Sequence record: JX128258
Direction: 5' to 3' (one strand)
Length of the DNA: 64,000 nt
From: Escherichia phage ECML-117
Shown here: in pieces, positions 1 through 64,000 of the stretch
How positions within the stretch are numbered: position 1 is the stretch's first letter
Layout: each line of letters opens with the position of its first letter
The notes under the pieces: generated by a model
Told to the model about the DNA's origin: nothing
The model's database searches: none
Seen by the model: the letters and a program-made list of their open reading frames with translations, nothing else
Made by a program: the position numbers and the translations under genes

Positions 1-94
1 TGATGTATTTATCAATTGTGCCGACGGTCTTAACCCTATGCTGACATTTGAGCGTCGCACCATCCGTGTTGCAACGTTTGGAGGGAAGTTATGA
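1..94 (+). CDS. 3' end of an upstream gene (partial; start lies outside window)
   Basis: Open frame from the window edge (frame of position 2) with no stop until TGA 92-94, overlapping the next start codon. Confidence 0.3.
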   Translation, partial: DVFINCADGLNPMLTFERRTIRVATFGGKL

Positions 95-276
95 GTACCG
101 AAGTCCACAACGCATCAGCCTTGGTTAGCTTTTACCGTAACAAAGGCGTGTCGCTCGTTAAAACGCCGCAAGGGATGTTGTTCTTTGGCACGCGATTCCT
201 GAAAGCATCGGAGCGTGAAACGCTGTCCAAGTTCGACCAGAAAACATTGCACGCAGTTTGGAGAAGACAACAATGA
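91..276 (+). CDS. hypothetical protein (61 aa)
   Basis: ORF-track ORF; GGAGGG Shine-Dalgarno just upstream of ATG 91. Confidence 0.5.
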   Translation: MSTEVHNASALVSFYRNKGVSLVKTPQGMLFFGTRFLKASERETLSKFDQKTLHAVWRRQQ

Positions 277-566
277 GACTAAGCCTAGCGCAAATTCAAA
301 CATTGTACCGGATGGAAGACGGAACGCCATACATGCTGCGCGGCGACCGCAAGAAGGCTTATGAAAAGCGGCCATCACTGTTTCACGACATCAATGCGCC
401 ATCAATCCCTGTCTTATTCCGGTTGGGCCTTGTTGATTGGGCGGCGCCAGGAGAGAAAGACCCGACGCGCTATTCATCCGTGGTGATGACAAAAGCAGGT
501 CGCGCGGCATTAAAAGAGATTAAAGAAAATATGGCTGGAGGTAAATATTATGACATCAAATCTTAA
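273..566 (+). CDS. hypothetical protein (97 aa)
   Basis: ORF-track frame 258..566; internal ATG 273 preceded by GGAGAAG chosen as start. Confidence 0.45.
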   Translation: MRLSLAQIQTLYRMEDGTPYMLRGDRKKAYEKRPSLFHDINAPSIPVLFRLGLVDWAAPGEKDPTRYSSVVMTKAGRAALKEIKENMAGGKYYDIKS

Positions 567-714
567 AGCCCGTTTATTATTCATCAAGCCGCATGTGCCA
601 TATAAGATTAGTAAGCGCACCTGGCTTAACATTTACAACCGCAGCGGCGACCGTTGTTTGTACAAGGCAAAGCGGCGCAAGAAGGTATATTCTTACACAA
701 CATCCATCAAATAA
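550..714 (+). CDS. small basic protein (54 aa), possible nucleic-acid binder
   Basis: ATG 550 preceded by GGAGG (536-540); K/R-rich; below ORF-track size cut-off. Confidence 0.3.
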   Translation: MTSNLKARLLFIKPHVPYKISKRTWLNIYNRSGDRCLYKAKRRKKVYSYTTSIK

Positions 715-732
715 GACTAGGAGAAGAATAAA

Positions 733-1245
733 ATGAAAATCGAACAACTCGAAGCAGTATTGGAAATGGCCGTAAAGGCAGGCGCAATCAAAAGCTATCG
801 TCGCGAGAAGTCAGATAGCGATAAGGTGTTTTGTCGCAACTTCTATATCGTTGGCAACCTTAACGACCACTACACCATCGAGTGGTATACTAACGTGATG
901 ACCCTTAAGTCGCGCACCATGGAGCTTTGGTGTGATGACATCTGTCTTTCGAATACTCACCCAAGCTATGATGTCGCCCTGGCATTCTATCACGGAAGCC
1001 GTCAACCTGTCGCCCACATCGGTGAGAAGCATGAGCATCTTAAGGCACGACCAGAGGAATCAATGGAAGGTTGGATTGAATGGGCTGGCGGAAAGAATCC
1101 GGTGCCTGGTAAGATGGTCGAATACAGGCTGCGCAATGAAGGGGATAAAGTGCTGTCAAGACTCTCTGACCATCTGCACTGGGCCCATATAGGAGGACTA
1201 AAAGGTAGTGACATCATTGCTTATCGGGTCGTTAAGGAGGGATGA
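733..1245 (+). CDS. hypothetical protein (170 aa)
   Basis: ORF with AGGAGAAG RBS; no motif recognised. Confidence 0.55.
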   Translation: MKIEQLEAVLEMAVKAGAIKSYRREKSDSDKVFCRNFYIVGNLNDHYTIEWYTNVMTLKSRTMELWCDDICLSNTHPSYDVALAFYHGSRQPVAHIGEKHEHLKARPEESMEGWIEWAGGKNPVPGKMVEYRLRNEGDKVLSRLSDHLHWAHIGGLKGSDIIAYRVVKEG

Positions 1246-1694
1246 TGGGTAAACGCCTTATCGCCGCTGGTTGGGCCATACCGAAGTGGGGTCATCGTGC
1301 GCATTACTTTGACGAAGGAGAAGTGCAAAGCCTTTGTGGTCGCGCAACGTATTTCGGTGATGAGCGCGTCAGCGGCGATTATATCGACTCGCTTTTAGGC
1401 AAAGGTGATTGCAAGAAGTGTCAGAATATATTAAGGGATATTCTTACGCAAAAAGGATTGCTTGAGCTTGATGAATCGGAAGAAGTAATTGAACTTAAGC
1501 TGGAAGCCAATCACCTTATTAATATGTTCAAGAACTATTACGCAACTAATATGCGCTCAAAAATGAGCGAGGAAGTAATAGAAAAGGTGTTCACCTACAA
1601 TCCGCTAAGGATGAATAAAACCAAATTGAAGAAGTTTAATATAATGTTAAGGAAAGAATTTAAAAGGCTAGGGGTGAAGAATTTTATATTTTAA
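1242..1694 (+). CDS. hypothetical protein (150 aa) with N-terminal Cys cluster
   Basis: Start overlaps previous stop (ATGATGG); Cys at C32/C57/C60 suggests a small metal-binding domain; AT-rich C-terminal half. Confidence 0.5.
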   Translation: MMGKRLIAAGWAIPKWGHRAHYFDEGEVQSLCGRATYFGDERVSGDYIDSLLGKGDCKKCQNILRDILTQKGLLELDESEEVIELKLEANHLINMFKNYYATNMRSKMSEEVIEKVFTYNPLRMNKTKLKKFNIMLRKEFKRLGVKNFIF

Positions 1695-1711
1695 TAGTGA
1701 TTAATGTTAAG

Positions 1712-1735
1712 AGGGCCGATTGGCCCTTTTTGTTT
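1712..1735 (+). terminator. rho-independent terminator
   Basis: AGGGCC-GATT-GGCCCT hairpin followed by TTTTTGTTTG, directly after the 1242..1694 stop. Confidence 0.6.
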
Positions 1736-2019
1736 GCCCGTGGGGTGTGAGTCTTTATTATCGGATAAAGCGATTGATTTGTGTAAATCTATTAGAGGAT
1801 GGTGGGGAATGAGGATTGTGACGTGATTTGTGTGTCTTGAATATGTGTGCGGATTTGGAAGAATATTGTACTGTGGTGCTGTGGGATTGGAGAGGGAATC
1901 ACTAGGTTTTGGGGCGTGTACCGTGGTGTGTGGGCCTGTAGGCTGCGCCGTCTCTGGGATTGCCGCCTGAAATTTAAAAGGAGATATAGTTAGCTGGCTA
2001 ACCTTACGTATAGAATTTA

Positions 2020-2310
2020 AGCGTATAATGACGTAAGATTTGGACCTATCCGTAGTTCACTCCACACACTTCTATGGTGCGCCGCGACTGGGTTCAGTGG
2101 TACATCTTACGGATGATACGGATGATACGCGTCGCCGCTATACTTTATACAACTTTGAAAAAAACAATTAACTCCATTTTGAATTAATTTAAATTAATTT
2201 TTTTCTACATCCTCATACTTATACTAAACTTATGTTTATACGTATTATCCGTAAGATATAAGTAAAAACAAAGACTTGCGGCAATACGGATGATACGTCA
2301 TGATACGCTT
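2020..2310 (+). promoter_or_regulatory. iteron/AT-rich regulatory element, copy A (candidate origin or operator-promoter module)
   Basis: CGTATAATGACGTA at 2022-2035; 45-nt block at 2104-2150 containing tandem GGATGATACG 9-10-mers; AT-rich core 2150-2250; further CGGATGATACG copies at 2285-2306; near-identical block at 18102-18148. Confidence 0.6.
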
Positions 2311-2535
2311 CAACCAGCCAGCAGCGGCTAAGTCATTGATTTGCATAACAAGCGGCGAAAGGGATGGATTTCTTTTATACGTATCAAACAGTACACCACG
2401 CACCACGGTCCGCTATTCATTCAGCACTATGATTTGTGTACTTTTACAGCCAATTTGAACATCAATCTGCACTTGAATATAATGTTCATTCATTGTATAA
2501 TTCACACTATTAATTTGCACTATGGGATTTGCACT

Positions 2536-3009
2536 ATGAGTCAAGATTATGTAGCAATGCCTGAAGACTTTGAAGACCCGCGATTTGCAGAGCATAATCA
2601 GGCATTATTCGATGAGTTCATTGACCTTGTTATTCAGGGCCATGACATGCGCGCAGCTTTTGCACTAGTATTTGGCATGGAGGTTGCGACCGATAACTAC
2701 ACTGGCCAGCGAATCCTCTGCACGCAACGCAATCCGTACTACAAGATGCGCTACAAAAAGCGTATGGAAGAGATGCCATTGAAGGAATTGTGGAGTGTAA
2801 AGAGTTCCATCCACAATTTAGTGAAGCTTGTGCGTGATCCAGAAGTCGCAGCATCAGCCAAGCTTAATGCCATTCGTGAACTGAATATCATCTACGGCAT
2901 CACGATGATTGATGAGAATGGCAATAGTAAAATGGGCCGTTCCATGGACGATTTCTACAAGGATTTTGGAGAGGCAGCCAAAGAGGGTGAGCAATTCTCC
3001 CGCCACTAG
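2536..3009 (+). CDS. hypothetical protein (157 aa)
   Basis: In-frame ATG 2536 inside ORF-track frame 2341..3009; the upstream part of that frame is AT-rich repeat DNA; no clear SD; start overlaps repeat copy 2. Confidence 0.45.
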   Translation: MSQDYVAMPEDFEDPRFAEHNQALFDEFIDLVIQGHDMRAAFALVFGMEVATDNYTGQRILCTQRNPYYKMRYKKRMEEMPLKELWSVKSSIHNLVKLVRDPEVAASAKLNAIRELNIIYGITMIDENGNSKMGRSMDDFYKDFGEAAKEGEQFSRH

Positions 3010-3028
3010 CCAATTTGCACTATAAAAC

Positions 3029-3062
3029 GGCCCTAGAACACATTTTCTCCACTTCTAGGGCC
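3029..3062 (+). other. perfect 10-bp stem-loop (possible terminator or RNA element)
   Basis: GGCCCTAGAA ... TTCTAGGGCC with 14-nt loop, 20 nt after the 2536..3009 stop; no T-run. Confidence 0.45.
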
Positions 3063-3407
3063 ATCGGTAATACGACGGGGAAGGTTACAACCATAAACGC
3101 TTTAGAAAGTGTATTATTATAAGTCATCTTTTAGTCACTTTACGTAACAATTTACGACCTTCCGCCGTCCAGTCGAACGACTCCACCAGCAGATTTGCAC
3201 TATAACCTAAGACGATGCGCCCTTTCTCGTTATCGACCCGCCAACAAGTCTCGAATAGCATTCGATTTGCACTATTAACTATCGCCGCAACGCGCGTTGG
3301 GTAAGCGCAATTTGCACTATGGTCGTAAAGGGATAAGGTGCGACCACTTCCGATGGACAACGTAGCGATGAGAATAAGCGTATTCATAAGCCACCAATTT
3401 GCACTAT

Positions 3408-3431
3408 GAAAAGCGACCCCGAAGGGCCGCC
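3408..3431 (-). terminator. candidate rho-independent terminator (minus strand)
   Basis: On the minus strand GCGGCCC-TTCG-GGGTCGC imperfect hairpin followed by TTTTC, just after the 3438..4064 stop. Confidence 0.4.
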
Positions 3432-3437
3432 ATTCGA

Positions 3438-4064
3438 TTAGATAATCTGGAATGTGTAGGACTTGTTGCCGAACTCAAAGGTCAAGCGTCCAGCTTCTTT
3501 AAGCTTCATGCGGAAGCGAATGTGCTTGCTATCCGGTAATCCCAGCGCGGCGAACGCTACGCGGACCGATTTGAACTCGCCTACACCTTCGACCATGACG
3601 CCGTTACGGGTGAGACGCTTTTGCGCCACTTCCTTGTTATCCCAACTTTTTGCAATACCTTCGCTATTCGAACGGCGATGGGAAGGACTGGCAATTTTAT
3701 CCGCGCCAACCGGAGCATCATTCAGGCCGCTTTTAACGAAGGCTTCATATTCTTCGTCGGTCATCGCGTCGAGTTCTTCCTGGGTCGGCTCCGCTTTTTT
3801 AACGACCGCACGCGCTTTGTGCGTTTTTACATCGCTGGACACTTCCTCGCGCGGCTTCGCGTCTGGGATGGGCGATTCGTTGGACGGCTCATCGAGCGCG
3901 TTTAAGGACTCGATTAACGCGATGACGCGAGTCTCAGCGGTGCGACGGTCCGCAAACTTCTTAATCGGTTTTGAGCCGGAGTTAGCGTTATAGAATGCAA
4001 CGAGGTCGGCGGTCTTAGTTGCGATAACGTCGCCGCTAGTAGAGAAACGATTCAAGCTAACCAT
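3438..4064 (-). CDS. hypothetical early protein (208 aa) with acidic/lysine-rich linker
   Basis: ORF with AGGAG RBS; driven by the leftward promoter at 4134-4161; CpG-rich codon usage unlike the structural genes. Confidence 0.6.
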   Translation of the reverse strand: MVSLNRFSTSGDVIATKTADLVAFYNANSGSKPIKKFADRRTAETRVIALIESLNALDEPSNESPIPDAKPREEVSSDVKTHKARAVVKKAEPTQEELDAMTDEEYEAFVKSGLNDAPVGADKIASPSHRRSNSEGIAKSWDNKEVAQKRLTRNGVMVEGVGEFKSVRVAFAALGLPDSKHIRFRMKLKEAGRLTFEFGNKSYTFQII

Positions 4065-4133
4065 AATAAACTCCTAGTTTGGGAGCGGCGTTAACGACCT
4101 ATTCGCTAACTCATCCCGTCCCGATATGAGTAC

Positions 4134-4161
4134 ATTATAATATAGTGTAGAAAAAAGTAAA
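4134..4161 (-). promoter_or_regulatory. sigma70-like promoter (leftward)
   Basis: Minus strand: TTTACT (-35) - 16 nt - TATAAT (-10); -35 embedded in CGAAAAAGTGCTTTACT, the same 17-mer that precedes the promoter at 4604. Confidence 0.5.
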
Positions 4162-4205
4162 GCACTTTTTCGATAAAAATGCGATAAATTATTTTATCTT
4201 TTTTC

Positions 4206-4233
4206 TTTACTTCTTCGTACACTCGCGTATACT
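4206..4233 (+). promoter_or_regulatory. sigma70-like promoter (rightward)
   Basis: TTTACT - 16 nt - TATACT upstream of gene 4290; shares CTTTACTTCTTCGTACACT with the promoter at 4604. Confidence 0.5.
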
Positions 4234-4289
4234 TGTTTATATCGAGACGGGCGATGGCCCTTCCTTCTACTAGCATCGGGAGCTTTATT

Positions 4290-4592
4290 ATGACTACTTT
4301 AATCTCTTCCATCCTTACTTACGACGAAGACCGTTTAACCGTTCGCTCTCTTATCGCCGCCGTTAACGCGGAACTAGAATCTAGCGCCATTAAGGTCCGC
4401 GCGGTCGCCTTCATCGGCCTTTCCTTCGACGATATGAAGTACGCCGAACGTAGCGCCATCCGCTTCGCGAAGACCGACGACGAAGCCGTTACCCTTATCG
4501 AGACGGTTACGCCGCGCGGCGAAGCGTTAATTATCGTCGAGTATATCGACGTAGAAGGCGATAAATCTTATAAACATTTTATCGCAGAATGA
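4290..4592 (+). CDS. small acidic protein (100 aa), early gene
   Basis: ATG 4290 with GGGAG RBS; net acidic; N-terminus MTTLISSI resembles the next gene's MITLAAI. Confidence 0.55.
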   Translation: MTTLISSILTYDEDRLTVRSLIAAVNAELESSAIKVRAVAFIGLSFDDMKYAERSAIRFAKTDDEAVTLIETVTPRGEALIIVEYIDVEGDKSYKHFIAE

Positions 4593-4603
4593 CGAAAAAG
4601 TGC

Positions 4604-4632
4604 TTTACTTCTTCGTACACTAAGACTATAAT
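4604..4632 (+). promoter_or_regulatory. sigma70-like promoter (rightward)
   Basis: TTTACT - 17 nt - TATAAT; preceded by CGAAAAAGTG upstream element. Confidence 0.55.
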
Positions 4633-4699
4633 GTTTTATATCGAGAGGGGATGAGGTAGCGAATAGGTCGCTACCCTCCCGACTAACTAGGAGAATATT

Positions 4700-4990
4700 A
4701 TGATTACTTTAGCCGCTATCCGTTCCGCTCGCGTCGAAACTTCCGAAAACTCTAACGTATTTGGCGAAACCTTAGAGAGCGTTTATCTCTCTAACGTAGA
4801 CGCAACTATCGAGTCTATTTATGAGCCGATCAACTTTCTCGACCTTTACAAGTATCGCGACGAGGACATCGTATCCTACCGCGTAACGATTAACGGCTTC
4901 GTTTATACGATCACCGAAATCGGCGGCGAATATATAGCTGTACCGCAACTCGGCGGCGAAGTAACTTACTTTAAAATCGTAAGCCTTTAA
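4700..4990 (+). CDS. small acidic protein (96 aa), early gene
   Basis: AGGAGAA RBS; net acidic; possible paralogue of the 4290 gene. Confidence 0.55.
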   Translation: MITLAAIRSARVETSENSNVFGETLESVYLSNVDATIESIYEPINFLDLYKYRDEDIVSYRVTINGFVYTITEIGGEYIAVPQLGGEVTYFKIVSL

Positions 4991-5001
4991 GGAGAAGAAA
5001 G

Positions 5002-5211
5002 ATGACTAATATGAATAACTCTCTTAACGCGCGCGCCCATCGCACCGCCGTAATCGATATGTTTCGCGAGCTTAAGGAATTATGCGATAATATGAACGCG
5101 ATGTTATCCATCGGCGGCTGGGGATACGAAGAAGAAGTTAAATACGCGGTTATGCGTCGCCGTCGCGATAACGTCCTTGGACAAATTAAACGCGCCGGAT
5201 TATTCCTTTAA
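5002..5211 (+). CDS. small protein (69 aa)
   Basis: AAGGAGAAG RBS; followed by a terminator. Confidence 0.5.
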   Translation: MTNMNNSLNARAHRTAVIDMFRELKELCDNMNAMLSIGGWGYEEEVKYAVMRRRRDNVLGQIKRAGLFL

Positions 5212-5237
5212 TTATAATCACCCACCGTTACTAATAG

Positions 5238-5262
5238 GCCGCGCTTAGTCGCGGCTTTTCTT
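5238..5262 (+). terminator. rho-independent terminator
   Basis: GCCGCG-CTTAGT-CGCGGC hairpin followed by TTTTCTT. Confidence 0.55.
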
Positions 5263-5381
5263 CGTCCCTATCTCAATGCGCTTCTCCGCGAAAATTCCTT
5301 TATCCTTCCCTTCGTCGTCGCATAATCTTCGTCGAGATGCTCCTTAGTTCGCATAACGGGTATTACGTTAAATGGAGAACA

Positions 5382-5457
5382 TCGCGTAAGTCCTTGTTTT
5401 ATATAGACACCTATATCGGACCGTTAAGGCGGGTCGCGTAAGTCGTTGTTTTATAAA
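5382..5457 (+). repeat. direct repeat, 2 x 24 bp (TCGCGTAAGTCNTTGTTTTATANA)
   Basis: Copies at 5382-5405 and 5434-5457 in non-coding DNA. Confidence 0.6.
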
Positions 5458-5733
5458 GGCGCAAAACTTTCCCTTCGTTCCGAACTAAAACGAGAAATAT
5501 GCGGACCCTTCGCCCGAAAATAGTACGCATGCGAAATTACCGACATCTAGAATAATCCCCGCCGATATTATCCTACACGCAATCATTAGCCTTCGAATCA
5601 TTATGCTTCATATTATTATGCATCGAATCATTCGCTTTCGAATTGTAACGCTGGAAACTGTAACGGCGATTGATTATTGCGTTCGTGTGGTTTTTATGGC
5701 ATGGGTCTTTTGGTGCGTTTTGGTACTTGATGA

Positions 5734-5845
5734 AATTTGCAGTACACTAATCAAAATACGACACATTTGGTCCACTAACTTTTCAAAGAAAAAGTCCTAG
5801 ACAGTACCGTACTATTTTGTGCCCACAGTAAATTTGCAGTACACT
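5734..5845 (+). repeat. direct repeat, 2 x 16-mer AAATTTGCAGTACACT
   Basis: Copies at 5734-5748 and 5830-5845; core ATTTGCA shared with the 11-mer array at 2513-3407. Confidence 0.6.
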
Positions 5846-5913
5846 CCTGCGCGGCAGGCAAAGAAAGGGCCGCCACAGCGACCCACGATTCACGGTTAAA
5901 TCAGCAACACCCA

Positions 5914-6324
5914 CTATTCGCTCTTATGGGCATCACCAAAGCCATCCGCAATCTGGCTGATCAATGATTCAATGGACACAGTTTTACCAATTGATCGAGC
6001 GGTAATAGCAAGCATATTATCAATCAAACCATGATTGGATGCATATGGTCCAGGTTTTGAATCATCTTCAGGACAGCCAAAAAGCTGGTCGCGCAAACTT
6101 TCGAGAGAACGCTCAATATTTTCCAGCTTCTCTTCTAAATCAGATTGGCGACGTAAAACCCATGTTAAGTCTCGGTTGCCGACTTCCAACCCATCAGAAT
6201 CGCAAGCTGGAACGTCAATTTTGATGCTGCCACCAAAGGCCATTCCGCTGCCTTTAGTATATGTGTTGTGAATAGAATCATTCTTATTTGACATATCATT
6301 ACCTTTCATGAGGGTGATTAACAA
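5914..6324 (-). CDS. hypothetical protein (about 126-136 aa)
   Basis: ORF-track ORF; start probably at internal Met (MSNKND...). Confidence 0.5.
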   Translation of the reverse strand: MLITLMKGNDMSNKNDSIHNTYTKGSGMAFGGSIKIDVPACDSDGLEVGNRDLTWVLRRQSDLEEKLENIERSLESLRDQLFGCPEDDSKPGPYASNHGLIDNMLAITARSIGKTVSIESLISQIADGFGDAHKSE

Positions 6325-6354
6325 TAACTATAATAAAGCCGCATAGCGCGGCAT

Positions 6355-6615
6355 TCAAATCGGTTTGTTAATTGTAACGATTGGATTCATCAATCGATAC
6401 CAACTGTGCTGGGTCGCCGGATACGGTCGAGCCAATGATACCCATCTGCTGAAAGAACTCTGAATAAACTTCCTTCCAGTATCTACGCGCTGCTTTCTGA
6501 GCCTGCCTTTGCGCTTGAAGCTTTTACCTTGAAAGATGAAACGGTCGCTTGCCGCTCGATACTCCACCACACCTTCCAGCCATTGTAAGAACGCTACTGA
6601 TTCATTCTGATTCAT
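6355..6615 (-). CDS. hypothetical protein, possibly frameshifted
   Basis: N-terminal part looks protein-like in the ORF-track frame; around 6520-6535 an alternative frame gives a more protein-like C-terminus (…KEVYSEFFQQMGIIGSTVSGDPAQLVSIDESNRYN). Confidence 0.35.
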   Translation of the reverse strand: MNQNESVAFLQWLEGVVEYRAASDRFIFQGKSFKRKGRLRKQRVDTGRKFIQSSFSRWVSLARPYPATQHSWYRLMNPIVTINKPI

Positions 6616-6622
6616 GTTAACC

Positions 6623-7018
6623 TCAATATTTTAATAAGAAAGCACCCAACCAACTTTCCTCAATCTCGCGGCCAGTAGCCACACGGTCGGTCTTTGCTAT
6701 GGGTCTGGATTCGCCGCAAGGTAATCCGTCTTGCAGTTGTGTACTATTGCCAATTCTCACCATGACCTTTCCATCAGGGTCGATATAAGCGCGACAACCC
6801 ATGATTTCGAGTCGTTGTAGACACTGGCGAATCGTTTTCAGCCTTTCACCGGACCGGATAGAGCGCGGTCGCGACCGCTGACCGTTCTTATTCACTGTCC
6901 GCTTAACGACCGGAATCTCATTGGTGCGTTTCGCTTTCGGTCGGTAATAGGCTTCTTCGCCAGGAGTCGCACCTGGCGTCAATTCACGCTTGAGCGCCTT
7001 TTCAATATCGATGATCAT
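6623..7018 (-). CDS. hypothetical protein (131 aa)
   Basis: ORF-track frame 6623..7078; start placed at internal ATG (MIIDIEKAL). Confidence 0.45.
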   Translation of the reverse strand: MIIDIEKALKRELTPGATPGEEAYYRPKAKRTNEIPVVKRTVNKNGQRSRPRSIRSGERLKTIRQCLQRLEIMGCRAYIDPDGKVMVRIGNSTQLQDGLPCGESRPIAKTDRVATGREIEESWLGAFLLKY

Positions 7019-7111
7019 AATTATGCCGCAGCAGCGTGGATGATTACGTAAACTATGCCAAATAGCGCGGCAATACATACCGTGCCCCAGAATGCAAAGC
7101 GTCGTGACTCT

Positions 7112-7321
7112 TTATCCATTGTCCACCGCTCCAATATCCTTCAAGAACTTGTGCAAGTCACCTTTCTTATTAAGCTTTTGCATAGTTTTGATATCATCAA
7201 GTGATATGCCTTGATCGCTTTGTTGTTTGTCAATGCAGACAATGCCGCCTTTCTTGGCCTTGATTGTCATGCCTTTGGCTTCAATACTTTTTACGAAATC
7301 GGACAATAATTTAATTTCCAT
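7112..7321 (-). CDS. hypothetical protein (69 aa)
   Basis: GAGGTG RBS before ATG (MEIKLLSD). Confidence 0.45.
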   Translation of the reverse strand: MEIKLLSDFVKSIEAKGMTIKAKKGGIVCIDKQQSDQGISLDDIKTMQKLNKKGDLHKFLKDIGAVDNG

Positions 7322-7402
7322 AATACACCTCACTTGTTAACGTATAATGAGTATAACTTAATAGCGCATAAAGTAAAGGCGCTTTTCAGCGCCTTGAGTG
7401 AA

Positions 7403-9760
7403 TTATTTTGCTGCTTTCAGCGCGGCTATTTCTGCCTTTAGTTCATCTATCTGATCCATCAATGCAAGAATTGCCTCGTGATGGAGTGCTGCTGCAACGC
7501 CAGAAGTGTTTACTGACTTTACGTCATCCAGAATTGACCCATCACGCAGGGTGACTGGTGATGATTTTGTTTCTGATACGGCTTCAGGGAAGTCTTTCTC
7601 TACGTCCTGCGCGATGAATCCGTATCCGATTGAGCCATTTGTCTCCAGGACCCATGTGACCCCTTTGATGTTTCTCATCTTGGAGAGCGGATTACTGATG
7701 CGCTCAATGTTGCTTTTAATTCTTTCGTCAGATGTGCTTCGCCATTCCTGGCATCTTGCTATGCCGTCAGCACCAAATAGATAAGAGGCACTGCTGCCAA
7801 TGCCATTCAAAATGTTAAGTTGCGCACGGTCCAATGCTGTTGTGCCACTTCTGACTCCGCCAAGCATCCAATTCCCGTCATACCAGTCGCCGCCAACGGA
7901 GTTTATATAGCCTCCTTCTGGCACATTCGCGTAGTTGATCATCCTGATGGCATTTCTTTCTGAAGCTGCCACCCCGACTGAATTCAACGGTTGTGCAACG
8001 ACATCCTTGGGCCTTACGTATGCGTCAATGTGTAATGCGCCGTCAGGCCTTAGTGTGCCAATTTGAGTCTCTGCGCTTGGGAAGTACAAAGTCCCAGCTT
8101 GGTTGAATGACCATTCTTGCACCCCATTAGATATCACCGCACCTTGTTCAGATGTTAATCCATCAATTTTTCCGTATGCCTGCAAGAATGCTTGATACGC
8201 AACGTTCGTGCCAATCTTATATTCAGATTTTACACTACCGCCTCTGACAAGCGTTCCGGCTGCAGGTTTTACTGCGTCGCCGTTAATCACACTCCAAGAA
8301 GTATTCGCGGCAACAAATCCACCCGATGCACGAATCACCCAAACGCCAACAAAGTTGCGACCCATGATTTCGTCAGTTGCCGCTCCATAAATCGGGCTTG
8401 ATCTGGATGCATCAATATTTATTGTATTGAGACGCCCCTCCACTGCCCCGCTTCCAACAGGTATGGTGTCGCCGCCGCCTTGGGGGTACAAATCGTTGTT
8501 TGTGTAAAAAGCACCTCGGACGGCTGTGCCAAAGATTTGCGCATAAGTGCCTGCCGATACACCAGCAGCTGAGCCTGTGATGTTTGGTGCAGCAGATTCA
8601 AATATTTGACCGTTCGCAGTGGAGTTGCCGCCATCACCGCGCCCGTAAAGCGCCCGTACAGAGCCTGTCTGGACACCGTTAAGGTCTGGGACACGGAATG
8701 TCGTTGTGCCGTTACCTGAAGAATATTTTGCACGTTTGAACTTATCCGCAAGCCAGTCGGCATCTGCGATGGGTGAAAGCATCTGCGCATACGCCCAAAG
8801 TTCAGGCCAGTCAGCACGGTTTAGCAATTGCCCGTCTGCAACGACTTCGTATGGCTGAATATATGATCTACTATTGCGAAGATGGAAATCGCCAACACCA
8901 TAGTTCATGACACCGTTCATACTTGGGCCAACGGTGCCTGTGTTTACTAAGTTTTCAACCCAACGCTTAGTCGCGGCATCATAATCATTTACAGGGTCGC
9001 CAGCGAGCGGCGTTGATCCTTGTGGACGGATGTTTAGCCACGCCTGAGCATTATCTGCAGAGCCTGTGCCGCCCATTGAAGTTGGAACGATGCTCTGATC
9101 AGCAACAGGGCCGAATCCGAAAGCAGTCTTCATTCCTTGAATGGTGGTCTGCCCAGTTCCGCCATTTGCAATTGGAATCGTGCTTTGCGTACTATACATT
9201 TGCACCCAATCCGACCAGGATGATGAGCCAGCATTGTATAGCCTTTGGTATATGGCGTTGATCCAATAAGGCGTATATCTTTGGACGCAGCTTTCTCCTG
9301 CGACGCCAGTATTGTAAACTTCAAGAATACCAGCTTGTGAGACTGGATAGTTCAGCGCCGATGATGCACCAGCATTTGCTGATTGATGATATTGACCAAA
9401 CCATGAACCAGTCAAGGCATTGAGATTTATTCCGTTAGGAATCTCTCCAAAGTTTCGGACAGTACCCGTCAAAGTTGCGGCAGTGGTTCGAATAGAAAGC
9501 ATGTCGCCAGCCGCCCATGCACGCGCTGCAGTCCCTTCTTGTGCACGCTGCACGGTCAGGACGTTTCCAACAACGGCTGTTACTGTGACGATTTCGAATT
9601 GGAGGCCTGTTGCAGCGTCGACGATTGTCGCCACTACACGCTCGTTTGCGCCCAAGGTCGGAAAGCCCGACCCTGAGCGAATTGTGATTGTGGTGTCTGA
9701 AGTCGTCGTTGGTTGAGCCAGCGCGACCTCAAAGTTGTTTTTGAATATTAGCCTTGGCAT
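7403..9760 (-). CDS. tail fibre/tailspike protein with C-terminal intramolecular chaperone (peptidase S74-like) domain
   Basis: 785 aa; fibre-type motifs (IPIANGGTGQTT; collar-like FRVPDLNGV); C-terminus STSDERIKSNIERIS...GVTWV matches the SDxRxK auto-cleaving chaperone signature. Confidence 0.75.
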   Translation of the reverse strand: MPRLIFKNNFEVALAQPTTTSDTTITIRSGSGFPTLGANERVVATIVDAATGLQFEIVTVTAVVGNVLTVQRAQEGTAARAWAAGDMLSIRTTAATLTGTVRNFGEIPNGINLNALTGSWFGQYHQSANAGASSALNYPVSQAGILEVYNTGVAGESCVQRYTPYWINAIYQRLYNAGSSSWSDWVQMYSTQSTIPIANGGTGQTTIQGMKTAFGFGPVADQSIVPTSMGGTGSADNAQAWLNIRPQGSTPLAGDPVNDYDAATKRWVENLVNTGTVGPSMNGVMNYGVGDFHLRNSRSYIQPYEVVADGQLLNRADWPELWAYAQMLSPIADADWLADKFKRAKYSSGNGTTTFRVPDLNGVQTGSVRALYGRGDGGNSTANGQIFESAAPNITGSAAGVSAGTYAQIFGTAVRGAFYTNNDLYPQGGGDTIPVGSGAVEGRLNTINIDASRSSPIYGAATDEIMGRNFVGVWVIRASGGFVAANTSWSVINGDAVKPAAGTLVRGGSVKSEYKIGTNVAYQAFLQAYGKIDGLTSEQGAVISNGVQEWSFNQAGTLYFPSAETQIGTLRPDGALHIDAYVRPKDVVAQPLNSVGVAASERNAIRMINYANVPEGGYINSVGGDWYDGNWMLGGVRSGTTALDRAQLNILNGIGSSASYLFGADGIARCQEWRSTSDERIKSNIERISNPLSKMRNIKGVTWVLETNGSIGYGFIAQDVEKDFPEAVSETKSSPVTLRDGSILDDVKSVNTSGVAAALHHEAILALMDQIDELKAEIAALKAAK

Positions 9761-9798
9761 TTTACGGTCCTCGTTTTGTCGACAACCGTATTATAACC

Positions 9799-10140
9799 TT
9801 AATTTCTTTTGAGAGGAATATGACGGTGGCTGCCATTATCTGGTTTAATAATGAGCATAAAAACGATTAGAAAGATGATGGCTGATATACTTAATTCAAT
9901 CAGCGCGGCCTGAGATATGGATTGATCTTCGTGATACTGCTTTTGCATTTCTGCTTTCTTCTGAGCGCAAACTTCAGGCGATATATAATCACCTTTTGAG
10001 TTGCCATAATAAATCTCGCCATTCTCAGAAATAAGTCTGCCGCAAATATCCGTATCGGCCTTTGCGCTTGACATCATAATAACAGTGCCGATGATAGCAG
10101 CAATTGTCCAGATTAGCAGTTGTGATAAAGTATTGTTCAT
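9799..10140 (-). CDS. small membrane/periplasmic protein (113 aa)
   Basis: Start at internal ATG with AGAGG RBS; N-terminal signal/TM, two Cys in the central domain, C-terminal TM. Confidence 0.5.
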   Translation of the reverse strand: MNNTLSQLLIWTIAAIIGTVIMMSSAKADTDICGRLISENGEIYYGNSKGDYISPEVCAQKKAEMQKQYHEDQSISQAALIELSISAIIFLIVFMLIIKPDNGSHRHIPLKRN

Positions 10141-10336
10141 GATAACCTCTTTAAATTCCCTTCCCATATCGGGAAGGGCGAATGTTATTTTACGCGAAAG
10201 AATAGGCGCGTGCCACACAGCGAGTCCCAACGGCCCTCACCATCCCATATCGACCCAACACCAGCGGTGATTGGGCCAGCAGAATTGGCGGCATTGGCCC
10301 AGGCGAGACGTTTCAACTTCCAACTGCACCAACGAT

Positions 10337-10570
10337 TCACAGTTCACCTCCAGATTGCAAAACAAGTCCCGCATAGAGGATTGCTAAAGCTAAAGGCGCA
10401 CCACTTCCAGCTTCTCTATTCTCTTTGATTTGAAGAGTGTCCTTAAGGAATTGCAGCTGAACGTTGAATTCATTTTCAATTCCAAGCACTCCAGCTAATT
10501 CTTTTACAGAATCTGCATATGCCTTGTCTAGCACTTCTTTTGGTACTGTTAAAGTCAATTCATTTGCCAT
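10337..10570 (-). CDS. hypothetical protein (77 aa) with C-terminal hydrophobic segment
   Basis: Internal ATG (MANELTL) preceded by GGAGTGG. Confidence 0.45.
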   Translation of the reverse strand: MANELTLTVPKEVLDKAYADSVKELAGVLGIENEFNVQLQFLKDTLQIKENREAGSGAPLALAILYAGLVLQSGGEL

Positions 10571-10781
10571 TTTCTTTCCACTCCACAAATGTGCTGCCAC
10601 TTGTTTCTCTATTTAGCAGGTATCTGCCGCGCATTCCATGAAGGCTGAATTCAACCGTCGATGGATTAGATTTTGAAAGCCACATCGCTTGACCGTCGAA
10701 TGGTCCGCCAACGCATGTGTATTTGGCTTTTGGCTCACTCCTTTTGGGCCGTTTTGCCCGCTCTTTGATTGATAGTCTCAT
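10560..10781 (-). CDS. hypothetical protein (73 aa)
   Basis: ORF-track ORF in a tightly packed leftward operon. Confidence 0.4.
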   Translation of the reverse strand: MRLSIKERAKRPKRSEPKAKYTCVGGPFDGQAMWLSKSNPSTVEFSLHGMRGRYLLNRETSGSTFVEWKENGK

Positions 10782-10996
10782 CAGTCTTCACCTTGAGATT
10801 CAAGACAAGTAAGAACAAGCCATGTCATCGGAAGAATCAAAACCAGAGAAATAAGGGACCAGATGGACCAGCACAAGATGACAGACTTGAATGTGTGAAC
10901 GTCGCCAAACGCAGCAGTGAAACAAAATCCCATCACGAAAGCAAGCGCGGTGGAGTGGTTATCAATGGCTTTGATGGCACGGTCGATGAGTTTCAT
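10781..10996 (-). CDS. small membrane protein (71 aa), holin-like candidate
   Basis: Two predicted hydrophobic helices and a charged C-terminus. Confidence 0.4.
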   Translation of the reverse strand: MKLIDRAIKAIDNHSTALAFVMGFCFTAAFGDVHTFKSVILCWSIWSLISLVLILPMTWLVLTCLESQGED

Positions 10997-11085
10997 ATTA
11001 CCTCCGGTTTTGAGTTAATATGATTATAACGCAGAGCTTCAGAAAGGCAAACTTTTTGTGAATTTATGCCGTCCATGGCAAATGA

Positions 11086-11316
11086 TTAGTGAGAAGACAC
11101 GACTAATGTGCCGCTTCCTTTCGCGAAAATCTCAACACCTGGCGGGATTGTGACCGTGCCAACCACTGCGATTCCGATCAACTTGTCATCGGCTTTTTCT
11201 TCGAAACAGATCTCTGCGCCACCGCCGCGAACTTGAATAAGTGCGCCTGATACGTTTTCAGCAACAGAAAGAACGGAAGTGTAAGATGGAGTGAGTTGAA
11301 TATTTACTAGGGCCAT
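11086..11316 (-). CDS. hypothetical protein (76 aa)
   Basis: AGGAG RBS; first gene of the leftward operon. Confidence 0.45.
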   Translation of the reverse strand: MALVNIQLTPSYTSVLSVAENVSGALIQVRGGGAEICFEEKADDKLIGIAVVGTVTIPPGVEIFAKGSGTLVVSSH

Positions 11317-11330
11317 GATTTACTCCTGAT

Positions 11331-11357
11331 AAAAAAATGGCCAGAAAGAATCTGGCC
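11331..11357 (-). terminator. intrinsic-terminator-like hairpin in the leader of the leftward operon
   Basis: Minus strand: GGCCAGA-TTCTT-TCTGGCC hairpin followed by T7, ending about 6 nt before the RBS of gene 11086..11316. Confidence 0.4.
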
Positions 11358-11404
11358 GAAAAGATCACCCTTTATCCACTACTAAGCTGGAATCATAATT
11401 TTAC

Positions 11405-11434
11405 TTGATATAGCTGTCGCAAGCAAACTATAAT
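11405..11434 (+). promoter_or_regulatory. sigma70-like promoter upstream of the terminase gene
   Basis: TTGATA - 18 nt - TATAAT; the -10 abuts ATG 11435, so the true start may be Met at 11468. Confidence 0.4.
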
Positions 11435-12895
11435 ATGAATAAAATATTAACACATAATTGGAAAGTCATGTACCAGTTGAATCCTGCTTTAAGAGAAGTC
11501 TGGAAGACGAAAGCGCGATACAAAGTAATATACGGTGGTCGTGCATCTTCCAAATCGCATGATGCCGCTGGTTTTGCTATTTATTTGGCGGCAAACTTTA
11601 AATTAAAATTCCTTTGCGTTCGACAATTCCAGAACAAGATTTCTGAATCAGTATATACGCTATTAAAAGACAAAATAGAAATTTCTGATTTCAAAGATGA
11701 GTTCAACTTATTAAAGAACTCCATTGAACACAAAAGAACAAAATCTGAATTCTTATTTTACGGTATCGCACGCAATGTTGACGAAATCAAATCAACAGAA
11801 GGCGTTGATGTTCTTTGGCTTGAAGAAGCGCACGCACTTACTGAAGAGCAGTGGGACATCATTGAGCCGACAATTCGTAAGGAAGGGTCAGAAATATGGA
11901 TCATATTTAACCCTGATGAAGAGGCTGATTTCGTCTACCAGAACTTTGTTATGCGACCGCCTAAAAATGCCATCGTTAAGAAGATTAACTGGCAGGACAA
12001 TCCATTCTTGTCGCAAACAATGCTGGACGTTATCGCTGGCATGTATGAGCGCGACCCGAAAAAGGCAGAACACGTTTATGGCGGAGTACCGAAGACAGGC
12101 GGCGACAAGTCGGTCATCAACCGTGCATTCGTCAAGGCCGCGCTAAACCTCCACAAACACCCTACGTTGGGATGGAGCTTGTCAGGGTCTAACCGTATAG
12201 GCTTTGACGTGGCAGACGACGGCGACGACTTAAACGCCACAGCATTTGTCACGGGCAACGTATTGCGCGGCATCAAGACATGGGAAGGTCTGGAAGATGA
12301 ATTGCTTAAGTCCGCAAGCGGAGTTTGGAAAGATGCATTAACATTCGGCGCATCAATTACCTATGACGCCATCGGTGTTGGTGCATTTGCTGGTTCAAAA
12401 TTTGATGAGCTTAATGAGTATGCAATCCATGAAAATCCAACATTCCCAAGAATCGAATTTAATGCGTTCAACGCGCAAGGTGCTGTTGATGATCCTGATG
12501 ACGTCTTCCTTGAGTTACCACACGTTGAAATACTCAATAAAGACCATTTCGCAAACATAAAAGCGCAAAAATGGACTGAGATTGCCGAACGATTCAGGAA
12601 GACATATGAGTATGCAACAGGGCAGGCCGTATACCCGACTGATGAGCTGATTTCCATCGACACAGACGGCATTCCAGAACTTGGGATTCCTGCTTGGTCT
12701 GCGGAAGAAATTGAGACATTTCTTTTTGAGATGTCAGCGCCGCGCAAAGACACGTCTGTGCTTGGTAAGTTTAAAGTTGAATCGAAAAAGGATATGGCAA
12801 AGCGTGGAGTCAAATCGCCTAACAAAGCGGACGCAGCAATCATGGCGTTGATGAAACCAATTGTTGCAGCATCCGGCTTCTTCTCTAACCTTTAA
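11435..12895 (+). CDS. terminase large subunit
   Basis: Walker A GGRASSKS, Walker B VDVLWLEEAH, C-terminal nuclease acidic motif FDVADDGDD; alternative start 11468. Confidence 0.9.
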   Translation: MNKILTHNWKVMYQLNPALREVWKTKARYKVIYGGRASSKSHDAAGFAIYLAANFKLKFLCVRQFQNKISESVYTLLKDKIEISDFKDEFNLLKNSIEHKRTKSEFLFYGIARNVDEIKSTEGVDVLWLEEAHALTEEQWDIIEPTIRKEGSEIWIIFNPDEEADFVYQNFVMRPPKNAIVKKINWQDNPFLSQTMLDVIAGMYERDPKKAEHVYGGVPKTGGDKSVINRAFVKAALNLHKHPTLGWSLSGSNRIGFDVADDGDDLNATAFVTGNVLRGIKTWEGLEDELLKSASGVWKDALTFGASITYDAIGVGAFAGSKFDELNEYAIHENPTFPRIEFNAFNAQGAVDDPDDVFLELPHVEILNKDHFANIKAQKWTEIAERFRKTYEYATGQAVYPTDELISIDTDGIPELGIPAWSAEEIETFLFEMSAPRKDTSVLGKFKVESKKDMAKRGVKSPNKADAAIMALMKPIVAASGFFSNL

Positions 12896-13713
12896 CAATT
12901 AAAGCATTCCGTGCTGAAGGTCGAGTTTTCTTGCGGCAAACGACCTGGCACGGAATCGCTTACCCGCCCTTACTGCCTGTCGAATCTTCTTTTGCAAACA
13001 CTTACGATCAAAATCGTTGCGGTCGACGGCTTCGAGTAAATCACGACGCAGAGCACCCAGTGTCGACTTTTCAGAGACTTCAACGCCCAGCGCCGCTGCA
13101 ACGTCTTTCAAAACATCGAGTTCGGTTAAAGTTCTCATTTGATAATCCCCTTGATGTCTGATTCTGCCATAAAGATTGGAGTTCCGCCGCCAGGAACAAT
13201 CGAGCGCGTGACTTTATCAAACATATCGTTTTCTTCAACTTGAATACGATAGAATTTATTTTTGGATGAAGATGGGCACAATCCCATAAATTTGCCGATT
13301 CCGCGAACGCATTCATCTTCAAAGTATACTGTTTCACCTTGGATGGAGTCGATGTCGTCTACTGGATAGACCTTGCGACCCAATAGCCACTCGTCCATAG
13401 TCGCCTGCAAGACGTTTCGCGCATCTAAAATCCACGGGTCAATAGTAGCACCTTCGTATCGCGCAGCAGTGGCCTTTGCCAGTTCTTCATATTCGCATAC
13501 GTTAACGACTTCGCCGTTGTGCAAGACGACAAATACAATTGTTGTGCTCATTTCAATCTCCTTTCGTTTGGTTAACTAAAATATAACTCAAAATGATGCA
13601 AAAGCAAAATATTTTATGAACTATTTATGATCACCATACATATCATTTGCTTACAAACACATGAATATTTATAATATAGATTGATTCCCTTTCACTGTCA
13701 GGTGGCGTTAACA

Positions 13714-16089
13714 ATGAAAATTCTTGGCATAAAACTCTGGGAGAAGACGCAACCAGAAGCCGAACCAGCGGAGATGCCGCCAGGCGACCCATTGGCACCG
13801 TTTGAACGCCTTGAAAGGCGCGGCAGCGGTCAACGCTGGGAAAAGACTGAAAGCAATCGACCTACCTTTAAGACGGTTGATGACTTCCCTTTGTATGAGC
13901 CTGATATTAATGGCGACGGTGTTGCTATCATAAAAGGTCGTTCAGTCGATTCCGCAACAGTATCCAAAAAAGTTATGGATAATGCCTTGAAGAACATCAG
14001 TTCAGAAGGGCAGGTCAACCCATACACAGTACCTATTCAACTTCAAAACTGGTATTTGTCACAGTCATTCATCGGCTATCAAGCTTGCGCAATCATCGCG
14101 CAGCACTGGCTGGTGAACAAAGCGTGTTCCATGGTAGGCCGCGATGCAGTCCGTAAAGGCTGGGAAGTCAAATCCAGTTCTGAGTCCGAATTATCAGTGC
14201 AGGCCAGCGAACGCCTAAAGCAAATTGATAAAGAATTTAATATCAAAGAGCACTTAGTTGAAGCCGAACGATTCAAAAATATTTTTGGTATCCGCGTCAT
14301 CATATTTGATGTGCGTAGCGATGACCCAGAATACTACAGTAAACCTTTTAACATTGATGGTGTGACAAAGGGGTCTTATAAGGGAATCATTCAGGTTGAC
14401 CCTTATTGGATGATGCCGTTTCTGACGTCTGAAAACACAGCAGACCCTGCATCACAGCACTTCTATGACCCAGAATATTGGGTAATCAGCGGACAACGTT
14501 ATCATCGCAGCCACCTCATAATCTTGCGCAACGATGAGCCAGCTGATATTCTCAAGCCGACTTATATTTACGGCGGCATTCCTCTGACTCAGCAGATTTA
14601 TGAACGCATCTATGCCGCTGAACGTACCGCCAACGAAGCGCCATTGCTGGCGATGTCCAAGCGTACAACGACGCTGCGGACCGACGTTGACAAGGCTATT
14701 GCCAATGAGCGGTCTTTTGCAGAACGTCTGATGATGTGGATCAAGTACCGCGACAACTATGCAGTCAAAGTGCTTGGCCAAAAAGAAGAGATGGACCAGT
14801 TTGACATCAACTTGTCAGACTTCGACAGCATCATCATGAACCAGTACCAGCTTGTGGCCGCAATCGCAAAAGTTCCGTCGACCAAACTGCTTGGGACTTC
14901 GCCAAAAGGCTTTAACGCCACTGGTGAATTCGAGATGGTCAGCTATCACGAAGAGTTGGAAACGTGCCAGCAGCATGACCTGACAAAAATTCTCGACCGC
15001 CATTACAAAATCCTTCTCAAATCAGAAGGGGTGGATGTCGATGTTAAGGTTGCATGGGAACCAGTTGGCTCACTTACTGCTACTCAACTTGCAGAAATCA
15101 ATGATAAGCGAGCCAACACTGGCAAAACTCTTATTGATGCTGGCGTCATTTCTCCTGATGAAGAGCGCGACCGCATCAAAGACGACAAAAACAGCGGCTA
15201 CAACCGTCTGCCGGAAGACGCAGCAGAAGAAACCCCAGGGATGTCTCCAGAGAATATGGCATTGCTTGGCAAGTCTGCTGGTGAAGTCCTGCAAGGTAAG
15301 GCCGATATTGAACAGGCGAAGGCTGATGTCGTTAAGATGGGCGGCCAGTTCTATAGCGAAACAGGTATTATGCCAGAGGGTGCCGCGCGTGGTGAGTTGG
15401 CGGAAAACCCTGACAAAGCGCCTGTCGAAATCAACATGGACGACACCGATGATGAATCAAGCCATCAGGTTGATGTCCTAACGCAGTTGAAAGAAGGGCT
15501 GGAGGGCATTGCGGATTACTACCTGAAAGAAGGTCAGGATGTGGATTTTGACCCTCAAAAAGATTCACGGTCGGTGCAACCGTCTACCCTTCCAAGCGTT
15601 AAAGGACACGTCGTCAACTTACGCCACAACGTGGGTAAAATGGACGCAGCATCATTACCTAAGATGAAGTTGCACGGAATGATTCTTGGCATTGAGAATC
15701 CGCGAAACAGCATTCGTAGAGGAAACAGCCTTGACGGTGAATGGGCCGTGAAGATGCCGCACCACTACGGATTCATCAAGGGCACCAAGGGCGCAGACGG
15801 TGATGAAGTCGACTGCTTTGTGGGTCCAAATCTGAAGTCGCCGAAAGTCTTTATCGTGAACCAAAACGATAACTACTCTGGCGAGTTTGATGAACACAAG
15901 TGTATGCTTGGATTCGATTCAGCAGAAGAAGCGAAAGAAGCTTATCAAGCATCATTTGGTAACGGTTGGAACGGATTCGACTCAATCCACGAATTAGATG
16001 TGAACTCATTCAAGGAGTGGTTGAAGGGTGATTGCTCTCAAGCATACGGAGCACTCAATAATCCTACTAATTCACCGAAGCAAGGTTGA
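13714..16089 (+). CDS. portal protein with long C-terminal extension
   Basis: 791 aa directly downstream of terminase; ATG 13714 with GGTGG RBS; C-terminal ~250 aa form an acidic linker plus an extra domain. Confidence 0.55.
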   Translation: MKILGIKLWEKTQPEAEPAEMPPGDPLAPFERLERRGSGQRWEKTESNRPTFKTVDDFPLYEPDINGDGVAIIKGRSVDSATVSKKVMDNALKNISSEGQVNPYTVPIQLQNWYLSQSFIGYQACAIIAQHWLVNKACSMVGRDAVRKGWEVKSSSESELSVQASERLKQIDKEFNIKEHLVEAERFKNIFGIRVIIFDVRSDDPEYYSKPFNIDGVTKGSYKGIIQVDPYWMMPFLTSENTADPASQHFYDPEYWVISGQRYHRSHLIILRNDEPADILKPTYIYGGIPLTQQIYERIYAAERTANEAPLLAMSKRTTTLRTDVDKAIANERSFAERLMMWIKYRDNYAVKVLGQKEEMDQFDINLSDFDSIIMNQYQLVAAIAKVPSTKLLGTSPKGFNATGEFEMVSYHEELETCQQHDLTKILDRHYKILLKSEGVDVDVKVAWEPVGSLTATQLAEINDKRANTGKTLIDAGVISPDEERDRIKDDKNSGYNRLPEDAAEETPGMSPENMALLGKSAGEVLQGKADIEQAKADVVKMGGQFYSETGIMPEGAARGELAENPDKAPVEINMDDTDDESSHQVDVLTQLKEGLEGIADYYLKEGQDVDFDPQKDSRSVQPSTLPSVKGHVVNLRHNVGKMDAASLPKMKLHGMILGIENPRNSIRRGNSLDGEWAVKMPHHYGFIKGTKGADGDEVDCFVGPNLKSPKVFIVNQNDNYSGEFDEHKCMLGFDSAEEAKEAYQASFGNGWNGFDSIHELDVNSFKEWLKGDCSQAYGALNNPTNSPKQG

Positions 16090-16090
16090 T

Positions 16091-16942
16091 ATGGCTTTTA
16101 AAGCTTCGAAAAAACGTGAACGCCGCTCACCCGATAGAATTGGGCGCGGCAGTCCGATAATCCCATCAAACGCTATTGCGATGGCCTACCGTCGTGAGAT
16201 GAAAGGTCTTTGCTATGCGATGATTGATGACTATCAGGCAGGAATTTCAGAGTGGCTTGAAAAGAAGCAGGTGCAGAAGTTCTTTGCGCAAGACTCTGCT
16301 GATTCAACATTCCAAACTCTTATGAAACGTCTGCAGCTGAAATGGGCAAAGGCGTTTGCTCGTGTTGGGTCGAAGATTGCCGCTGATTTTATCAAATCGG
16401 TTGAAAAGGGTGCTACTTCTGCTACATTCGCCAGCCTTAAGTCCGCAGGCATAGAAGCGCCAAAGGCCACATATAACAAATTCGTTGAGAACACTCTTAG
16501 AACAAGCGAGACGTTTAACACGACTCTAGTGACTAAGGTCGGCGAGGATATTCACAACAGAGTGTACGAAGCAGTCATGCTTTCGCTGACTTCGCCCGAC
16601 CCAGCCCAGCAAGGCACGTCAGGCATTCAGGCGGCGTTGCGAAACGTAAAACACTTCTCTGCAAAGAGAGTCGACTTAATCGCTAAAGACCAGACAAGCA
16701 AATTGTATTGCGTTCTAAGCGATGAAAGGATGCGCCAGAATGGAGTCGAAGAATTTGAGTGGGCGCACTCAGGAGCAGGAAAGGAGCCGCGAATCTCTCA
16801 TGAACACGTCGACGGAATGAGATTCAAACTTGATGACAAGCGCCTATGGGAAGTTGGCGGCGAATTGAAGTTCAAAAAGGGTGACATCGGTCCTCCTGGA
16901 TGGGCAATACACTGCAAGTGCAGAAAAATACCAATCATTTGA
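16091..16942 (+). CDS. head morphogenesis protein (MuF-like position)
   Basis: 283 aa, starts 2 nt after the portal stop; assignment by synteny and size only. Confidence 0.4.
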   Translation: MAFKASKKRERRSPDRIGRGSPIIPSNAIAMAYRREMKGLCYAMIDDYQAGISEWLEKKQVQKFFAQDSADSTFQTLMKRLQLKWAKAFARVGSKIAADFIKSVEKGATSATFASLKSAGIEAPKATYNKFVENTLRTSETFNTTLVTKVGEDIHNRVYEAVMLSLTSPDPAQQGTSGIQAALRNVKHFSAKRVDLIAKDQTSKLYCVLSDERMRQNGVEEFEWAHSGAGKEPRISHEHVDGMRFKLDDKRLWEVGGELKFKKGDIGPPGWAIHCKCRKIPII

Positions 16943-16949
16943 GGTCATT

Positions 16950-17870
16950 ATGACGATACCAATCAGCACGTTTCCTCTATCTGGACAAACGCCAGTATTG
17001 CCTGCTGTATATGCTAACGGCTTGGCGATTGTTTCAGAATTTACATCTGATAAAAACCTGATTGTTCCATTGAGTCCGCCATTGGCGTCTGGTTACAACT
17101 CAGTTGGTCAATTCTTTATGATCGGTAATGATGGCGATTCTACCAGCAAGCCGAATCTGACACTTTCAGTTCCCAAAATGAACATAACAGACGTGCAGAC
17201 TGGTTTAACTGCATCTACAATCACCATCGCTTTTGGAGAAGCAGTGATTATAGGTATGGAGTCTGGAGGGTCAAAGAATGCTGTCGCCGTTAAAGTGGTA
17301 AAATCAAGCGGCAACCAATACACGTTACCAGCGGCAACGGCTTCTGTTCTCGGCGGCGTCAAGATAGGAAGTGGCATAAGTGTTGCAGGCGACGGTACAA
17401 TTAGTGTTACTCAATACTCGTTACCGATTGCATCAGCATCAACCTTGGGTGGCGTAAAAGTAGGAACGACACTATCAATTGATGGTTCTGGAGTTCTCAA
17501 TGCTGCTGCAAGCAATGTGCAAAACACAAGCAATAGTGTAAGCAATCCTCCGACAACTCTGGTGAATCTGGCAACATTAAACCTGCCTGCAGGGAAATGG
17601 CTTGTGACAGCAAGTCAGTTGACTGTAGCAACAGAAGGAGTTCAAGCGAATACCGGAATTACAGTAAAATTGTCAACAAGTAATTCAGATATTACGGATG
17701 ATGCATTTACGATGTCGGCTGGCATTCGGGCTGCAGGTCGTTTCGGCGGCAATATTCCAACAAAGATAATTACTCTTGCCGCGCCTGGCAACGTGTATCT
17801 AAACTATCAATGCACAGACGCATTGACATCTACCGTTTACGGACAGATCACCGCAATTAAGTTGAACTAA
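16950..17870 (+). CDS. virion protein with fibre-type repeats (putative head fibre/decoration)
   Basis: Tandem LGGVKIGSGISVAGDGTISV / LGGVKVGTTLSIDGSGVLNA repeats typical of phage fibre proteins; GAGG RBS. Confidence 0.4.
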   Translation: MTIPISTFPLSGQTPVLPAVYANGLAIVSEFTSDKNLIVPLSPPLASGYNSVGQFFMIGNDGDSTSKPNLTLSVPKMNITDVQTGLTASTITIAFGEAVIIGMESGGSKNAVAVKVVKSSGNQYTLPAATASVLGGVKIGSGISVAGDGTISVTQYSLPIASASTLGGVKVGTTLSIDGSGVLNAAASNVQNTSNSVSNPPTTLVNLATLNLPAGKWLVTASQLTVATEGVQANTGITVKLSTSNSDITDDAFTMSAGIRAAGRFGGNIPTKIITLAAPGNVYLNYQCTDALTSTVYGQITAIKLN

Positions 17871-17880
17871 AGAGGAAGTT

Positions 17881-18018
17881 ATGCAAAAGATTATCCAGTC
17901 ACGTTACGTTAAAGTGCGAAATATTAATTGCAACTCTTTGCTTTCTTGGAAATGGGCTGTTTACGACTCGATGCTGATTGGCGTTTTAGTTGCTGGAGTG
18001 CTTTTTAATATTCACTGA
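17881..18018 (+). CDS. tiny membrane protein (45 aa)
   Basis: AGAGGA RBS 6 nt before ATG; one hydrophobic helix. Confidence 0.35.
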   Translation: MQKIIQSRYVKVRNINCNSLLSWKWAVYDSMLIGVLVAGVLFNIH

Positions 18019-18049
18019 ATCGCCTGGCAATGGATTGTCGCAGGATTTT

Positions 18050-18330
18050 ACGCGTATAATGACGTATCATCCGTATCAAGTAAGTAGTTGTTTTCAAAAG
18101 AATCTTACGGATGATACGGATGATACGCGTTGCCGCGATACTTTATAGGAATTCAAATAAATTAATTTAAAATTATATATCTAATTTAATTTTATTTTTT
18201 TATAAACTCTTATATATGAAAAGTATCCGTATCATCCGTATCATCCGTAGCACACCAGTGATAGCGCGGCTTATACACCGATACGGATAAAAAATACGCC
18301 TCATCTTATCCGTATCATCCGTATCACACT
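18050..18330 (+). promoter_or_regulatory. iteron/AT-rich regulatory element, copy B
   Basis: CGTATAATGACGTA at 18053-18066; 45-nt block at 18102-18148 (about 44/47 identity to 2104-2150); CCGTATCATCCGTATC arrays at 18063-18077, 18225-18248 and 18309-18326; AT-rich core 18146-18225. Confidence 0.6.
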
Positions 18331-18383
18331 AATTAAGGCGCGGCTATATCGGCTGTTATACATATTCAAACCATAATTATTGT

Positions 18384-18412
18384 TTGCCTAAGTTTTTTTC
18401 ATTAGATATAAT
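18384..18412 (+). promoter_or_regulatory. sigma70-like promoter for the capsid gene block
   Basis: TTGCCT - 17 nt - TATAAT, 24 nt upstream of the RBS/start of gene 18436. Confidence 0.5.
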
Positions 18413-18435
18413 ACACAATACTTATTTGAGGGTGG

Positions 18436-19854
18436 ATGCGAATGCAAACGGCACGCGAAATTGACAAAAATGGATTCTTGACGATTGTGGGTTGTCCCAT
18501 TTCGTCATTTGGCATTTTTGATTATTCTGCAGGTCAGGTTGGACTTGATGGTGATCCGAATCGCATCGTAAAAGTTTATCGCCCAGAGTCAGCGGTGAAA
18601 GACCCCGAAGCGATAGATTCATTCAAAAATATCCCTTTCATCGACAATCACGAAATGCTTTCTGGATTCGAAGGTGATGAGGATAACACAGCACCCGAAG
18701 AGTATGGCGTTGATGGCGTTCTAACTGGCAATGTTTATTATGACAAGCCATGGATGCGCGGCGACCTTAAAGTTTTTAGCCGTCGTCTGAAGAAGGCCAT
18801 CGACTCTGGAAAGGTTGACTTGTCTTTGGGCTATGACTGTGAATTCATCATACAGTCTGGAGAGTTTGACGGGCAGCCGTATGAAGTGGTACAGACAACT
18901 CTTCGCGGCAACCACATTGCTCTCGTGGACGTTGGTCGAGTACCAGGTGCACGGGTGCTGGATGGTCGTTGCTTTGACCATCTTTGTTTGACGACTGTAA
19001 CACCATCCAACGAGGATTTAGACATGCCAAAACCGTTAAAAGGTAAAGCGCGTGATAATGCTGTTGAACAGCTGAAATCACTGATCCCTGCGCTCGAACA
19101 ATTTCTGAATGAAGAGAGCACCGAAGCTGCTCATCAGGACGAAGTTGAAGTGAAAGCAGAAGAGAAGGATTCAACCGAAGAACGTGAAGAAGTGATGGTT
19201 GATCCAGAAGTCAAAGCAGAAGCTGAAGAGACTCCAGAAGGTGAAGAGAAGTTTGAATTTGAAACTGAATCTCACGCTGGCGGCGAGCTTCCGCAACTGA
19301 TCAGCCAAATCGAAGCACTTATTGCAAAACTGAAAGGTGGCGCGGTAGGTGATGAAGAAGAAGTTGAAGCCGAAGTCAAAGACGAAGAAGTTGAAGTCAA
19401 GGCTGAAGATGTATCACCTTGCGACAAAGCTGAAGATGTGGTTAGCGGCCTGCAAAACAGCAACGTAAAGGGGGCTTCGGTCGAAAAAGATGACAAACCG
19501 ACAAAAGCGGCGAAAGCGTCGCCAGGTCCAGCAAAAGGGGAACACTCAATGGCATCTGATTCAGCAGTTGCTGCTTTCTACGCTGATTCTGCTCGTAAGA
19601 ATAGCCTCTACCAGCGCCTGTCTAAAGTTGTTGGTGCCTTTGATCATGCAACTATGGACTCCAAGTCCGTAGCGAAATATGGCGCTAAAAAGTTAGGCTT
19701 GAAGTGCGTTGATGGTGCTGAGTTTGACGTGGTGGATAATTATCTGCGCGGCGTTGAACACGGTCAAAAACAGCGTGTAGTCGCAAAACAAAAGGCCGCT
19801 GCGGATTCTGCAGCAACTGACGAAGCGTTTGAAGCTTGGTTGAAAGGGGAATAA
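18436..19854 (+). CDS. prohead protease/scaffold-like protein with acidic C-terminal region
   Basis: 472 aa; Glu-rich low-complexity C-terminal half typical of scaffolds; sits before the major capsid gene. Confidence 0.45.
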   Translation: MRMQTAREIDKNGFLTIVGCPISSFGIFDYSAGQVGLDGDPNRIVKVYRPESAVKDPEAIDSFKNIPFIDNHEMLSGFEGDEDNTAPEEYGVDGVLTGNVYYDKPWMRGDLKVFSRRLKKAIDSGKVDLSLGYDCEFIIQSGEFDGQPYEVVQTTLRGNHIALVDVGRVPGARVLDGRCFDHLCLTTVTPSNEDLDMPKPLKGKARDNAVEQLKSLIPALEQFLNEESTEAAHQDEVEVKAEEKDSTEEREEVMVDPEVKAEAEETPEGEEKFEFETESHAGGELPQLISQIEALIAKLKGGAVGDEEEVEAEVKDEEVEVKAEDVSPCDKAEDVVSGLQNSNVKGASVEKDDKPTKAAKASPGPAKGEHSMASDSAVAAFYADSARKNSLYQRLSKVVGAFDHATMDSKSVAKYGAKKLGLKCVDGAEFDVVDNYLRGVEHGQKQRVVAKQKAAADSAATDEAFEAWLKGE

Positions 19855-19856
19855 AC

Positions 19857-20474
19857 ATGACTTTCCAAACTAGTGTAGGCCGTCAATATACAACTGGCTT
19901 TCCTGGCGACATCGTTCGCGACGGCCCACAGCGTGGGAAGCCAGGCCGAATTGCCAACGCTAACGAAGGCGCAAACGTAAACGCCATCAGCCGTGTGTTC
20001 GGTTTTAAGACTGACGTATCCTTAATGGGTACTGGTCAAACCAAAACTTTGGGCGCGCAGGACTTTGAAGTTGAGCTGGGCGGCACTAACTACTACGGCA
20101 TCCTCGGCAATAGCAAGCGTTACGCGCTGTATGGCAACTCTACTGGTCCTTTGGGTGCCAGCATGGTTCTGCCTCAATATAGCGAAGGCGAGTTCTATGA
20201 TATGTGCACGGGCCTCGTAGTTGAAGTATTCAACCCAAGCACCAGTCCGCAGACGCTTAACTATGGCGACCTGCTTGCTTATGTACCTAAAGGCATTTCC
20301 AGCGGTAACAACCCGAACAACTTGCCTATTGGTGCAATTATCGCCTATACTGGCTCATTGCCAACTGGCATGGTTGCCATCCCAGGCGGTATTGTGATTG
20401 ACCCGACGACTATTGCCCTTTCCGGCCCAAGCGTCCAGTCTTCCACTTATACCATTGTACAATTGACTCGTTAA
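19857..20474 (+). CDS. head protein (205 aa), possible decoration/auxiliary capsid protein
   Basis: Internal ATG 19857 with AAAGGGGA RBS; lies between scaffold and major capsid genes. Confidence 0.4.
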   Translation: MTFQTSVGRQYTTGFPGDIVRDGPQRGKPGRIANANEGANVNAISRVFGFKTDVSLMGTGQTKTLGAQDFEVELGGTNYYGILGNSKRYALYGNSTGPLGASMVLPQYSEGEFYDMCTGLVVEVFNPSTSPQTLNYGDLLAYVPKGISSGNNPNNLPIGAIIAYTGSLPTGMVAIPGGIVIDPTTIALSGPSVQSSTYTIVQLTR

Positions 20475-20488
20475 TAGGCAGGTGAATA

Positions 20489-21628
20489 ATGACTCGCATT
20501 AGCCAAACACACTCTCGCCTCCCAGCGAGCAAGGTGCGCCCTTTTGATATGCAATCCGTGACCGACGCGGCTGTTTCCCAGCTTGCGCGTATCGGTATTG
20601 TGTTTGATTCCGCGATTGTGCGTGATCAGATTGAGCACTTAAACCGTGCAGGCGCTTTCCGCGTAGGTGACGCCGCATTTACTGCGCCGCAAACCACGCC
20701 ATCAATCCCGACCCCGCTGCAGTTCCTGCAACAGTGGCTGCCTGGCTTCGTCAAAATCATGACCGCTGCCCGTAAAATTGACGAGCTGGTTGGTATTGAC
20801 ACCGTTGGTCAGTGGGAAGATGCAGAAATCGTTCAGGGCATCGTTGAACCAGCTGGCACCGCAGTTGAATATGGTGATTTCACCTCTATTCCTCTGGCAA
20901 GCTGGAACGTGAACTTTGAACGCCGTTCCATCGTTCGCGGTGAAATGGGCATGGCAGTCGGCATGCTGGAAGAAGGCCGCGCGTCTGCGATGCGTCTGAA
21001 CTCTGCAGAGACCAAGCGCCAGCAGGCTGCTGTATCTCTGGAAATCATGCGTAACGCAATCGGCTTCTATGGTTGGTATAACGGGAACAACCGCACGTTC
21101 GGCTTCCTGAATGATCCAAACCTGCCAGCGGCAATGACTTCAAACACCACTTCCGGCTGGGCTACTGCGACCTTCCAACAGGTGACTGCAGACATCCGTT
21201 TGATGGTTCGTCAAATCCGTGTCAACTCTCAGGACCAGATTGATCCAGAGAAGGTTGATATGACTCTGGCGCTGCCGACCAACTCTATTGATTGGCTGTC
21301 AAACACCACCGACTTCGGTATTTCTGTACGTGACTGGATCACCCAGACTTATCCGAAGATGAAGATCAAATCTGCACCGGAACTCAACGGCGCACTTGGC
21401 AGTGACCCGACTTTCCTGAACGTGGCATATCTGTACGCTGATCACATCGATTCCTCAATTGATGGCTCAAGCGATGATGGTTCCGTATTCAGTCAGCTGG
21501 TCCAGACTAAGTTTATGACTCTGGGCGTTGAGAAACGCGCTAAGAGCTACGTTGAAGACTACGCAAACGCAACAGCAGGCGTTCTGCTCAAGCGTCCTTT
21601 CGCAGTCGTCCGTATGACTGGTATCTAA
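20489..21628 (+). CDS. major capsid protein
   Basis: 379 aa, canonical position after protease/scaffold; followed by a strong stem-loop. Confidence 0.6.
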
Positions 21629-21653
21629 TTGCTGTGATTACACAGTAAAACAC

Positions 21654-21682
21654 ATGGGGCGTGGTCGAAAGGCTTCGCCCCA
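21654..21682 (+). other. stem-loop 3' of the major capsid gene
   Basis: ATGGGGCG ... CGCCCCAT 8-bp stem with 13-nt loop; no T-run. Confidence 0.4.
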
Positions 21683-21743
21683 TATCAATAGACCTCAAGG
21701 GCTGTAGGGGCTTATCTGAGGCTTATATAAATAGGACTACAAA

Positions 21744-22208
21744 ATGCCAAAATACATCGTTTCAACTATGTCTATGTCAGTCAACTACACTTTCTATACG
21801 GAAGTGAAAGAAAACCCGAATGCAAAAGCTGGTTCAGGCGCTCTTCCAAATATTCGCAAACAGATTCTGATCAAGGGCGGTGCTGGTCTTACTTCGGCAA
21901 CTTCCGGCTTTGGTGAAATGGCAAAAGGCGCTGATGGTGCACCTTTGTGGACTCCTGAAGGAATCGTCACCGTTGTAAGCGATGCTGATTTTGAACATTT
22001 AAAAGATCATCACGTATTCAAGCAGCACCTTGAAAAAGGTCTGGTTAAAGTGGTTAACCACGACATCGTTGGCAATCATAAAGCTGTCGCTAAAGAAGTG
22101 CGCGGCATGTCAGATGACCCGTTCGCACCTATGACGCGTGAGACGGCTGACAAGCGCATCAAGGTTAAATTGAGCGGCGAACAAGAAGATGATTTGTTCC
22201 GCGTTTAA
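21744..22208 (+). CDS. hypothetical structural protein (154 aa)
   Basis: ORF in the head-to-neck gene block. Confidence 0.45.
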   Translation: MPKYIVSTMSMSVNYTFYTEVKENPNAKAGSGALPNIRKQILIKGGAGLTSATSGFGEMAKGADGAPLWTPEGIVTVVSDADFEHLKDHHVFKQHLEKGLVKVVNHDIVGNHKAVAKEVRGMSDDPFAPMTRETADKRIKVKLSGEQEDDLFRV

Positions 22209-22213
22209 ATAAG

Positions 22214-22678
22214 GTGAATGCCATGTCATTAGATTACGAAAAGTTCAGAATAAAATTTCCACAGTTTGCTGATCAGGTAAAATTCCCTGACACAACGCTT
22301 CAAGTATTCTATGACATGGCATGTGAATTTATTGAATCACAAGACAGTCCTTGTCGTGTTTTAAATGGCAGTAAATTGGAGCTGGCATTGGAATATATGA
22401 CGGCTCATCTTTTATGCATAGCCACAGACCAACAGGTGTCTGTGTCTTCTGGTGACGGAGTTGAACAAGGCGGCTTCGTGACTGGTGCAACAATCGGTGA
22501 CATCACCGTGAATAAGGTAGCGCCGCCTGCAAGTGATGGTTGGGAATACTGGCTTTCAAGCACTCCTTATGGCATGGCGCTTTGGGCGCTTCTGCAAGCA
22601 CTGGCTGTCGGCGGCTTGTCGTTTGGCGGTCTTCCAGAGCGCGAAGGATTTCGTAAAATTGGTGGGGTATTCTGGTGA
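22214..22678 (+). CDS. head completion/connector protein (putative)
   Basis: 154 aa; synteny only. Confidence 0.35.
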   Translation: MNAMSLDYEKFRIKFPQFADQVKFPDTTLQVFYDMACEFIESQDSPCRVLNGSKLELALEYMTAHLLCIATDQQVSVSSGDGVEQGGFVTGATIGDITVNKVAPPASDGWEYWLSSTPYGMALWALLQALAVGGLSFGGLPEREGFRKIGGVFW

Positions 22679-23061
22679 GGATTCCTGGCGTAAACTTATA
22701 TCGAGTTGCGACAAAGGTCATCGGTCGCCAACCGATTCAATATTACATGTACAAGGGGCGTACTCTTGATAAAATGCGCAACTACGTTACCACTTATGAA
22801 GAGCCAATCACCCTGCTTGCTTCGGTGCAGGCTGTGCTTCGAAATCAATACGTCGAGCTTGGATTAGAGCTTCAAAAGAACTATGTCAAAATCTGGGTGG
22901 ACAAAGACATCGTTGACCTTGACCGCGACGCTTCCGGCGACTATTTTGTGTTTGGTGGGAAAACGTATAAAATGGAAGACGAAACGACATGGTTTGACCA
23001 AGATGGTTGGACGTCTTGCCTTGCCGTGGAAGTAAAACAAAGCTTTCCAGTGTCTACTTGA
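22675..23061 (+). CDS. neck/head-tail joining protein (putative)
   Basis: 128 aa; translationally coupled to the previous gene. Confidence 0.35.
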   Translation: MRIPGVNLYRVATKVIGRQPIQYYMYKGRTLDKMRNYVTTYEEPITLLASVQAVLRNQYVELGLELQKNYVKIWVDKDIVDLDRDASGDYFVFGGKTYKMEDETTWFDQDGWTSCLAVEVKQSFPVST

Positions 23062-23062
23062 G

Positions 23063-23644
23063 GTGCATATGACAGATGTCGACCTGATTGACATGCTGGC
23101 AACGCGAATTGAAGAAGGTCTGGCGGCGTATAGTCGTGCAGACCTTTCTGCTGTTCCGGTCCAGAAAAAGTATCAACCGACTCAACAGGGTATTCCGACT
23201 GGTGACCAAATTTGGTTTAACCTTTTATTCTCAGTTCCTTTTGGTTGGTCCATGAGGAAAAGTGAATTTGTCAATGATGAGTCTCAATTCGTAAACGGAA
23301 AATTCAAGGATATTGAAGATCAAATATACGCTACACGTTTTCAAATTAGCGGCTTATTTCCAGAAGTCCCTGGCAATCCAGAAAAGCCTACTGCTAATGA
23401 CGTGTTGACTTATTTGGCAAGATTCATAACTCATAAAGCTAATCTGAGAGATTGGTTCAAAAAGCACCAAGCTTCAGTATATCGAATCGACATGAATAAT
23501 AATGAAAAGTTTTATGATGACATGTCGCAATTTGAATCATTCCCTTCTTTTGATTTAGTAATACTTCACAGAAACGCAATTTCAATTGATACTCCTGCAG
23601 TTGCAAGAGCTGTTAATAATGACTTGGGTGACGTTCCGGTGTAA
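23063..23644 (+). CDS. hypothetical structural protein (193 aa)
   Basis: ORF in the neck region. Confidence 0.4.
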   Translation: MHMTDVDLIDMLATRIEEGLAAYSRADLSAVPVQKKYQPTQQGIPTGDQIWFNLLFSVPFGWSMRKSEFVNDESQFVNGKFKDIEDQIYATRFQISGLFPEVPGNPEKPTANDVLTYLARFITHKANLRDWFKKHQASVYRIDMNNNEKFYDDMSQFESFPSFDLVILHRNAISIDTPAVARAVNNDLGDVPV

Positions 23645-23645
23645 T

Positions 23646-24131
23646 ATGACAAAATCAAAAATGATAGAAAAACAGATTAAGGCACTTCAATCTATGAAGG
23701 GTCTTACTGTTGAGGCAGGATGGTTTGATTCAACAAGATACCCTTCAGAAACTGGTGGAGAAGGAATGTTGGTGTCAGAAGTCGCGCGGCTTAATGAATT
23801 TGGTCACATAGCCGTTTTGAACTTTGGGCAAGGGCCAGTCAGGGTAGAAGTTCCACCCAGACCATTCATGAGATATGCCTATGAATTATTCGTTAGTGAG
23901 CGCAGTGAAATAGAGAATAAAATTGCTAAAAAGATTTTTTCCGGTAAAATAGACGCTAGACAGGCATTAGGTCAAATTGGGCTTGCGATGGAAGCAAAGA
24001 TTGTCGAATCAATTAAAAACGGACCGTGGCAACCAAACGCCAGATATACTGTACGTGTGAAGGGATTCGACAAGCCTTTGATTCACACTAGCCTCATGTG
24101 GCAATCTGTCAGCAGCCAAGTCATTAAATAA
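23646..24131 (+). CDS. tail completion protein (putative)
   Basis: Internal ATG 23646 in ORF-track frame 23586..24131; directly upstream of the sheath gene. Confidence 0.35.
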   Translation: MTKSKMIEKQIKALQSMKGLTVEAGWFDSTRYPSETGGEGMLVSEVARLNEFGHIAVLNFGQGPVRVEVPPRPFMRYAYELFVSERSEIENKIAKKIFSGKIDARQALGQIGLAMEAKIVESIKNGPWQPNARYTVRVKGFDKPLIHTSLMWQSVSSQVIK

Positions 24132-24143
24132 GAGGACACCGAC

Positions 24144-25682
24144 GTGATCAGTCAATCTCGTTATATTAAAATTGTATCAGGGGTCGGAGCAGGCGCGGCT
24201 GTTGCAGTTCGCAAACTGTCGCTTCGCGTCATGACTTCTAATACAGTTCTGCCGCCAGGCATTGTAGCAGAATTTTCAACGGCTGATGCTGTTGGATCAT
24301 ATTTCGGTTATTCTTCCGAGGAATATAAGCGCGCAGCATTATATTTTGGATTCATCAGCAAGCAAATTAACTCGCCTGATTCAATCAGCTTCTCGCGTAT
24401 TGTTTCAACTGCGATTCCAGCAATGGTAATCGGTGATACTGAGCCTAAAGTGCTTGCTACGTTTCAAGCATTCACTGGCGCTATATTAAGCATCACTTAC
24501 GATGGCACAGACTACCTGACTGACGCAATTAACCTTTCAGCGGCGACAAGTCTGGCGAATGTTGCTGAACTTCTGGAGACGGCAATCAATACTAAATTTG
24601 CAGCAGAAGGTGGCACATCGGTGCCTGCACTTGCTGATGCAGAGGTGTATTGGAATGCTAATACTCAGCAGTTCACGCTGGAAGCAGCGCCGTCTACCGC
24701 TGGTGCAGGCAACCTGTCTATCAACGTCACAGGCCAACCGACCGACCCGTCTCAAGCGTTGGGTTGGACCACCACTGGCACCGTAACAGTTGCAGGCCAG
24801 GGCGTTTCAAGTCCGGTAGAAGCAATCGCAGCATCTGTGGAAATCTCCAACAACTTCGGCTCATTCCTTTTCGCTGGAGCAGACCGAACTCTGGAAGAGA
24901 TTACCGCTGTGGCAGCGTGGACTCATTCGCAGAATAATATGTACATGTATTTATTCTCGACTTCTTTTGCTAATATCGGGTCATACTACACCGCTCTGAA
25001 AGGGTACTCAGGCGTTGGCATGATGATTCGCGCAACTAACCTTGCAAACGATTACATCGACCAAGCACCTGCTGAAATCCTCGCGGCAACAAACTATAAT
25101 ACTGTGAATGCAACTCAAAACTACATGTATTATCAGTTTGACACTCGCAACGTGACTGTTTCAACTGACTCTCGCGCAGATACTGCTGATCAAAACCGTG
25201 CCAACTACATCGGCGCTACTCAGCAGGCAGGACAAACATTGGCGTTCTTCCAGCGCGGTGTATTGATGGGCGGGTCAACTGCAGCAGTCGATATGAACAC
25301 TTATGCCAACGAGATGTGGCTCAAGTCCGCTATTACATCTCAGCTGTTCAGCATGTTCTTGAATCTTGGTCGCGTCCCTGCTAACGAAGAAGGGAAAGCG
25401 ACTGTACAAGCCATGATTCAGGTTGCTGTGGATAACGCAAAAGTAAACGGCACCATCTCTGTTGGCAAGGCGCTGACTGAGATTCAGAAACAATACATCA
25501 CGCAAACTTCCGGTGACAACACTGCTTGGCGGCAGGTTGAAACTATCGGTTACTGGCTGACTGTAGATTTTGATACTGAAACCACTTCCGATGGGCGCAC
25601 CGAATACTATGCAACATACACGCTAATCTACTCTAAAGATGATGCTGTGCGTCGCGTTGAAGGTCGTGACGTTCTTATCTAA
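24144..25682 (+). CDS. tail sheath protein (putative)
   Basis: 512 aa, GTG start with AGAGGA RBS; directly upstream of tube-like gene; GCCGCC..GGCGGC hairpin after the stop. Confidence 0.5.
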   Translation: MISQSRYIKIVSGVGAGAAVAVRKLSLRVMTSNTVLPPGIVAEFSTADAVGSYFGYSSEEYKRAALYFGFISKQINSPDSISFSRIVSTAIPAMVIGDTEPKVLATFQAFTGAILSITYDGTDYLTDAINLSAATSLANVAELLETAINTKFAAEGGTSVPALADAEVYWNANTQQFTLEAAPSTAGAGNLSINVTGQPTDPSQALGWTTTGTVTVAGQGVSSPVEAIAASVEISNNFGSFLFAGADRTLEEITAVAAWTHSQNNMYMYLFSTSFANIGSYYTALKGYSGVGMMIRATNLANDYIDQAPAEILAATNYNTVNATQNYMYYQFDTRNVTVSTDSRADTADQNRANYIGATQQAGQTLAFFQRGVLMGGSTAAVDMNTYANEMWLKSAITSQLFSMFLNLGRVPANEEGKATVQAMIQVAVDNAKVNGTISVGKALTEIQKQYITQTSGDNTAWRQVETIGYWLTVDFDTETTSDGRTEYYATYTLIYSKDDAVRRVEGRDVLI

Positions 25683-25729
25683 ATAATTGCCGCCGTAATT
25701 GGCGGCCATCTCTCTGAGAGGAATCTGTA

Positions 25730-26197
25730 ATGATTAACGTTTCCGGTTTTGGCGCTTCGATTCGTTTAGTGGCATCAAACACTTTTCCAAATGGTGTAAC
25801 CCTTTCTGATTTCGCAGATGATGCTGATCCGATTGACGCGCCTGATCTTCAAATCTCTGAAGCGGCAATGGGATTGAACGGTGACTTGGTAGTCTGGAAC
25901 CGTGCCAACCCTCTTGAAGTAGGCGTCAACATCATCCCTACTTCTGAAAGCGATGTAAACTTAGATGTTCTGGCAGCAGCTAACCGTGTAGGCAAGCGCA
26001 AGAACTCTGCGAAAGACGTGATCACCCTTATTCTGACCTACCCTTCTGGCATGGTCATCACACTGAACAAGGGCACTTTGACGACTGGTTCAGTGATTCC
26101 TGGCATCCAGTCTCAGGGTCGTGTAAAAACACGTCAATATCGCTTTAAGTTTGAGAACGTAGTCAAAACTGGCGTGAGCAACCAAGAGATTTTATAA
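25730..26197 (+). CDS. tail tube protein (putative)
   Basis: 155 aa after the sheath gene; paralogue at 27148..27645 with shared N-terminus. Confidence 0.45.
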   Translation: MINVSGFGASIRLVASNTFPNGVTLSDFADDADPIDAPDLQISEAAMGLNGDLVVWNRANPLEVGVNIIPTSESDVNLDVLAAANRVGKRKNSAKDVITLILTYPSGMVITLNKGTLTTGSVIPGIQSQGRVKTRQYRFKFENVVKTGVSNQEIL

Positions 26198-26526
26198 TGT
26201 ATCAAATACCACTTGACAGCGTACCTAACCAGAATATCAGCTTTAACGTTGACGGTGCTTATTGGCAGCTGCACATATTCGCCGCAATTGAGCACATGTG
26301 CGCAGATGTTTACCGCAATGGCGAATTGTTGATTCAAGGGGTGCGCTGTTTTGGTGGTGTACCAATGGTGCCTTATAAATATCTCATGATTGGGTACGGC
26401 AACTTTATTTTTGACAGCGTACCCGATTATGAGAATTTTAACTCTGGCGGCTGTAATTTATATTACATGTCAGAATCTGAGTTGGCTGAATTCCAGAAAA
26501 CTGCTGAAGCGGAGTTTGCAATTTGA
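26197..26526 (+). CDS. hypothetical tail protein (109 aa)
   Basis: ORF, translationally coupled. Confidence 0.4.
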   Translation: MYQIPLDSVPNQNISFNVDGAYWQLHIFAAIEHMCADVYRNGELLIQGVRCFGGVPMVPYKYLMIGYGNFIFDSVPDYENFNSGGCNLYYMSESELAEFQKTAEAEFAI

Positions 26527-26879
26527 CAACTCTAACGATTGAAGTTAATGATAACAACGACCTGTTTCTGCCTGATGGAAGAAATTTGAATATTCTGTCA
26601 GGAGAAAAGGCTATGGTACAAGTTATCAAGGCAGCGCATCAAATGCGACTTGGTGAAGACTTGTACGATGTTGAAAACGGAGTCGATTATTTGGGCACTG
26701 TTTTCAAATCGCCCGTTGATGAAGACGGTGCGAGAAAGTCGATTGCAGATGCTATTCTGAAGAAAGCAGACGTTGCCGGAATCGACTCATTGACTGTCAC
26801 CATCCAAAACGGTATTCTTGGATTTACCGCTGAAGTGGTGACTATTTATGGCGAACGTATAAAGGTGAGTAATCAATAA
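26523..26879 (+). CDS. hypothetical tail protein (118 aa)
   Basis: ORF-track ORF with non-ATG start; true start uncertain. Confidence 0.35.
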   Translation: MTTLTIEVNDNNDLFLPDGRNLNILSGEKAMVQVIKAAHQMRLGEDLYDVENGVDYLGTVFKSPVDEDGARKSIADAILKKADVAGIDSLTVTIQNGILGFTAEVVTIYGERIKVSNQ

Positions 26880-27145
26880 TGGCACAAGTAATTCATTTTG
26901 CTAATGGCGTCATGAAATTTGGCGAAAAATTTGAAGACGCATCGGAATTATTTAACAAGACTTCAAAGCCTGTTGCGGAGAAGAAAGAACAGGTCGAAGA
27001 GAAGACATTAGAGTCGAAAGTTGATTTTGATTCAATGAGCGTCTCTGAATTGAAGGCTTATGCAAAGGAACATGAGATTGACATCAAAGGTCTTTCTTAT
27101 AAGGATGAAATTCTTGCGGCAGTTAAATCTGCATCTGCGGAGTAA
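26879..27145 (+). CDS. small protein with helix-extension-helix (Rho-N/SAP-like) motif
   Basis: 88 aa; C-terminal MSVSELKAYAKEHEIDIKGLSYKDEILAAV resembles HeH/Rho-N motifs. Confidence 0.4.
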   Translation: MAQVIHFANGVMKFGEKFEDASELFNKTSKPVAEKKEQVEEKTLESKVDFDSMSVSELKAYAKEHEIDIKGLSYKDEILAAVKSASAE

Positions 27146-27147
27146 AC

Positions 27148-27645
27148 ATGGTCAATATTAGTGGATTTGGCACAAGCATTAGAATTGTCGCTCTCCAATC
27201 TTTCCCTGTTGGGCTGAATATCAGTTCTTTGTCTGATGACCAGGATTCGCTAATTATTGAGGAAGTTGAATCAGTAGGCTATCAACTTACTTATGACGGC
27301 GGCATTTGTATTTATGATAAGGCCGCCGTCGTTCGCGTATCCATTGCGGTGATCCCAAACACTGAAGACGACATAAACCTAAAGCTTTTGCTTTCCGCTC
27401 GTAAAGGCGGATTCAAGTGGCTTCCTATACAGGATGTCACGTCAATGCTTATTACATATCCTGATGGCGGCAGAGTAGCATTTTCGAACGGGACCATAAT
27501 CAGCGGTCCGCTTGGCGACTCCATTGAGCAATCCGGTCGCCGTAAGACAAACAGATACACATTCGTGTTTGCCAGCTACGGCGGCGCACAGAGCACATCA
27601 CAAATTGCAAAAGGCGTGGTGCAGAGTATATTGGGGTCAATTTAA
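27148..27645 (+). CDS. tail tube-like paralogue
   Basis: 165 aa; N-terminus MVNISGFGTSIRIVA parallels MINVSGFGASIRLVA of 25730..26197. Confidence 0.45.
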   Translation: MVNISGFGTSIRIVALQSFPVGLNISSLSDDQDSLIIEEVESVGYQLTYDGGICIYDKAAVVRVSIAVIPNTEDDINLKLLLSARKGGFKWLPIQDVTSMLITYPDGGRVAFSNGTIISGPLGDSIEQSGRRKTNRYTFVFASYGGAQSTSQIAKGVVQSILGSI

Positions 27646-28178
27646 TGGCTATCGATTTATTGTCATATAGTCTTTCCAACAGAAGCTTCACAATAAGAAG
27701 CTTCAACCTTGGGGAAGTGTCAACGCTTGGTTGGGCGATTGTTAACGTTAAAATAAGACTCCAAGCAAAGATATTCAAGAACCAAAGGGAGGATGGGAGC
27801 TATATTGTCGATGGCAGGGTCAAAATGCCTAGAATATTGACTGTGACTGTAATAGCACAGACAAAAAGCGCGTCCGAAGCAATCGCAAAGATGCTGCAAA
27901 ATAGGTCCACTATATACACAATAAATTCTCGTGGGCTAATATTTGAACGTATGGTGCTGCAAAATAACAATTTCAGCCAAGATGCTGACAATATAACTTC
28001 ACAACCCATACAACTGGTCTTCCATGAGATATTAACACAGCAGGATGTGTCTATTCAAACAGCGCAAGCAGCCGACTCCACTGTCATTGAGCGCGGCATC
28101 GCTTATATAAAAGAGACTACTGCCAGCGTCACTGGCGTTGCAACAAAGGTGATGAATGGCATCAAGGGGATGTTCTGA
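27645..28178 (+). CDS. hypothetical tail protein (177 aa)
   Basis: ORF, coupled start. Confidence 0.4.
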   Translation: MAIDLLSYSLSNRSFTIRSFNLGEVSTLGWAIVNVKIRLQAKIFKNQREDGSYIVDGRVKMPRILTVTVIAQTKSASEAIAKMLQNRSTIYTINSRGLIFERMVLQNNNFSQDADNITSQPIQLVFHEILTQQDVSIQTAQAADSTVIERGIAYIKETTASVTGVATKVMNGIKGMF

Positions 28179-28738
28179 TGGACTTTGTTTCGATTCTGCT
28201 TTCTGGTCAATCTCTGACCATAACGAATGAGTCGACAGGGCTTCCTGTCTGGACAAGGCTTTCTCCAGTGTCTGCAGAAATAACATCACCAGCAGAAACT
28301 ACTCAATTTCCCCTTGCTGGAACGGCGATGCAGGTGGTGGAAGTATCAAGCACATCCTCAGTAAGCAATTTACAGGCGGCAAAAGTAATAATGCCAGCGC
28401 ACATGGCGCTAAACGTAATTTGCAACGACCAATCGACTATTGAAAACATAATTAATACATTCGACAATGATGAAGTCACATTTTCGATAACTTCTCGAAG
28501 CATAATTGCAAGCAAAATGTCGATGTCTGATGTCGAAATAACTCAGTCAGAAGAAAACCTGAATGGAGTCTCAATTGTAATAACATTTGAACAGACGTCA
28601 TTTAGTATTCAAGGAAGCTTTGACCCTAAACAGTCCGCAGATGAATCGTCAAATGGCGTGGCTATTAAAGAGCCAGTCAGTTTGACTACAACTGTGAGTT
28701 CGTTATATAATAAAATAAAATCAACAGTAGGAATATAA
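28178..28738 (+). CDS. hypothetical tail protein (186 aa)
   Basis: ORF, coupled start. Confidence 0.4.
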   Translation: MDFVSILLSGQSLTITNESTGLPVWTRLSPVSAEITSPAETTQFPLAGTAMQVVEVSSTSSVSNLQAAKVIMPAHMALNVICNDQSTIENIINTFDNDEVTFSITSRSIIASKMSMSDVEITQSEENLNGVSIVITFEQTSFSIQGSFDPKQSADESSNGVAIKEPVSLTTTVSSLYNKIKSTVGI

Positions 28739-28739
28739 A

Positions 28740-29156
28740 ATGAAGATCACCAATAAACAAACTGGTCGCAAAGTAGAAATTAAAATCAGCAAAATGACTG
28801 CGATGGAAGGTTGGAACATACAGCGCCGATTCATCGAATTTGCGATGTCAAAAGACCCTGCCTTTCGTTCAGAATACACAATGGAAGTATTAAGCTTTGC
28901 GAAGGTTGAACTTGATGTCGGGCAAGAAATTCCTCTGAGCACTGGCGCACTTATTGACAACCATCTTGGCGACTGGGAAAACTTGAAATTGGTTTTCGAA
29001 GCAGTATTGATGGAAAACGGAATCAACCCAGAGACTCACGCTGAACGTGAAGGATACTGGGAACAAGCTGGCGGCGAAATGGCTGCAGCATTTATTGGCG
29101 AATCGATGCGATTAATCGCGCCATTCCTCAGCGGCGAGACTCCAAACAAGGGGTAA
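28740..29156 (+). CDS. tail assembly chaperone (putative)
   Basis: 138 aa immediately upstream of the tape measure gene; synteny only. Confidence 0.35.
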   Translation: MKITNKQTGRKVEIKISKMTAMEGWNIQRRFIEFAMSKDPAFRSEYTMEVLSFAKVELDVGQEIPLSTGALIDNHLGDWENLKLVFEAVLMENGINPETHAEREGYWEQAGGEMAAAFIGESMRLIAPFLSGETPNKG

Positions 29157-29159
29157 ACT

Positions 29160-31340
29160 GTGTCTGACTCATTAGAAAAATTTGTTCTTCAATATACGGT
29201 GGACTTGAAAGAGTCCATCAATCGTCTTGAGCAATTGCAAGATAAGGTTGATCAGACAAACAAAAAGGCAAAGTCCGCTGGTAAAGACTTCACCGGAGCA
29301 TTCAAAGATGTGTTTGGTGAGTTGAAGCCTCTCACAGCTGAACTGGGGTCTATTGACGGAATCCTTGCGCGGCTTACTTACCGCTTTGCCGCGCTCGTTC
29401 CTGTTGTCGCAGGATTGGCTGTCGTCGTCAAATCCATTGTTGATGTTCGAAAAGAATACGAAGCGCAAAGGAAGCTGGGATTTGAAGCAGGACTTTCACC
29501 AATTGGCGTGGAGCAATTACAGCGACAATTGAATGAGAGTTCAGGCGGAGTTCTTGGTGCGCAAGGGTCAAGGGATTTAATCAGCAAGGCTTCTAATCTC
29601 GCATTCAACGCATACACCAACCCCGATGTGATGAACAAGGACAACTTGTTGCTGAACAAGATGGGGACCAGTCCTTTCAACAGTAACGGCGGCATAAAAG
29701 ACACGAACCAGCTGCTTGATGAAATTGGCACAAAGCTGAGAAGTGTGAATGAGCAAACCGCTCGTGCTATTGGTGCTCTGGCAGGTTTTACCGCCGATGA
29801 AGTCCGTGCGCTTCGTGAGCGAAATCAATCAGTCAAAGAAAGCACCCGTATAAGCGACGAAGAAACCGCGAAGCTGCAAAGACAGCAGGCTGCGCTTGAA
29901 ACGATACGAAACAGCATGGGGCAAATTCAAGAAGACTGGCGACGCATTGAACTGGTAATCGGTGAGAACGTGATGCCAGCATTCTCGACGCTTGTCAGTA
30001 AAACCGCCGATACAGTCGAAGGATTCCAGATGATGTTCCAAAGAATGTCTGATGGATGGTCCGAATTTGTCGACAATTTCATTGCTGACTTGAAGCACCC
30101 GTTTGATAAACAGGCGGCTGTTAACGAGCGCCACGAGCGCGCCGTTGATAGATGGATCACACAGATGGCAGACGGCGATGTGAAACGCCAGAGGAACCAG
30201 GAGCAAAACGCGGCTGAACAACGTTCTGCGCAAGCACTTTTCACTCGCGACATCAACCTGTTTTCAAGTGCCGTTTCAACCTTTGCTGGAGTCATTGATG
30301 AGCGACAAGCATGGGCTGCATGGGCTGGTGAGATAGGACGAAGCGCAGGCCAATCCGCAATGCCTGGCACGCCAGCACTAAGCACTGGTGCGACCGTAGG
30401 CAACAACTTGGGGTCAGGAAATCCGACTGCATATGACTCAATCTATGAGGAAGCCTCCAAGCGTTATGGAATCCCTGTTGCGATGATGAAGGCCGTCACA
30501 GAAGTCGAATCTGGATTCAACCCTAATGCCGTAAGCGGAGCAGGTGCGACCGGATTGATGCAAATAATGCCTTCCAACTTCAAGGGGCTTGGCATTACAG
30601 ACGGTAACGACCCAAGACAAAACATTATGGGCGGCGCTCAACTTCTCAAGGAATATTTAACTGCTGCCAATGGCGATTGGAATCTTGCGCTGACTATGTA
30701 TCACGGCGGATATGACCGCAGCGGATGGGGGAAGAACACCCGTGCATACCCTGGCAAGGTAATGGCCGCTCTCGAACGACAGGCAAATGGAGAATACGCC
30801 ACGGGAGCGCCGCAAGGTGCACCAGTGACTCCAGTCCTTAGCGGTAGCGGAGTAGAAGCGCCGAAAGGAAGCTATGCACCAGTACAAGGCCAATCCCGCC
30901 AAACGGTGCAATACAGACAGTTGCAAGAAGCCATTGCAGGATACCTAAACGTGCCAGTTGAGCAGTTGATGCAAGGGCAAGTTAACAAAGGCGATATTGA
31001 CTTTGCTCAAACTTACCTTAAACTTGGAACGCAAAGGGATTATATTAAAAACATGCAGCTGGCTTCAACTCCAGGCGTAAGACCGAACATTCAGGCCGAA
31101 GCGATGAAGAATGCTCGTCTTGCCGCATTCCAGCTTGAGGCGTTCCAGAAATACGGCGGCGACCTCTCCGCGAATAGTCGACCTGGTGGGCGTGATATTA
31201 CTATGGGTCAGAAAAACGTTGTCATCAACGTCAACGGCGCTCAAGACCCACGAAGCACGGCTATTGAGACTAAGCGCGTGCTTGAACAAGATGATATCAA
31301 CGACATAAACAACCTTACTGCTACACCTTTGAAGTGGTGA
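29160..31340 (+). CDS. tail tape measure protein with lytic transglycosylase (SLT) domain
   Basis: 726 aa, GTG start; SLT-like motifs ESGFNPNAVSGAGATGLMQIMPSNF and GGAQLL. Confidence 0.75.
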   Translation: MSDSLEKFVLQYTVDLKESINRLEQLQDKVDQTNKKAKSAGKDFTGAFKDVFGELKPLTAELGSIDGILARLTYRFAALVPVVAGLAVVVKSIVDVRKEYEAQRKLGFEAGLSPIGVEQLQRQLNESSGGVLGAQGSRDLISKASNLAFNAYTNPDVMNKDNLLLNKMGTSPFNSNGGIKDTNQLLDEIGTKLRSVNEQTARAIGALAGFTADEVRALRERNQSVKESTRISDEETAKLQRQQAALETIRNSMGQIQEDWRRIELVIGENVMPAFSTLVSKTADTVEGFQMMFQRMSDGWSEFVDNFIADLKHPFDKQAAVNERHERAVDRWITQMADGDVKRQRNQEQNAAEQRSAQALFTRDINLFSSAVSTFAGVIDERQAWAAWAGEIGRSAGQSAMPGTPALSTGATVGNNLGSGNPTAYDSIYEEASKRYGIPVAMMKAVTEVESGFNPNAVSGAGATGLMQIMPSNFKGLGITDGNDPRQNIMGGAQLLKEYLTAANGDWNLALTMYHGGYDRSGWGKNTRAYPGKVMAALERQANGEYATGAPQGAPVTPVLSGSGVEAPKGSYAPVQGQSRQTVQYRQLQEAIAGYLNVPVEQLMQGQVNKGDIDFAQTYLKLGTQRDYIKNMQLASTPGVRPNIQAEAMKNARLAAFQLEAFQKYGGDLSANSRPGGRDITMGQKNVVINVNGAQDPRSTAIETKRVLEQDDINDINNLTATPLKW

Positions 31341-31344
31341 TCAT

Positions 31345-32217
31345 TTGAAAAAGAGAATCCTTAAAGTCACCTTATCCATGCCGGATGGCACAAGCCAAGT
31401 GCTTGACGAAGGATTGATGCTTAGATGCCGAATCAAAAAGGCAGCACTTTCCGTTCAGAATAAGGCCACGATTGAAGTTGCAGGATTAACAGGGTACTTG
31501 AGAGAGTACCTGCTTTCCAACTTCACGGCATTCAACAAACGTCTGCGTGATCAAGGCCAGCTGGCGGCGAACTACGTCAACGTGACTATTGAAGCTGGAT
31601 ACAGAGAAGGGAGTGTAATCAGCAGCAACTTGGTATACAAGGGACAGGTGACGACAGTTGAGATAACAGCGCCGCCGCCGAATATTGTCATCAGAATCAC
31701 TTGCTACACCAACCAAATAAACAGAACTAAGTTCATCACTCAAGCTGCGCCATCCAACCCGACTTTCAAAGAGTTTGTGGAATGGTCTGCAAAACAAATG
31801 GACATCGATACTGTTATTTGTGATACGTCGATTAACAATCAGCGACTTGTGAATCCAGGAAGAACGACATATGTTGCTGCTGCGCTGCTGCTTGAGATCC
31901 AGAACTATCAACGCAACTCCATCGCGGCATACATTGATGACGATACGTTAATTGTCAAGGATAAAGACAAAATTCTAAATCCAGACCAGATTACGGTCAT
32001 TGAGGAATTTGTCGGAATACCGATGTGGAACGAGTGGGGTGCAGACTTCACTTGTATGTATAACGCAGATTTGAAGCTTGCACAAGGTGTTAAATTCAAA
32101 TCAGTCTTAAACCCAAGCTTGAACGACACCACATTTGTCATCATGCAACTTGAATATGATTTAGCAAGTCGTGATGATATATTTACGGTGACGGGCGGCG
32201 TTGCACCATCGGCATAA
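31345..32217 (+). CDS. tail/baseplate protein (putative)
   Basis: 290 aa downstream of tape measure; synteny only. Confidence 0.35.
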   Translation: MKKRILKVTLSMPDGTSQVLDEGLMLRCRIKKAALSVQNKATIEVAGLTGYLREYLLSNFTAFNKRLRDQGQLAANYVNVTIEAGYREGSVISSNLVYKGQVTTVEITAPPPNIVIRITCYTNQINRTKFITQAAPSNPTFKEFVEWSAKQMDIDTVICDTSINNQRLVNPGRTTYVAAALLLEIQNYQRNSIAAYIDDDTLIVKDKDKILNPDQITVIEEFVGIPMWNEWGADFTCMYNADLKLAQGVKFKSVLNPSLNDTTFVIMQLEYDLASRDDIFTVTGGVAPSA

Positions 32218-32219
32218 AT

Positions 32220-32741
32220 ATGAGAAAGAATAAAATAATCGACTTGTTTGGCGTGACTTATGAAATTCATCAATTCAGTGCAATAGATGCATTTGAAATG
32301 GTGGATGACATAAGCATATTGACTCCACTTGAATTATTAAGTGAATGTTATGTGATCAAATATGACGGAACTAAAGTCAGATTAAATTCTGAGAAGGCCA
32401 TCAGTGAAGAAGTGAAAAGTGTGCCAAATCACTTGCCGCCCAACCTTGTATTGAAAGTTCTAATGGAAGCGGTGAAGAAGCACAATTTTGGATTCCTCAG
32501 TGATTGGAAAGGCACTAAGATTCCAAATAGATTCTTGGCTGACGTACCGACCGTAGAGCCTAATTATCTTGAGCCGATGGTTGCAAGCCTAATAAACAAT
32601 GGTCTTGCTTCGTTAAAAGAATTGGAAGAATATTATTCATTGCGTGATGCATTCGCTATGTTTGATGGACTAATAGCAAAATCACTTAATGAAGCCTACT
32701 CAAACGAAGCTGCCATTAAAGAATCAAAGTCAAATCGCTAA
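32220..32741 (+). CDS. hypothetical baseplate-region protein (173 aa)
   Basis: ORF. Confidence 0.4.
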   Translation: MRKNKIIDLFGVTYEIHQFSAIDAFEMVDDISILTPLELLSECYVIKYDGTKVRLNSEKAISEEVKSVPNHLPPNLVLKVLMEAVKKHNFGFLSDWKGTKIPNRFLADVPTVEPNYLEPMVASLINNGLASLKELEEYYSLRDAFAMFDGLIAKSLNEAYSNEAAIKESKSNR

Positions 32742-32798
32742 AATATTGCTTATAGACTCCTTATAGATTATAATTTGTTGATCAGATATAAGGAGTCT

Positions 32799-33527
32799 AT
32801 GATGGCAGAAAAGTTAACCCAACTTACAAGCCCCAACCAAACTGACAAATCAAGTATGTTTGCCGCGCTGCAGGGAATGCTGGACCGTGGCAAGTATACC
32901 ACTGACGGCATGATTCCTGCACAAGTAATATCTTATGACCGCAAACAGAATTTAGCAGTCATAAAGCCTGTTATTCATTTCGTAAGTCTTGATGATAAGC
33001 CAGTGGAGCGTCAACCTTTGGTGTCAATTCCGGTACTGGCAATCGGCGGCGGCGGCTTCGTGATCAACTTCCCTTTGAAGGAAGGGGACTTGGGCTGGAT
33101 ATTCGCTGGCGACCGAGAGTTGTCGACATTCCTTGAAGAATTGAAGCCGACTGCGCCTACCAATGGCCGTGTAAAAACTTTCGCTGATGGACTGTTCATA
33201 CCGGATGTATTCCGAAAATACACCATAAGCGGAGAGGATGCAGGGTCAATGGTAATTCAATCCCTCAGCGGCGCTGTGAGAATTGCACTAAGCGATGACT
33301 CAATAAACATAACTGCGTCTGCTGGAGTAAACGTCAAGACCCCGATAACCACTATCGATCAACAATTGATAGTAAATGGAAAGGCAACATTCAATGGTGG
33401 GATAGAAGGCAAAGAAGGAACGACGGCAACGCTTCCGACTGGCACAACGGTCGGCGGCATTGATGTATCCACTCACGGGCATATCGGTAACGGGCCTGGA
33501 AACAGAACTGGGAATATGATAGAATGA
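32799..33527 (+). CDS. baseplate spike/assembly protein (V-like, putative)
   Basis: AGGAG RBS then ATG 32799; 242 aa; position before the J-like gene. Confidence 0.4.
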   Translation: MMAEKLTQLTSPNQTDKSSMFAALQGMLDRGKYTTDGMIPAQVISYDRKQNLAVIKPVIHFVSLDDKPVERQPLVSIPVLAIGGGGFVINFPLKEGDLGWIFAGDRELSTFLEELKPTAPTNGRVKTFADGLFIPDVFRKYTISGEDAGSMVIQSLSGAVRIALSDDSINITASAGVNVKTPITTIDQQLIVNGKATFNGGIEGKEGTTATLPTGTTVGGIDVSTHGHIGNGPGNRTGNMIE

Positions 33528-34795
33528 GTGCACAATATTCTTACATAGTAAGCACTGGTGTGATCACCATTGACACGGCAGATTTATTGGCTGATGTTCA
33601 AGGTGAATGGATTGAGTCTTTAGGGGTCGGGCTTGATGTTGATGCTTCGACGCCGCAAGGCACGCTAATCGCAACAGAGACATTGGCAAGAACTTCAGTG
33701 ATGAAGAACAATGCCGAATTGGGAAGCCTCATCAACCCTAACTACTCATATGGAGTATACCTTGATGCAATCGCGGCGCTTCTTGGCATCGAGCGCACAA
33801 AGAATGTAAGCACAATGTTGAAAGGTGTGACTGCAGAGGGAACGCCTCTGCTGGAAATTCCTGCTGGAAGTCTTCTTACTGATTCAAATGGTACATACTG
33901 GTATGTGCTGGAAGACGTTCAAATCACTTCGACTGGCAAGACAAGTAATATGACTCTTGCGTCAAAAGATTATGGATCATTCACTGTTGCGCCTGATGAA
34001 GAGTTTACAGTGGTGCAAGGTTATGACGTCATCGGATGGTCAAGAACTTATTCAACGTCGGCAACAACGACCGTGCCAGGAACACAATACATGAGCGACG
34101 GAGCATTAAAGGCCGCTCGCGTTAAGCGTCTTTACCAGCAGGGCATTGCATCACTTGGTGCCATTCGCGCTCGCGCCATGTCGGTCGACGGTGTAGAATC
34201 TGTGATGGTCGTGGAGAACGACACAGGAGCGCCTGGAACGGTGCGCGGCATCACCTTCTCAACGCCTAACGGTGTTTGGGTGTGCGCAAGCGGAACATTT
34301 GACAAGCAAGTTTTTGCGGAGACGATATTCAAGGCGAAGATGGGCGGTCAACCTTGGGACTTTGGCGCTGCTAATCAAGGTGATCCGGTAAACTCTCCTG
34401 ATGGAATCGAAGTGGTCGATGCAGAATCACAGCTGTCTTATTTCGTCAAATTCAACAATGCAGTGATATATGATTTGTATGTTGATATAACCGTTTCAAG
34501 AGGAACGGCTACCGCTGATGCTGAGTCTATCATTGCCGCTGTGCTGAATTACGGCAATGGCAATTTTAACGGTGAGCAGGGATATACAGTAGGTCAATCT
34601 CAATCTTCTTTTGAAATCGCTTCAGCAGTATCCTGTGAATATCCAGGACTTTATATCAAAGATTGCAAAATTGCAGCAGTCAAAAGCGGACAGGCAGCGC
34701 CAACTTATCCTTCCGATTATGGCAGCGAGTGGATTGCCAATCCATGGGATAAGGCCAATACTATGCGCGGCTTCATCAACGTTAAATTTGTGTGA
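33524..34795 (+). CDS. baseplate J-like protein (putative)
   Basis: 423 aa; synteny and size. Confidence 0.4.
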   Translation: MSAQYSYIVSTGVITIDTADLLADVQGEWIESLGVGLDVDASTPQGTLIATETLARTSVMKNNAELGSLINPNYSYGVYLDAIAALLGIERTKNVSTMLKGVTAEGTPLLEIPAGSLLTDSNGTYWYVLEDVQITSTGKTSNMTLASKDYGSFTVAPDEEFTVVQGYDVIGWSRTYSTSATTTVPGTQYMSDGALKAARVKRLYQQGIASLGAIRARAMSVDGVESVMVVENDTGAPGTVRGITFSTPNGVWVCASGTFDKQVFAETIFKAKMGGQPWDFGAANQGDPVNSPDGIEVVDAESQLSYFVKFNNAVIYDLYVDITVSRGTATADAESIIAAVLNYGNGNFNGEQGYTVGQSQSSFEIASAVSCEYPGLYIKDCKIAAVKSGQAAPTYPSDYGSEWIANPWDKANTMRGFINVKFV

Positions 34796-34801
34796 GGAAC
34801 T

Positions 34802-37540
34802 ATGCAAAAGTTTGACACAAACCTGTTGCAAAACCTTAAGTGGATGCAGAACAACGCGCCAAACATCACATCTTTGGTTCAGAAGAAGAGTGACTGGTAT
34901 GAGCGATATCAAGATCAGTTTTGGATTGACTGGTACAAGAACATATTCAACATTGATACTTGTGATGCAATGGGCATCTATATTTGGTGTGACATACTAT
35001 GCATACCAAGGGATTTTGTTGACTTAAGCAACTATGAGCACAACTGGGCATTTGGACCCACACGCGACAACTTCGAAGGGCCGGACAATATCGGCGGCAA
35101 CTTCTTTGGTGCTGGCGGAAAGGTTGTGAAAAACATCGAAGAAGCCCGCATCCTTCTGAAGCTTCGTTATCTGACGCTTACAAGTGATGGCCGCATAGAA
35201 AGCATCAACCGTATGCTTAAGTGGATTTTCAACCGTGGAGAAGATTGGGATTACTCTTCATCGCGCTACGCATATGTGACAGATAATACTCAAGGCGCGG
35301 TGTCTTCTTCTGAAGCAACAAACGGCTCATTCCTTCTGTACGACTGGCAGGGGTCAACTGAGATTCAGCACGATTATAAACAAGTTCTTTTGAGCCACGG
35401 CAACAACGCAGGACTTACCATAAGTGGGGTGGCAGGGACCGTTTCGCGAATGGCACACCCAGACTGGTATTCATGGGGTAATGGTTCCGGCGCTGGTATT
35501 GTCGGCGGTGATACACGACAATATGGCGGCCCTGACTATTACGGCCAACTGTGCGGTGACTACCCAGGAGAGGCCATAGAGAATTTCGCCAACGCAGTAC
35601 GGGTCATCAAGACCGCTTCCAGCGGCGAGCCTGTGTATTCTTTGGCCAATAATCCAAGCGCCAAATCTATTGCTCTTCCTTCTCAGGCTGGTGTAAACGT
35701 TTGCTATAGCTTCTACATAAAAGTGCTTTCTGAAAACGTGGCTTCTGTTTCCGTAACAGAGAACAGTGATGCATCGAGTAATGGAAAACTTTTCGACCCA
35801 GTGACTGGGCAGTTCAACCTTGACTCTTCTTTGAGTTATTTCATCACAGGCAAGTTCGACGGTGTGAGAAGGGAATCAAACCGTGGTGGCATCAAGGCAA
35901 TCGGCGGCGATTGGTACAGAATCTGGATTGTAGAGCAAACTGCAAACGCGACGGCTGGGGTGAAAACAAGCTTTTCAATTGAGTTGAAAGCAACTGCCGC
36001 TGGATCAACCCAGACTCGCGAATTGCCTGAAGGGTCTGATGCGCTTCTTTTTGGATACTCCATTTGTGTTTGCGACCCTGTTCAAAATCCTAATGGACCT
36101 GAGCCTTATTTCTATGGGACTCAAAATCCTCCTGCAGATGGAACGGCAATCCTGTCTGTTACGGCAGGAACGCTCAACAACATATCTTGCGCAAACGGTC
36201 CGTTGACAACAAGGGATGGCGTGGTAGGTGAATCATTCATGCAGCCTGGTTCATCGCTTGCATACTCTGGTTCAATCGACGGCTACCCGTACCCAGGAAA
36301 CGCAACATTGATTGCAGAGACTGACGGCATCAGACGCTCATGGAACGTTAGCCGATTGGACGGCGTACCGCCGCCGCCGACCGCTGACTATTACATGGAA
36401 TATGTCATCGGGCCTTATTTCGCCAACAACTTATCCGACAACTTTAAGACGCTAGTTGGCGACAGGAATGAAGGATTCTTGCCAGCAAATGCCGGAATAC
36501 GTTGGCAGCTTTACCAAGAAGTCGCAGACTTATCTGATATTGATTTGACTGTCAGCAACATAACAGACACGCGAGTAGGATTCGAAACGGAAGGTGTCGC
36601 ATGGATTAACACTGACGGCATCATCAGAGTTGGCGGCATAAACGAGTGGCCGTTGAACAACTTCAAAGGTGTTATACGACAGCTTGAATCTTTGAAAGGT
36701 GTGAACCAAGTTATCGACGGCGCACTTGTCAACGACTATTCAATCTCAAAAGCATCAAGAGATGACTTTGGTCGTGAAATCCCACGTGCCGCGATCACAA
36801 ACTACTGGCGATACACACAACCCAATGACGGCACATCTTTTGGCAATATCGTCAAGGACGGAGATAACACGGTAACGGCGACGCCAATCAGCGGTGTGCC
36901 CAACCAGTTCCCATCATTCAAGCTTTCCGCTACAATAGGGACTGTGCCAGCATCCGGCTATGCACGTGCTGTACTTGCTACTAAATACACTGGCAACCTG
37001 ACTGGTCCTTTGTCATTTATCGCAATAGTTAAAAACAACACGGTAAACGGTCAAAAACTTTTCGTAACCGTACCGGATGGTATGGGCGGCTATATCCCTA
37101 AATTCTACAGCATAGGCGCAGGTGATTTGCAACGTATCGAAATTGACCTTGCCGCTGAGATTGTTGCAGGAACGACTTGGGATGGTTCGACAGGTGGAAT
37201 CAGCATTGGTTTGATATCAGGGAAAGACTTGCCGACCGAAGTTGGTACGACTCTTGAACTTGATATTTTAAGCTTGATGCTTGTTTCTGGTAATACGATG
37301 AATGCGCTTGCGATTTCAACAAGCGAAGACTTTGCAAAGAAAACTGCAACTTCTATATACATCAAAAACCCAGGGTCACTGGCGACTGGAGTTCAATTGA
37401 TAGCTTCGAATGGGGATGTTGTAGCGACAGTAAACTTTCCAAGAAGTGCTGCTGGCGGTTATGTTTCAAGCATGAATATAACTGACTTAACTGGTGATTG
37501 GGCATCAACCCTTTTATCAAAAATTAAATACATCGTGTAG
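34802..37540 (+). CDS. large baseplate wedge/tail fibre protein
   Basis: 912 aa, Gly/Ser/Thr/Asn-rich beta-type composition; precedes the distal fibre gene. Confidence 0.5.
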   Translation: MQKFDTNLLQNLKWMQNNAPNITSLVQKKSDWYERYQDQFWIDWYKNIFNIDTCDAMGIYIWCDILCIPRDFVDLSNYEHNWAFGPTRDNFEGPDNIGGNFFGAGGKVVKNIEEARILLKLRYLTLTSDGRIESINRMLKWIFNRGEDWDYSSSRYAYVTDNTQGAVSSSEATNGSFLLYDWQGSTEIQHDYKQVLLSHGNNAGLTISGVAGTVSRMAHPDWYSWGNGSGAGIVGGDTRQYGGPDYYGQLCGDYPGEAIENFANAVRVIKTASSGEPVYSLANNPSAKSIALPSQAGVNVCYSFYIKVLSENVASVSVTENSDASSNGKLFDPVTGQFNLDSSLSYFITGKFDGVRRESNRGGIKAIGGDWYRIWIVEQTANATAGVKTSFSIELKATAAGSTQTRELPEGSDALLFGYSICVCDPVQNPNGPEPYFYGTQNPPADGTAILSVTAGTLNNISCANGPLTTRDGVVGESFMQPGSSLAYSGSIDGYPYPGNATLIAETDGIRRSWNVSRLDGVPPPPTADYYMEYVIGPYFANNLSDNFKTLVGDRNEGFLPANAGIRWQLYQEVADLSDIDLTVSNITDTRVGFETEGVAWINTDGIIRVGGINEWPLNNFKGVIRQLESLKGVNQVIDGALVNDYSISKASRDDFGREIPRAAITNYWRYTQPNDGTSFGNIVKDGDNTVTATPISGVPNQFPSFKLSATIGTVPASGYARAVLATKYTGNLTGPLSFIAIVKNNTVNGQKLFVTVPDGMGGYIPKFYSIGAGDLQRIEIDLAAEIVAGTTWDGSTGGISIGLISGKDLPTEVGTTLELDILSLMLVSGNTMNALAISTSEDFAKKTATSIYIKNPGSLATGVQLIASNGDVVATVNFPRSAAGGYVSSMNITDLTGDWASTLLSKIKYIV

Positions 37541-37550
37541 AGGAACGGCA

Positions 37551-39335
37551 ATGCCAACACTTATTAACAGACCTTTCGCGCAAAGCGGTGATGTATCCGT
37601 GGTGCCGGATGCAAGCCCAAGCGGTTATGTGAACTTCCAGCGCGGCTACACTCCTGACTATGCGCTTGCGCTGGAGGCCGGAAACGTCGCCGCGAAAGCT
37701 GTTGAGCGCGAATCGATGAACTGGTTGCTGAATTTGATTACAGACAACCTTATGTTTATTCAAGATCATGGCGCTCAACAATATTTCTCTTCTGACTTGA
37801 AGCCGGATGGATACCCGAAAAACGCCATTGTTGTCAGCAACTCTGGAACGCCTTCAGCACCTGAGTGGCGCATCTTTCAAAGCGTGGTCGACGGCAACAC
37901 AAGCGCCGTACCAGCTAACGGAGAAACGGAATCTTGGCAGGAATTAACACTGCCCAGCGAAGCGCGAAAATACATTCCTATGCCTGCTGGCGGCGATGCG
38001 CAAAACCCGTACTTCGTTCGCGGATTGATTTCAAGCTTTGTTGACTTCGATAATATTACGACTTCCACAACTATCGTCATTCAATCCGATGCCGTCGCCG
38101 CTCTTTGCTCTAACATCCCGAATGCGGTTGGCGCAACGAAGGTTGCAGGTCGACTGCAGGTCTGCGCTTGGCAGGTCAATGCGCAGACCTTTGCTTTGCA
38201 GCAATATACATCAATGAATGGCTATTTGTTTACTCGCTCTTATACTTCTGGTGCTTGGAGTGCTTGGATTCAAAATGCCACTGTTCAAGACGTGCAAATC
38301 GGAACTCCAAACCTTGCATCTGGTAAAGGCGCGCAAGATATAATCCTCACCGTTCCAGCAGGGTATTCATGGCCGCCTTCTGCGGGTAGTCGTTTGACCA
38401 TCGTCAATGACGTGACTACTACCGGACCTGTCACCGTGACCATTGGTGTAAACAAAGTTGCCGTTCTTGGATTCGACGGCGGCGAGTTACCAGCTGGCGC
38501 TATCGTAGGCTTGTTGCCATTCACCATCATTTATGACGGCGCTGTTTGGCGTCTCCTTCAGGCATTTGGCGCGGCGCAAATCGGCGTTGATGCTACTGAG
38601 CCGCAACAGTTTGTTACAAAGCGCCAACTCGATGCTTTGGCTGCGAAGTTGATCACTATGGGTGACGTATTCGAAGTCGGTGAGACTCGATTCCTTACCA
38701 ACGGAACCAACCCAAATACTAAACTGGGCGCTTACGGTCAGGTATGGACACGACTGCCTGATAACATGGTCATTAGAACATCTGGAACGTCGCGGAACGG
38801 TCTTGCCACTGGCGGCGCGGACTCTGTCACCCTTACCGCTGCCATGCTCCCTCTTCACAACCACAGCGTAAACATAACTACGCGTCAGAGCGGCCCATGG
38901 TCCAATACTACTGGAGATGCTGGAAATCACAACCACACAGGCGATACCAGTCAGAACGGCGCTCACTCTCATGGTATGGATGCAGCAGGAAATCATTACC
39001 ATGACAGCGGTTGGGGAGAGGCGTATGCGGACCAAGCGCGTTACGGAGTTTATGACGGTACTCACAACAACCTTGGGAGTGCAAGGTCTGATTATGATAA
39101 CTACAAATACAACACTTCAACTAATGGCAACCACGTCCATAATATTCAATCTTCTGGATCACACACTCATGGTTTGAATATAAATTACGCTGGCAATCAC
39201 AGCCATGGCTATACCCTTCCCGCTCACACTCACGATGTGGTCGGTAATACTGGCGATGCAGGGCAGTCGGTGCCAACGGCTGTTGCGACTTTGCCGCGAT
39301 ACGTTGTTTTGAATGGCTGGTACAGAAGCGCATAA
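37551..39335 (+). CDS. tail fibre protein with C-terminal HxH metal-binding repeats
   Basis: 594 aa from ATG 37551 (GAGGAA RBS); C-terminal GNHNHTGD, AHSHG, GNHYHD, GNHVHN, SHTHG, GNHSHG, AHTHD motifs as in receptor-binding fibre tips. Confidence 0.6.
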   Translation: MPTLINRPFAQSGDVSVVPDASPSGYVNFQRGYTPDYALALEAGNVAAKAVERESMNWLLNLITDNLMFIQDHGAQQYFSSDLKPDGYPKNAIVVSNSGTPSAPEWRIFQSVVDGNTSAVPANGETESWQELTLPSEARKYIPMPAGGDAQNPYFVRGLISSFVDFDNITTSTTIVIQSDAVAALCSNIPNAVGATKVAGRLQVCAWQVNAQTFALQQYTSMNGYLFTRSYTSGAWSAWIQNATVQDVQIGTPNLASGKGAQDIILTVPAGYSWPPSAGSRLTIVNDVTTTGPVTVTIGVNKVAVLGFDGGELPAGAIVGLLPFTIIYDGAVWRLLQAFGAAQIGVDATEPQQFVTKRQLDALAAKLITMGDVFEVGETRFLTNGTNPNTKLGAYGQVWTRLPDNMVIRTSGTSRNGLATGGADSVTLTAAMLPLHNHSVNITTRQSGPWSNTTGDAGNHNHTGDTSQNGAHSHGMDAAGNHYHDSGWGEAYADQARYGVYDGTHNNLGSARSDYDNYKYNTSTNGNHVHNIQSSGSHTHGLNINYAGNHSHGYTLPAHTHDVVGNTGDAGQSVPTAVATLPRYVVLNGWYRSA

Positions 39336-39343
39336 GGTGATTT

Positions 39344-39988
39344 ATGATTAATGCAAACGTAATATCTAAAGGGACCGGATGCAGCATGGATGTTGCAGAG
39401 AAATGGGTGGACCCTTTCAAGCAGGCTTGTGAGCACTACGGAATCAAAAGCAAGAATGCCATCGCGGCATTCCTTGCAAATGTAGGAGTAGAGACAGGCA
39501 GCTTGAAGACATTTGTGGAAAATCTCAATTACTCCGCTCAAGGTCTTGCCAATACATGGCCTAGTCGTTACAGCGTCAACGGTCGCTCTGGAAGCGCCCC
39601 GAACTCATTGGCCCTGTCTATTGCCCGTAAACCTGTGGAAATCGCCAATAATACATATGCAAACCGCATGGGCAACGGTTCAGTAGCATCTGGCGACGGT
39701 TGGAAGTACCGTGGCCGTGGTGCCATTCAGCTGACTGGTAAGGCGAACTATGCGGAATATACGCGCCAATCAGGTTATGATGCATTGAACAATCCTGATA
39801 TTCTGACTGAACCAAAATACATCGCTGACAGCGCGGCATGGTTCTTTAAGAATAGCGGCTGTATTCCTCTTGCGGATGCAGGAAATTTTGATTCAACCGT
39901 TAAGCGGATTAACGGGGCCGCGCCGAACGCAGCAAACCACGGTGAGTTGCGAAGAAAGCGTTACAAAGATGCACTAGCAGTTATGTAA
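39344..39988 (+). CDS. endolysin, glycoside hydrolase family 19-like
   Basis: AAFLANVGVETGSL and YRGRGAIQLTGKANY match GH19 lysozyme/chitinase catalytic-region signatures. Confidence 0.75.
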   Translation: MINANVISKGTGCSMDVAEKWVDPFKQACEHYGIKSKNAIAAFLANVGVETGSLKTFVENLNYSAQGLANTWPSRYSVNGRSGSAPNSLALSIARKPVEIANNTYANRMGNGSVASGDGWKYRGRGAIQLTGKANYAEYTRQSGYDALNNPDILTEPKYIADSAAWFFKNSGCIPLADAGNFDSTVKRINGAAPNAANHGELRRKRYKDALAVM

Positions 39989-40020
39989 GAAAAAGGCCCA
40001 TATGGGCCTTTGTTTATTTT
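39988..40020. terminator. bidirectional rho-independent terminator
   Basis: AGGCCCATATGGGCCT palindrome flanked by A-run upstream and TTTGTTTATTTT downstream, between convergent genes. Confidence 0.65.
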
Positions 40021-40244
40021 ACGGCTTCAACTTGGACGGGCGGAGCGGAACTTGTATCAATGTCTGGTAAGTCGAAATAATACCCCGCCATACCAATTGC
40101 ACCCACAATCGCGGCCCGTGCCACCTTGTTGCTAATTGACTCCCCAATAAGCTTTACCAACAGGGACAAGATTTGAGACGTCAAAGCCTTTTTCAGCCTT
40201 TTGTTTTCTTCCAAATCTTTCTGCATAACTACCACCCATGTCAA
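40014..40244 (-). CDS. small membrane protein (76 aa)
   Basis: One hydrophobic segment (AAIVGAIGMAGYYF); low-GC codon usage. Confidence 0.4.
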   Translation of the reverse strand: MTWVVVMQKDLEENKRLKKALTSQILSLLVKLIGESISNKVARAAIVGAIGMAGYYFDLPDIDTSSAPPVQVEAVK

Positions 40245-40783
40245 CGCACTTCCTGTGTCTTAACATTACCTGAAGCATCTCTCAAGGGCAGTGGATAGTA
40301 GGCCATTTGGTAGTCTGATACGCCTTCAATGTGATAAAACACGATTACGTCTTTGCTGTTGATGAGCATGTTAACGACATCTGATTTATCTTCTGGAGTG
40401 AGTATTAGTGCGCCGCCTGTCCTGCTGTCTACTGCAACAGGGTATGTCTTGTCGACAAGGCCGCTGTCCAATGTATTATACCTGACAACGATTTCAGGGG
40501 CATCAACTTTTGCCATTGACATTCCGAACACAAACGACACGACTTGTCGACCGCGATCATTCATTACGCACATCTTTTCTTTGTCAAATCTTTCTTTTAT
40601 TACGTCGTATTTGTTCCAGCAGAACTCAAAGGATTGCCCATTGTTGAAATATCTCGTCAAAACTTTCGCAATTCCATTCGGCGGAGTAAACATATTTTCA
40701 GCCGATGCAGTCTTGGTGAAGAATATAACTGTCAGCATGGCCATGATGATGATCAAAACAATCTTTAATTTGTTAGCTTTCAT
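40241..40783 (-). CDS. secreted/periplasmic protein (180 aa)
   Basis: N-terminal signal peptide (KLKIVLIIIMAMLTVIFFTKTASA); AT-rich codon usage distinct from neighbours. Confidence 0.5.
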   Translation of the reverse strand: MKANKLKIVLIIIMAMLTVIFFTKTASAENMFTPPNGIAKVLTRYFNNGQSFEFCWNKYDVIKERFDKEKMCVMNDRGRQVVSFVFGMSMAKVDAPEIVVRYNTLDSGLVDKTYPVAVDSRTGGALILTPEDKSDVVNMLINSKDVIVFYHIEGVSDYQMAYYPLPLRDASGNVKTQEVR

Positions 40784-40844
40784 TATAATTCACCTTTTGA
40801 TTATGAATATTAATAGTATAGGCTTAAGGTTTTGAAAGTAAATA

Positions 40845-40884
40845 CGCCGAAAGTAAATAAAAGAAAAGCCGGAAATTTCCGGCT
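40845..40884 (-). terminator. rho-independent terminator (minus strand)
   Basis: AGCCGGAAATTTCCGGCT hairpin followed on the minus strand by TTTTCTTTTATTT; ends the leftward replication-gene transcript. Confidence 0.55.
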
Positions 40885-40957
40885 TATGTATACACTGTAT
40901 ATTAAATTCTATAAAACGGCGCGATAGATTATACGCAACAATTATTTATCCAGTGTG

Positions 40958-41932
40958 TTAAAAATACTCCATATCGGTAATATCACGGAAGCACTTATAC
41001 AAGGCAGAGCGCGGCACGTCAACGATGCCAAAGTTAAAGAATTTATATGTCAGATATTTGTTGCGATAGTTCTCGCGATTCTCCCAAAGCATTTTTCTCT
41101 CTGCCATAGGCATTGAACCAGCGGAGACGCGGAAAGGAATCATTTCGCCTTTCTCATCAACATATTTTGGATTGACAACCACAAATGATCCAAGGTATCC
41201 TTTCGCAACTAAGCCTTCAGCCTCTTTCGAACGCTTAGTGCGACCCAACTCATCAATGAATGCCTCGTTGTTGTTCTCCATCATCTCAACGAAGTCTATG
41301 ATCAATCCTTCTTCATCGGTCCACGGCTTGTCCTTCCACACATCACGTGACTTTGGCGTCGCGCGGCCATGCTTGTATTTGCCCGTCCAAGACTTGCCAT
41401 ACAAGCCTTCATAGCCAAGCTGGTCTGCTTCGATTTGCATTGCCGCGTACTGTTCCATATTTTCGATGTTTCGATATTCGAGAGCGCGAAGGAATGGGCG
41501 TCGACCATGGTTGATGAGGTGCTGATTGACTTCAGCAACTCTAGCGCGATAGTTTGCATAACGCTTTTCAAAAGGCAAATCAGGGTCGCTGAAGTCATCA
41601 AACACCCACCATGTAAAGTTAGTGATTGCATCAGTATTCATGCAGGCTGTATAGGCTTGCTGCATGACGTTCTTGTCGTTCGGATTGCCGTCAATAAGCT
41701 CTCCATCAAGGCCATGAATCAATTCACCCAAAAAGAGGAACTCTTTTTTGATTTGAATGTTGCGCAGAGCCATGCCGGACGTGCCCATTGGCAAGTTGTC
41801 ATACGCCATCGCGCGTATGCCATCGACCTTGAAGGACAACCCGCAAGGCAGCGGCACATCTTCGCCGCGCTCGATAATTTGCTTACGCTGGCAACCCTTC
41901 ATTGGTTTTAATGCTTTGATTTCCCCTGCCAT
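40958..41932 (-). CDS. ATP-dependent nucleic-acid ligase
   Basis: 324 aa with nucleotidyltransferase motif I KVDGIR (KxDG). Confidence 0.55.
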   Translation of the reverse strand: MAGEIKALKPMKGCQRKQIIERGEDVPLPCGLSFKVDGIRAMAYDNLPMGTSGMALRNIQIKKEFLFLGELIHGLDGELIDGNPNDKNVMQQAYTACMNTDAITNFTWWVFDDFSDPDLPFEKRYANYRARVAEVNQHLINHGRRPFLRALEYRNIENMEQYAAMQIEADQLGYEGLYGKSWTGKYKHGRATPKSRDVWKDKPWTDEEGLIIDFVEMMENNNEAFIDELGRTKRSKEAEGLVAKGYLGSFVVVNPKYVDEKGEMIPFRVSAGSMPMAERKMLWENRENYRNKYLTYKFFNFGIVDVPRSALYKCFRDITDMEYF

Positions 41933-42525
41933 TATTCGCGACCCTCATTCATTACTTGTTCCATTGCGTAGGCATAAGCCTGATCAGTCGATTTGATGAA
42001 CGTGCCGTTGTACATCACCCCTTTACGGTCCTTGATGTCTTCATAGGCGGCTTGAGCGCAATCAGAAAGTCGAAGTCCATAATCATGCGCTACGCCGGAA
42101 AGATAATCCACAGCGGCCATGATGGTGACATCAATATCCATGCTCTGATTTTTAGCAATGGCGTCGCCAAGTCGTCCGAGCGTCTTTGCCAAGCGAAGGA
42201 TAAAGGAATGAGGGTGAGCGCCTTTGTCAGCGCAACCGCCGCCGTTAATGTCTTCGATTTTTGCGCCATTTTGCGCGGCAAGAATAGTTAACACAACAAG
42301 GCAATCGCCGATGTCGTCCTTGATGGCGGCTTGTAAATCACAGATGGCCTGCTCTGTATATCCGATTTCAGGGTCAAAGAACACAAGGTCATGTAATTGA
42401 TCAACGTGGTCGGTCAACTCCCCAAACTCGCTAATAAGCTTCGGGTATTGGTCTTTAAGGCCGCAACCTTTGATGATGTTACGGTCAGAAGCCCACTGGC
42501 GAATGTTTGCATAAATCTGGTTCAT
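41932..42525 (-). CDS. MazG-like nucleotide pyrophosphohydrolase
   Basis: 197 aa all-alpha with EFGELTDH and acidic metal-binding motifs. Confidence 0.5.
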   Translation of the reverse strand: MNQIYANIRQWASDRNIIKGCGLKDQYPKLISEFGELTDHVDQLHDLVFFDPEIGYTEQAICDLQAAIKDDIGDCLVVLTILAAQNGAKIEDINGGGCADKGAHPHSFILRLAKTLGRLGDAIAKNQSMDIDVTIMAAVDYLSGVAHDYGLRLSDCAQAAYEDIKDRKGVMYNGTFIKSTDQAYAYAMEQVMNEGRE

Positions 42526-43040
42526 TTATTTTCCTTTGATGCGTTGAATTGGTCGATTTTAATTTTAGCCTGATTATAAGTATCAATCAAGCTATTAACT
42601 TTCTCTTTTAATCGGTTCGTTTCTGCGGCGAACTGAACAAGAAATCGGACATCCTCTTCTGATAGTCCACAGTTTCCTTCTGGGATAGAGAGGCGTCCAG
42701 TGGTCGCAGAGTCGGGCACACTCCTGAGTAATTCACGGGAGCAGCTGAGTTGCTCGCGCAGCTTGATATTCCCAGACTTGTAACGAGCAATAGTGTCATC
42801 AGCAACCAGTTGCGCTTCCTGGCGACCCTTCTCATATGCCGATGCCGATTCAACCTGTAAAGATGCAATTTGCTCTTCGAGTGCATTTATCTTGTCCTTA
42901 CGCTCATTAAGCGATGTCAGATATTGATTATCCTTGGCCAGTGATGCGTTGGTTTGCTGAAGGTCTTCAACGTATGATCCAGCGGCGAACGCGCCAACAA
43001 GGGCCAGAATTTTCAGAAGCGGCACAATTCTTTCTATCAT
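42522..43040 (-). CDS. Rz-like inner-membrane spanin
   Basis: 172 aa; N-terminal TM (IVPLLKILALVGAFAAGSY) followed by coiled-coil-like periplasmic domain; embedded lipoprotein ORF in another frame. Confidence 0.55.
   Translation of the reverse strand: MIERIVPLLKILALVGAFAAGSYVEDLQQTNASLAKDNQYLTSLNERKDKINALEEQIASLQVESASAYEKGRQEAQLVADDTIARYKSGNIKLREQLSCSRELLRSVPDSATTGRLSIPEGNCGLSEEDVRFLVQFAAETNRLKEKVNSLIDTYNQAKIKIDQFNASKENK
42608..42835 (-). CDS. Rz1-like outer-membrane lipoprotein spanin (embedded)
   Basis: Entirely inside 42522..43040 in a different frame; signal MRRVARKRNWLLMTLLLVTSLGISS-C with lipobox, Pro-containing mature part with a second Cys. Confidence 0.5.
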   Translation of the reverse strand: MRRVARKRNWLLMTLLLVTSLGISSCASNSAAPVNYSGVCPTLRPLDASLSQKETVDYQKRMSDFLFSSPQKRTD

Positions 43041-43097
43041 GATGCACCAGATAAATAAAAGGCCGCCAATCGGCAGCCTTGTTGATTTGATTGTCGA

Positions 43098-43958
43098 TTA
43101 AAACTCTTCTGCGTCAGTCGGAGTTTCGTTGACAGGACCAGCGGCACCGCTTGCTTCTTCCTGCTTGCTGCGGTCAATGTTAACGTTGCCGCCAACTACG
43201 TCGTTGTGGAATGCTTTGGCGACTTCATACAGACCTTTGTCCTGCACCAGACCTTCCAGCTCAAACTTCAGAACTGACCAGGTGTTGCCGTCTTTGGACT
43301 GAGACGCAGTACCCATGCGAACGATGTTCATAAAGGTCGGCGGAGTTTTCAGGCCCTGCGGAGTCTGAACTTTCTTCTGCTGCAGAGCGGTCATCAGCAT
43401 GCGAGACGGCTTGATCATGGAAGAAGTCAGAGACAGCATTGCGCTACCAAATTCACCAGTTTCTTCGTTTAACAGGATCACAAAGTGGTTACGTGTATCT
43501 GCGTAGTAAGGTGATTTCTTCTCGTGCACTTTGCCGTTTTCATCCGGCACAAACACCTTACCGTTGATCTCAACAGCGCGGCCTGCCGCGACTTCTGCAT
43601 CAACGTGCTCTTTGGTGAATTCACCTTTAAAGCCTTTATCGTCTGACTCGCGACCGCCCCAAAGGATGAAGGTGCGTTTGAATGCGCAAGGGATGATCTG
43701 CACGCCTTTCTTGCCGTCATACAACTCACCAGTAACTGTGTTGTACAGCATACCAGCTTTTGCGCCAGGCACGTGTTTTGGATCATCTTCGTCGACCATC
43801 GGAGACATCTTTTGCAGTACAACGATAAAAGGAATGGCATAAGCGTCGGCATCGGCACCTTCAAAACCAGCGCCAAAATCGGTCATATCGACAAAATCAG
43901 CCATAGCGGACATCTGGGTGTTTTTCACTGCAACTTCGGTAGTTTCTTTCTTAGACAT
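43098..43958 (-). CDS. hypothetical replication/recombination-module protein (286 aa)
   Basis: ORF in the replication module; acidic C-terminal tail; no motif recognised. Confidence 0.4.
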   Translation of the reverse strand: MSKKETTEVAVKNTQMSAMADFVDMTDFGAGFEGADADAYAIPFIVVLQKMSPMVDEDDPKHVPGAKAGMLYNTVTGELYDGKKGVQIIPCAFKRTFILWGGRESDDKGFKGEFTKEHVDAEVAAGRAVEINGKVFVPDENGKVHEKKSPYYADTRNHFVILLNEETGEFGSAMLSLTSSMIKPSRMLMTALQQKKVQTPQGLKTPPTFMNIVRMGTASQSKDGNTWSVLKFELEGLVQDKGLYEVAKAFHNDVVGGNVNIDRSKQEEASGAAGPVNETPTDAEEF

Positions 43959-44017
43959 TTGATGTTTTCCTATAGTATCAAGTTTCGTGGCAACCTGATT
44001 TCAAGATAAAGGTTAAA

Positions 44018-44575
44018 TTACTTTTTGCTTTTAGGCAAGGTTATTTTAGCTTCTTTATACTCAAAAACGCTAATATCTTCACTAACTGGATTACCCGCTT
44101 CCAGCTGTTCTTTTACAAATGACTTCAGTGTAGCAGAATGAACGCCTTGTTTCAACGTGGCTTCAACACCGTCTTCACGCAGCGCGGCAACAATCTCTTG
44201 CGCTTGCTCGATTTCTTCGCGACCGAACTCAGCCGTGACGCTGGACTTGATCAAGCCGCCGTAACCGTTGTTGACAAGCCAATCGAATACTTTCAATTCA
44301 TTTTCTTTCTTGATTGAAGCATTGACTTTTGACTCTACCTTGATTTTGGTTTTGTCTTCAAGCTTGATTTCGGACACGCCAAGCTCATCCATAACGCCAG
44401 GAAGCAGAACAGTTTTGATTTCACTGATGCGCTGCTTTTGCATATCAGCTTCATCTTCAAGCTCTGTCAAAGCTTCTTGGCGTTCTGCCAATTCCGATAC
44501 TAAGCGCGCAAGGCGCTCTTGAATGCTCTCAGGAGCGACCTGCGGCAAATCATCTTCCCAATTAATATTGCTCAT
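44018..44575 (-). CDS. hypothetical replication/recombination-module protein (185 aa)
   Basis: Coiled-coil-like acidic N-terminus; position next to SNF2 helicase. Confidence 0.4.
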   Translation of the reverse strand: MSNINWEDDLPQVAPESIQERLARLVSELAERQEALTELEDEADMQKQRISEIKTVLLPGVMDELGVSEIKLEDKTKIKVESKVNASIKKENELKVFDWLVNNGYGGLIKSSVTAEFGREEIEQAQEIVAALREDGVEATLKQGVHSATLKSFVKEQLEAGNPVSEDISVFEYKEAKITLPKSKK

Positions 44576-44835
44576 ATTTTACCTTCTTGCATTAGCCCTT
44601 CAACACGGGTCATTTGATAACGTTCAGGTTTCCAAGCCGCCAAAGCCTTCTCAGCGCCTTTTAAAGTTTTATATGCCTTGATGCCAGGCATAATAACGGT
44701 ATTCACCCCAGCACCGTTGCCATAATCAAACTCTTTTACAACGCGGAATATGCCGTCAATTTCTTTGACCAAAAGACGTTTGAACGCGATTGCGCCAGTA
44801 GCTTCATTTTTGTAACGTTCAAGGATGCGTACCAT
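44572..44835 (-). CDS. hypothetical protein (87 aa)
   Basis: ORF coupled to the downstream gene. Confidence 0.4.
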   Translation of the reverse strand: MVRILERYKNEATGAIAFKRLLVKEIDGIFRVVKEFDYGNGAGVNTVIMPGIKAYKTLKGAEKALAAWKPERYQMTRVEGLMQEGKI

Positions 44836-44909
44836 TTTGTATTCCTCTGTTTCGTTTCGATGAAGTAATTATGACTCATCTTCCCTGACAAGTCAAATTA
44901 TTTTTGATA

Positions 44910-46433
44910 TTAATTCATCTTTTTGCCGTCGAGGATGTGATCAGCAAGCATAGACTTCATACTTAGTGAACGCTGAATTTCTTCGTCGATGGTATCAACA
45001 CCAATAAAATCAACATACAATACGCTTGATTTTGTTCCGATGCGGTGATTTCGGTCTTCGGATTGCTTGCGCAACTCGTTGTCATAGTTGCAAGAATAGT
45101 AGATTGCCAAGTCAGCGGCGGTAAGCGTGATGCCGATGCCTGCCGCTGCAGCGTGGCAAACCAATACCTGTGTTCCGCCATTCGCCACTGTGTTCTTCTG
45201 GAAGTCATCAATTAAGAACTCGCGTTGCTCTTTTGACGTTTCACCGTTGTATACACCAGTGACCACGCCTTCAGACTCAAGCCAATCCTTAATCTGGTTC
45301 ATCTCTTCCTTAAAGATGGCCCAAACAATGAATTTGCGCTCTGGGTCATCTTCCAACACCCCTTCCACATAGTCCTTAAATGCCGTGAATCGTGGGTTGT
45401 CTTCCATGTAGACCATCTCATCATACACCTTAACAAAGCCGGATGTCACCTGCTTCATCTTAGTGCGCGACGCGATCATCTCAAACTTGACGTTTTCTTC
45501 TTCGCCTTTGTACTCCATCAGATAGTTGTACTCATTCTTGAGTTCATCGTAAACATCGCGTTGTTTAGGCGACAACTCGAAGTCAATAAACTTGTACACC
45601 TTCTCTGGAAGGTCCGGCAAGTATTCCGCTTTTGTCGCACGAAAATAGTGCGGTTCCATCAGCCGGATAAGCTTGTCAAGGTTTTTGTACATCGGTCGGC
45701 CAAACTGGTCTTTGCGCGGCACTTGCGGAATCCCATGGCCATTGCCGCCGATTTTCTTGAGGATGGCTTGCATCTCTGGGTCGTGCGCTTCAAGTAGCAC
45801 CGTGAATTCAGAGTTGAATGCACGGAATGATTTGGTGCCGAGCAAGCCTGCTTCAAGGAAGTGGTATTGCATGTAAATATCCGCAGGCGAGCGCGGCAAC
45901 GGCGTGCCAGAAAGGATTCGACGGGCCTTTGCCAGCCGTCCCAATTCCACAACCTTGATGGAGCGTTTTGCTGTGTTATTCTTGATTCGCGTTGATTCGT
46001 CGATAATCATCAGGCAGCGGTATTTCTTCAAGACCGACTCGATGTGTTGATAACCGACTGGTGTGTTGACTGTGTCGATGTTGAATGAGAAAATGCGCGC
46101 AGGCACTTCGCCTTCAGGGTAGTGATCAGCAAACATCTTCTCCCAAAGCGCCTTGCCCTTTTTAGTCTTCATCTTGTCATTGCCGCGCCAGTAGTGCCCA
46201 ATCCACTTGATGGAAAGGTGTTCTGGTGCTTCACGACGAATCCAGTTTGAGTGGACACCGTTTGGAGCGATGACGACCATGGCATCGAACGCGCCAGCGA
46301 CGAAGTGCTTTTCAAACTCTGCCAAAGCGGTCCAAGTTTTACCAAGACCCTGTTCCATGAAATAGGCAAAGTATTTTCTGCGGCCTGCTTTATCAAGCGC
46401 CAGAAGCTGGTGGCGCATCCCTTGTGTTTTCAT
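44910..46433 (-). CDS. SNF2-family helicase/ATPase
   Basis: Walker A GLGKTW, DEST box (DESTRIKN), C-terminal helicase motifs. Confidence 0.75.
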   Translation of the reverse strand: MKTQGMRHQLLALDKAGRRKYFAYFMEQGLGKTWTALAEFEKHFVAGAFDAMVVIAPNGVHSNWIRREAPEHLSIKWIGHYWRGNDKMKTKKGKALWEKMFADHYPEGEVPARIFSFNIDTVNTPVGYQHIESVLKKYRCLMIIDESTRIKNNTAKRSIKVVELGRLAKARRILSGTPLPRSPADIYMQYHFLEAGLLGTKSFRAFNSEFTVLLEAHDPEMQAILKKIGGNGHGIPQVPRKDQFGRPMYKNLDKLIRLMEPHYFRATKAEYLPDLPEKVYKFIDFELSPKQRDVYDELKNEYNYLMEYKGEEENVKFEMIASRTKMKQVTSGFVKVYDEMVYMEDNPRFTAFKDYVEGVLEDDPERKFIVWAIFKEEMNQIKDWLESEGVVTGVYNGETSKEQREFLIDDFQKNTVANGGTQVLVCHAAAAGIGITLTAADLAIYYSCNYDNELRKQSEDRNHRIGTKSSVLYVDFIGVDTIDEEIQRSLSMKSMLADHILDGKKMN

Positions 46434-46852
46434 GACAATTCCTCTAAATACTTGATGATGTGGTGAATAGTTCCCTTCACGATTATCTCACGTTGAACGT
46501 CTGCAATATTATAACGCTTTAATTCAATCGAAGGGTGGACTAAATAAAACATCTTCTCAGAATCGACTTTAAGCAAAACAAATGATGGGTATTTCCAATC
46601 ATTCCACGAAGAAAGAAAGCTGCACTGACCTTTCTCAAATGCATTTCTGAAAGGTGCAGTGGTGGCCCTTGCAGGCCACGATTCAAAGAACTTCATTTCA
46701 AGCCAAAAGCCGCGCCCTTTCCGGTTGGTGCCGATTACGTCCGGCACGCCATCACCCGTCATCGATTCGATTCGTTGAAGCTTCAATATTGATTCTGAAT
46801 GTTTCTTCAAAGGAACGAAAATGTATTTTTGTTCACGGTTATTTGTTGCCAT
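46430..46852 (-). CDS. VRR-NUC-like nuclease
   Basis: 140 aa with PD-(D/E)xK-like GVPDVIG...WLEMK; overlaps the SNF2 start, a common pairing. Confidence 0.5.
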   Translation of the reverse strand: MATNNREQKYIFVPLKKHSESILKLQRIESMTGDGVPDVIGTNRKGRGFWLEMKFFESWPARATTAPFRNAFEKGQCSFLSSWNDWKYPSFVLLKVDSEKMFYLVHPSIELKRYNIADVQREIIVKGTIHHIIKYLEELS

Positions 46853-49736
46853 CTGGATACACCTGTTTGATCACGTCGACGATAAACATGTCAATGCCTT
46901 CAAGCTTGCGGCCTTTCATCAGGAAGAATGCACCGTTCCCAACGTTCTCTGCGATGTATTTCCCGTACTTCTGGAACTTCTCTGGGCGAATCCTGAAGCG
47001 CATTGGCGAGTCTGTCGAATCATCCTTGCACATAAGGTCGATGAACTGGGTCTCAATCTTGTTTCCAAACTTATCCTTATCCGCATAGCGGCCATCAGCT
47101 TGAAGACCCTTTTTAAGTTTGCCGTGCTTTGTATAAATGCCGCGCTCAAGACGTTTACGGATGCGTGTTGCTTCGTTTTCATCTGCCAGCACTTTCTTGG
47201 TCAACTTGCCGATTACTATTGCACGCTCGTCATCGCCGACTTCCTTCATCTGGCGTATTGAAGCACCGGAAGTAACGCCAATCAGATATGGGTCATTATA
47301 CGCCCAACCGAACTTGGTGTGCATCTCTGTAAGGTCGCCGTATTTGACTTCAGCATTTGCCAATGCGTCCTTTTGTTTTTGCGTTAAGGTTCCGGCTTCA
47401 CGTGCTTCGATGTACTTCATCGCCTTCACCATTCCGTACCCTTTAGCGTTCATTATGCCGCCAATTAGCTTTCCGTTAGCGATGGTCCAGTTCATTGAAG
47501 AGTGATCAGGGTCGATTGGCACATAATCCACGCCTTCCTTCGCAAGTTCACGTAATATCGCAATCGTCTGGTCTTCGTCCTTAGCAGCGCGTAAGCAAGC
47601 AGCAGCAAATTCCAACGGGTAGTGTCGTTTAAGCCACAAGGTCCAGTAGGTCACGACCGCGTATGACACGGAGTGTGACTTGTTAAAGCCCCATGACCCG
47701 AACGTCGCCATCGCCTGCCAAAGCTTTCTTGCATCCGCTTCCGGTACGCCGTTATTTATTGCGCCTGCAACGAAGTCTTCGCCAAGCTTGTTAAAGTATT
47801 CCTCACCCTTACGACCTGACATCGCCTTACGTACAGCGGATGTTTTCGCCCAGTCAAATGAACCAATCTCTTTAACCACGGCCATGATTTGCTCTTGGTA
47901 AAGAAACACGCCGTAAGTCTCTTTTAAGTACGGCTCAAGTTGCGGTACGTCGTACTCAATCGGCGCACGTCCTGCCGCGCGTTCAATGTATTTCTGGGCC
48001 ATACCGGACGACAACGGGCCAGGTCGGCCAAGTGCTGTCAGGTTATCGATTTTGTTAAAGTTATCAACGTGCACAAAGTTGGTCACTGAGCGTACAGCGT
48101 CGCCTTCAAACTGGAAGATGCCTGACATCTTGTTTTCGTTAAGGATGTCAAGGACGCTTTGGTCATCAAGCTTGATTCCGTACAGCGTTTCAGCATCTAT
48201 CACACCAGTATCAGAAATGATTCCGAGGGTACGAAGACCCAATGCATCAAGCTTCAAAAGGTTAAGGTATTCGCTGTCAGGCTTATCAATTTGCGCAATC
48301 CCTTCCGCCGTCACTGTACAGTAATCAGAGATTGGGTCATTACACACGATGATTCCCGCTGCGTGAACGCCAGTGTGGGAAGGGTGAATCTCAAGGTCAC
48401 CCATGCATCGCGCGGCATCGGGATATTTAGCCACAAACTCTTGGCCCGTGGTCGTTGTTGCAAAGGTATCCTCCAGGCCGTGACCATAACGGGCGTCACC
48501 AGATGAGTATTCAAGCAATGCGTTTTTAATGTTGGCCGTTTCGTGATATCCAATGTTGAATTTCTTACCAACTTGAGCCATTACTGAGTTGGCCTTAAGC
48601 GTGTTGATGTTGCCAAGCTTTGCAACGTTCATTTCGCCGTATTTTTCTTTAAGGTAATCAAACACCATATAGCGTTTGGTATCCTCAAAGTCAATATCAA
48701 TATCAGGAAGGTCGGCGCGGCTTACGTCGATGAATCGGGCGAACAGCAGCTTATACGGGATTGGGTCAACTTCCGTGATGCCGAGGCAATAACAAACCAG
48801 TGAACCAGCCGATGAGCCGCGAGCGGGTCCGACGAGCATTTTTGTTTTTGCAAATCGTACAAGGTCCGCTACCACCAGAAAGTATGAGTCGAAATCTTTC
48901 AGCTGAATCTGGTGAATCTCTTCGTTGAATCGGTCCTCATATTCCTGAGTCCATTCTTTGATGTGACCTGCCTTAAGGCGGTACTCCATACCCTCACGAG
49001 CAAGCTTTACCATGTCACCAGCAAGGTGGATAATCGGTGCCTTGCGCAGCTTCAGGTCAAGTCCCACGATTCCGTTTGCAATATCAACCGCATTGGCAGT
49101 TGCTTGATTCAACTCATCTTCGGTCAGGATTCCTTTAAGCTGTTTGCGCAAGTCTTCCGCGTCAACAATGCAGTGCGGCTTGACCGTGTCGCGAACTTCC
49201 CAAGCATAAGCAAAGTCAACGTGCTCAGGTGAAGGCATGTGGTTGTATCCGGTTAAAACCAGCGGCCTTCCGTTGCTGCGGTGAGCCAATACCTGGCGCT
49301 TGGCCAAAAGGAACGATGATGGGTTGACGTCTATATAATCGTAGTCCTCTGGCCGCAGCAACTCCACGGCACCGCCACAGAATTTAACGACTCCATCGAG
49401 CGCCCCGAACTCTGCACGGGTCAGTCCGCCGCGTTGTGTTGCAAGCGTGGTCGCGTTGTAAAAGGACTTCAGGTCAAGCGCCAATATCCAAGCCTTCGGT
49501 TTGAATCCATTTTTCGGGTCCGCATCAGGGTCGATGATTGGAATTTCCATGCCGAACATAGGCTTGATATCATTCTTCTGACATTCCTTTTCCCAGCGAA
49601 CGTGACCCCATGTATTATTATCAACTAATGCCGCGACTTCGCAGCCCAACTCTTTGAGCCGTGCTATAATTTCAGGATGCCGTCCATATACTTCTTTGAA
49701 CGTGTAACCGCTGCGAACTCTCAATTGTGGAAACAT
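46839..49736 (-). CDS. dnaE: DNA polymerase III alpha subunit homologue (DnaE-type, with PHP domain)
   Basis: 965 aa; N-terminal PHP-type region; LLKLDALGLRTL palm motif and overall C-family polymerase organisation. Confidence 0.8.
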   Translation of the reverse strand: MFPQLRVRSGYTFKEVYGRHPEIIARLKELGCEVAALVDNNTWGHVRWEKECQKNDIKPMFGMEIPIIDPDADPKNGFKPKAWILALDLKSFYNATTLATQRGGLTRAEFGALDGVVKFCGGAVELLRPEDYDYIDVNPSSFLLAKRQVLAHRSNGRPLVLTGYNHMPSPEHVDFAYAWEVRDTVKPHCIVDAEDLRKQLKGILTEDELNQATANAVDIANGIVGLDLKLRKAPIIHLAGDMVKLAREGMEYRLKAGHIKEWTQEYEDRFNEEIHQIQLKDFDSYFLVVADLVRFAKTKMLVGPARGSSAGSLVCYCLGITEVDPIPYKLLFARFIDVSRADLPDIDIDFEDTKRYMVFDYLKEKYGEMNVAKLGNINTLKANSVMAQVGKKFNIGYHETANIKNALLEYSSGDARYGHGLEDTFATTTTGQEFVAKYPDAARCMGDLEIHPSHTGVHAAGIIVCNDPISDYCTVTAEGIAQIDKPDSEYLNLLKLDALGLRTLGIISDTGVIDAETLYGIKLDDQSVLDILNENKMSGIFQFEGDAVRSVTNFVHVDNFNKIDNLTALGRPGPLSSGMAQKYIERAAGRAPIEYDVPQLEPYLKETYGVFLYQEQIMAVVKEIGSFDWAKTSAVRKAMSGRKGEEYFNKLGEDFVAGAINNGVPEADARKLWQAMATFGSWGFNKSHSVSYAVVTYWTLWLKRHYPLEFAAACLRAAKDEDQTIAILRELAKEGVDYVPIDPDHSSMNWTIANGKLIGGIMNAKGYGMVKAMKYIEAREAGTLTQKQKDALANAEVKYGDLTEMHTKFGWAYNDPYLIGVTSGASIRQMKEVGDDERAIVIGKLTKKVLADENEATRIRKRLERGIYTKHGKLKKGLQADGRYADKDKFGNKIETQFIDLMCKDDSTDSPMRFRIRPEKFQKYGKYIAENVGNGAFFLMKGRKLEGIDMFIVDVIKQVYPDGNK

Positions 49737-50278
49737 TATTTACTCCATATGTCATATACGCCAATTTGTTGGCAGACTTTGTGCAGTAATATTACGTCGT
49801 CTAATGCACGGTGCTTCTGTTCATATTTTCCGAAATATAATTCATACAGCTCTTGAAGCTTAACTCTTCGGCCAAAAATAGGCAAGGTTTGCTCGACTGT
49901 ACAAATGTTTATTTCTGGAAAATTAACATCACCAAGTGTAAGACCTTCGCGCTGTAATGCATAGTCAAGAATGTTTTTATCAAACGCATGGTTGTGCGCG
50001 ATAGTTGCATCCGTCTTCTTGAAGATTTCTTTTAGTTGCGGAACGAAATGGATGAAGGGTGGATTACACTCAAGGTCTTCGTTGGTTAATCCGGTAATCT
50101 TTGTGATGATTTCTTCAATCACAATTTCAGGATTAATTATGAACTCGAACGTTTCAAGAATCTCTTTGCCGTCCGTCAGCAGTCCTGCAAATTCAATAGG
50201 GCGCGGCTGCATTCCAAGCGGCGCTTTCGGGTGCACGGTTAATCCGGTTGTTTCGAAGTCATAAGGGAGAAATAACAC
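49736..50278 (-). CDS. DnaQ-like 3'-5' exonuclease
   Basis: Exo motifs DFETTG, HNHAFD, HRALDD; AGGAGG RBS; coupled to the polymerase gene. Confidence 0.75.
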   Translation of the reverse strand: MLFLPYDFETTGLTVHPKAPLGMQPRPIEFAGLLTDGKEILETFEFIINPEIVIEEIITKITGLTNEDLECNPPFIHFVPQLKEIFKKTDATIAHNHAFDKNILDYALQREGLTLGDVNFPEINICTVEQTLPIFGRRVKLQELYELYFGKYEQKHRALDDVILLHKVCQQIGVYDIWSK

Positions 50279-50332
50279 ATTGGCCTCCTACAAAAAGGCC
50301 GCCCATTAGGACGGCCACAGATTCACGATTCG

Positions 50333-50884
50333 TTATGCAGTGTACGGAGTACCGTCTTGATTCAAGCGCACGATAAACTTCAAATCAACGCCGATGATTT
50401 CACGCGTATCAAAGATCACATAGTTGTAACGACGCTGACCAGCAATATTTGGGTTGGTGTGAGAGTCGGTCACAACTTCCTGCGCAACCTGAATGCCTTC
50501 TTCTTTAAAGAACTTGCGCCATTCAGCAAGTTCAGCGGCAGTCACGTGCATACCAAGATGGCTAACCTGATTGTCGTGCGCATCGATGTATTCGATGTTT
50601 TCGTGAATCCAGTTGCAACCTTTTGTATAGTCAAGAATTTCAAGCTCAAGAGGCTTACCAGCGCCGCCATCGGTGCCGTTGCCAGCCTGATAGTTGAAGC
50701 GCAAGTCAGCTTCGTTGGTGCAATCGCCGCGCTGACCCTTAAAGACATCAGCTTCAAATACGCGACCAGTAGCAACAACGTGATCATGGAACCATTCTGT
50801 CAGGCCGATTTTAGCCAGGAAATTCTGTGCGCGCTGAGCACCTGGAATTGACAGGGCGATTTGTTCAATTTTAAAGTGTGGCAT
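50333..50884 (-). CDS. VOC/glyoxalase-fold-like protein (tentative)
   Basis: 183 aa with two beta-alpha-beta-beta-beta-like modules (FKIEQIAL...; SHLGMHV...); weak. Confidence 0.3.
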   Translation of the reverse strand: MPHFKIEQIALSIPGAQRAQNFLAKIGLTEWFHDHVVATGRVFEADVFKGQRGDCTNEADLRFNYQAGNGTDGGAGKPLELEILDYTKGCNWIHENIEYIDAHDNQVSHLGMHVTAAELAEWRKFFKEEGIQVAQEVVTDSHTNPNIAGQRRYNYVIFDTREIIGVDLKFIVRLNQDGTPYTA

Positions 50885-50980
50885 TTTGTTTCCTTAATTA
50901 AATATTATTGATTAATTACTGTGTTATCTTCGTCCTGTTTCTTTTCAGGAGCGGGTGTGACAACTTCAAATGTTCGTGAT

Positions 50981-51664
50981 TTATTTCCCAAATGGAATAT
51001 CAGTACCAGACATAAAACGCCATGCGCCCGTAATTAAGATATGGCGAATGAAGTCAGCAATTACTTGCGGCTCAGTCTCCAATCCATTCATCAACGCCTT
51101 TTTCTGGTATTCAGCAGCATACTCAGGAGTCCAGCCGCGAGTCGCGCAAACAGCATCTTCAATCTGTTTGGACATACCAGTGCCGCGCAACTTGTTAGGA
51201 CTAATAGAAAATACCGTGATCCCGTATTTAGGCGTAAGCTCGTGAGCCATCTGCTTGCTAATCATGAGCGCAGCAGCCTTGGAAGCATTATAACACAAGC
51301 TGGACGTCATAGGAATATGCGCAGCGTTGGAAACGATATTGATCACAAAACCTTTGTTGTCGATAAGACTTTTCAGCGCGGCTTGAGTCGTGTTGACGAA
51401 AGAGAAGGCGTTGGTGTGCATAACGCGATTGAACTCTTCGTAGTTAACATCTTCAAACCAGTTGTTGGAGTTGACGCCAGCACAGTTGATCAAGCCTTCT
51501 ACATCATATGGGCTTAAAATTTCTTTCATCTGTTTCGCGTCGCGGACGTCATATCCGTATGCTGAATCGATTCCAAGCACGTTATGACCGTAAGCGCCAA
51601 GGGTGTCAAAAATAGATTTACCAAGACCGGAATTGGAACCTGTTACAACAATTACTTTTTTCAT
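50981..51664 (-). CDS. short-chain dehydrogenase/reductase (classical SDR)
   Basis: N-terminal VTGSNSGLGKS cofactor motif and catalytic YNASK (YxxxK). Confidence 0.7.
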   Translation of the reverse strand: MKKVIVVTGSNSGLGKSIFDTLGAYGHNVLGIDSAYGYDVRDAKQMKEILSPYDVEGLINCAGVNSNNWFEDVNYEEFNRVMHTNAFSFVNTTQAALKSLIDNKGFVINIVSNAAHIPMTSSLCYNASKAAALMISKQMAHELTPKYGITVFSISPNKLRGTGMSKQIEDAVCATRGWTPEYAAEYQKKALMNGLETEPQVIADFIRHILITGAWRFMSGTDIPFGK

Positions 51665-51729
51665 TTATTTATCCTTTTTGGACTTCGTTTCGATGAGATA
51701 AATATAACTCATCGAAACGCACAAGTAAA

Positions 51730-52602
51730 CTATTTATTGAAATTAATATTGTGGGTGTTGACGAGACGTTCACACATGGCGCTGTAAACACCATCGTCGT
51801 GTATAGAGTCTTCGTGCTTCAGGCCGCTGATTGCAAAGCGTGTAAGCTTGACAATCTTAAGCTCGAACAGATGCCACATGTGGTAGTCTTCCGGCGTTTT
51901 CAACGTTACGCCATTAGGGAAAAGCACCTGCATAACCTGGCCAACCATCACGGCATTATCGCCATAGACAGCGTTGCGCTCACGGAAGGTTGCTGCCATT
52001 GCATCAAGAATATCGGCGGCAGTTGCCGGAGATTGTTCAACTTCCACAGTCTTAGTCTCTTCTTGTCCTGTTGCGCTTGGATCAATTGCTAATTGTTGCA
52101 CCACTTCACCTGCCTTGCAAAGATTAAATGTAAAAGCGATTTTATTTTGAGCAACGGAATTATAATACAATGCTTCATCTTGCATCCGCGCGAGCACGTC
52201 TTGTCGGTCGTCGAATACATTGATGATTCGATAATCGCCGTGCCGCAATGCGTGCGATAGCCATGCAGATTTCATAATAGTTGATGGACGTTTGTCGCCA
52301 TAGTCTCTCATCTTGATTGTAAATTCATCAAAAGGAAAAACATTGTCCAGACGTTCAAAAGTCACTTGTCTGTATTTTTCTGGCCTTGCAGTCCAATATT
52401 CAACCGCCTCACCGCGAAGAGATGCCGACTCTACTGCTGATGCAATGCGAGGATAGAACTGATCATAACCAATACCGCTGTGATAGTCATCATAGTCTGA
52501 CAACGGACCTGCCACCTTTATGCGGTCCAAGCGCCAACGGTCATCAAACAGCGTTCCGTCAAGGTCGAATACGTTTAATATTTGGTTATTTTTAATACTC
52601 AT
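51730..52602 (-). CDS. HAD-superfamily phosphatase/nucleotidase with extra C-terminal domain
   Basis: Motif I FDLDGTLFD near the N-terminus; additional ~110-aa C-terminal domain of unknown type. Confidence 0.55.
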   Translation of the reverse strand: MSIKNNQILNVFDLDGTLFDDRWRLDRIKVAGPLSDYDDYHSGIGYDQFYPRIASAVESASLRGEAVEYWTARPEKYRQVTFERLDNVFPFDEFTIKMRDYGDKRPSTIMKSAWLSHALRHGDYRIINVFDDRQDVLARMQDEALYYNSVAQNKIAFTFNLCKAGEVVQQLAIDPSATGQEETKTVEVEQSPATAADILDAMAATFRERNAVYGDNAVMVGQVMQVLFPNGVTLKTPEDYHMWHLFELKIVKLTRFAISGLKHEDSIHDDGVYSAMCERLVNTHNINFNK

Positions 52603-53402
52603 CCCTTTGACACTCCATCTTTAGCAACTGGATTGTTGGTGATTGGCGCGGCATCCCAAAACTGGATGCGCAACTCTTCTTGCTGTGCCGTGGTATCCAT
52701 CCAATCACGATACCAAGGGCAATGGGCTTTGCCATGACGAGGAAACGCGCATTTACCCATACCGATGCATTGCGGCTGTAGTAAAGGATTAGCCCACGGG
52801 TGCACCTTGAGGACTTCCGCAACCATTGCGCGAAATACTTCTTGATACTCGCCTTGGGTGCGCGTGCACAAGCGGTTGGAAGCCATCTGTTGCAGCGTGC
52901 GCAAGTTGAACTTTGCCATGATATGCGTTTGCATATTAGAAGGCAACACGGCACGTGCATCTTGAATCTCTGCGCCAGCCGCGCGAAGTTCTTGGTATAG
53001 GGCGTCAATGGTCGCCATTGCATCATCCCAGGTGTTAGCCAACTTCAAACGCTGCTCGTCGATTCTCTCGCCGATAACCCTGTCAGGGTCGTCATACTCA
53101 AACGCTTTCGGACGAATCGCATCAAACGCAGAAGACTCCTGAGCGCGGCTGGTGCGTTCTTGATATGCGCCTGTGCGTGTGCGTACCATCTGATGGGTCA
53201 TGTTCTTTGATACATCTGTGATATCAAAAATATAGTCCACAAAGTCAAAAGGTGACTTGATTGTATCGAGCATGTAGCGCCAATGCTCTTGCTTCTCTGA
53301 TTCCGTCATCTCAGAGACAGGCTTACCAGTCATGCGCGTGTTCTTTGTTTCCAGCAAAAGGTCAAGTGCATCTTGGGTGTATCGAATTAATTCAACTTTC
53401 AT
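52599..53402 (-). CDS. ThyX-like (flavin-dependent thymidylate synthase family) protein, divergent
   Basis: VRTRTGAYQERTSR aligns to the ThyX RHRxxSxxxxSxRY motif with His replaced by Thr; NLRTLQQM...EYQE resembles the ThyX NARSLxNL...E motif; extra Cys-rich C-terminus. Confidence 0.45.
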   Translation of the reverse strand: MKVELIRYTQDALDLLLETKNTRMTGKPVSEMTESEKQEHWRYMLDTIKSPFDFVDYIFDITDVSKNMTHQMVRTRTGAYQERTSRAQESSAFDAIRPKAFEYDDPDRVIGERIDEQRLKLANTWDDAMATIDALYQELRAAGAEIQDARAVLPSNMQTHIMAKFNLRTLQQMASNRLCTRTQGEYQEVFRAMVAEVLKVHPWANPLLQPQCIGMGKCAFPRHGKAHCPWYRDWMDTTAQQEELRIQFWDAAPITNNPVAKDGVSKG

Positions 53403-53415
53403 TTTAATTATCCTA

Positions 53416-53862
53416 TTAACGGTAATTCACTAGTTGCTGATCACCAGAGAAGGTGCAATGATAAACGAATTGTGCGTTATAAAGCAACTGAAAACTTTTC
53501 TTTGGTTCACTATTAGCACTCATCGATGTGAATACTTCTGCACCGGAACGGTTTTCACCGATTAAGTTGACAAAGCCGCCAGTTGTGCGAGGTTGAACGA
53601 AAGTGAAGCGTTGCATCCACGGAGTCCGGTTGGCACCTTTACCTGTGAATCCTTGAATCTGAATATTCAGACCTTCTTGCTCGTTCACACCGATGTAAGT
53701 GGTAATCTTTGCACCAGTCGTTGCTGCGGTCTTCCCGTCCATCGCTTCGCAATCGTAAACAGCGATTGAATCGGAAGTGCGGATGGCAGCTTCAGTCGCT
53801 TCCATATACATGGTGCCGAGAATAGCAGTTGCGGCAAGCGCGATTCCAGTGATTCGTTTCAT
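53416..53862 (-). CDS. secreted protein (148 aa)
   Basis: N-terminal signal peptide (ITGIALAATAILGTMYMEATEAA). Confidence 0.45.
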   Translation of the reverse strand: MKRITGIALAATAILGTMYMEATEAAIRTSDSIAVYDCEAMDGKTAATTGAKITTYIGVNEQEGLNIQIQGFTGKGANRTPWMQRFTFVQPRTTGGFVNLIGENRSGAEVFTSMSANSEPKKSFQLLYNAQFVYHCTFSGDQQLVNYR

Positions 53863-53927
53863 TTTCGTTTCCTCTATGAGTTCTGCTTCAATGATTAAAG
53901 TATACGCCCATTGAAGCAGAAAGCAAA

Positions 53928-54923
53928 TTATTTATTAGCAATATAAGCAAATTTTTGATAGTTATTTGCTTTGATGAGTTTTTCGACTTCAACAAGGTCA
54001 TGAGCGACGTCATCAAGCAAAATGTTTCGCCAGGTAGCGAATCTACCGACACTAAAAACGTTCAAATCCATAGTCAGCTGCAGGAGTAGGGCGTGTCGCA
54101 AGTCTTTCGGAATGTCGACAATCTTGCCATATTTCTGGTCGACCTTTTCAACTTCTTCAAGAGCGATATCACTCCATGAAAGGCCAAATGCCGTCAACAC
54201 TTCGTCGACTTCTGCGCGAAGCTTCATGTCACGGTAACGAGTGATGCCTCCAGCGGCTTCAACTGCAGCTTCACTTACGCTGACTAAAGGAATTGTTTCA
54301 ATGATAAGCGTGTCACCAGTAATTGATGCGCGGTAAGTTCTGACGGAGTAGTCAGGGAAGTAAATTGTCTGATACAAATCACACTTACGTTTAATCTTAA
54401 AGCGGTAAACGCGAATGTTTGCTTTATCAAATGAAAAATCAAGCTTTTGATCAATTCCAGCAAGCTTCATCATGACTGGCAGCGGCGACGTGTTGATGAT
54501 TGGCGTCTCGCTATAGCCGCAAAGAGTATCAACAGGAGTATTAAAGAATATGCGGTCACCCAGTTTGTCGACAAGCTGATCATAAAAGTCATCAGGCGCA
54601 ATATAACGCGTTGCAGTCTTAAGCTTCATGATTGAACGGCTGCCAAACTGATTGGTGACCTTCATGGAATACATATTGGCAAGGTTAATTGGGCAATGGT
54701 CATGGTAGTAGTTGCCGCGAAAATACACAGCCTTGTCAACTGTCACGGCCTTAAAGGGGATTCCGGTAATACGGCTTACTTCTTCGCCACGGAAGCGTAG
54801 CAATGCCTTGTGCTGTTGCGCTCGTTCCCCTGCTTCGTACACAACAGAGTTCGGGAAGTGACACGCTGTGATAAGTCCTGCCAGTCCGCCGCCGATAATC
54901 ATTACAGGTTGTTTCATGTTCAT
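53928..54923 (-). CDS. FAD/NAD(P)-binding flavoprotein oxidoreductase
   Basis: N-terminal dinucleotide-binding motif VMIIGGGLAGL; C-terminal GRFATWRN resembles the GR(L/F)A motif of UDP-galactopyranose-mutase-like enzymes (tentative). Confidence 0.5.
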   Translation of the reverse strand: MNMKQPVMIIGGGLAGLITACHFPNSVVYEAGERAQQHKALLRFRGEEVSRITGIPFKAVTVDKAVYFRGNYYHDHCPINLANMYSMKVTNQFGSRSIMKLKTATRYIAPDDFYDQLVDKLGDRIFFNTPVDTLCGYSETPIINTSPLPVMMKLAGIDQKLDFSFDKANIRVYRFKIKRKCDLYQTIYFPDYSVRTYRASITGDTLIIETIPLVSVSEAAVEAAGGITRYRDMKLRAEVDEVLTAFGLSWSDIALEEVEKVDQKYGKIVDIPKDLRHALLLQLTMDLNVFSVGRFATWRNILLDDVAHDLVEVEKLIKANNYQKFAYIANK

Positions 54924-55055
54924 TTGTCCTTTGTGGGTGATATGAGAAGTATAATAGCTAAATTATTTTACAGCAACAAGTCATTTTATTTAGTACAGAT
55001 GAAAAAAGACCCACAACAAGTGTGGGTCAATTACCGCTGCATAACCGTCCTAAGG

Positions 55056-55901
55056 TTATTCCGCTTGATCACCGTCTTCGGCATCGTCGTTGGATTCAAC
55101 ATCGACAAACTCGATGTGACCCATCTCTTCCAGCTTGCTCAGGTAGGAGCGAACGGAAGCGCCAAACAGTTGATCTTTAACTTTTTCGCCCAGCTCATCG
55201 ATAGACTGCGCCACGCCAACTTCGCCTTCTTTGATCGCCGCCAGAACGCGTCCACGGGTGGAGTGCTCTTGCGGCTGGCTCAGGCCATTGCCAGTGTAGA
55301 TGAAGTGAGTAGCTTTTGCACGACGCTGACCGTTTGCCTTTTTAGCGGCCTTACGTTCTGCGATGGCTTTGCGACGTTCTTCAGCTTCTTTCTTACGCTG
55401 TTCTTTCTGCTGTTCTGCAGCTTCTTTCGCCGCAATCTTAGCAGCTTCACGCTCTGCCTTGCGTTTCGCTTTAGCTTCTTCTTTAGCCTTCTCTTTTTCG
55501 GCCTTCGCTGCAGCACGGGCTTGATCACGCTCTGCTTTCTTAGCAGCAGCTTGCTCAGCTTTCAGACGCTTGGCTTCTTCTTTAGCCTTCGCCTTTTCGA
55601 TTTCTTTTGCTGCTTTAGCGGCTTCACGCTCTGCCTTCTTAGCAGCAGCCTTTTCTGCACGCTCTTTGGCTTTCTTCGCTGCTTCTTCAGCACGTTTCTG
55701 AGCCTTCTCATCAGCAGCCTGCTTACGTTTCAGTGCAGCTTCTTCACGCTTGGCTTGTTTTTCCTGCTCACGCTTTTGGCGTTTTTCTTCGGCTTCTTTC
55801 TTTTTAGCCAGGCGTTTTTCTTCAGCCACGCGACGACGTTCTGCTGCAGCTGCTTGTTTTTCTTCTTTAGATAATACTTTGATTGCTTCGGCCATGTTCA
55901 C
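55056..55901 (-). CDS. Lys/Ala/Glu-rich coiled-coil protein with C-terminal globular domain
   Basis: About 190 aa of AEEKR/AKKA low-complexity repeats, then a ~80-aa non-repetitive acidic C-terminus; DNA shows internal tandem repeats. Confidence 0.55.
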   Translation of the reverse strand: MNMAEAIKVLSKEEKQAAAAERRRVAEEKRLAKKKEAEEKRQKREQEKQAKREEAALKRKQAADEKAQKRAEEAAKKAKERAEKAAAKKAEREAAKAAKEIEKAKAKEEAKRLKAEQAAAKKAERDQARAAAKAEKEKAKEEAKAKRKAEREAAKIAAKEAAEQQKEQRKKEAEERRKAIAERKAAKKANGQRRAKATHFIYTGNGLSQPQEHSTRGRVLAAIKEGEVGVAQSIDELGEKVKDQLFGASVRSYLSKLEEMGHIEFVDVESNDDAEDGDQAE

Positions 55902-56054
55902 AGTCCTTAAATAAATTAGTTTATTTTATATTCCCCGTTTGGGATAACTTAATTATGCCTTCAGTCGCCGCCAGTAGCAACTAAAAACTCTGGCGGCAAT
56001 GCCACTTTAATTAAACTGATTTTCAGTTTTATTTTTCGTAAATTTACGTCAACA

Positions 56055-57239
56055 TTAACGCGCTTTCAAATCACGGTACACAGTCAGATTCTTCTTAGCG
56101 CGGGTAATAGCCGTATACATCATCTTGGCATACGGAACGCCGCGCAAGATTTCTTCCAGCACGCACACATTGTCCCACTCGCTGCCTTGCGATTTGTGCA
56201 CCGTTATGACATAGCCATAGTCCATTCCTCCAACAGCGCGTTGGGCCTCTTTGCGCACTTCCTGATCAGTAGAGAAGGAAAGAGGATTTATCTTCACCTT
56301 TATATCTTTGCCATCGGTAAGCGAGCGCAAATTGACATACATTATTTCATTAGACTCATCTTCATCCCTTTCAAAGTCCGGCACTGGCTCATAACTAATA
56401 ACAATTCCTTGTTCGCCATTACAGAATCCTGGCCCGTGTTGGTTGAATGTGCAAATAACTTTCTCGCCGATTCCTGGCATTGGCGTTATACGTCCGCTCA
56501 CTTGTCGCAATAATGAATTCCATTTATCTTTGGTGCTATTATAAGAGCAAATAATTTGATCATCTTCGCCCATAAATTTCTTCAGAGCGGTAACGCGCGG
56601 CGATTCAGCCAACACCTTTACATCATCATATTCACGCGGAGGAAGTCGGTTGCCCTGTCGCACGAAGAAGGAAGCGCGGATTATGTTGGACTCTTTCCCC
56701 TGCCGCATGATTTCGGTCAACAGTACGTCAACTGCATCTTCAGTAAAGTAGGCAGCGGCTTTTACCGGAGGGACTTGTCCAATGTCGCCTAATGCCAGCA
56801 CAGGGATGCGGTGATCAAGAAGGCGTTCTGTGTCCCACTCACCGACCATTGAAGCTTCATCAAGGACGACAAGATGCGGCCTTTCATCAAGAGTTGACTT
56901 TCTTGCGAATATTGGTTCATTGTCATCGTTAACGCCGCGCACGTTATAGATGAACTGGTGAAGGGTCTTAGCGCCACGACACCCTTTCTGCTTCAATCGG
57001 CTGGCTGCCTTTCCGGTCGGCGCAATATAAATGGCACCGTACTCACCGACACAACGGCGCACAATCTCACGCGCAATAGAGGTTTTACCTGTTCCTGCAT
57101 AGCCAGCGATGAAAAATACGCGCTTCGTTGTTTTACCGTCCTGCAATCGCTTGTACCATGCAACGGCCTTTTCGATGGCATCAATTTGTTGCGCGTTGAA
57201 CTGAATCACCGGCTCATCATTAAATTCTGGAATGTTCAT
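56055..57239 (-). CDS. Dda/RecD-like superfamily 1 DNA helicase
   Basis: Walker A GYAGTGKTS, Walker B VVLDEASMV, C-terminal VITVHKSQGSEW motif. Confidence 0.8.
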   Translation of the reverse strand: MNIPEFNDEPVIQFNAQQIDAIEKAVAWYKRLQDGKTTKRVFFIAGYAGTGKTSIAREIVRRCVGEYGAIYIAPTGKAASRLKQKGCRGAKTLHQFIYNVRGVNDDNEPIFARKSTLDERPHLVVLDEASMVGEWDTERLLDHRIPVLALGDIGQVPPVKAAAYFTEDAVDVLLTEIMRQGKESNIIRASFFVRQGNRLPPREYDDVKVLAESPRVTALKKFMGEDDQIICSYNSTKDKWNSLLRQVSGRITPMPGIGEKVICTFNQHGPGFCNGEQGIVISYEPVPDFERDEDESNEIMYVNLRSLTDGKDIKVKINPLSFSTDQEVRKEAQRAVGGMDYGYVITVHKSQGSEWDNVCVLEEILRGVPYAKMMYTAITRAKKNLTVYRDLKAR

Positions 57240-57565
57240 TATAACTCCACTACGCTTTCAAGGTCCAGATATACTGGAATAAAATGGCAATCTTCTTTTC
57301 GTTCAAACATCTCACCGTCAACTCGGCTGAAGAAAACAGTCGTGTTTGGTATCTTCCACCCTTGCTCGTCGCGCACCAGGTACGCCATGGATTCAACAGG
57401 GATGTAAAGTGATACCGGATTTGCGGCAAAGATGAATTTGATTCTGTCTGGTTGACCCAGGAATCGCATAATTGTAAGACTTGAATTCAGTCTTGTATTA
57501 AGGAAGGACTCAACGATGCCGACGTGTGTTGCACGTTCGCGTTGCTTCGTATCTTTTTCGTTCAT
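57239..57565 (-). CDS. hypothetical protein (108 aa)
   Basis: ORF coupled to the helicase gene. Confidence 0.4.
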   Translation of the reverse strand: MNEKDTKQRERATHVGIVESFLNTRLNSSLTIMRFLGQPDRIKFIFAANPVSLYIPVESMAYLVRDEQGWKIPNTTVFFSRVDGEMFERKEDCHFIPVYLDLESVVEL

Positions 57566-57668
57566 TTCAGGCGACCTTTGTTAGTGCGGAAATATTTTCT
57601 GATAGTATAATTGCAGATATAGTATAAAGCAAAGTAAATCGAAATTGTGAAATAAATGGTAAATATTG

Positions 57669-57696
57669 TTGACTTTGTATCACTCAATATTATACT
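57669..57696 (+). promoter_or_regulatory. sigma70-like promoter for the primase operon
   Basis: TTGACT - 16 nt - TATACT, 30 nt upstream of ATG 57726 (RBS GGAAAG). Confidence 0.55.
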
Positions 57697-57725
57697 GCAG
57701 GTATTGATCACCGAAGGAAAGAAAG

Positions 57726-58808
57726 ATGGCTAGTTTAAGAGAAGAAGCAAAAATAATTGAAGAGTTTTTGACGGAACTCCAAAGAGGCATTCCAGAAGAT
57801 GAACGCGTCATGACCGTGTTTGCGCCTGAAGCAACGGTGCAGACCGACGAGCGCGGCAAAAAGATTAACAGCAGCTTCTGGCCTAAGCCTTGGAAGCTTG
57901 GCAAGCCGCTGATGCAACATCAGAACGGTTACGCCTGCATAAGTTCAATGCGTAAGTCTCCCAACCCCAAGACAGGCGAGATGCGATACTGGCGCACGGA
58001 ATCGGCTTTCGGTCATGGCATGGCGATGATGGTCGACGACATTGGTCACGGTAAAGGGTCCAAAGGCGATTTAGATTTGGAATTCTTTTTCGAGCGCCTG
58101 AAGCCAACCGTCATTGTCGAGACTTCACCGAACAACCACCAGCTGTGGTATTTCTTTAAAGACCCGATTGACCATCTTATCCAGTTCAAAGCATTCCTTG
58201 GGTCTTTCGTAAACATGGTACTCAAGAAGGGCGGCGACAACACGATTAAAGATGTAACGCGCGTGGGCCGTGTTCCTGGGTGCATCAACAACAAGCGTGT
58301 GACTCACGACGGCCCCTATAAATATGTCGATGAGAACGGCGACCCGTTCCGCTGCCGACTTGTTCATGCAGACTATTCTTTGCGCTACACAATCGAAGAG
58401 ATTTGCCAAGCCTTCGGTTTCCACGTCGTTATGCCGCAAAAGCGTGAAATTCAAATCGACGTTGACGAATACAAATATGACGCTGTTTGGTATAAGATAG
58501 CCCAGCAAATCCTTGCGCGCAATAAGATGGGCGAAGGGTCCGATGGCGATGTGGTTGAAAATATGTCAGGTAAATGTCGCATCATCTGTCCTTGGGGTGA
58601 AGAGCACACCAACGGCGACCCATACGGCGCTTATTTTCGCGGCCCAATCCCTGGCGCTGAACATGAATTCGTTTTCGGTTGCGCTCACGACTGTCACCGG
58701 AAAGGGGAAGGCAAGAAAGGATGGACCGCTTTTGTTGAAGCAGTAGTCATGCCTTATATTGAGAATCAACTTGATATGATAAATCGTCGCGCAGGTGGCA
58801 TAAAATAG
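57726..58808 (+). CDS. DNA primase (primase-polymerase fold) with C-terminal zinc-binding region
   Basis: AEP-like motifs (MVDDIG; NNHQLWYFF; RVGRVPGCINNK) and a Cys/His cluster (CRIICPWGEEH...CAHDCH). Confidence 0.5.
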   Translation: MASLREEAKIIEEFLTELQRGIPEDERVMTVFAPEATVQTDERGKKINSSFWPKPWKLGKPLMQHQNGYACISSMRKSPNPKTGEMRYWRTESAFGHGMAMMVDDIGHGKGSKGDLDLEFFFERLKPTVIVETSPNNHQLWYFFKDPIDHLIQFKAFLGSFVNMVLKKGGDNTIKDVTRVGRVPGCINNKRVTHDGPYKYVDENGDPFRCRLVHADYSLRYTIEEICQAFGFHVVMPQKREIQIDVDEYKYDAVWYKIAQQILARNKMGEGSDGDVVENMSGKCRIICPWGEEHTNGDPYGAYFRGPIPGAEHEFVFGCAHDCHRKGEGKKGWTAFVEAVVMPYIENQLDMINRRAGGIK

Positions 58809-58809
58809 T

Positions 58810-58837
58810 TTGCTTTTATTTTTCTAGCAACTATAAT
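58810..58837 (+). promoter_or_regulatory. sigma70-like promoter
   Basis: TTGCTT - 16 nt - TATAAT directly after the primase stop. Confidence 0.45.
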
Positions 58838-58866
58838 CATTTTATGAACTGAAGCAGAGGTGATCT

Positions 58867-59013
58867 ATGCAAAGCGAAGAATTGAACATCGAGCTTGAAG
58901 GTCTGTTAAATTCGTTAGAACCTAAGCACGTAGAGCTTCCCACCCTTGAAGGTGTCATGGCTCACAACCAATCGGCTGCGGCCAAACACTACTTTGAATT
59001 TGTTAAGGAATAA
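58867..59013 (+). CDS. small protein (48 aa)
   Basis: AGAGGTG RBS before ATG 58867; below ORF-track cut-off. Confidence 0.35.
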   Translation: MQSEELNIELEGLLNSLEPKHVELPTLEGVMAHNQSAAAKHYFEFVKE

Positions 59014-59015
59014 AA

Positions 59016-59306
59016 ATGAACGAACCAAAAATGATGACTCCTGAAGAAGCGCAAAAACTTCGCGTGGAGAACGAGCTTAAGCTTGTCAATGAAATTCTTC
59101 CTCTGTTTAAAGGCTATGCGGTTGAAGAAGTCGTTGGCGCAATCCTTAATGTGTCGACGCACGTAGCGATGAATCTGAATGCAGAGCGTTTCAATACTTT
59201 GCTGACGATCAACAAATTTACTGTCAGTGCAACATTCACCGTTGAGCCAGTAAATTTTGAAGAAGCTGCAGCCGCAATTCAACAACAGCGAGATCAAGAG
59301 GTGTAG
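59016..59306 (+). CDS. hypothetical protein (96 aa)
   Basis: AAGGAA RBS; ORF-track ORF. Confidence 0.45.
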   Translation: MNEPKMMTPEEAQKLRVENELKLVNEILPLFKGYAVEEVVGAILNVSTHVAMNLNAERFNTLLTINKFTVSATFTVEPVNFEEAAAAIQQQRDQEV

Positions 59307-59307
59307 C

Positions 59308-59571
59308 ATGGGCGCTTTCCGCAACGAGTTTATTTGGAACGTCACAAGCAGTCTTTCGACTTGTCCTAACTGTGCGAGCGATGTGATCAAGGTGCGGCAG
59401 CATCGCAGTGCAGAGGAAGGTGCCTGGGAGGACGGCGACCTTGTAGAGTGCCAGTGCTGCTCTCACGAAGGCGTGGTGGAGCTTTACGCAGGAGAAGGTT
59501 GTCCACCAGCAGAACGTTCAGCACGCGTTGAATGGGATGCGACAGACTCCATCGGTGATCCTCAACAGTAA
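59308..59571 (+). CDS. Cys-rich small protein (zinc-ribbon-like, 87 aa)
   Basis: CPNC ... CQCC Cys pairs; GAGGTG RBS before internal ATG 59308. Confidence 0.45.
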   Translation: MGAFRNEFIWNVTSSLSTCPNCASDVIKVRQHRSAEEGAWEDGDLVECQCCSHEGVVELYAGEGCPPAERSARVEWDATDSIGDPQQ

Positions 59572-59589
59572 ATTTAGGTATAGATACAT

Positions 59590-59694
59590 ATGAAAGCCGT
59601 AAAGAAATACACATTAATCATTTCCCTTGTTATCATCCTGGGGCTATTATATGTATTGGATATGGCATATTATTTGGCAGGGGTGAGTAAATGA
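59590..59694 (+). CDS. tiny membrane peptide (34 aa)
   Basis: Single hydrophobic helix; stop overlaps next start (ATGA). Confidence 0.25.
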   Translation: MKAVKKYTLIISLVIILGLLYVLDMAYYLAGVSK

Positions 59695-59981
59695 ATATTG
59701 TAATTCTTTATGGTGAGAATATCAGCGATGACGACATCGAAGTTGCCGTTGATGTTTACGGTATCGATGAGGTGAAACGTGTTGAAGAAATTAATGGCTC
59801 AAATCTTAATGAGATTGCCAAAGAAGCTGGTTGCCCTTCGGAAGAGATTTTGGTGGTTACTAACGATGACCTGTCTTCTATGGATTGTTTGCGCCGCATC
59901 TTCACCGATTGCCAATACCTTCATTCTGTTCAGTCAGTAAACAAATTGAGAAAGGCATACGCTGACCAATTTCCTTGCTGA
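59691..59981 (+). CDS. hypothetical acidic protein (96 aa)
   Basis: ORF-track ORF with GGGGTGAG upstream. Confidence 0.45.
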   Translation: MNIVILYGENISDDDIEVAVDVYGIDEVKRVEEINGSNLNEIAKEAGCPSEEILVVTNDDLSSMDCLRRIFTDCQYLHSVQSVNKLRKAYADQFPC

Positions 59982-60033
59982 TAGTTCACCAGTTATATTG
60001 CTTTAAACTGAGTTTTACTATATTAATATACAA

Positions 60034-60060
60034 CGCCAGATTTCTGGCGTTTATTTACCG
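60034..60060 (+). terminator. candidate terminator
   Basis: AACGCCAGA-TTTC-TGGCGTT hairpin followed by TATTTACC. Confidence 0.4.
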
Positions 60061-60117
60061 CACCCTGAAAGGATATATCCATGCAACAATATAACAAAGC
60101 CGTATCAGGAGGATTAA

Positions 60118-61788
60118 ATGTCAATTGAACATGACAATCTTCCAGAGGATACAGGTGATGAATTTGGTGCAATCTTTGACGAAATTCAAGACGCTGGTGT
60201 TTCAGAAGAGATGCAAGCGGCAGAGCAGCAAGGCACCAGAGCTAAAATCAGCCTCCAGCATAAGGCTGTTGAGAAAGATGCAGAGCGCATGGAATGCTAC
60301 GGTGAAGAAGACTTGGTTGAAAGAGCACGCTTGCTCGCCTCACTTCAGGTAATCAAGTTCCCTCATTATAAACCGACGAAAGATGATTTTGTTCTTCAGG
60401 CGGACCGGACGAGTGACATGAACCGTTATGCGGTTTTCGACGCGTTGTTTGATAAGGGAAGCGGCATTGTCCCATTCCCTCACAAAGATACTTTTCGTGG
60501 ACGCTTAGTCGACCATCGCGGAGAAACATTCACCGACCGGACGTTGGAAGTCACAGAGATAGTTGCCGCTGTCGACGCAGCAGGCCTGTCCAACCCAAAC
60601 TCACGTCAGGTCGCTCAATCCTATAAGGAATGGGCCATGCGTTATCAGCGCGACGACCTGATGGACTTCTTCTACAAGAAGCTGCCTGAATGGGACGGTA
60701 CTGCGCGCATTGAAAAATACCTTATCGAGCTATTCCGACCGTTCGATACAGAGTTAAACCGACAAATCGGTGTGTATTTTTGGCTATCGCTCTATAACCG
60801 CCTGACCAATCCTGGCTGTCAAGCGCCAATCTCCATTGCGCTAATCGGCGGCCAGAACGCAGGGAAGAGTTATTTTAGTAAGCTACTTTGCGAAGCTATT
60901 ATGAACGACCGCCACGCAACACCGATTCCGTTGAACTTGGCCGCGCAAAACTTCAACCCGTTCTTGCGAGCTATTACGGGTCGCTCAATTATCGCGAACG
61001 TTGGCGAGATGACAGGCTTTAAAAAGGCTGACATCGAAAACATGAAAGCATTCCTGACTAAGACGGAAGATGACCTGGACTTCAAATTTGAAGACACGCA
61101 GGTTAAACCACGCCAGTGGATTGCTATCATGGACGGCAACGAATACGCAGGCATGCAGCGTGACGATACGGGCAACCGTCGTGTTTACCCTATCTTTGTT
61201 GGCCAACTTGCTGACAAGGACGGGCAACCGAACTGGTCTAAAGACTTCCAAGCTGACCTTTCCACTTTGAAAGAAGATGTTTGGCAGCTTATGGCTGAGT
61301 GCGCTGCGTGGATGGAGAAGCACGGCGAAGCAGGTTACAACGCCTTTGTTGGTGAAACGTCTCGTATGCTTACTGAGTTCAGCAAGAATGAAATGGAACG
61401 CGCTCGCGGCGTTATCCGTGATGAGATGGTCGACAACGACCTTGTTGAAGTCGTCATTACCGCGCCTTATGACCGACATCACAGCGGACGCTGGCACATC
61501 ACCAGTGGTGCAATCGCTATGGGATTCAGAGCTAAGTGCGGCAAGTCGCCTTTCTCACGCACCCTTGCGCCGCACATGTCGAAGCTTGGATTTGAGCCTG
61601 CCACCTATCGCAACCAGCGCGGCTACTTCACGCCACTGATTAAGAATGAAGCAGGGGAATACATTTCTGACTTGATGACTATCTTGGCGTATCTTATCCG
61701 CGACGAGTCTGACCCTGAAGATATTGAATTCTTGAAGAAGGTTATTGAGCGCAAACGTTCTTTAGGAAGAGATAAGGATGAATTCTGA
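60118..61788 (+). CDS. SF3-type (P4/D5-like) replicative helicase
   Basis: 556 aa; P-loop IALIGGQNAGKSYF in the C-terminal half; strong AGGAGG RBS. Confidence 0.55.
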   Translation: MSIEHDNLPEDTGDEFGAIFDEIQDAGVSEEMQAAEQQGTRAKISLQHKAVEKDAERMECYGEEDLVERARLLASLQVIKFPHYKPTKDDFVLQADRTSDMNRYAVFDALFDKGSGIVPFPHKDTFRGRLVDHRGETFTDRTLEVTEIVAAVDAAGLSNPNSRQVAQSYKEWAMRYQRDDLMDFFYKKLPEWDGTARIEKYLIELFRPFDTELNRQIGVYFWLSLYNRLTNPGCQAPISIALIGGQNAGKSYFSKLLCEAIMNDRHATPIPLNLAAQNFNPFLRAITGRSIIANVGEMTGFKKADIENMKAFLTKTEDDLDFKFEDTQVKPRQWIAIMDGNEYAGMQRDDTGNRRVYPIFVGQLADKDGQPNWSKDFQADLSTLKEDVWQLMAECAAWMEKHGEAGYNAFVGETSRMLTEFSKNEMERARGVIRDEMVDNDLVEVVITAPYDRHHSGRWHITSGAIAMGFRAKCGKSPFSRTLAPHMSKLGFEPATYRNQRGYFTPLIKNEAGEYISDLMTILAYLIRDESDPEDIEFLKKVIERKRSLGRDKDEF

Positions 61789-62435
61789 TGAATAAAGCAA
61801 TCAACATCGCTAAATTCTTTCAAAATCTCGGTGAACTGAACAAAGATAGTGACGTTCACGGAGAAGAAATGAACCGGATGATTTCAACCGTGTTGCGTGG
61901 TTTTGGGTACGATAAGGACTCCATCACCTGTAAACGCACGAAGCTTGTCGATGAGACATACCTTTACTACGTTGAATTGCGCGTAGGCAAAGATTTGATG
62001 ATCATCGACCCTAAATTGGAAGGGGCACATTGTTTTGGCGCTCACCCTCGTGCAAGTGAATTCAAGGGGCGCGGTCGCAACCGACTCCAGAAGCTTGATG
62101 ATGCAGGCGACCTGAACATCTCAATGTTCCTCAAAGAGTTCCTTGCGCTGCCGAAGGTCGCATCTTCAACGGGTCGTGATGACCTGTGCAAGATTGGATT
62201 CAGAACTAAAGATTTGCGCAATGCGCTACGCAAGAAGGGATTTGTACCTTCTTATGATAACGTCGCCGCGCTGATGGCTTCCATGGAGGAAGCTGAAGCA
62301 ATGGACAAGGTGCGCGGCTATTTCCTGAATACAGGCTACACAATGTATGAGTGGCACACCAAAGGATTGACTGTCGCCGACTTCATCTATTCATTAGAGC
62401 AGAAGTATGTACGCAATATGCAGGCCACAGGATAA
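61788..62435 (+). CDS. hypothetical protein (215 aa)
   Basis: ORF coupled to the helicase stop. Confidence 0.45.
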   Translation: MNKAINIAKFFQNLGELNKDSDVHGEEMNRMISTVLRGFGYDKDSITCKRTKLVDETYLYYVELRVGKDLMIIDPKLEGAHCFGAHPRASEFKGRGRNRLQKLDDAGDLNISMFLKEFLALPKVASSTGRDDLCKIGFRTKDLRNALRKKGFVPSYDNVAALMASMEEAEAMDKVRGYFLNTGYTMYEWHTKGLTVADFIYSLEQKYVRNMQATG

Positions 62436-62474
62436 TTATCATCAAAATATTTGCTTTTCTGACGAGGTGATATT

Positions 62475-62699
62475 ATGATTAATTTAGACAGGATTGAGTT
62501 AGCACTTAGTACCTTAATCAAATATTACCAGTTTGCTTTTAAGGCTAGTTTGTTTGGCTTGTTCAATCCTCATCAAGCAACAAAGGCGCGAAGCAATGCC
62601 AACCGCCTGCGCTGCACTGGTATAGTCATCCACGACCGGATATTGACAGAGGGTAGATTCAGCCATGAATACACAAGGGAGAATAACAAAGCAACGTAG
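62475..62699 (+). CDS. hypothetical protein (74 aa)
   Basis: GAGGTG RBS. Confidence 0.4.
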   Translation: MINLDRIELALSTLIKYYQFAFKASLFGLFNPHQATKARSNANRLRCTGIVIHDRILTEGRFSHEYTRENNKAT

Positions 62700-62874
62700 G
62701 GCTTTACAAGTCCTCATCTACTACCTGACACGCCTTTATCCAACGGCGCACGAGCAGAATCCATCAACGGGTCACCTGTTTAAGCGCCGTAACCTTTCGT
62801 TGAAAACATTCGCTTTAATCCAATACGACCGCTACCTGGACGGGCGCTACTGCGGCCCGAAGGACTCACTATGA
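62665..62874 (+). CDS. hypothetical basic protein (69 aa)
   Basis: ORF-track ORF overlapping previous gene end. Confidence 0.3.
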   Translation: MNTQGRITKQRRALQVLIYYLTRLYPTAHEQNPSTGHLFKRRNLSLKTFALIQYDRYLDGRYCGPKDSL

Positions 62875-63149
62875 TTACTACATACAAAGTATTCTTTGTC
62901 AAATGCACATCATCAATTGATGACCAGTTTACTGCTGGAAAGAATTATCCCGTGATTTCTGAGTCAAGGTTAGATATAATCTTGAACGATCATGAAATAT
63001 ATGAGCCGATGCCAGCAACTGCGTTTGATGTTATCGGTCACGTTCGGATTAAGACGAATGTTGAAACGATGCATGACCCGTTGTTCAAGAAGCAAATTAA
63101 GAATGCCATGCAAGACTTTTGCGCGGCAATGTTTAAATACTATAAGTGA
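62871..63149 (+). CDS. hypothetical protein (92 aa)
   Basis: AAGGA RBS; coupled start. Confidence 0.4.
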   Translation: MITTYKVFFVKCTSSIDDQFTAGKNYPVISESRLDIILNDHEIYEPMPATAFDVIGHVRIKTNVETMHDPLFKKQIKNAMQDFCAAMFKYYK

Positions 63150-63156
63150 GTTGAAG

Positions 63157-63378
63157 ATGAGCAAGAAAACTCTTAAGGTTGGCGACCGTATCCGTTGGGT
63201 GTCAGGACAAAATATGCGCGCAGGCACCATCCTTGAGCTTGATCAGTACCTTACCGATTCGCGCGGTCGCAATCATTACCGTGTTCGAATCGATACGGTA
63301 AAAGAAGATGACAAGTCACTTGTTGGTGAAGTGGTCATCGTTACTCCACGTCAAATTAAGGCGGCTTGTGAAGTATGA
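63157..63378 (+). CDS. hypothetical protein (73 aa)
   Basis: Internal ATG 63157 in ORF-track frame 62992..63378. Confidence 0.4.
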   Translation: MSKKTLKVGDRIRWVSGQNMRAGTILELDQYLTDSRGRNHYRVRIDTVKEDDKSLVGEVVIVTPRQIKAACEV

Positions 63379-63530
63379 ATAAATTTCAGTTCAACGATAA
63401 CAAGATTAGTAAAGCGGACGCAATCAAGCAGCTTCGTCGCGTACTTGAAGCCAGCGGCCATACGAAAGAGCGTGCACGCGTCTTAGCCAAAGAACATTAT
63501 AAACGTTTTGTGTCAAAAACCAGAGGTTAA
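63375..63530 (+). CDS. small basic protein (51 aa)
   Basis: ATG overlapping previous stop; below ORF-track cut-off. Confidence 0.3.
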   Translation: MNKFQFNDNKISKADAIKQLRRVLEASGHTKERARVLAKEHYKRFVSKTRG

Positions 63531-63532
63531 TT

Positions 63533-64000
63533 ATGATCATCCATCGCCCTTTAATGTTAAGTAAATCAGAAGCCGCAATTATTTTAGCGGCAGCAAGTCA
63601 ATGTAACGTCCCAATTTCATTAAGGATGAAAATAAATAAATTTATCGACAACGAGTTTGCAAATGTTGAGTCATTCGATATTGTACCGCCAACCAAAAGG
63701 CATGTTGAAAGACTTGTACACCATCAATCACGTTGCGTAAGAGTTCCTATTCAAACTTATGCTGATAAAAAGCCGCGCCTTAAGCCAATTGACATATTTG
63801 ACATAAAGAACGGCGATTCAATCATAAGCAAGGACGCGGAAGATGGCGCAATTCCTGTCAATGGACGAGTTATTTACGTGTCGCATGACGCTGACCAGAC
63901 TTTAATTCAATGGGTAAGTTTTGATAAAACTAGCGGCGGAAAGTATCGCTACTATGGCGACGAGCGATTCACCACTAAATTTTATAAGGTACTCGACCAT
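63533..64000 (+). CDS. hypothetical protein, 5' portion (continues beyond window)
   Basis: ATG 63533 preceded by AGAGG; open to the window end (over 155 codons). Confidence 0.4.
   Translation, partial: MIIHRPLMLSKSEAAIILAAASQCNVPISLRMKINKFIDNEFANVESFDIVPPTKRHVERLVHHQSRCVRVPIQTYADKKPRLKPIDIFDIKNGDSIISKDAEDGAIPVNGRVIYVSHDADQTLIQWVSFDKTSGGKYRYYGDERFTTKFYKVLDH

Follow-up and report, generated by a model that had tools for sequence, protein, structure and literature searches.

The DNA under study, hereafter the window, is the whole 64,000-nt stretch of Escherichia phage ECML-117 (sequence record JX128258), a Wifcevirus, that is an E. coli myophage distantly related to the Pseudomonas PB1-like phages. 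The gene of interest is a minus-strand CDS of 279 amino acids (55056..55895; stop codon at 55056-55058, ATG at 55893-55895) that belongs to the protein family PHROG 4765. Its upstream neighbour on the same strand is a gene for a Dda-like SF1 helicase (56055..57239; Pfam AAA_30 and UvrD_C_2, PHROG 325), and its downstream neighbour, also on the minus strand, is a gene for a flavoprotein-like product of 331 aa (53928..54923; PHROG 4828) with a GGGLAGL dinucleotide-binding motif. The assignment of the gene to a replication module, made in the initial annotation from the letters of the window, was borne out: the gene lies between the Dda-like helicase and the flavoprotein-like gene, among functions of replication and nucleotide metabolism, and it was found within the replication module in every locus inspected.

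In the list of open reading frames, the minus-strand frame is open over 55056..55901, with a GTG at 55899-55901. The ATG at 55895 is likelier than the GTG at 55901 to be the start of the 279-aa protein, because a ribosome-binding site AAGGA (55904..55908, minus strand), read directly from the sequence, is spaced 8 nt from the ATG versus 2 nt from the GTG. An 840-nt CDS is given in every annotated GenBank relative inspected, in agreement with the ATG, and the record of phage Mansfield carries an annotated RBS at the AAGGA site. A sigma-70-like promoter match (TTGCTA-17-CATAAT; 55952..55980, minus strand), located in the 159-nt gap 3' of the helicase gene, was detected by a consensus scan that yielded 3 sites against 0.9 expected, and is a candidate for the gene's own promoter. 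Immediately 3' of the stop codon is a predicted intrinsic terminator, GACCCACACTTGTTGTGGGTC followed by T6 (55002..55028, minus strand); a terminator is annotated at the counterpart of this site in the Mansfield record, and a comparable hairpin with a T-run lies between the gene and the flavoprotein gene in 3 metagenomic PB1-like contigs. Arginine is encoded exclusively by CGT or CGC (25/25 codons, compared to 72% in 8 other phage genes), and other codon use in the gene includes GCT at 42% and GAA at 76%. The RBS, the terminator and this codon set, typical of high expression, are signs of a separate, highly expressed unit.

The coding strand was established by allele comparison among 9 Wifcevirus isolates, which revealed 83 polymorphic sites within the gene. 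Third codon positions hold 74 of these sites, and 71 are silent; within codons 1-195, which include the helical region, 49 polymorphic codons are silent versus 2 that change an amino acid. The 279-aa protein is under strong purifying selection, its low-complexity part included. An ORF on the opposite strand (54810..55874, plus strand; 354 aa, F/L/S-rich), which overlaps the flavoprotein gene and the terminator, had been named in the initial annotation as the possible product in place of the minus-strand frame. It is a shadow ORF and not a gene: 75 of the 83 polymorphic sites would alter its amino acids, and in phage Mansfield it is interrupted by an in-frame stop, which together rule it out as the translated product.

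Mass spectrometry agrees with the codon-position pattern and the Mansfield stop in favour of the minus-strand product. A 100% identical protein was detected by LC-MS/MS in CsCl-purified particles of phage vB_Eco4M-7, with 7 peptides and a score of 1197.6, comparable to that of the portal protein (1112) in the same analysis; the preparation also contained a glyoxalase-family protein and a DNA helicase (PMC7048862). In ECML-117, an orthologous 31.1-kDa "TolA protein" was detected by MS in a preparation that also held a putative 3-oxoacyl reductase. This is a genuine phage gene, expressed and strongly conserved.

The N-terminus of the protein is MAEAIKVLSKEEK, and a single uninterrupted charged alpha-helix of about 27 nm is predicted over residues 10-188 (55332..55868, minus strand; AlphaFold2, pLDDT 92-96, above 90 throughout). 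Residues 1-195 consist of 30% A, 24% K, 20% E and 11% R and have a net charge of +28, compared to -11 for residues 196-279. The initial annotation was right in describing a Lys/Ala/Glu-rich charged helix with a C-terminal domain of its own kind behind it; the "near-perfect repeats" that it also reported are not there as exact peptide repeats, and what was found instead is a strict 11-residue charge periodicity. In the hendecad register, K/R occur at positions 0, 3, 7 and 10 and E/D at positions 2, 5, 8 and 9, and basic and acidic residues are thereby predicted to be sorted onto opposite faces of the rod. The power spectrum of K/R in the window protein has a peak at period 3.7 that was reached by 0/300 shuffles; the same held for 17 of 21 family members, and at most 2/300 shuffles reached it in 20 of the 21. 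The K/R face lies at approximately 180 degrees from the E/D face in all 16 family members tested.

Coiled-coil formation, raised in the initial annotation, was examined on the same segment, and a classical heptad coiled coil was rejected. The rod contains 7 non-Ala hydrophobic residues in 179, there is no hydrophobic a/d seam (occupancy of heptad a/d positions by A, I, L, V or M of 0.27-0.41 across phases, for a background of 0.35) and no heptad signal, and the dominant period is 3.7 and not 3.5. Pairs of opposite charge are weakly enriched at i+4 (z = 1.8) and more so at i+5 (z = 3.2), and pairs of the same sign are enriched at i+7 (z = 3.4) and i+8 (z = 3.0), statistics that appear to fit segregated charge faces better than the ER/K pattern. 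The rod charge of the window protein (+25) is an outlier, the most basic of the family, most members having +2 to +13, and the family shows no conservation at the N-terminal rod end.

The rod is followed by a basic arm, RRAKATH, and a predicted winged-helix domain (residues 190-265; 55101..55328, minus strand), and the protein ends with a 14-residue acidic tail, VESNDDAEDGDQAE (residues 266-279; 55059..55100, minus strand). In the model, the order of elements is a strand (197-200), helix H1 (213-222), a strand (229-231), helices H2 (232-238) and H3 (248-257, VRSYLSKLEE) and a strand (261-264). This arrangement of three helices and beta strands, with an H3 motif of the type xVRxxLxKLEExGxI, is that of a winged-helix core. 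The "distinct acidic C-terminal domain" of the initial annotation is indeed a distinct domain, but its acidity is confined to the 14-residue tail, residues 196-265 being roughly neutral (-4 to +3 for the winged-helix domain across the family). The segment after the winged helix comprises 5-59 residues with a net charge of -1 to -18 in 22 of 24 scored relatives; in the remaining two it is +1 in one and could not be parsed in the other. The arm motif RRxKATH is conserved, and the polar positions kept in the family are basic ones, located in the arm, where H1 begins and on H3. Of these, R249 and K254 on H3 are exposed; S212 and R214 lie at the H1 start. The winged-helix domain may bind DNA, as the basic residues of the arm, of the H1 start and of H3 point that way. 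A Foldseek search of the PDB with the C-terminal model gave no match at E below 0.48; the winged-helix neighbours were generic, many of them DNA-binding regulators, and the fold matches included the protein-binding winged helices of RPA32C and PolB1-binding protein 2. The BFVD fold search returned family members only.

At the DNA level, the initial annotation had also proposed internal tandem repeats capable of expansion or contraction. Tandem Repeats Finder gave a single weak array (12 bp x 2.7 copies), so that true tandem repeats were rejected. The direct repeats present are imperfect (86-90% identical over 30-35 nt) and spaced by 33, 99 or 264 nt, all multiples of 11 codons. Those spaced by 99 nt (repeat families D1, D5 and D6; 86-90% identity over 19-35 nt) derive from an ancient internal duplication of 33 aa, or three hendecads, read from peptide comparison of residues 84-116 with residues 117-149 (55449..55646, minus strand). 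No length variation was found among the 9 Wifcevirus alleles, which are all of 840 nt, and the instability in repeat number that might have been expected among isolates was not seen. The sole clean length change found is of one 11-aa unit, in Xanthomonas phage XcP1 relative to a 91%-identical relative.

Over its full length (residues 1-279), the window protein matched positions 14-271 of the 294-position PHROG 4765 profile with E = 2.4e-84. Named members of this family are PB1 ORF66/gp69, 14-1 gp67, KPP12 ORF65 and the "TolA protein" of BcepF1 and MTx. They share its architecture, and its C-terminal domain is 53% identical to that of PB1 ORF66; unlike these relatives, the window protein has a short tail, a very short N-terminus and the most basic rod. 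Family pI values range from 4.8 to 9.6, about half of the members being net acidic. A word-indexed protein search returned 2 partial proteins with the C-terminal domain as query and 6 with an alignment of 7 domains; full-length members were apparently missed by the word index, and tblastn searches of a collection of phage genomes and an exhaustive HMMER search were therefore used. The family was found by tblastn in 355 related phage genomes. Pfam searches with the whole protein gave no family at E <= 0.1, and with the C-terminal 93 aa only DUF6240 (E = 0.064), which is below the family cut-off. Nothing significant was obtained from NCBIfam or from the PDB (sequence searches with the single sequence and with a profile), and the PADLOC defence and counter-defence models gave no family at E <= 0.1. 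In one distant homolog, P0041, the rod is replaced by a linker, (AAKKAAAPAKK)n, of the H1/AlgP type found in bacteria. Records of many Pbunavirus, Xanthomonas and Serratia phages label the homolog "putative structural protein", and several carry an automated "TolA protein" label. No paper on the function of the protein was found in a literature search, and the accessible parts of the papers on JG024, NH-4, KPP12, KTN6/KT28, the 14-1 cocktail, E217 and Pa193 did not reveal where the "putative structural protein" label comes from.

The gene was found immediately 3' of the Dda-like helicase in 8 sequenced phages; it directly follows the helicase in PB1, KPP12, PCSE1, WR01, XcP1, Gekk3-15 and tabernarius, and small ORFs intervene in 3 metagenomic contigs. 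In 14-1, PB1 and KPP12, it is flanked by the Dda-like helicase and by the next gene, which is flavoprotein-like in PB1 and KPP12. The flavoprotein-like gene and ThyX are the usual neighbours of the rod/winged-helix gene. The pair formed with the flavoprotein is kept in all PB1-like loci inspected except tabernarius, and the phage records that hold the one family are nearly the same as those that hold the other (355 for the rod/winged-helix family and 360 for the flavoprotein family). In 5/5 distant homologs that carry a different N-terminal domain and for which downstream sequence is present, the flavoprotein gene is directly adjacent or overlapping, an arrangement suggestive of translational coupling; in two of these distant loci (L021 and L022) ThyX comes next. 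An obligatory pairing was nevertheless downgraded because exceptions were found in both directions. The Pseudomonas syringae phage tabernarius keeps the rod/winged-helix gene and the helicase and has lost the whole flavoprotein/ThyX block, tblastn searches of its whole genome giving no match to the flavoprotein, ORF148, ThyX, the HAD phosphatase, the SDR or the glyoxalase. Conversely, the flavoprotein and ThyX are present in Rhizobium phage RHph_Y65, where none of the five adjacent ORFs tested is a winged-helix homolog. The flavoprotein is a usual, not obligatory, companion, and the association is separable.

The resemblance to TolA or to histone H1 put forward in the initial annotation fared differently for the two proteins. 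A long Lys/Ala/Glu/Asp-rich helix is present, as in TolA domain II, and the automated "TolA" labels are ascribed to this shared Lys/Ala/Glu-rich helical composition. Unlike TolA, the window protein has no anchor corresponding to domain I (maximum 19-residue Kyte-Doolittle mean of 0.61, at residue 217) and no signal peptide, it lacks the C-terminal domain III, searches of Pfam, NCBIfam and PDB sequences gave no match to TolA, and it is predicted to be cytoplasmic with a C-terminus of winged-helix fold; the likeness to TolA domain II is one of composition and not of homology, and TolA membership was rejected. For histone H1, the outline of a winged helix plus a Lys/Ala-rich region holds, whereas a match in sequence or in specific fold does not. 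This architecture alone is shared with H1/H5, AlgP and Hc1, and the distant homolog P0041 contains true AAKKAAAPAKK repeats. Pfam gave no linker-histone sequence match, and the H1/H5 domains 1uss and 1hst came 23rd (E 3.1) and 50th (E 8.6) in the Foldseek search, with query-normalised TM-scores of about 0.35. No H1-type basic Lys/Ala/Pro tail nearly free of acidic residues was found; unlike in H1/H5, the charged region is N-terminal to the fold, contains 20% Glu, is helical and is charge-balanced in most members.

Other proteins combine a small DNA-binding fold with a long alpha-helical rod, such as KfrA of plasmid RK2, archaeal Sso10a and, in a looser sense, H-NS. They are abundant and not enzymes, their genes lie next to replication or partition functions, and their rods are heptad coiled coils that dimerise through hydrophobic seams. 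The window protein likewise joins a small fold to a long rod, but this rod has no hydrophobic seam and a period of 11/3, its domains come in the opposite order to those of KfrA and Sso10a, and no homology was detected. ER/K single alpha-helix domains are long, stable helices that are built from Ala and charged residues and lack a hydrophobic core, and the 11-mer repeat helices of group-3 LEA proteins and apolipoproteins have straight faces. The window rod is similar to the former in its length, its charged and Ala composition and its lack of a hydrophobic core, and to the latter in its 11-residue period giving straight faces; it differs from ER/K domains by its weak i to i+4 pairing of opposite charges (z = 1.8) and its face-segregated charges, and from LEA proteins and apolipoproteins by the lack of a hydrophobic face for lipid binding. 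Among the proteins compared by sequence and model, no characterised counterpart was found for a rod with faces of opposite charge joined to a winged helix and an acidic tail.

The reading tentatively preferred, with a probability that stays clearly short of even, is that of an abundant, non-enzymatic, DNA-associated protein acting on the phage DNA as an architectural or replication accessory factor. The arm (RRxK), R249 and K254 of the third helix, and S212 and R214 where helix 1 begins would form the DNA anchor, and the 27-nm rod would lay its basic face on DNA duplexes or between them. Rods could also, or instead, associate side by side, basic to acidic face, and so stiffen, bridge or coat the phage DNA, and the acidic tail may compete with DNA or recruit a partner, like the acidic tails of SSB-type proteins. 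A protein that stays bound to DNA would also explain its recovery with purified virions. In favour of this DNA-associated role are the MS detection, the codon set, the gene's own terminator, the hendecad faces, the winged-helix model and the replication-module context, as well as the retention of the gene with the helicase in tabernarius and the H1/AlgP-type linker of P0041. Against it, the winged-helix domain is close to neutral and about half of the family is net acidic, the strongly basic rod of the window protein is atypical, a straight basic stripe cannot track a DNA groove, and the co-purification with virions may be contamination, given the glyoxalase-family protein, helicase and 3-oxoacyl reductase that were co-detected. 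The last point also weighs on the reading as a genuine virion component, which is considered distinctly unlikely; such a component would be packaged with the genome inside the head or bound to the particle, and might be carried into the cell to act as infection starts. The score of the protein in CsCl-purified vB_Eco4M-7, comparable to that of the portal, its detection in ECML-117 and the widespread "putative structural protein" label argue for such a component; the gene, however, lies in the replication module away from the structural genes, the label was not traced to a source in the papers as far as these were accessible, and the available main texts of the E217 and Pa193 cryo-EM atlases make no mention of the protein.

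The genomic association with the flavoprotein gene gives rise to another reading, which is unlikely, namely a non-catalytic targeting or scaffolding partner of the flavoprotein-like enzyme and the ThyX-like gene in a machinery for the sugar-type thymidine hypermodification recently discovered in Pbunavirus DNA, where the winged helix would bind DNA (for example a TG context) or the enzyme. The abutting or overlapping genes of the distant homologs, with ThyX next in two of them, and the near-constant pair in PB1-like loci and phage records are consistent with such a partnership. In the Pbunavirus phages F8 and 14-1, about a quarter of T is a hypermodified thymidine, in a TG motif, the genes being not assigned (PMC12191111), and Wifcevirus phages are considerably restriction-resistant (PMC11990801). 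On the other hand, the two genes are separable both ways, a terminator lies between them in PB1-like phages, and the role of the flavoprotein in DNA modification is itself putative. It is improbable that the protein is instead a replisome adaptor, with a winged helix that binds a protein (the Dda-like helicase or a Pol III-type polymerase) and a rod that serves as spacer. This would suit the helicase that adjoins the gene in most genomes, tabernarius included, the neutral to acidic winged-helix domain with its acidic tail, and the protein-binding winged helices of RPA32C and PolB1-binding protein 2 among the fold matches; it accords poorly with the small ORFs between gene and helicase in three metagenomic relatives and with the basic character of the conserved exposed residues of the fold, and, as conservation is lacking at the N-terminal end of the rod, a spacer would have no second conserved module to connect. 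An envelope protein of TolA type, spanning or hijacking Tol-Pal, is hardly credible: the Lys/Ala/Glu-rich composition and the automated labels speak for it, and the absence of an anchor or signal peptide, the lack of any TolA sequence match and the winged-helix fold speak against it. The preferred DNA-associated role can be extended to a bolder and quite improbable proposal, that of a new phage genome-coating factor whose Janus-charged 27-nm helices, held in place by the winged helix, would line the DNA. It would cooperate with the flavoprotein/ThyX block in making or placing the sugar-type thymidine hypermodification of PB1-like phages, accompany the genome into the virion and on into the next host, and thereby add to the restriction resistance of these therapeutic phages.

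The PB1-like phages (Pbunavirus) count among those employed most against Pseudomonas aeruginosa, and Wifcevirus phages are reportedly unusually fast replicators. The labels in circulation for this family are "TolA", which does not withstand the tests made here, and "structural protein", which was not traced to data in the accessible parts of the papers. Should the product be merely an abundant sticky protein, the value of the analysis would be a corrected annotation. If it does organise or shield the phage DNA, or has a role in thymidine hypermodification, the finding would bear on phage replication and on the evasion of host nucleases.

The open reading frame at 55056..55901 on the minus strand was confirmed, and from the sequence its start is almost certainly the ATG at 55895, giving a product of 279 amino acids; this codon was preferred because AAGGA precedes it by 8 nt and is only 2 nt from the GTG. 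The coding sequence measures 840 nt in all annotated relatives inspected. The region 54800-56200 shows 95-99% identity to 27 sequenced Wifcevirus phages (including FEC19, WFC, WFH, Mansfield, vB_Eco4M-7 and BASEL Bas98-101), myophages that infect E. coli and Shigella, 66-72 kb in size, with the Pseudomonas Pbunavirus (PB1-like) phages as distant kin (PMC11990801). Nine Wifcevirus alleles with 94.2-99.8% nucleotide identity were compared. Read in the minus-strand frame, 74 of their 83 variable sites occupy third codon positions and 71 leave the amino acid unchanged, whereas 75 alter an amino acid of the opposite ORF (54810..55874), which in Mansfield contains an in-frame stop. The vB_Eco4M-7 protein (locus tag 83), identical to that of the window, was detected by LC-MS/MS of CsCl-purified phage (7 peptides, 25.8% coverage, score 1197.6), as was the 31.1-kDa 'TolA protein' of ECML-117 (PMC7048862). 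The initial annotation was to be refuted if the opposite-strand ORF proved to be the translated one; the allele pattern, the Mansfield stop and the mass spectrometry together therefore identify the minus-strand product as the translated one.

A strong intrinsic terminator is located past the stop codon (55002-55028), with comparable hairpin-plus-T-run sequences in the equivalent gap of three metagenomic PB1-like contigs, and an upstream sigma-70-like match at 55952-55980 is a candidate promoter. All 25 arginine codons are CGT or CGC, against 72% in eight neighbouring genes, and GCT, GAA and AAA are also preferred. Taken with the mass spectrometry score, these expression signals and this codon set point to an abundant protein. 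The locus is a coding, expressed gene that is under selection and carries transcription-unit signals of its own. A hairpin resembling a terminator is also found at 55993-56005 (-), about 50 nt past the stop codon of the Dda-like helicase gene, so that, with the downstream terminator, the gene would be flanked by terminators on both sides.

Residues 1-195 consist of 30% A, 24% K, 20% E and 11% R, with a net charge of +28, and AlphaFold2 run on the single sequence predicted one unbroken helix for residues 10-188 (pLDDT 92-96), about 27 nm long if straight. Only 7 of these 179 residues are hydrophobic other than alanine and a heptad seam is absent, so a classical coiled coil was rejected for this rod. 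Its strongest signal is a K/R period of 3.7 residues (11/3, a hendecad), reached by none of 300 shuffles, in one register spanning 16 rows. In these 11-residue rows, positions 0, 3, 7 and 10 hold 43 K/R versus 2 acidic residues, and positions 2, 5, 8 and 9 hold 28 acidic versus 8 basic residues, placing the basic face about 180 degrees from the acidic one. A significant K/R periodicity was shared by 20 of the 21 family members tested, and the phase offset between faces was 167-221 degrees in 16 of 16. Within Wifcevirus, polymorphic codons among codons 1-195 are silent in 49 cases versus 2 amino-acid-changing, and the sequences indicate that rod regularity is a product of selection, not drift.

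The near-perfect repeats described initially were overstated: Tandem Repeats Finder returned a sole 12-bp x 2.7 array (score 41), and the suggested variation in repeat number between isolates was not seen, gene length being constant in 9 of 9. Imperfect direct DNA repeats of 30-35 nt (86-90% identity), detected with find_repeats, lie 33, 99 or 264 nt apart, each distance a whole number of 11-codon units, and go back to an ancient duplication of 33 residues (aa 84-116 and 117-149). Family rods span roughly 127 to 193 residues; the rod of XcP1 and that of a relative at 91% identity are set apart by precisely one 11-residue unit copy, and separate duplications of 11 or 22 residues occur in other lineages. 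Over longer times, rod length does shift by hendecad units.

Residues 186-279 were modelled on a small alignment, and the core was confident (pLDDT 87-90, pTM 0.64). The predicted winged helix comprises a strand (197-200), helix H1 (213-222), a strand (229-231), helices H2 (232-238) and H3 (248-257) and a strand (261-264). S212 is invariant among 36 aligned domains, at least 90% of which also keep R192, R214, G245, R249, L252, K254 and L255; the conserved polar positions are therefore basic, and lie in the RRxKATH arm ahead of the fold, where H1 begins, and on H3. Many DNA-binding winged helices contact DNA at such positions. The domain overall is roughly neutral, and the tail that follows it (5-59 residues) is acidic in most members.

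PHROG 4765 was matched across the whole protein length; no match at curated cut-offs was obtained in Pfam, NCBIfam or PADLOC, nothing significant in a PDB sequence search, and no paper treating function in a literature search. The C-terminal part retrieved by tblastn 355 phage records at 37-57% identity, mainly Pbunavirus but also Serratia, Salmonella, Xanthomonas, Burkholderia, Pantoea and Aeromonas phages. The labels used in these records are 'hypothetical', 'TolA' or 'putative structural protein'. An exhaustive HMMER search of 1.84 billion representative proteins gave only 42 clusters, each of 50 to 354 aa; a word-indexed search yielded just partial, rod-poor fragments and its match counts understate the family, full-length low-complexity members seeming to escape it. 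The rod, winged-helix and tail layout is common to the closer clusters, and in seven distant ones (P0036, P0038-P0043) a linker and an unrelated N-terminal domain stand where the rod would be, the linker of P0041 being an (AAKKAAAPAKK)n stretch. A different N-terminal domain (..LVATYNALTGKxIKKFESR..) is found in distant homologs on metagenomic contigs L018, L020 and L021, amid DUF2786/DUF7168 and DUF932 genes typical of mobile-element entry regions; in L020 it also begins the adjoining upstream protein. In many homologs (clusters P0009, P0013, P0016, P0022 and P0027; contig L009, 2191-3333) the rod is preceded by a His-rich MSHxHHxH-type stretch, a possible metal-binding N-terminus, which the window protein does not have.

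The gene sits within a block transcribed leftward, in the order Dda-like helicase, charged-rod gene, flavoprotein-like gene, small ORF, ThyX-like gene, HAD-type phosphatase, short-chain dehydrogenase, glyoxalase-family protein and Pol III epsilon-/alpha-like genes. The gene next after that of the winged-helix protein nearly always encodes a ~320-aa protein bearing a GxGxxG motif at its N-terminus, here the flavoprotein-like gene at 53928-54923 (-) (GGGLAGL; PHROG 4828), which had no Pfam match, is called UDP-galactopyranose-mutase-like in one record from HHpred, and has 1955 clusters in a large protein collection. The pair was found in 5 of 5 distant homologs with downstream sequence, the genes abutting or overlapping, with ThyX next in two contigs, and the phage records of the two families nearly coincide (355 versus 360). 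The canonical ThyX motif is RHR...S; the ThyX-like protein at 52599-53402 (-) reads VRTRTGAYQERTSR at this position, and the His-to-Thr change, common to a distant metagenomic relative (L022, 2514-2999), might mean a different product, e.g. a hydroxymethylated base. The pairing matters because DNA of Pbunavirus F8 and 14-1 has recently been found to bear a sugar-type hypermodified thymidine (about a quarter of T, in TG context; PMC12191111), for which the block at 50333-54923 (-), with the flavoprotein-like gene, a 148-aa ORF and the ThyX-like, HAD/PNKP-type phosphatase, short-chain dehydrogenase and glyoxalase genes, adjoining the polymerase genes, is a candidate source. That the protein is a partner of this flavoprotein/ThyX block is rather doubtful. 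Two phages show that the link is not obligatory: in Rhizobium phage RHph_Y65 a flavoprotein and ThyX occur with no winged-helix homolog in the five adjacent ORFs tested, and the related P. syringae phage tabernarius retains the rod/winged-helix gene beside its Dda-like helicase, with no flavoprotein, ThyX, phosphatase, dehydrogenase or glyoxalase detectable in the whole genome, so that it lacks the entire block, the 148-aa ORF included.

The tentatively preferred reading is a DNA-associated protein, abundant and with an architectural or replication accessory role. The winged helix and basic arm would anchor it, the two-faced rod would bind polyanions or associate with itself, and the acidic tail would tune binding or recruit a partner; helix, charge faces and fold are predictions, and DNA binding and mode of action are inferred. 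This DNA-architectural reading is weakened above all by the uneven charge of the family, in which pI ranges from 4.8 to 9.6 and the window protein is the most basic member; a simple histone-like polycation model does not suit such a family. Of the likenesses initially proposed, membership among H1 histones fails both defining features tested; Foldseek of the C-terminal domain against PDB gave no match below an E of 0.48, and H1/H5 globular domains at E of 3-9 only. TolA membership fails two of three defining features, and a TolA-like protein is scarcely credible. A true virion protein, as detection in purified phage could suggest, is unlikely. Further products of the replication and nucleotide block were present in CsCl-purified phage: vB_Eco4M-7 contained a glyoxalase-family protein (score 718), a DNA helicase and the unknown proteins gp70 and gp71, and ECML-117 a putative 3-oxoacyl reductase (PMC7048862, Tables 1-2); either several such proteins enter the particle, or abundant contaminants accompany these Wifcevirus preparations. 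Less probable again is a replisome adaptor that binds protein.

In function, the preferred DNA-associated protein comes closest to DNA organisers that combine a rod with a winged helix, such as KfrA and Sso10a, whose rods, unlike this one, are hydrophobic heptad coiled coils. The rod is physically nearest to charged single alpha-helices and to helices built of 11-mer repeats, in which, unlike here, charges are not sorted to opposite faces. The protein is of moderate interest because it is conserved throughout a whole group of therapeutically used phages.
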